From a virus (lineage: Duplodnaviria > Heunggongvirae > Uroviricota > Caudoviricetes), in IMG/VR virus record IMGVR_UViG_2537562194_000021: a DNA stretch of 5,056 nucleotides; one strand, written 5' to 3'. How positions within the stretch are numbered: the stretch's first letter is position 1; the number at the start of each line of letters is the position of its first letter. The notes under the pieces are model-generated. The model searched no databases, was not told where the DNA came from, and saw nothing but the letters and a program-made list of their open reading frames with translations. A program made the translations under genes and the position numbers. Below are positions 1 through 5,056 of this stretch, piece after piece.

Positions 1-2
1 GA

Positions 3-257
3 CCCTGGCCTTTGATTGATGGCGTCGGGCAGATTTACGGCATGTATGTCCTGACTGAAACGAATACGACCCGCTCCGAGTTTGATCGCTACGGTAAGGC
101 GAAAAAGATAGAATTTTCACTGACTCTTGAACGCTGTGATGAGGATTTGCGGGAGCGCCTGCAATCCTCATCGTTCAGTGATATGCTGTCCGGCTTCAAA
201 GATAAGGTCACATCATCCCTTAACAGCGCGGCCAGCTCCGTTAAAGGGCTGTTTTGA
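3..257 (+). CDS. C-terminal fragment of an unidentified protein, possibly a phage tail/structural protein; 5-prime end lies outside the window
   Basis: The frame is open from the window edge (codons from position 3) to TGA at 255-257; the track's start at 12 is a TTG and probably not the real start. The translation (..PLIDGVGQIYGMYVLTETNTTRSEFDRYGKAKKIEFSLTLERCDEDL..) looks like real protein and is followed by a strong hairpin terminator. The resemblance to P2 gpU-like tail proteins is from memory only and is not verified. Confidence 0.5.
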   Translation, partial: PWPLIDGVGQIYGMYVLTETNTTRSEFDRYGKAKKIEFSLTLERCDEDLRERLQSSSFSDMLSGFKDKVTSSLNSAASSVKGLF

Positions 258-264
258 TTAACGC

Positions 265-294
265 AAAACCGCTAATGGTCAGATTAGCGGTTTT
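265..294. terminator. Bidirectional intrinsic terminator shared by the convergent left gene and the invertase gene
   Basis: Perfect 12-bp inverted repeat aaaaccgctaat (265-276) / attagcggtttt (283-294) around a 6-nt loop (ggtcag). Because the arms begin with A4 and end with T4, the hairpin is followed by a U-run on either strand. The invertase stop codon (284-286) lies inside the 3-prime arm. Confidence 0.6.
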
Positions 295-883
295 CATTTT
301 CCTGAGTCTGCCTGGTTGTTTCTTCAGCCTGTATATCGCCTACAGGGTGATAACGATAAATTGTCGATATGCCGATGTCGTAAATGATCGCCAGTTGTTT
401 CCTGTCATGACCGTTTTTGATCAGCCTTGCTATTTGCTCATGCTGTTCTTTTGTCCGCTTCGGGCGACGTCCGCCTGTGCGCCCCCGTGCGCGCGCTGCC
501 GCCAGTCCGGCCAGTGTACGTTCAACAATTAATTCACGTTCCATTTCAGCTAGGGCACCCATCACGTGGAAGAAAAAACGCCCCATTGGAGAAGATGTAT
601 CTATGCTGTCGGTCAGACTGCGAAAATTAATCCCTCGCTCCCGTAGTTCTCCGACGAGAGAAATCAGATGTTTCATGCTTCGCCCAAGGCGATCCAGTTT
701 CCAGACAACCAGCGTGTCACCTTTTTGAAGCCGCTTTAAAGCGCGTTTTAATCCCGGTCGGTCTGTCTTTGTCCCGCTTAATTTATCTTCAAATATTTGT
801 TCACATCCTGCACAAACAAGAGCGTTTCGTTGCAGGTCTGTATTCTGGTCATTTGTTGATACCCTTACATAACCAATCAGCAC
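284..883 (-). CDS. Site-specific DNA invertase, serine recombinase of the Gin/Pin/Cin/Hin family (about 199 aa)
   Basis: The translation carries the family's N-terminal catalytic motif LIGYVRVSTNDQNTDLQ (catalytic Ser at residue 9, codon 857-859), the central conserved block WKLDRLGRSMKHLISLVGELRERGINFRSLTDSIDTSSPMGRFFFHVMGALAEMERELI, and a C-terminal helix-turn-helix region (RKQLAIIYDIGISTIYRY). The track begins the ORF at a TTG (899-901), but GTG at 881-883 gives the canonical M-L-I-G-Y-V-R-V-S N-terminus and is preceded by GGGAG (891-895) with a 7-nt spacer. Confidence 0.93.
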   Translation of the reverse strand: MLIGYVRVSTNDQNTDLQRNALVCAGCEQIFEDKLSGTKTDRPGLKRALKRLQKGDTLVVWKLDRLGRSMKHLISLVGELRERGINFRSLTDSIDTSSPMGRFFFHVMGALAEMERELIVERTLAGLAAARARGRTGGRRPKRTKEQHEQIARLIKNGHDRKQLAIIYDIGISTIYRYHPVGDIQAEETTRQTQENENR

Positions 884-937
884 ACTGAATCTCCCGTCCA
901 AAAGCGCAAATCATGCCATGCAGGCCGGAAACGGCCA

Positions 938-963
938 TTATCTAAAACCTCGGTTTACAGGAA
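938..963. other. Left 26-bp recombination (crossover) site for the invertase, gix/pix/cix/hix-like; predicted core dinucleotide TC at 950-951
   Basis: ttatctaaaacc-tc-ggtttacaggaa is two imperfectly palindromic 12-bp half-sites around a 2-bp core, and closely matches the gix-type sequence as I recall it. An inverted copy is at 4241-4266. It lies 55 bp from the invertase start. Confidence 0.85.
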
Positions 964-1019
964 ACGGTAAATCAGGCTTCTGGCGCATTACAGAAAAACC
1001 AGAACGGCGCAGATATTCC
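938..1019. repeat. Left arm of the 82-bp inverted repeat bounding the invertible segment
   Basis: The reverse complement of 4185-4266 matches 938-1019 with only 2 mismatches (positions 943 and 946, both in the outer half-site). Identity is perfect from 947 to 1019 and decays inward after 1019. Confidence 0.9.
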
Positions 1020-1908
1020 GGGAAAAGATACCTTCACCAAAAATATTGGGGCCTGCCGCGCATATAGCGCATGGCTGGATATTGGTGGCGATAGTCAGGT
1101 CTGGACAACCGCGCAATTTATTTCGTGGCTGGAGAGTCAGGGAGCATTTAACCATCCTTACTGGATGTGCAAAGGCTCATGGGCTTATGCAAATAATAAG
1201 GTCATTACAGATACAGGTTGCGGAAATATTTGTCTTGCAGGTGCTGTGGTGGAAGTTATTGGCACTCGCGGCGCAATGACCATACGCGTTACCACGCCGA
1301 GCACGTCCAGCGGTGGAGGAATTACTAACGCTCAATTCACTTATATTAATCATGGTGATGCTTACGCTCCTGGCTGGCGACGAGACTACAACACGAAAAA
1401 TCAACAACCTGCATTTGCTTTAGGGCAAACAGGAAGCACTGTCGGAAATGATAAAGCTGTTGGCTGGAACTGGAATAGCGGGGTCTATAACGCAAATATT
1501 GGTGGCGCATCGACATTAATCCTCCACTTCAATATGAATACGGGGAGCTGCCCTGCTGCACAGTTCCGCGTGAATTACAGAAATGGCGGAATCTTTTATC
1601 GTTCAGCGCGTGATGGTTATGGCTTTGAAGCTGACTGGTCAGAGTTTTACACCACAACCCGCAAACCCTCTGCGGGAGATGTTGGTGCATATACGCAGGC
1701 AGAATGTAACTCAAGGTTTATTACAGGTATTCGCCTTGGCGGTCTGTCATCTGTTCAGACATGGAATGGTCCCGGCTGGTCTGACAGGTCAGGTTATGTC
1801 GTTACGGGTTCAGTTAACGGAAACCGTGATGAATTAATTGATACAACTCAGGCAAGGCCAATTCAGTATTGCATTAATGGGACGTGGTATAACGCGGGGA
1901 GTATTTAA
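949..1908 (+). CDS. Silent alternative tail-fiber C-terminal (receptor-binding) cassette, Sv'-like; has no start codon and is expressed only after inversion fuses it to the constant part
   Basis: Frame 1 is open from the TAA at 943-945 to the TAA at 1906-1908. I translated 949-1164 by hand and found no stop and no ATG/GTG/TTG. The first 24 codons (949-1020, [24 protein letters not shown]) are identical to the linker of the expressed fiber. The C-terminus (..PIQYCINGTWYNAGSI) parallels the expressed fiber end (..[16 protein letters not shown]). The track's ATG at 1165 is an internal Met. Confidence 0.8.
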   Translation, partial: LGLQETVNQASGALQKNQNGADIPGKDTFTKNIGACRAYSAWLDIGGDSQVWTTAQFISWLESQGAFNHPYWMCKGSWAYANNKVITDTGCGNICLAGAVVEVIGTRGAMTIRVTTPSTSSGGGITNAQFTYINHGDAYAPGWRRDYNTKNQQPAFALGQTGSTVGNDKAVGWNWNSGVYNANIGGASTLILHFNMNTGSCPAAQFRVNYRNGGIFYRSARDGYGFEADWSEFYTTTRKPSAGDVGAYTQAECNSRFITGIRLGGLSSVQTWNGPGWSDRSGYVVTGSVNGNRDELIDTTQARPIQYCINGTWYNAGSI

Positions 1909-1910
1909 CG

Positions 1911-2444
1911 ATGATGCACTTAAAAAACATTACTGCTGGCAACCCTAAAACAAAAGAGCAATACCAGCTAACGAAACAATTTAACATCAAATGGCTTTAT
2001 TCAGAGGATGGAAAAAACTGGTATGAGGAACAAAAGAATTTCCAGCCAGACACTTTGAAAATGGTCTATGACCATAACGGCGTTATTATTTGTATTGAAA
2101 AGGATGTTTCAGCAATTAATCCGGAAGGCGCAAGCGTCGTTGAATTACCTGATATTACAGCAAATCGCCGTGCTGACATTTCGGGTAAATGGATGTTCAA
2201 AGATGGCGTAGTGGTAAAACGAACTTATACCGAGGAAGAGCAGAGGCAGCAGGCGGAAAATGAAAAGCAAAGCCTGCTACAGCTCGTCAGGGATAAAACC
2301 CAGCTATGGGACTCACAGCTACGGCTGGGCATCATTTCCGACGAGAATAAACAAAAATTAACAGAGTGGATGCTCTTTGCGCAGAAAGTCGAATCTACAG
2401 ACACTTCCAGCCTGCCAGTAACGTTTCCCGAACAACCTGAATGA
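1911..2444 (+). CDS. Tail-fiber assembly protein (Tfa/U-like chaperone) cognate to the silent cassette, currently in the silent orientation
   Basis: A 177-aa ORF starting 2 nt after the Sv' stop, with GGGGAG at 1896-1901 as a ribosome-binding site. Its first ~120 aa are roughly two-thirds identical by eye to the convergent ORF at 2473-3000 (shared MMHLKNI.., [30 protein letters not shown]), while the C-termini diverge. Confidence 0.85.
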   Translation: MMHLKNITAGNPKTKEQYQLTKQFNIKWLYSEDGKNWYEEQKNFQPDTLKMVYDHNGVIICIEKDVSAINPEGASVVELPDITANRRADISGKWMFKDGVVVKRTYTEEEQRQQAENEKQSLLQLVRDKTQLWDSQLRLGIISDENKQKLTEWMLFAQKVESTDTSSLPVTFPEQPE

Positions 2445-2447
2445 GAC

Positions 2448-2474
2448 AAGGCCCGATAGCGGGCCTTAATTTTT
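2448..2474 (+). terminator. Intrinsic terminator between the convergent assembly genes; strong in the + direction, weak in the - direction
   Basis: Hairpin aaggcccg-atag-cgggcctt (2448-2467) is followed on the + strand by aatttttatt. On the - strand the hairpin is followed by gtctcattcagg, with no U-run. Confidence 0.55.
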
Positions 2475-3000
2475 ATTCAGGCTTTTGTGGCCATTCAGGA
2501 TTTGCCGTATCCACACGGCTGACCAGAACACTGTAGCGTTCCCATGACTCCAGTCGTGCGCGTTCCTCATCCGTCGCCATATTCAGCCTGACAGCGCGCT
2601 CCAGTGGCTGAATAACGCTTTCCGCTTCGGAAAGTAACGCGGCCTTTTGTGATTCGGCCTGTTGTTGCTGCTCGTCTGCCGTATAAATCCGTTTAACTAC
2701 AGCTCCGTCCTTAAACATCCACTTACCGGAATCATCGGCCCGACGATTGGCTGTTATATCGGGGACCTCAACGACGTTAAAACCTTCAGGGTTAAGCGTG
2801 GAGGCATCTTTAGTTATGGCAACAATAATATTATGTTCATCGTAAACAATCTTTATTGTGTCTTCCTGAAAATTCTTTACCTCTTCATACCAGTTTTTTC
2901 CGTCTTCGGACCACAACCAGATAACGTCAAAATTCTTTGTTAATTCGTACTGTTTCAGTGTTTTAGCGTTACCCGCTTTAATGTTCTTTAAGTGCATCAT
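2473..3000 (-). CDS. Tail-fiber assembly protein (Tfa/U-like chaperone), expressed orientation, translationally coupled to the tail-fiber gene
   Basis: A 175-aa ORF whose ATG (2998-3000) lies 1 nt after the tail-fiber stop (3002-3004). It is a paralogue of the 1911-2444 product, with a conserved N-terminal two-thirds and a divergent C-terminus. Confidence 0.88.
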
Positions 3001-3001
3001 A

Positions 3002-5056
3002 TTAAACGCTCGCTACATTATACCAGGTGCCATTTATATACTTTTGAACTGGTCTGTAATAAACGCCAGCTATATTATCGGCAGAATTTGACCCTGTATC
3101 CTGAACATTTATACCAGACAATACATGACCTGAAGGGCACTGGAAGTTCCATGTTTGCCAGTTGTTCACACCATAATATTGCTGTGAACCAAGCCGAACA
3201 TCTTTCACATATCGGGAATCAATGTTACCCCAGTTGCTTGGTTGTATCTGACCGTTTACAGCAAATGTCACCGAGTTATCTGTATTTCGCTGACTATAGA
3301 AATGCCAGCCTGAATCATCACCAAGCTCTGCAACAGTTGGTCTTGACGAATTTCCCCACAAGTTAAATGATGCATTACGGGCAGCGGTATTTGCACTTGA
3401 AAGTGTGAATAACTTACTTTCCCCAGCCTGAATACCCTTTAATGATATTGCTGAACCATTTCTAAAGCGGAATACATGCACACCATTAGCATAAGCATCC
3501 AGCACCCCATCACCATTTTGTTTAAACCCGGTATCGTTATCTCCTAAAACTATTGAATTGCTACCCAGGGCATTAGCCGTTCCAATCCCCAGATTTCCGC
3601 TAAAAATGGCATTAATACCGAATATTGAGTGAGAACAATAAAACCCTCGCCCATTGTTAAAATCAAGAATAGCTTGTGCGTTCGTGCTTTCTGTCGCGGG
3701 ATTAGTTGCTCCCCACTTATATGTTGTTTGACCGACGGTATAATCCTGAGTTGGAACAATAACCGTTAGCCCTTCTTCAGCAGAAACCCGCACAGGAAAA
3801 GCCCTGCCTTCAACGTAAAAAACGCTGCATACATCATCTTCTTTAAGGCTTGTTACAATGGAATGGATTGCGCGCTCATTAGTCTGATACGTCGAAAAAT
3901 AACCTGCCGCATATGAACCACGATCAGTCCAGCCACCAGGCATTACCATTCCATTGAATTCGCAGTTATTCATTTCGTAATTACCACCGGCAGATGTGGT
4001 CGTTATAATCACTCTGGAAGCCAGCTCGCCAGTGCTGCCTGTGGAACGCCGGAAAATAACTGGATACCACTTTCCACCAACTGCATTAGACGGCGCATTA
4101 AATGCGTACTGCTGCATTCCTTTTTTCTTATCCACCTCGCCTTTGCTGTAAACATTAATGTTACTCAGGAAGCGATCCTTATCAGGAATATCTGCGCCGT
4201 TCTGGTTTTTCTGTAATGCGCCAGAAGCCTGATTTACCGTTTCCTGTAAACCGAGGTATTCGATAACGGCGGCAACGGTCGATTTCGCAAGAATATCCCG
4301 CCCTACTTTTGTCAGAGTTGCCAGGCTGGCGACATCATTCCCCGTAAAATACGGAAACCTGTCTGCCGCAGTAGCAAGCCCGGCCAGCGCCGTCAGGGTG
4401 GCATCTTTCGGTTGCTTACCCGCAAGCGCGTTAGTCATGGTGGTCGCAAAATTCGGGTCGTTGCCCAGCGCCGCCGCCAGCTCGTTCAGCGTGTTCAGTG
4501 CGTCAGGTGAAGAGTCTACAAGTGCGGCAATCGCGGCCATAACGAAAGCCGTGCTTGCGATTTGGGTATTATTCGTTCCCTGTTGTGCAGTTGGTGTTGT
4601 TGGCGTTCCGGTCAGTGCCGGGCTGTTTAATGGGGCTTTCTTGTTCGTTTCATCCATTACCGCCTTAACCGCTTTTGGTGTCGCTGCCAGCGTTTCAGAC
4701 GTGCTGTTGGTTGCACTGCTGAGCTGGACTATCCCTTTTCGTGCCGTCGTGGCGTCCTGAGCGGTATATTTTCCGTTAGCCAGGTCATACGCGGCCTTAA
4801 CCGCTTTCGGCGTTGCGGCCAGCGTTTCAGAATCGCTGTTAGTGGCGCTACTGAGTTGAACAAAGCCTTTTGCGGTCAGCGAGGCATCCGGGTGACGTCG
4901 TGACTGTTCATGCTCTTTCAGTTTGTCATCCACGTAATCCACTGTGGCCATCACCATGGTGTTATCCACGGTAAGCGCCACGCTGGCAGTGCTGGATACG
5001 GTTAGAATGGTGCGAAATGTTTGTGCACGTCCGGACCCCTCGGCAACGGTTGGCTT
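3002..5056 (-). CDS. Tail fiber protein (P2 H / Mu S / P1 S-like): constant N-terminal part plus the currently expressed variable C-terminal part; 5-prime end lies beyond the window
   Basis: The - strand frame is open from the window edge (5056) to TAA at 3002-3004; the track's start at 4981 is an internal GTG. The N-terminal region has the tandem [24 protein letters not shown] motifs and the [37 protein letters not shown] block that I recall from P2 H-type fibers. The crossover site lies inside the gene at 4241-4266, at ..[11 protein letters not shown]... Confidence 0.92.
4185..4266. repeat. Right arm of the 82-bp inverted repeat, lying inside the tail-fiber coding sequence
   Basis: It is the reverse complement of 938-1019 with 2 mismatches in the outer half-site. 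It encodes the 24-aa linker [24 protein letters not shown] of the expressed fiber. Confidence 0.9.
4241..4266. other. Right 26-bp recombination (crossover) site, inverted relative to the left site; predicted core at 4253-4254
   Basis: The reverse complement of 4241-4266 is ttatcgaatacc-tc-ggtttacaggaa. The inner half-site is identical to the left site and the outer half-site differs at 2 positions. Confidence 0.85.
4664..4867 (-). repeat. Intragenic tandem repeat encoding two copies of a 24-aa motif in the tail-fiber constant region
   Basis: Unit 1 (4796-4867) encodes [24 protein letters not shown] and unit 2 (4664-4735) encodes [24 protein letters not shown]. The period is 132 bp and nucleotide identity is roughly three-quarters by eye. 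Confidence 0.7.

Follow-up and report, generated by a model that had tools for sequence, protein, structure and literature searches.

A Mu G-segment-type tail-fibre inversion switch in the P88-like prophage of Escherichia coli O111 strain 95NR1

The 5,056 nt stretch of DNA analysed here, referred to as the window, is 100% identical in nucleotide comparison to part of the chromosome of E. coli O111 strain 95NR1, where it lies within a complete P2-family prophage of the P88-like type (Xuanwuvirus). At its left edge is the 3' end of a gpU-like tail gene (12..257, plus strand), which matches Pfam Phage_P2_GpU (1.7e-10) and phrog_76 (tail protein) and is annotated in RefSeq as 'phage tail protein'. 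This gene is a convergent neighbour and lies outside the switch. The gap between it and the invertase gene holds a terminator-like hairpin with a 12 bp stem (265..294), overlapping the invertase stop codon. Folding of this sequence on the two strands gives z = -3.0 and -4.3, and it is likely to be a bidirectional terminator. An Rfam scan of the whole window returned no matches. RefSeq regards the gpD-like gene of the prophage as short, but the idea that the prophage is defective was rejected, as the ORF of that gene is uninterrupted and collinear with gene D of P88. Likewise, a secondary invertase-mediated inversion was rejected as the source of the reversed FI-U tail block, which has the same order in P88 and no extra sites.

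The invertase gene (284..883, minus strand) encodes a protein of 199 aa with a serine recombinase catalytic domain and a C-terminal HTH, with matches in Pfam, PDB and phrog. In its longest form the ORF extends to a TTG at 901, yet the gene really begins with the GTG at 883, which has a GGGAG Shine-Dalgarno motif upstream; this upholds the limits given in an earlier, sequence-only reading of the window. That reading expected a Resolvase N-terminal domain and an HTH, and the Pfam search gives both (Resolvase, PF00239, 1.3e-50; HTH_7, PF02796, 4.3e-12). The protein matches the Mu Gin structures 4M6F (E = 6e-101) and 3UJ3 (E = 3e-100) and the phrog_125 DNA invertase family (2e-96), and its HTH matches the Hin DNA-binding domain 1HCR (4e-11). 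The catalytic serine nucleophile is present as Ser9, within MLIGYVRVS. Residues 1-118 are identical to Gin at 117 of 118 positions and to the P88 protein at all 118, while residues 119-185 share 37 of 67 positions with Gin and 60 of 67 with P88. The DNA-binding domain is thus only 55% identical to that of Gin and is closer to that of Hin. Residues Q150, R153 and L154 match Hin Q151, R154 and L155, which are uniquely conserved among Fis-dependent invertases (PMC3798978). The size of the protein (within about 190-200 aa), the N-terminal catalytic domain, Ser9 and the HTH with Fis-contact residues are the traits of the Gin/Hin/Cin/Pin class. These similarities identify the 284-883 product as a serine recombinase of the Gin/Hin subclass, and its DNA-binding domain is assumed to recognise the two 26 bp sites described below.

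A Fis-dependent recombinational enhancer is presumed to lie near the 5' end of the invertase gene (700..883), a placement suggested by the near-identity of this region to Mu gin, where the enhancer occupies the corresponding stretch. About 360 nt at the 5' end are nearly identical to Mu gin. In an alignment of the window, Mu gin and P88, columns 101-199 (about 772-870 of the window) are invariant, synonymous positions included. A Fis-consensus scan found 8 matches where 9.4 were expected, and the candidates at 799-813 and 836-850 are no better than chance.

Two gix-type crossover sites of 26 bp are present, the left at 938..963 on the plus strand (TTATCTAAAACCTCGGTTTACAGGAA) and the right at 4241..4266 on the minus strand (TTATCGAATACCTCGGTTTACAGGAA). 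They are the inverted pair that had been proposed, and they share an identical central dinucleotide, TC, at 950-951 and 4253-4254. The two sites match the Mu site at 25 and 24 of 26 positions, and in alignment the left one falls on the Mu site at the centre of which AF083977 marks the 'G-segment boundary'. They sit, as in Mu, exactly at the outer edge of a longer inverted repeat, the left arm of which (repeat I2, 934..1035) codes for the residues that Sv' shares at its beginning and pairs with the right arm (4169..4270). The arms are 102 nt long and 91% complementary, with a core of 73 nt (947-1019) that is perfectly identical.

The number of sites bears on whether the locus is a two-state switch or a multi-site, shufflon-like system with more than two fibre variants, of the kind represented by Min of p15B or by the three-repeat P2-like locus of EPEC. 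Such versions do occur in related P2-like prophages (PMC4272514). The window and the surrounding 45 kb of prophage, in which 0 occurrences are expected by chance, were searched for the full 26-mer, allowing up to 3 mismatches. The 26-mer occurs there only twice, in inverted orientation, and no further site was found. A half-site search allowing 2 mismatches gave three matches, all isolated and without a partner half-site. A multi-site system is therefore rejected as barely credible at this locus. The Rci shufflon of R64 is rejected on the same count of sites and by the type of recombinase, which is a serine enzyme here and a tyrosine enzyme in R64.

The two-site switch encloses an invertible segment of 3,303 bp (951-4253), in which two pairs of genes, Sv' with U' on the plus strand and U with Sv on the minus strand, are arranged tail to tail. 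This is the mirror-image layout of fibre and tfa genes noticed beforehand, and both chaperones match Caudo_TAP at about 1e-36. The Sv' cassette (951..1908, plus strand; 318 codons) lacks its own start codon at the junction and is silent in this orientation. It is near-identical across 318 aa to the Mu tail fibre S' (PDB 8JU3, E = 1.2e-219). It is followed by U' (1911..2444, plus strand), a tail-fibre assembly chaperone of 177 aa for Sv' (Caudo_TAP 2.7e-36) that is 97% identical to Mu U'. A GC-rich hairpin (2448..2467; z = -6.7 and -5.4 on the two strands), likely to be a terminator, separates the convergent chaperone genes at the middle of the segment. In RefSeq the silent cassette is wrongly given as a protein in its own right, named 'tail fiber protein' or 'hypothetical protein'.

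U (2473..3000, minus strand; 175 aa; Caudo_TAP 9.8e-37) is the assembly chaperone for Sv and the one expressed in the orientation of the window. It is 94% identical to Mu U and 56% identical to U'. The Sv cassette (3002..4253, minus strand) has 416 codons and a stop, and is now fused in frame to the constant region of the fibre gene. The C-terminal half of Sv is about 62% identical to the C-terminus of P2 gpH; its N-terminal half is related to fibres of the siphophages HdSG1 and JenK1 and of some P1 variants, and the match to the Mu S structure 5YVQ is distant (4.8e-16). Sv, a receptor-binding part, is on these relationships a mosaic whose tip resembles P2 gpH. Counted from the crossover, Sv and Sv' are 416 and 318 aa long; beyond the repeat they are 388 and 290 aa, close to the 390 and 295 residues first estimated. 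They resemble each other only over the first 25 or so repeat-encoded residues and, weakly (36%), over the last 75 or so, which bears out the view that the variable regions are mostly unrelated.

The constant part of the fibre gene (Sc, 4254..5056, minus strand) runs off the window and contains Phage_fiber_2 repeats (8.4e-42), as well as a direct repeat (4662-4757 and 4794-4889). It enters the segment from the right, as had been claimed, and is in frame with Sv. The full fibre in the orientation of the window is 798 aa long (RefSeq CDS at L001 23002-25398).

Flipping 951-4253 in silico joins the constant region to Sv' in frame, giving a fibre of 700 aa in place of 798 aa. When the flipped window is compared with the same locus of strain 95JB1, there are 0 mismatches in 5,056 nt, and the flanks are also identical. 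The RefSeq CDS in 95JB1 is the 700 aa fibre that the flip predicts, in agreement with the earlier proposal that inversion exchanges the C-terminus of the fibre together with its chaperone. Strains 95JB1 and 95NR1 come from the same 1995 outbreak. The clonal O145 pair RM9872 and RM9467-C1 shows the same base-perfect difference in orientation. Among related genomes with coverage of 80% or more, 35 have the orientation of the window and 33 the flipped one, therefore the switch inverts in nature. The inverted orientation, which the sequence-only reading had said should exist, is thus found in the 95JB1 assembly, in the O145 pair and in about half of the relatives. The genome paper on 95NR1 and 95JB1 makes no mention of inversion at this locus.

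Inverted repeats may confuse assemblers, and an assembly reports a single consensus orientation. On this basis the orientation differences could be seen as assembly artefacts, with the segment fixed in each strain, but this is highly unlikely. Strains 95NR1 and 95JB1 were sequenced by SMRT (PMC6602927), and the 102 bp repeats are far shorter than their PacBio reads. The flip is base-perfect with its junction at the gix sites, and the pattern repeats in independent projects, both in the O145 RM strains and in the 35:33 split. A majority call from a mixed population would itself be evidence for inversion.

The agent of this natural inversion is a separate matter. Because of the identity of the repeat core, both clonal pairs allow a crossover anywhere in 947-1020, a stretch of 74 positions that contains the site centre (950/951). 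Exchange by the invertase at the 2 bp core and homologous recombination are therefore inseparable by sequence. The segment might accordingly be flipped by RecA-dependent recombination between the 102 bp repeats, with the invertase incidental or inactive, and the compatible interval fits this in spanning the whole identical core rather than the 2 bp centre alone. Against this, the invertase has an intact ORF and a catalytic domain that differs from that of the active Mu Gin at a single position, and the placement of the 26 bp sites at the outer edge of the repeats is that of Mu. The two independent clonal pairs and the 35:33 split indicate frequent switching, at a rate that would not easily be reached by RecA acting on a 73 bp repeat. 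RecA as the sole agent is improbable, if somewhat less so than an assembly artefact, and catalysis by the 284-883 invertase is favoured.

Each switch element that the sequence-only reading described as present and apparently intact was found at its expected position, and nothing contradicts the switch model. The inversion switch is real and intact, and is of an ordinary textbook type that was already known. Its identity as an intact Mu G-segment-type host-range switch carried by the P88-like prophage of 95NR1 is held with high confidence.

By analogy with Gin and Hin, dimers of the Gin-like invertase (284-883) would bind 938-963 and 4241-4266 and come together in a synaptic complex, in which host Fis would presumably occupy an enhancer near the 5' end of the invertase gene. 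Both sites would then be cut at the central TC/GA, one half turned through 180 degrees and the ends religated, leaving the 3,303 bp segment (951-4253) inverted. The promoter, the start codon and the first 382 codons of the fibre gene lie outside the segment, to its right, and only the cassette facing right is predicted to be expressed. The orientation of the window would then yield the Sc+Sv fibre (798 aa) with chaperone U, and the inverted orientation the Sc+Sv' fibre (700 aa) with chaperone U'. Each virion produced by a population of lysogens would bear one of two tips for receptor binding, either the P2 gpH-like mosaic or essentially Mu S'. Since Sv' is nearly identical to Mu S' and the tip of Sv is P2 gpH-like, the two orientations are predicted to give virions with different host ranges.

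It is an even question whether the switch is a recent chimera, in which a Mu-derived block of 2.56 kb (504-3064) was grafted into a P2-family prophage. On equally balanced grounds, this block would comprise the catalytic half of the invertase with the presumed enhancer, the left gix site, S', U' and U. Its breakpoints, with the same evenly weighted uncertainty, would fall near codon 119 of the invertase gene and at the U/Sv boundary. If so, 'half a switch' moves as a unit between unrelated phage families, and a P2-like phage borne by STEC gains the Mu G(-) host range, which covers non-K-12 enterics. Gene flow from outbreak strains could then extend to other genera. With or without recent grafting, the locus combines a catalytic half like that of Gin and a DNA-binding half of the P88 type, and pairs Mu S' with a P2 H-like tip, illustrating how fibre modules are known to be exchanged horizontally among Mu, P1 and P2 phages. 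It is a clean, apparently functional case of a classic phage bet-hedging device and matters mainly for correct annotation. In comparisons of outbreak genomes, orientation differences such as that between 95NR1 and 95JB1 should not be counted as phylogenetically informative rearrangements.

The assignment made at the outset to a known class, that of the Mu G, P1 C and e14 P segments, holds, and close counterparts are found in Mu and P88. The Mu G segment with Gin has the same arrangement, in which Sc leads into [Sv U / U' Sv'] and the invertase gene, pointing the same way, comes next. The window shares 93-95% DNA identity with Mu and D108 over 504-3064, and its Sv', U' and U proteins are 94-98% identical to Mu S', U' and U. 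The element carrying the switch, however, is a P2-family prophage and not a transposable phage of the Mu type; it has a constant region (Sc) and an Sv cassette other than those of Mu, and lacks com/mom genes downstream. The inverted repeats, at 102 bp, are longer than those of Mu, which are 34 bp, and much shorter than those of P1, which are roughly 0.6 kb. The cassettes are homologous to those of the P1 and P7 C segments (88-93% identity over 980-3056). P1/P7 Cin and Pin of the e14 P segment also share the principle of a serine invertase with a crossover inside the fibre ORF; the P1/P7 C and e14 P segments differ from the window in the constant fibre region and in where the invertase gene lies with respect to the segment.

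The same prophage type is represented by Escherichia phage P88 (Xuanwuvirus, Peduoviridae) and its relatives P884B11 and Citrobacter phage phiSM. These have the same order of gpU-like gene, invertase, Sv', U', U and fibre, with 94% DNA identity across 77% of the window, and the P88 recombinase is annotated in GenBank as 'DNA invertase'. P88 differs in part of the Sv cassette and in the C-terminal tail of the invertase. In P2-like prophages of EPEC E2348/69, sequencing and PCR have demonstrated tail-fibre inversion, and cultures contained the two orientations side by side (Goldberg et al. 2014, PMC4272514). By their published description, these loci resemble the window in that an adjacent invertase inverts a tail-fibre segment of a P2-like E. 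coli prophage (PMC4272514). One EPEC locus differs in having three repeats and four variants, against the two sites and two variants of the window.

The DNA invertase ORF lies at 284-883 on the minus strand. Its start codon is GTG, preceded by a GGGAG motif, and the 199 aa product contains both a Resolvase (1.3e-50) and an HTH_7 (4.3e-12) domain of Pfam. A 102 nt inverted repeat, 91% complementary, brackets the segment (934-1035 and 4169-4270), the arms being perfectly identical over a core at 947-1019. At the outer edge of each repeat arm is a 26 bp crossover site, TTATCTAAAACCTCGGTTTACAGGAA on the plus strand at 938-963 and TTATCGAATACCTCGGTTTACAGGAA on the minus strand at 4241-4266. The left site aligns to the Mu site TTATCCAAAACCTCGGTTTACAGGAA, of which the central dinucleotide is the annotated G-segment boundary in AF083977. 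Every element of the intact Gin/Cin/Pin-type tail-fibre switch proposed in the sequence-only reading is located where it had been placed. No match to the 26 bp site other than these two (up to 3 mismatches) was found in the window and 45 kb of prophage, with 0 expected by chance. A multi-site shufflon is ruled out by this count.

Between the sites are the Sv' cassette (951-1908) and its chaperone U' (1911-2444) on the plus strand, and the chaperone U (2473-3000) and the Sv cassette (3002-4253) on the minus strand. Both chaperones match Caudo_TAP at about 1e-36 and are 56% identical to one another. The fibre gene enters the segment from the right, as had been read from the sequence; its constant part, Sc, has Phage_fiber_2 repeats and extends past the window, the RefSeq CDS in 95NR1 being 798 aa. 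Two of these repeat units form a 96 nt direct repeat (4662-4757 and 4794-4889; 75% identical, 132 nt spacing). Sv and Sv' are mostly unrelated, having in common only the first 25 or so residues, encoded by the repeat, and a weakly similar (36%) stretch of the last 75 or so. Their unique parts are 388 aa in Sv and 290 aa in Sv', in line with the sizes first estimated. Two strong hairpins are plausible bidirectional terminators, one (2448-2467) separating the chaperone genes and the other (265-294) separating the invertase from a convergent gpU-like gene. The promoterless silent cassette is listed in RefSeq as an independent gene (window 1249-1908; 2087-3202 in L004, the 95JB1 counterpart of the prophage region), named 'tail fiber protein' in 95NR1 and 'hypothetical protein' in 95JB1. 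This stand-alone gene call is an artefact that arises from annotating an invertible locus.

The window matches the reverse strand of the E. coli 95NR1 chromosome at NZ_CP021339.1 2857911-2862966 with 100% identity. Inversion was assessed by flipping 951-4253 in silico and using the resulting sequence as a query against complete E. coli genomes. After the flip the constant region is in frame with Sv' and reaches a stop 586 residues from the window edge, predicting a 700 aa fibre. The flipped window was found in one piece in 95JB1, the other sequenced isolate of the same outbreak, where it lies at the corresponding place in the chromosome and is 100.0% identical across the full 5,056 nt. Base by base, there are 0 mismatches between the flipped window and 95JB1, versus 2,261 for the unflipped window; the 1 kb flanks are identical, and the predicted 700 aa fibre is annotated in 95JB1 in RefSeq. 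Likewise, among O145 cattle isolates RM9872 has the orientation of the window and RM9467-C1 the flipped one. Across related loci with at least 80% query coverage, the orientation of the window is present in 35 genomes and the flipped orientation in 33. The frame is conserved across the inversion, and the inverted orientation, whose absence would have counted against the sequence-only reading, occurs in nature. It is unlikely that these differences are assembly artefacts: the repeats are just 102 bp, the assemblies are long-read and the pattern is seen again in independent projects.

The E. coli genomes KSC9, WS1933D and MSI001 each have two related copies of the locus in opposite orientations, and therefore two invertases and four compatible sites in one cell. 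With such a set, invertases might act in trans or larger rearrangements might arise.

The crossover maps no more finely than to 947-1020, the identical core, with the site centre (950/951) inside it. Taken alone, the sequence is compatible with crossover anywhere in this core, as would be generated if RecA-mediated exchange within the 73 identical bp flipped the segment. Such exchange is unlikely, however, because the enzyme is intact and Gin-like, the crossover sites are canonical and switching is evidently frequent.

Site-specific inversion by the invertase is the favoured explanation. The 284-883 product is a serine recombinase, as first proposed, matching the Mu Gin crystal structures 4M6F (6e-101) and 3UJ3 (3e-100). 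Residues 1-118 are identical to Gin at 117 of 118 positions, whereas residues 119-185 share 37 of 67 with Gin and 60 of 67 with the invertase of phage P88. Judged by these identities, the invertase is a mosaic of a Gin-like catalytic domain and, from about codon 119, a P88-type DNA-binding domain, the latter sharing 55% identity with Gin and resembling Hin more. The breakpoint is near 504-530; high DNA identity to Mu and D108 begins at about 504 and runs to 3064, ending at the U/Sv boundary. The nucleophile Ser9 is present, and Q150/R153/L154 in the DNA-binding domain are the counterparts of Hin Q151/R154/L155, which are uniquely conserved among Fis/enhancer-dependent invertases (PMC3798978). 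Over its first 360 nt or so the invertase gene hardly differs from Mu gin, and a 99-column stretch there is invariant across the window, Mu and P88. In gin the Fis-dependent enhancer lies in this 5' part, which is presumably its position in the window too. A Fis-consensus scan for the enhancer was uninformative.

In Gin and Hin, site-bound invertase dimers synapse with the Fis-bound enhancer, cut the central dinucleotide, rotate and religate (PMC3798978). By homology, dimers on both sites would synapse with a Fis-bound enhancer, and cleavage at the central dinucleotide, rotation and religation would invert the 3,303 bp. Since the fibre gene has its promoter, its start codon and its 382 N-terminal codons outside the segment, orientation would set which pair is expressed, Sc-Sv with U in one and Sc-Sv' with U' in the other. 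From this analogy we infer catalysis by the 284-883 invertase, a requirement for Fis and a phenotypic consequence.

Across all 318 residues Sv' is almost the same as Mu S' (PDB 8JU3, E = 1.2e-219); U' shares 97% and U 94% identity with its Mu namesake. Sv differs, with only a distant match to Mu S. In its C-terminal half it shares about 62% identity with the P2 gpH C-terminus, and in its N-terminal half it is similar to fibres of siphophages HdSG1/JenK1 and of some P1 variants.

Strain 95NR1 is an O111:H- STEC isolated in the 1995 Adelaide HUS outbreak (PMC6602927). The prophage around the window looks to be a complete member of the P2 family. Its nearest named relative is P88 (Peduoviridae, Xuanwuvirus), which is 94% identical over 77% of the window and matches in local gene order. 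In L001, the larger 95NR1 prophage region, the gpD-like tail gene (13405-14646) has been given a shortened CDS (801 nt, 'VgrG/Pvc8 family'), with a pseudo-fragment alongside. The reading frame actually stays open through 413 codons and is collinear with gene D of P88, therefore the tail module looks intact. Adjoining it at the prophage end (12771-13362) are a Hok/Gef family toxin gene, also present in P88, and an ogr/Delta-like zinc-finger gene. The sheath-tube-E-T-U block (14672-20257) is on the strand opposite to the V-W-J-I-H block (23002-28844), whereas the P2 tail blocks are colinear. P88 is arranged alike, so this is a feature of the phage group rather than a local rearrangement. About 12-15 kb past the right end of the window, as cargo between portal and replication genes, an S8 peptidase and AAA ATPase gene pair (37102-40472) matches the IetS/IetA anti-phage defence system (PADLOC: IetA 1e-77, IetS 1e-51).

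What is new relative to the literature searched is minor: the orientation difference between the outbreak isolates, of which the genome paper of these isolates makes no mention, and the particular cassette pairing, which was not found in that literature. The system is otherwise already known. It belongs to the Mu G / P1 C / e14 P class, and RefSeq already holds the exact window sequence annotated with recombinase, fibre and chaperone. Sequencing and PCR have shown that tail-fibre segments invert in P2-like E. coli prophages (PMC4272514), and P88 is organised in the same way, its recombinase being annotated as a DNA invertase.

Follow-up and report, generated by a model that had tools for sequence, protein, structure and literature searches.

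A Tail-Fibre Inversion Module With bixL and bixR Sites in a P88-Like, P2-Type Prophage of Escherichia coli

The Locus and Its Source Prophage

The stretch of caudoviral DNA analyzed here (IMG/VR record IMGVR_UViG_2537562194_000021; 5,056 nt, hereafter the window) carries a serine DNA invertase gene and, next to it, a segment bounded by two inverted recombination sites that holds two variable tail-fibre cassettes, each with its own chaperone gene (Table 1). The whole window is found at 100% identity in the chromosome of E. coli O111 strain 95NR1, where the locus belongs to a P2-like prophage with the gene order of phage P88 (genus Xuanwuvirus). Positions 504–3064, which span the 5′ part of the invertase gene, the left site, Sv′, U′ and U, are 92–95% identical to the gin-G region of phages Mu and D108, and the silent cassette matches the G segment of both phages at this same level. 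As this Mu-like stretch is combined with a constant tail-fibre part (Sc) of the P2 gpH type, the module is a mosaic.

Table 1. Features of the window, with their positions, strands and supporting evidence.
Feature	Position	Strand	Evidence and remarks
3′ end of P2 gpU-type tail gene	12–257	+	ORF list, Pfam
Serine DNA invertase, 199 aa, GTG start	284–883	-	Pfam Resolvase (1.2e-50) and HTH_7 (3.9e-12); PHROG 125 DNA invertase (2e-96)
Putative Fis enhancer, homologous stretch in 5′ end of invertase gene (+19 to +90)	794–865	-	Homology to annotated P1 enhancer
Left (invertase-proximal) site, TTATCTAAAACC-TC-GGTTTACAGGAA	938–963	+	Core 950–951; identical to published bixR; 1 nt different from Mu gix
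In-frame TAA in left outer half-site; ends the frame that leads into the silent cassette	943–945	+	Translation
Left arm of exact 73-nt inverted repeat	947–1019		Arm alignment
Silent variable tail-fibre cassette, Sv′-type, 319 aa, promoterless	949–1908	+	Close homolog of the variable part of Mu S′
U′-type assembly chaperone, silent cassette	1911–2444	+	Pfam Caudo_TAP (2.7e-36); PHROG 136
Terminator-like hairpin between convergent chaperone genes	2448–2467	+	Consensus scan only
U-type assembly chaperone, active cassette	2473–3000	-	Pfam Caudo_TAP (9.8e-37)
Active variable part (Sv) in this orientation	3002–4252	-	Continuous ORF 3002 to >5056; tail-fibre PHROGs
Right arm of exact 73-nt inverted repeat	4185–4257		Arm alignment
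Right site, within tail-fibre ORF, TTATCGAATACC-TC-GGTTTACAGGAA	4241–4266	-	Core 4253–4254; identical to published bixL
Constant part (Sc), running past the window	4254–5056	-	Phage_fiber_2 repeats; annotated CDS 23002–25398 in the 95NR1 locus

The silent cassette matches residues 170–488 of PDB 8ju3_A from end to end (E 6.7e-220). This entry is the Mu “Tail fiber protein S, Tail fiber protein S-prime”, and since the alignment begins at its residue 170, the junction in the solved Mu G(−) fusion lies at the corresponding position. The active Sv has weak similarity to the C-terminus of Mu S (5yvq), and about 381 Sc codons lie ahead of the crossover. An initial reading of the DNA, made without database searches (hereafter the sequence-only reading), had proposed that either orientation of the segment yields an in-frame fusion; this is borne out by the annotated tail fibres of strains 95NR1 (798 aa) and 95JB1 (700 aa), which carry the segment in opposite orientations.

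Several smaller features accompany these genes. Between the convergent gpU and invertase genes lies a strong hairpin flanked by runs of A and T (265–294), which, from a consensus scan only, is likely to be a bidirectional terminator. Two Phage_fiber_2 repeats in the constant part form a 96-nt direct repeat with 75% identity (4662–4757 and 4794–4889), and the 5′ ends of the homologous chaperone genes form a 161-nt inverted repeat with 72% identity (1911–2071 and 2840–3000). An Rfam search of the window returned no known RNA family.

The gpU end at window positions 1–257 is the right end of a block encoding sheath, tube, E, E′, tape measure and gpU (13405–20257 of the 95NR1 locus), which is convergent to the invertase gene and opposite to the baseplate and fibre genes. 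This arrangement is unlike the gene order of P2. Phage P88 has the same arrangement, which is therefore native to the genus. A secondary inversion of the block by the invertase was considered and rejected for the present-day element, given the shared order in P88 and a scan of the 45-kb locus that found no third gix-like site. At the far end of the block, the gene D homolog (locus 13405–14258) is 801 nt long in 95NR1 as against 1,101 nt in P88 and adjoins an annotated pseudogene fragment; from these two features, the prophage may be defective.

Recombination Sites

Both recombination sites are of the 26-bp gix type, with a 12-nt half-site, a 2-nt TC core and a second 12-nt half-site, and each deviates from the palindromic consensus at 3–4 positions, within the range seen for gix and cix. 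The sequence-only reading had proposed an alignment with known sites, and this was carried out with gix, cix and pix sequences taken from the annotated records of Mu, P1 and e14 (Table 2). The window sites align as gix-type, with the inner half-site and core of Mu gix. That reading had also held that the sites are not intergenic. This is correct for the right site, which lies inside the tail-fibre ORF (minus strand, at least 659 aa), but the left site falls in no expressed gene: it occupies intergenic DNA, 55 nt ahead of the GTG codon (883) at which the invertase gene starts. The two differences that it had reported between the outer half-sites are real and fall at 943 (T/G) and 946 (A/T).

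Table 2. Half-sites and cores of the comparison sites.
Site	Outer half-site	Core	Inner half-site
Mu gix, both sites	TTATCCAAAACC	TC	GGTTTACAGGAA
P1 cixL	CAATCCTAAACC	TT	GGTTTAAGAGAA
P1 cixR	TTATCCAATACC	TT	GGTTTAAGAGAA
e14 pix in ycfK/stfP	CTCTCGAAAACC	TT	GGTTTGGGAGAA
e14 pix beside pinE	TTTTCATAAACG	TT	GGTTTGGGAGAA

The PinB system has two published sites, bixL (TTCCTGTAAACC GA GGTATTCGATAA) and bixR (TTCCTGTAAACC GA GGTTTTAGATAA) (PMC3241671, Table 3; source GenBank D00660, Tominaga et al., 1991). Read on the opposite strand, bixL is the right site of the window and bixR the left one, with 26/26 identity in each case, so the asymmetric pair was already published in 1991. Phage P88 carries the same two sites as the window. 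An exact 17-mer scan of species-representative genomes gave 26 single matches; the taxa were unrelated and the outer flanks random, and the matches were judged to be chance (~70 expected, from 2 × 596 Gb/4^17).

The Inverted Repeat and Its Shared Coding Stretch

The sites form the outer ends of a longer inverted repeat. With the arms aligned in register (947 opposite 4257), exact inverted identity runs for at most 73 nt, and outward extension to 938 and 4266 adds 9 nt that include the two mismatched positions, giving 80/82. The 82-bp repeat with an identical inner part described in the sequence-only reading is thus reproduced, and an independent repeat finder widened the pair to 934–1035 and 4169–4270 (102 nt, 91% identity). 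That reading had allowed for an error in its manual alignment, which is excluded by a realignment that returned the same 73-nt run. By our arithmetic, the number of exact inverted matches of this length expected by chance in 5 kb is ~1e-37 (~1.3e7 position pairs × 4^-73).

Translation of both arms yields the same 24 residues (codons 949–1020, plus strand), as had been claimed, and the DNA identity stops at 1019 because the last Pro codon is CCG in the left arm and CCT in the right. These residues had been termed a shared linker. They are indeed present in both cassettes but are no conserved feature of the family, since most relatives share only ~8 residues, or 25 nt. Among 16 paired loci in IMG/VR viral contigs, the inward exact repeat measures 24–25 nt in 13, two more have repeats of 37 and 52 nt, and the 73 nt of the window are the longest seen. 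Several cassette types, distinguished by their start residues, occur beside either site in these contigs; a 24-residue “linker” is found here because both cassettes happen to be of the QASGALQ type. The sole unusual trait of the locus is how long its perfect repeat is (73 nt as against ~25 nt in most relatives).

A short G-A-D-I-P motif (GGxGCAGATATTCC) occupies window positions 1005–1019, just inside the segment, and in Mu lies just outside it, in Sc upstream of gix. Its placement exemplifies the shuffling of short tail-fibre motifs.

Invertase and Enhancer Region

Aligned with the invertase, Gin shows 81% identity, Cin 73%, Pin 77% and the P88 invertase 92%. Ser9 and the remaining catalytic-domain residues do not vary among the window protein, Gin, Cin and Pin, and residues 1–123 are those of Mu Gin but for one Lys/Arg change. 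The C-terminal HTH DNA-binding domain has diverged and is closest to that of the P88 invertase. The protein is itself a mosaic, a near-Gin catalytic domain being joined to a diverged DNA-binding domain (residues ~124–199, window 284–514), and DNA identity to Mu gin falls sharply past ~nt 360 of the gene. The protein also bears an acidic/polar tail at its C-terminus (..DIQAEETTRQTQENENR), which Gin, Cin and Pin lack. A search of NCBIfam with the invertase returned no specific family, protein-cluster names are generic only, and a simple scan of the DNA separating the left site from the start of the invertase gene detected no sigma-70-like promoter.

Within the 5′ end of the invertase gene lies a stretch whose P1 homolog is annotated as “enhancer of Cin-mediated C-segment inversion”. 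It is identical to Mu gin at 72/72 positions and to cin at 55/72, and its spacing to the site is that of Mu, with no indels between. Two matches to the degenerate Fis motif were found at 850–836 and 813–799 (sequence matches only). As in the rest of its family, the switch would be expected to depend on Fis and the enhancer.

Natural Inversion Between Genomes

A flipped version of the window was built in silico, with exchange at 950/951 and 4253/4254, and its two 701-nt junctions were used as search queries. Strain 95JB1 is identical to this construct (951–4253 inverted), with 0 mismatches over 5,056 nt; when 95JB1 is compared unflipped, the differences are confined to 1020–4184. Strains 95NR1 and 95JB1 (records NZ_CP021339.1 and NZ_CP021335.1) come from the same 1995 Adelaide outbreak and differ by this 3.3-kb flip. 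Both flipped junctions occur at 100% identity in 95JB1 and SA31-1, and at 99.0–99.9% in O103 12009, O145 RM9467-C1 and RM10425-C1, JNE120393 and O111 9662. The orientation of the window is found in the close relatives RM9872 (O145), RM9873-C1, RM12367-C1 and O111 8B. For the same cassette pair, the orientations are balanced at about 9:9 (nine records each; at least 96% identity, 96–100% coverage). The paper on the complete genomes of 95NR1 and 95JB1 (PMC6602927) does not contain the terms “inversion”, “invertase”, “tail fiber” or “tail fibre”, and inversion is not mentioned in the P88 paper. The flip between the two outbreak isolates, which is unreported, and the length of the perfect repeat are mildly new.

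Because 95JB1 is an exact flip, the outer half-site differences stay with the flanks and the exchange must lie inside 947–1019. The sequence-only reading had predicted exchange at 950–951 and 4253–4254, and these positions coincide with the aligned boundary of the Mu G segment and with the crossover annotations of P1 cixL and cixR, an agreement that rests on homology. It had further proposed sequencing of inversion junctions, for which the natural flip is an equivalent. The flip is consistent with exchange at 950–951 and places it within 947–1019, an interval of 73 nt that is too coarse to pinpoint the dinucleotide.

The same comparison bears on whether the switch is still active. If the module were a decayed relic, its two orientations would be old fixed alleles, and the shortened gene D and neighboring pseudogene fragment, which suggest that the prophage may be defective, would fit such a history. 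However, all ORFs of the module are intact, and the flip is the only difference over 5,056 nt between two isolates of the same 1995 outbreak, which makes decay the least credible of the readings considered.

Could the flip between 95NR1 and 95JB1 have arisen through the repeat itself? RecA-dependent homologous recombination across the 73–102 nt of repeat, without the invertase, would leave a product of indistinguishable sequence. At 73 nt, the perfect repeat is far longer than the ~25 nt of most relatives and exceeds the minimal length generally thought to be enough for RecA-mediated exchange in E. coli. However, the invertase is intact, its catalytic domain and the enhancer region are Gin-identical (but for the one Lys/Arg change noted above), and the two sites match published functional ones letter for letter. 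Furthermore, relatives with only 24–25 nt of identity have also flipped. Flip-related loci with just 25 identical nucleotides include L034 compared with L053 and L148 from the contig survey, and P88 compared with L060, so the long repeat is not needed for inversion, which favors site-specific over homologous exchange. Flips also recur among very close isolates, pointing to a high rate. A RecA route to the observed flip is therefore considered very improbable.

Outer Half-Site Asymmetry and the In-Frame Stop Codon

The outer half-sites are unequal, and the sequence-only reading had suggested that this asymmetry could bias synapsis or inversion rate. The first differing position is base six of the half-site, the free N of the Din consensus, at which known sites have C, G, T or A; the second is an A-to-T change also carried by the experimentally used P1 cixR. 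In a survey of IMG/VR viral contigs that share the core and inner half-site, TTATCTAAAACC was on the invertase side in 45/45 cases and TTATCGAATACC on the constant (Sc) side of the tail fibre in 65/65, where it codes for I-E-Y, and exactly this pair was present in 12 of the 16 paired loci. In cix, pix and bix the outer halves are, as a rule, unequal, with Mu as the exception.

An asymmetry tuned to bias synapsis or to set a preferred orientation would accord with the two real differences between the sites and with their strictly conserved placement. This conservation is, however, explained by ancestry and coding constraint, since the right outer half is translated and the flanks are equally conserved. 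The differing bases are a consensus N and an A/T swap already present in cixR. Identity of the two sites does not prevent inversion in Mu, nor does greater divergence in P1 (4/12 differences) and e14. As the inner halves are identical, inversion would rebuild the same two sites, and the asymmetry could then not bias direction; the ~9:9 distribution of orientations in same-cassette prophages is in line with this. With the pair fixed in the phage group, the proposed bias is unsupported and a tuned asymmetry is unlikely, although a symmetric effect on rate, equal in both directions, is possible.

The left outer half-site also contains the in-frame TAA that the sequence-only reading had described as closing the silent frame two codons before the crossover. 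Translation agrees (A-I-I-stop-N-L-G-L-Q), the stop preceding by two codons the CTC Leu codon at 949–951 that holds the TC core. Among the viral contigs, TAA is present at 45/45 invertase-side sites with TTATCTAAAACC and at 3/3 with TTATTTAAAACC. Mu has CAA at this position, and its frame into the silent S′ is open from an ATG 12 codons before the crossover (MPCVPKSTIIQNLGLQ...). When positions 1654–1700 of the Mu locus are set against window 912–951, a C-to-T change accounts for the TAA here and in P88-like phages. Selection for the stop codon is not demonstrated, because the flanks are equally conserved and Mu functions with CAA and an open frame. A more elaborate proposal is that the 73-nt repeat is no accident of cassette ancestry but is kept by conversion during inversion and allows an extra RecA flipping route that bypasses the invertase and, separately, that the TAA has been selected to hold the silent cassette untranslated where the Mu frame is open and ATG-initiated. 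We regard this proposal as a little less likely still than a tuned asymmetry.

A Two-State Inversion Switch and Its Known Relatives

The locus is very probably a two-state, Gin/PinB-type site-specific inversion switch of the Din family, carried by a P88-like, P2-type prophage. As in other Din systems, a Resolvase plus HTH recombinase with Ser9 is accompanied by two inverted 26-bp sites with identical cores, and inversion has actually occurred. As in segments of the Mu G and P1 C type, Sc lies outside and two 3′ parts with their chaperones lie inside, and both fusions are in frame. As in the B segment, the sites are bixL and bixR.

By analogy with these systems, dimers of the invertase would bind the two 26-bp sites, which would synapse on a Fis-bound enhancer in the 5′ end of the invertase gene, as deduced from Mu and P1. 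Staggered 2-nt cuts would be made at the identical TC cores, a position that rests on homology, and one half would rotate by 180 degrees before religation, inverting 951–4253. The ~381 constant N-terminal codons are located outside the segment, and the two C-terminal receptor-binding parts and their chaperones within it. Each orientation thus supplies one in-frame fibre (798 or 700 aa), probably with a different host range. The fusion is seamless because the core sits in a Leu codon within sequence common to both cassettes.

The system is already known down to its site sequences, as PinB/bix and more generally as Gin/gix. Among its closest known relatives is the PinB/B segment of Shigella (Tominaga, Ikemizu and Enomoto, 1991, J Bacteriol 173:4079; D00660), in which both 26-bp sites are identical to those of the window, including the asymmetry and the GA/TC core. 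The B segment is also ~3 kb, and cross-references to D00660 in the P1 record indicate a Mu/P1-like content of U, U′ and Sv′. Here, by contrast, the segment is 3,303 bp, the active Sv is different, the same 24 residues open both cassettes and the host element is a P88-like P2-type prophage.

The Mu G segment has the same layout, with Sc outside and Sv-U and U′-Sv′ inside, and its invertase gene likewise lies beside the Sv′ side and reads away from the segment. Mu and the window share the inner half-site and the TC core, and the left outer half-site of the window is 1 nt off, at the free position; the silent cassette, U′ and U are 92–95% identical in DNA, and the enhancer-homologous region is identical. 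Mu differs in having two sites of one sequence, set in a 34-bp perfect repeat, and in having CAA where the window has TAA; that its repeats are 34 bp long and cross over at two central bases is well established (PMC4406740). The N-terminal Sc is also of the P2 gpH type and ~381 aa here as against 169 aa in Mu, and the active Sv cassette and the DNA-binding domain of the invertase differ.

The C segment of P1 and P7, with Cin and cix, is a switch of the same type in which the outer half-sites are unequal and the inner ones shared. The outer half of P1 cixR (TTATCCAATACC) departs from the right site of the window at the free position only. However, its core is TT rather than TC, it has inverted repeats of ~0.6 kb, and cin, whose product is 73% identical to the invertase here, is oriented towards the segment. 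For P1 cix, a change in the core is reported to block inversion or to lead to localized conversion (Iida and Hiestand-Nauer, 1986, cited in PMC4406740). Phage P88 belongs to the same phage group as the window element and has the same gene order and two sites, but its exact repeat is 25 nt and its cassette pair is different. Goldberg et al. (2014; PMC4272514) used sequencing and PCR to demonstrate inversion in P2-like prophages of E. coli (EPEC E2348/69).

Implications

The value of these observations lies mainly in annotation, and they open no new mechanistic question. They place the classic Mu/P1/Shigella module, complete with bixL and bixR, in P88-like P2-type prophages, which are common in pathogenic E. 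coli. Close outbreak isolates can differ by this flip, and in genome comparisons an apparent 3.3-kb “rearrangement” at such a locus is programmed phase variation. Recognition of the module is also useful for predicting the host range of prophages or tailocins.

Follow-up and report, generated by a model that had tools for sequence, protein, structure and literature searches.

A start-less C-terminal tail fiber cassette in a Mu G-segment-type invertible element of a P88-like prophage, and its annotation as a truncated gene

The window, which is the whole 5,056-nt stretch of DNA analyzed here, matches a P88-like (Peduoviridae) prophage in the chromosome of E. coli 95NR1 at 100% identity and several O111 and O145 strains at 99–100%. 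In 95NR1, the flanking genes are of the P2 tail and baseplate type (tape measure, gpU-like, gpI-like, gpW/gp25, and gpV). Positions 284..883 of the window (− strand) encode a Gin/Pin-type serine DNA invertase of 199 aa that starts from a GTG at 883 (Pfam Resolvase, 1.2e-50; HTH_7, 3.9e-12) and has the same coordinates as a “recombinase family protein” CDS in the PGAP annotation of 95NR1. The protein begins VLIGYVRVST, and the catalytic Ser9 is present. Global alignment with Mu Gin gave 158 identical positions in 201 columns, the N-terminal two-thirds being nearly identical and the C-terminal part divergent. The gene itself looks chimeric: the DNA of ~495–883, encoding the catalytic part and including the enhancer region, is Mu gin-like, and that of 284–~495, encoding the C-terminal DNA-binding part, has no Mu DNA match. 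Nucleotides 19–90 of the gene (794..865, − strand) are identical to Mu gin at 72 of 72 positions and to the annotated P1 cin enhancer at 55 of 72, a likeness which suggests that this region may function as the equivalent of those enhancers.

To the right of the invertase gene lie two variable tail fiber cassettes in opposite orientation, each with its own Caudo_TAP chaperone gene. The first, Sv′ (951..1908, + strand), is a presumably silent and start-less C-terminal cassette that occupies an open frame of 946..1908 ending in TAA at 1906–1908. It is followed by U′ (tfa′; 1911..2444, + strand; Pfam Caudo_TAP, 2.7e-36), the predicted tail fiber assembly chaperone and partner of Sv′; its counterpart in the Mu record is annotated as coding for U′ in G(−) phage. 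A hairpin scan placed a GC-rich, terminator-like hairpin at 2448..2467, between U′ and the convergent gene U (tfa; 2473..3000, − strand; Pfam Caudo_TAP, 9.8e-37; a PGAP CDS), the predicted chaperone partner of the Sv cassette that is currently in the expressed position. The 5′ ends of U′ and U (1911–2071 and 2840–3000) form a 161-nt inverted repeat of 72% identity, and the two genes are paralogues with conserved N termini and divergent C termini.

The Sv cassette (3002..4253, − strand) is fused to Sc (4254..5056, − strand; Pfam Phage_tail_fib, 1.1e-53; Phage_fiber_2 repeats), the constant N-terminal part of the tail fiber, and forms part of the 798-aa S CDS of 95NR1. Sc lies outside the invertible segment and runs beyond the window to an ATG at window-equivalent position 5398. 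Sv is a mosaic; over most of its length, the best amino acid identity to any phage record is 57% (Peduovirus P22H4 and phage 9W), and a match to Mu S is confined to its last ~60 nt, the neighboring U, U′, and Sv′ being 93–96% Mu-like. Direct repeats within Sc (4662–4757 and 4794–4889; spacing of 132 nt, 75% identical) encode the Phage_fiber_2 repeat, the copy number of which varies among relatives: NR1430 carries an additional 132-nt unit, and P88 has a shorter S gene.

Two 26-bp crossover sites in inverted relative orientation bound the segment. The left site (938..963) reads TTATCTAAAACC-TC-GGTTTACAGGAA and differs by 1 nt from Mu gix, TTATCCAAAACC-TC-GGTTTACAGGAA. The right site (4241..4266) reads, as its reverse complement, TTATCGAATACC-TC-GGTTTACAGGAA. 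Thus, the TC centers and the inner half-sites are identical, and the outer half-sites are unlike (TTATCTAAAACC on the left versus TTATCGAATACC on the right). A repeat search identified the left arm of an inverted repeat at 934..1035 (102 nt, 91% complementary to 4169–4270), and base-by-base comparison showed that the arms match at every position from 947 to 1019. Exchange was placed at 950/951 in the left site, in agreement by alignment with the annotated boundary of the Mu G segment, and at 4253/4254 in the right site, giving an invertible element of 951..4253 (3303 bp). Given an exchange point at 950/951, the cassette begins at 951, and the TAA at 943–945, which sits in the outer half-site of the left crossover site, falls outside the invertible DNA. 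This stop codon is created by a single C>T change relative to Mu gix; Mu has CAA there. An earlier note made on the sequence had set the unit at 949..1908. Its description as a C-terminal module was upheld, and its left end requires correction, the true boundary being the crossover dinucleotide TC at 950–951.

A possible promoter for the invertase gene, spotted by eye, overlaps the left crossover site (937–964, − strand). The candidate −10 element, GATAAT (942→937), falls within the outer half-site; 16 nt upstream is a weak −35 element, TTTCCT (964→959). This candidate −35 element belongs to the segment and, because of the repeat, is the same whichever way the segment lies.

Translation of 922..1173 gave RPETAII*NLGLQETV...HPYWMCK, in which the stop is the TAA at 943–945 and the frame is then open up to the ATG at 1165. 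A listing of the 73 codons of 946..1164 contained none of ATG, GTG, or TTG, and the only near-cognate start codons were ATT and CTG. Because this stretch is devoid of ATG, GTG, and TTG, a mechanical search for ORFs starts at 1165 and reports a 744-nt ORF of 247 aa (1165..1908, + strand), which is an artifactual truncation of Sv′. The earlier proposal that the frame upstream of this ATG is open and start-less back to the stop at 943–945 was therefore confirmed by both translation and codon listing, and an in-frame stop between 949 and 1164 was looked for and found to be absent. The length of 72 codons given for the open stretch is one too few because it was counted from 949; the real length is 73 codons. 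In mononucleotide shuffles of 946..1164, the probability of finding no stop was 0.016 and that of finding no start was 0.025. The remainder of the cassette contains six start codons in 247 codons, from which the probability of finding no start in 73 codons is ~0.17; therefore, the absence of a start is, taken alone, unremarkable and uninformative. The evidential weight for the start-less reading comes instead from homology and architecture.

Signals for expression were assessed from anti-Shine-Dalgarno duplex energies and a promoter scan. The value upstream of ATG 1165 was +2.0 kcal/mol, i.e. there is no Shine-Dalgarno sequence, as had been noted earlier from inspection. The values at GTG 1246 and GTG 1249 were −3.1 and −3.8 kcal/mol, respectively. 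Given that the active S and U genes also have weak values (−3.2 and −3.3 kcal/mol), a missing Shine-Dalgarno sequence is soft evidence. The ribosome-binding site attributed to tfa′/U′ was readily recognized as GGGGAG at 1896–1901, 9 nt before the ATG at 1911, with a duplex energy of −7.6 kcal/mol. A consensus scan for sigma-70-like sites reported none on the + strand upstream of Sv′ or U′, in keeping with the earlier description of Sv′ as promoterless and of tfa′ as lacking an obvious promoter; the scan was a crude consensus match of low power, because the invertase promoter also went undetected, and its result is compatible with weak or non-sigma-70 promoters or with read-through from tail genes lying upstream past a hairpin at 265–294. 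This hairpin, with a 12-bp stem, lies between the ends of a gpU-like tail gene (12..257, + strand) and the invertase gene (284.., − strand). It is probably a bidirectional terminator and, as such, would also stop transcription from reading through towards Sv′. The analogy with Mu and the absence of a promoter-like site make it likely that both Sv′ and tfa′/U′ are silent in the orientation present in the window.

Selection acting on the cassette was examined in gap-free alignments with Mu, P88, NR1430, SfMu, and vB_YpM_39, using the part of the start-less stretch that is unique (1021–1164). Pooled values of pS = 0.10 and pN = 0.008 indicated purifying selection in the Sv′ frame, although the underlying divergence is small, each pair having 3 to 5 synonymous changes across these 144 nt. 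When the same stretch was read in the other two frames, nearly all substitutions were nonsynonymous. The downstream ORF, from 1165, showed the same pattern of constraint as 1021–1164. In DNA, Sv′ is 96.1% identical to Mu S′ over 957 nt with no gaps, and over 320 residues the protein shares ~98% identity with the corresponding Sv′ part of Mu S′; judged by sequence, the presumably silent cassette is in essence Mu S′. Translated, 946..1908 gives 320 aa, which aligned without gaps and in full (320/320) to residues 169–488 of PDB entry 8JU3 (E = 2.6e-220), a chain entitled “Tail fiber protein S, Tail fiber protein S′.” It follows from this match that the Mu homologue has been solved as an Sc-Sv′ chain and that Met-1165 falls within the aligned stretch.

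In silico inversion of 951..4253 in the 95NR1 context generated an in-frame S′ protein of 700 aa that has its first 405 residues in common with the 798-aa S, so that in-frame fusion occurs both ways. The predicted 600-nt junction between Sc and Sv′ was found at 100% identity in 95JB1, a near-isogenic sister isolate of 95NR1 from the same place, and at 99% identity in O103, O145, and O111 strains. In 95JB1, the fused gene is annotated as a 2103-nt CDS for a 700-aa tail protein; an 8-kb stretch of this genome is exactly equal to the in silico inverted sequence, and the encoded protein equals the prediction. An assembly artifact is an unlikely source of the difference between 95NR1 and 95JB1, given that both genomes are complete and that the same orientation contrast recurs among O145 RM strains. 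A survey of complete E. coli genomes found gin|Sv′, the silent junction, in 133 and Sc|Sv′, the expressed junction, in 126, counts which are those expected for a freely flipping switch. The same Sv′ cassette is present in SfMu in the fused, expressed position.

These data are best explained if 951..1908 is Sv′, the alternative C-terminal receptor-binding cassette of S, within a Mu G-segment-type element (951..4253) of a P88-like prophage, a reading to which a probability of roughly 0.95 is assigned. The earlier view of a promoterless, start-less C-terminal module thereby gains support from the in-frame fusion, the natural inversion in 95JB1, the purifying selection, and the alignment with 8JU3. 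The locus has all of those defining features of Din-family (Gin/Cin/Pin/Hin) invertible tail fiber systems that could be assessed from sequence. Drawing on what is known of Mu and P1 (PMC4406740, PMC10434027, PMC3575834), the following sequence of events may be proposed. Transcription and translation would start in Sc, outside the segment and on the − strand, and run into Sv and then U; late transcription would enter from Sc, and only the cassette-chaperone pair adjacent to Sc would be expressed. In the orientation of the window, Sv′ and U′ point away from the direction driven by Sc, and the Sv′-U′ pair would be silent because it lies in the opposite direction and lacks a recognizable promoter and because Sv′ lacks a start codon. 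The Gin-like invertase, presumably together with Fis bound at the enhancer inside the invertase’s own gene, would act on both 26-bp sites and exchange strands at their TC dinucleotides (950/951 and 4253/4254). Inversion would then place Sv′-U′ behind Sc, giving the 700-aa S′ fiber with, as the Mu and P1 systems suggest, a different receptor specificity and hence host range, and would silence Sv-U.

If, instead, the 247-aa or 220-aa ORF were a genuine independent gene, a free receptor-binding fragment would be made from ATG 1165 or GTG 1249. Such an ORF is an annotated CDS in several public records, and the weak Shine-Dalgarno-like match at GTG 1246/1249 is similar to those of S and U. The annotators disagree on the start, however, as is typical of an arbitrary call, no promoter-like site was found upstream, and a fragment devoid of the N-terminal Phage_tail_fib domain would not be expected to attach to the baseplate. 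Given that the 73 upstream codons are open, are under purifying selection in the same frame, and are continuous with the solved Mu Sc-Sv′ chain, and given that 1165 lacks a Shine-Dalgarno sequence, an independent gene is very unlikely and was rejected; the 247-aa ORF that begins at ATG 1165 arises from mechanical ORF calling and is not a gene. A related proposal, that an internal ORF (from ATG 1165 or GTG 1246/1249) is translated at a low level in lysogens to yield a free S′ receptor-binding fragment with a role of its own, is considered extremely improbable. Were it true, the fragment could, for example, mask the receptor against superinfection, and the “truncated” annotation would be accidentally right.

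The cassette might also be viewed as a frozen relic, that is, a pseudogene in decay within a switch that has stopped inverting. The unlike outer half-sites, TTATCTAAAACC and TTATCGAATACC, could be taken in this sense, and there is a precedent in SfMu, for which a 1-bp mutation in the repeat has been proposed to block inversion (PMC4406740). Nevertheless, the two sites have the same central dinucleotide and the same inner half-site, the invertase remains intact with its Ser9, and the coding sequence has a dN/dS well below 1 with no frameshifts. Moreover, exactly this inversion, at 100% identity, is what separates 95NR1 from 95JB1, the same contrast is seen among the O145 RM strains, and genomes carry either orientation at about the same frequency. 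Because of the exact inversion in a sister isolate and the near-equal frequency of both orientations, a frozen or decaying relic was rejected and can be given hardly any credence.

The finding of a start-less cassette is correct, and the system to which it belongs is already known, the Mu-type invertible tail fiber switch having been known since the early 1980s. The locus has the same gene order and strands as the Mu G segment (Sc | Sv-U-U′-Sv′ | gin). The window from ~500 to 3064 is 93–95% identical to the gin-S′-U′-U region of Mu and D108, with a DNA identity of ~93–96% across Sv′-U′-U. By contrast, the host of the element is a P88-like Peduoviridae prophage with a P2-type baseplate and tail, whereas Mu is transposable; at the DNA level, the active Sv shows no relation to that of Mu; the C-terminal part of the invertase diverges from Gin; and the segment measures 3303 bp as compared with ~3.06 kb between the annotated boundaries in Mu. 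The stretch identical in both arms is 73 bp, whereas repeats of 34 bp have been reported for Mu (PMC4406740). The left site here carries the TAA that closes the silent frame, whereas the Mu frame runs past the boundary because the codon matching this TAA is CAA. These differences from Mu are ordinary mosaicism.

The best phage match was P88 (Xuanwuvirus), with 94% identity over 77% of the window. P88 has the same layout (tail protein, invertase, Sv′, tfa′, tfa, and S) and differs in that most of the Sv cassette described here (about 3047..4227) has no P88 DNA match and in that its S gene is 2295 nt long as compared with 2397 nt here. The C segment of P1/P7 (Cin, cix) and the P segment of e14 (Pin) follow the same principle of a constant Sc, alternative Sv/Sv′ cassettes, U/U′ chaperones, and a Din-family serine invertase. 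The Sv′-U′-U region of P1 is 88% identical to 980–3046 of the window. In P1, however, the cin gene flanks the segment on the opposite side and is read towards it, cixL overlaps the 3′ end of cin, the center of cix is TT rather than TC, and the C segment is 4.2 kb in length. In Mu, inversion of G selects S/U or S′/U′, the cassette distal to Sc is unexpressed, and inversion changes the host range (PMC4406740, PMC10434027). Tail fiber inversions have also been described for P2-like E. coli prophages (PMC4272514).

Comparison of public records revealed how such a cassette is reported by annotation pipelines. The PGAP call in 95NR1 covers 1249..1908 (220 aa, “tail fiber protein”), and the 744-nt ORF of 247 aa is annotated in P88, NR1430, and vB_YpM_39. 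In the RefSeq record of Mu, a GeneMark CDS starts from a GTG outside the G segment and crosses the G boundary. The earlier note had anticipated that gene callers would report either a truncated ORF or a pseudogene. The former was borne out by the 220-aa and 247-aa calls, and a pseudogene flag was seen in none of the records. Among the records compared, the correct description, as the carboxy-terminal part of S′, was given only in curated misc_features of P1 and Mu; in the P1 record, Sv′ is explicitly given as a misc_feature and not as a CDS, and both records describe the homologous stretch as expressed only in the (−) orientation. The annotation artifact is symmetric between Sv and Sv′, because in 95JB1 it is the silenced Sv that is annotated as a truncated “hypothetical protein” (1116 nt, 371 aa; 7352–8467 of the 95JB1 locus). 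An asymmetry in size between gene and pseudogene is a recognized signature of gene-altering inversions (PMC9881135).

The main value of the finding is thus a caveat for annotation, and no new biological question is opened by it. Annotation systematically turns the silent cassettes of gene-altering inversions into short “tail fiber” or “hypothetical” proteins whose starts are arbitrary, and such calls fill protein databases with fragments. Recognition of an invertase, of paired crossover sites, and of a start-less frame allows a locus of this kind to be annotated correctly and its two receptor-binding fibers to be predicted.

Follow-up and report, generated by a model that had tools for sequence, protein, structure and literature searches.

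Gene content of the window and its invertible segment

The analysed stretch of DNA (5,056 nucleotides, hereafter the window) matched the chromosomes of E. coli 95NR1 and of an O111:H8 strain with 100% nucleotide identity over all 5056 bases, and the invertible segment found in it is carried by a P2-like E. coli prophage, whose nearest sequenced phage kin is of the P88/Xuanwuvirus type. Genes were assigned from open reading frames, Pfam and RefSeq annotation. The left end of the window encodes the C-terminus of a gpU tail protein (12–257, + strand; Pfam Phage_P2_GpU), which converges with a serine DNA invertase gene of the Gin family (284–883, − strand; RefSeq CDS). The invertase contains the Resolvase (E=1.2e-50) and HTH_7 (E=3.9e-12) domains, is 84.5% identical to Mu Gin at the protein level, and its gene reads away from the segment. 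A 12-bp hairpin between the gpU and invertase genes (265–294) was found by the terminator scan and would stop any − strand transcript traversing the invertase gene. The next open reading frame, Sv′ (952–1908, + strand), is ~93% identical to Mu S′ and represents an alternative fibre C-terminal cassette, which has neither promoter nor start in the present orientation. It is followed by tfa′ (1911–2444, + strand; Pfam Caudo_TAP, E=2.7e-36), the assembly gene of the silent cassette, which corresponds to U′ of Mu and P1 according to the Mu annotation. The assembly gene of the expressed cassette, tfa (2473–3000, − strand; Caudo_TAP, E=9.8e-37), corresponds to U and lies next to the tail-fibre gene (3002–5056, − strand; RefSeq CDS with Phage_fiber_2 repeats), in which Sc is fused to Sv. 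This gene extends past the window edge, and its constant part, Sc, lies to the right of position 4254. The 504–3064 region proved to be ~93% identical to gin-S′-U′-U of phage Mu, and the C segments of P1 and P7 showed 88–93% identity to the same region. No Rfam match was obtained in the whole window at E≤1.

Two gix-type crossover sites were identified by sequence and by in silico inversion. The left site, TTATCTAAAACC-TC-GGTTTACAGGAA, occupies positions 938–963 with its centre at 950–951, while the right one, TTCCTGTAAACC-GA-GGTATTCGATAA, occupies 4241–4266 with its centre at 4253–4254, and both 26-bp sites are situated inside a 102-nt inverted repeat of 91% identity (934–1035/4169–4270). The region thus has the make-up of a Gin/Cin/Pin-type segment: a serine invertase gene is adjacent, two inverted sites share a matching central dinucleotide, the constant N-terminus of the fibre is encoded outside, and two opposed cassettes, each consisting of a fibre C-terminus and an assembly gene, lie inside. 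When the window was inverted in silico at the central dinucleotides, the resulting sequence was identical to that of E. coli 95JB1 (100% over 5056 bases). The flip is the sole difference between 95NR1 (native) and 95JB1 (inverted), both of which came from faecal samples and appear from their strain names to be sister isolates, and the same flip difference was found between the O145 strains RM9872 and RM9467-C1. The switch is therefore active and both orientations occur in nature.

The hairpin between the convergent assembly genes

A GC-rich hairpin common to both convergent cassettes lies at 2448–2467, in the 28-nt gap between the stop codons of tfa′ (TGA, 2442–2444, + strand) and tfa (TAA, 2475–2473, − strand). 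Its sequence, AAGGCCCG-ATAG-CGGGCCTT, forms eight base pairs, six of them G-C, closed by a 4-nt loop; it starts 3 nt and 5 nt past the two stops, and its folding energies are −13.9 and −13.1 kcal/mol. The terminator scan, folding and conservation all suggest that it is the core of an intrinsic terminator. As in intrinsic terminators, the stable GC-rich hairpin directly follows a stop codon, and a U-rich tract is found on the + face and, in part, on the − face. The 45-nt inverted repeat that encloses the hairpin (2436–2480) has an energy of −27.2 kcal/mol as + strand RNA (z = −5.3; 0/200 shuffles as stable) and −20.1 kcal/mol as − strand RNA (z = −3.1). This repeat is longer than the hairpin because tfa and tfa′ both end with CCT GAA and a stop codon.

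The original prediction held that the hairpin is followed by a U-run on the + strand only, and the scan, the tail sequences and the hybrid energies agreed with this. The consensus terminator scan reported a match only on the + strand with the tail AATTTTTATT (2468–2477), the predicted U-tract of the + face, which would end tfa′/U′ transcripts after inversion and whose final bases are complementary to the tfa stop and the last Glu codon. The − strand sequence beyond the hairpin is GTCTCATTC, and the full tail read by − strand transcripts after the hairpin, GTCTCATTCAGG (2436–2447, − strand; hereafter the weak face), is the complement of the Pro and Glu codons of tfa′, its TGA stop and the 3-nt spacer. 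What makes the two sides unequal is that one combines AATTT, a 5-nt spacer, with a TAA stop, while the other has a 3-nt spacer with a TGA stop. The RNA:DNA hybrid of the first eight tail nucleotides had an energy of −3.3 kcal/mol on the + face versus −7.0 kcal/mol on the − face. A d'Aubenton-Carafa-type score, computed with modern (ViennaRNA) energies so that its zero threshold is uncalibrated and only the comparison of the two faces is meaningful, was +5.7 for the + face and −6.8 for the − face in the window, and only +0.9 versus −1.2 in Mu. The weak face is not free of U: if the two A-U pairs at the base of the stem are counted as tail, it reads UUGUCUCAUUC. The asymmetry of the faces is genuine, though less stark than strong versus none. 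A second terminator-like site on the − strand (2321–2301) was considered as a back-up terminator and dropped, since its d value was about −55.

Canonical bidirectional terminators have A- and U-tracts on either side (PMC10204088), and they likewise serve two convergent genes with one hairpin. In those, an upstream A-tract mirrors the U-tract, whereas no such mirroring was found here: the upstream flank of the hairpin is TGAGAC, with GAGAC in the place of the A-tract, the U-run is present on one face only and the scan reports the + strand only. The hairpin at 265–294 stands nearer to the canonical bidirectional type than that at 2448–2467. In a terminator-trap study, the antisense activity of most phage and reference terminators was only weak to mediocre (PMC10204088), and on this basis the − face is called partial rather than null.

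The same element was recognized in the best-known relatives of the segment. The junction of the P1 C segment is identical to that of the window, base for base, while the Mu U/U′ junction has the same stem, matching flanks, the same one-sided T-run and the same pivot position between the convergent U′ and U, and differs in the inverted 4-nt loop (ATAG here versus CTAT in Mu) and a few flank bases. The layout of Mu, in which gin is downstream in sense, is also that of the window. Unlike Mu and P1, the carrier here is a P2-like prophage of the P88/Xuanwuvirus type with different Sc and Sv. At the junction, the GenBank and RefSeq entries for Mu, P1 and P7 carry no terminator annotation; in Mu, the late P transcript has reportedly been shown by 3′-end mapping to stop between U and U′ through Rho-independent termination. 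The junction hairpin is thus an already known element, the operon-end terminator of Mu and P1.

To the sample of related junctions, 80 viral contigs and eight genome loci encoding tfa relatives contributed, together with Mu and P1; the scan of species-representative genomes provided these eight loci only, and most of them were non-invertible tfa genes. All convergent U′/U junctions (75/75) shared one architecture, that is, TGA, a 3-nt spacer, the hairpin and AATTTTTAYTC. In each of the 75, the U′ stop was TGA and the T-run was confined to the U′ side, and a comparable T-run on the weak face occurred in none (0/75), though all of them come from a single, horizontally shared cassette (88–97% identical) and do not amount to 75 independent tests. 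The exact fit of the hairpin at the convergent stops and its retention in all 75 related junctions show that it is more than a chance structure. Nucleotide diversity was computed on 45 unique gapless junctions and compared with the neighbouring third codon positions, where it was 0.14. The stem had a diversity of 0.013 (P<1e-5 versus third codon positions) and the non-coding AATTT spacer of the T-run was invariant in the 45 junctions (diversity 0.0, P=0.002), while the loop reached 0.27. The 3-nt spacer of the weak face, represented in nature by GTC, CTC, GTT, CCC and TTC, had a diversity of 0.30 and was as variable as neutral sites. These values indicate that the stem and the T-run are under purifying selection, as expected of a terminator working in the U′ direction, and that the weak-face spacer is selected neither for nor against U-richness and appears to drift freely.

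The path to the invertase gene and the occupancy of the two orientations

As the original prediction had stated, the open reading frames and the crossover sites place the expressed Sc-Sv-tfa operon on the − strand, where it meets the weak face, with the invertase gene lying further downstream in the sense direction; once the segment is inverted, the strong face follows tfa′, as is seen in the in silico inverted window that equals 95JB1. The start of the invertase gene lies 1565 nt past the weak face on the − strand. The − strand path between 2447 and 884 contains several C-rich, G-poor windows, the best of which has 26 C and 10 G per 80 nt (~2267 down to 2188). Rho terminates untranslated RNA with C-rich, G-poor stretches, and judging from its base composition the read-through RNA, an untranslated antisense transcript, is likely a Rho substrate. 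Candidate invertase promoters were located by sequence matches at 910–964 on the − strand: TTTCCT-16-GATAAT (964–937) straddles the crossover site inside the inverted repeat, while TGnCATGAT (918–910), which is conserved in Mu and e14, lies outside the segment. Owing to these positions, the candidate promoters are identical in both orientations. Promoter-like matches inside the segment numbered four versus 7.5 in shuffled sequence, which gave no sign of an orientation-specific internal promoter. P2-type late promoters require Ogr and Mu late promoters require C; consequently, lysogens, in which inversions build up, do not express the fibre operon. In the literature, no usable description of the gin promoter, Mu RNA-seq or account of the orientational control of fimE was found.

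The two states proved to be about equally frequent. Of the complete E. coli genomes in which coverage reached 80% or more, 35 carried the native and 33 the inverted orientation, and in viral contigs of Mu layout, U was expressed in 15 and U′ in 13. The pooled count (50/96) gives a 95% interval of the proportion of roughly 0.42–0.62, and speaks against flip rates that differ by much more than 1.6-fold, on the assumption of roughly independent genomes that is made plausible, though not proven, by the flips between sister outbreak isolates. In contigs of P1 layout, the corresponding numbers were six with U and eight with U′ expressed. According to a paper on phage SfMu, G(+) and G(−) particles are equally frequent in Mu lysates obtained by induction, and lysates grown from infection keep mostly one orientation. 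Unequal occupancy of the two states, as would be expected of fimE-type control, was thus seen neither in the E. coli genomes and Mu-layout contigs nor in the reported Mu ratios. The census describes lysogens with the late operon off, and is therefore compatible with an orientation-dependent burst of invertase in the lytic cycle.

The orientation of the invertase gene relative to the segment is not constant. In P1, cin is directed at the C segment, with cixL overlapped by the 3′-end of the gene, and this P1-type layout with the same junction was found in 14/42 loci; read-through from S-U would there be antisense to the invertase gene, since cin faces the segment. The arrangement expected of fimE-type control is accordingly not conserved wherever the element occurs. 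The P1 cin record also annotates a Fis-dependent recombinational enhancer in the 5′ part of the gene.

More distant, non-homologous relatives were sampled via the invertase protein in the phage collection. The e14 P segment, Cartapus, SEN8, Chris1, SJ46, SKA5 and KP12 have the same order as the window, that is, fibre, tfa, reversed tfa′, reversed fibre′ and the invertase gene in sense, but their convergent tfa genes overlap or abut, unlike the 28-nt gap seen here. A junction terminator was absent on both faces in e14, Chris1, KP12, SJ46 and SKA5, while Cartapus and SEN8 have unrelated junction hairpins, only one face of which is followed by a T-rich tail. The central terminator is not a conserved component of this switch family, and in several relatives no intrinsic terminator is predicted before the invertase gene in either orientation. 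K-12 e14 was also considered as a proxy with public 3′-end data, and was rejected since its tfaP and tfaE overlap and have no junction hairpin.

Significance of the one-sided U-tract

The original prediction inferred a regulatory consequence from this anatomy: the weak face would let late transcripts run 1.5 kb through the silent cassette and the left crossover site into the invertase gene and the strong face would block them after inversion, thereby making invertase dosage and the switching rate dependent on orientation, which could bias the switch. Gin and Cin switches are regarded as unbiased coin-flips, and read-through feeding the invertase would add a layer of feedback to these textbook systems and offer a counterpart of the fimE case among serine recombinases. 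The geometry is correct, the T-run is one-sided in every related junction and selection acts on one face only, and the one-sided junction terminators of Cartapus and SEN8, with the invertase gene downstream in sense, fit as well. A conceptual precedent is the fim switch, where expression of the FimE recombinase depends on orientation (Joyce & Dorman, 2002). The concept is the same there, as a terminator in an invertible element acts in one orientation only and ties recombinase expression to the state of the switch. In fim, the mRNA of the recombinase itself enters the switch, the terminator is Rho-dependent, the enzyme belongs to the tyrosine recombinases and the switch has a strong directional preference. 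Here, in contrast, the invertase gene reads outward from the segment and has been assigned a candidate promoter of its own, the terminator is of the intrinsic type, and the orientations are balanced (35:33).

Several further observations speak against a bias of the switch. In Mu, lysogens settle at equal ratios and lytic growth yields mainly a single orientation, the 15:13 count in Mu-layout contigs is likewise balanced, the identical junction occurs in P1-type loci with cin facing the segment, and some relatives have no junction terminator. The spacer of the weak face varies between CCC and TTC as an unconstrained sequence would, the late operons are silent in lysogens, and 1.5 kb of untranslated RNA with candidate Rho-loading stretches separates the hairpin from the invertase gene, whose candidate promoters are independent of orientation. 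The anatomical part of the original prediction therefore stood, while orientation-dependent dosage and the resulting bias were not supported by these comparisons, and we consider this reading improbable. The familiar operon-end terminator of Mu and P1, the equal occupancy of the two states and the relatives without terminator or with reversed invertase gene point away from feedback.

A variant limited to the lytic cycle would be that the one-sided T-run has been selected so that only the U′-expressing orientation is insulated, while the U orientation produces a late burst of invertase that flips some genomes before packaging. If this were true, late transcription in the U orientation would extend into the invertase gene and, in the case of Mu, perhaps further on into com-mom, the host-range heterogeneity of the progeny would depend on the parental orientation, and the one-sided junction terminators of Cartapus and SEN8 would be parallel cases. 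We regard this as very doubtful.

A functionally bidirectional hairpin, both faces of which terminate efficiently in vivo so that the asymmetry has no meaning, would be in line with the weak-face tail, which starts with UU and is pyrimidine-rich once the A-U pairs at the base of the stem are melted, and with the near-equal scores of the two faces in Mu. In addition, the Mu P transcript is said to have a discrete end at the junction in induced lysogens that hold both orientations. This explanation is rather unlikely, though not to the same degree as those above, as the hybrid on the weak face exceeds that on the other in stability by 4 kcal/mol, the symmetry of A- and U-tracts of canonical bidirectional terminators is missing and the weak-face spacer is unconstrained, unlike the T-run. 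The strongly conserved stem with its free loop, present as the same stable structure in both RNAs, would also suit an element that chiefly stabilizes the 3′-ends of both tail-fibre mRNAs against exonucleases, while transcription would stop at another position. The invariant non-coding AATTT, however, would have no obvious role in such an element and is needed by a terminator, which makes this the least probable of the explanations considered.

Considering these results, we concluded that the late tail-fibre operon of this Mu G/P1 C-type segment probably ends at the hairpin by Rho-independent termination, and that the asymmetry of the hairpin would be a by-product rather than a dosage device. 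Since the hairpin lies at the pivot of the segment, either Sv-tfa or Sv′-tfa′, once joined to Sc, would read into it. The face that follows tfa′/U′ would be canonical, consisting of the hairpin and AAUUUUUAUU, and apparently maintained by selection, while the face that follows tfa/U would offer the same hairpin with only a UU-G-U-C-U-C-A-UU tail and is probably a partial terminator. Transcripts that escape it would run as untranslated antisense RNA over tfa′ and Sv′ and may mostly be ended by Rho before the invertase gene, and the invertase gene itself would be transcribed from a promoter of its own, irrespective of orientation. The asymmetry may have arisen from the history of cassette assembly combined with weak selection on the second face, where selection would be weak since nothing but a silent cassette is crossed by transcripts that escape. 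The outcome is modest, in that selection appears to keep only one face of a common terminator.

Loop polarity at the U'/U junction and orientation among isolates

The loop of the junction hairpin comprises 4 nt, at 2456–2459 of the window and at 3199–3202 of the Mu locus. It reads ATAG in the window and in P1 and CTAT in Mu, the junctions being otherwise collinear. Both loops were common among the 75 related convergent U'/U junctions collected for comparison, and the flanks of the hairpin had the same polarity throughout, with zero flips. Since the loop occurs in both polarities between unflipped flanks, the sequences suggest short inversions whose limits are set by the stem.

The orientation of the whole segment was compared in complete E. 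coli genomes matching the window in native or inverted form. In isolates 95NR1 and 95JB1, the prophage of the window occupies one shared locus but is oriented oppositely, and the same holds for O145 strains RM9872 and RM9467-C1 (genomes H26/H51 and H28/H56); thus, the segment flips on the timescale of sister isolates. Strain KSC9 has two prophage copies, one in each orientation.

Signals around the invertase gene and repeats in the fibre genes

A 12-bp hairpin (AAAACCGCTAAT...ATTAGCGGTTTT, 265–294), flanked on both sides by A- and T-tracts, separates the gpU gene from the invertase gene convergent with it. It looks like a bidirectional terminator, which would end all transcripts leaving the invertase gene. 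Inside the antisense tfa', on the read-through path, a weak terminator-like hairpin with the tail GGTTTTATCC was detected on the − strand (2301–2321); its score was poor. Upstream of the invertase start, beyond the invertible segment, the − strand carries the motif TGGCATGAT (910–918), a candidate extended −10 promoter that is also kept in Mu (L001, about 1650–1660) and in e14 (L094, about 4650–4660).

The crossover sites are enclosed by a 102-nt inverted repeat (934–1035 and 4169–4270, 91% identity), which far exceeds the 26-bp sites in length because the first codons are common to Sv and Sv'. The constant fibre part contains a 96-nt direct repeat (4662–4757 and 4794–4889, 75%), corresponding to the two Phage_fiber_2 repeats.

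Junctions in other phages and contigs

Unrelated junction hairpins, each followed by a T-rich tail in just one direction, were found in two other P2-like invertible fibre segments, those of Cartapus (L095, 4695–4722), where the hairpin lies within the opposing tfa' coding sequence, and SEN8 (L096, 3855–3881). A junction terminator was absent in five other relatives among the invertible fibre segments examined at this position. An enterobacterial-type U'/U junction with the same hairpin is present at 6531–6570 of L084, a locus with a tfa relative on a contig labelled Vagococcus sp.; Vagococcus is a Gram-positive genus, and contamination or unusual transfer could account for this junction. In P7 (L093, 1227–1760), the annotation divides the gene at the U position into the ORFs Ua and Ub, and this split suggests that the assembly gene of that cassette is frameshifted.
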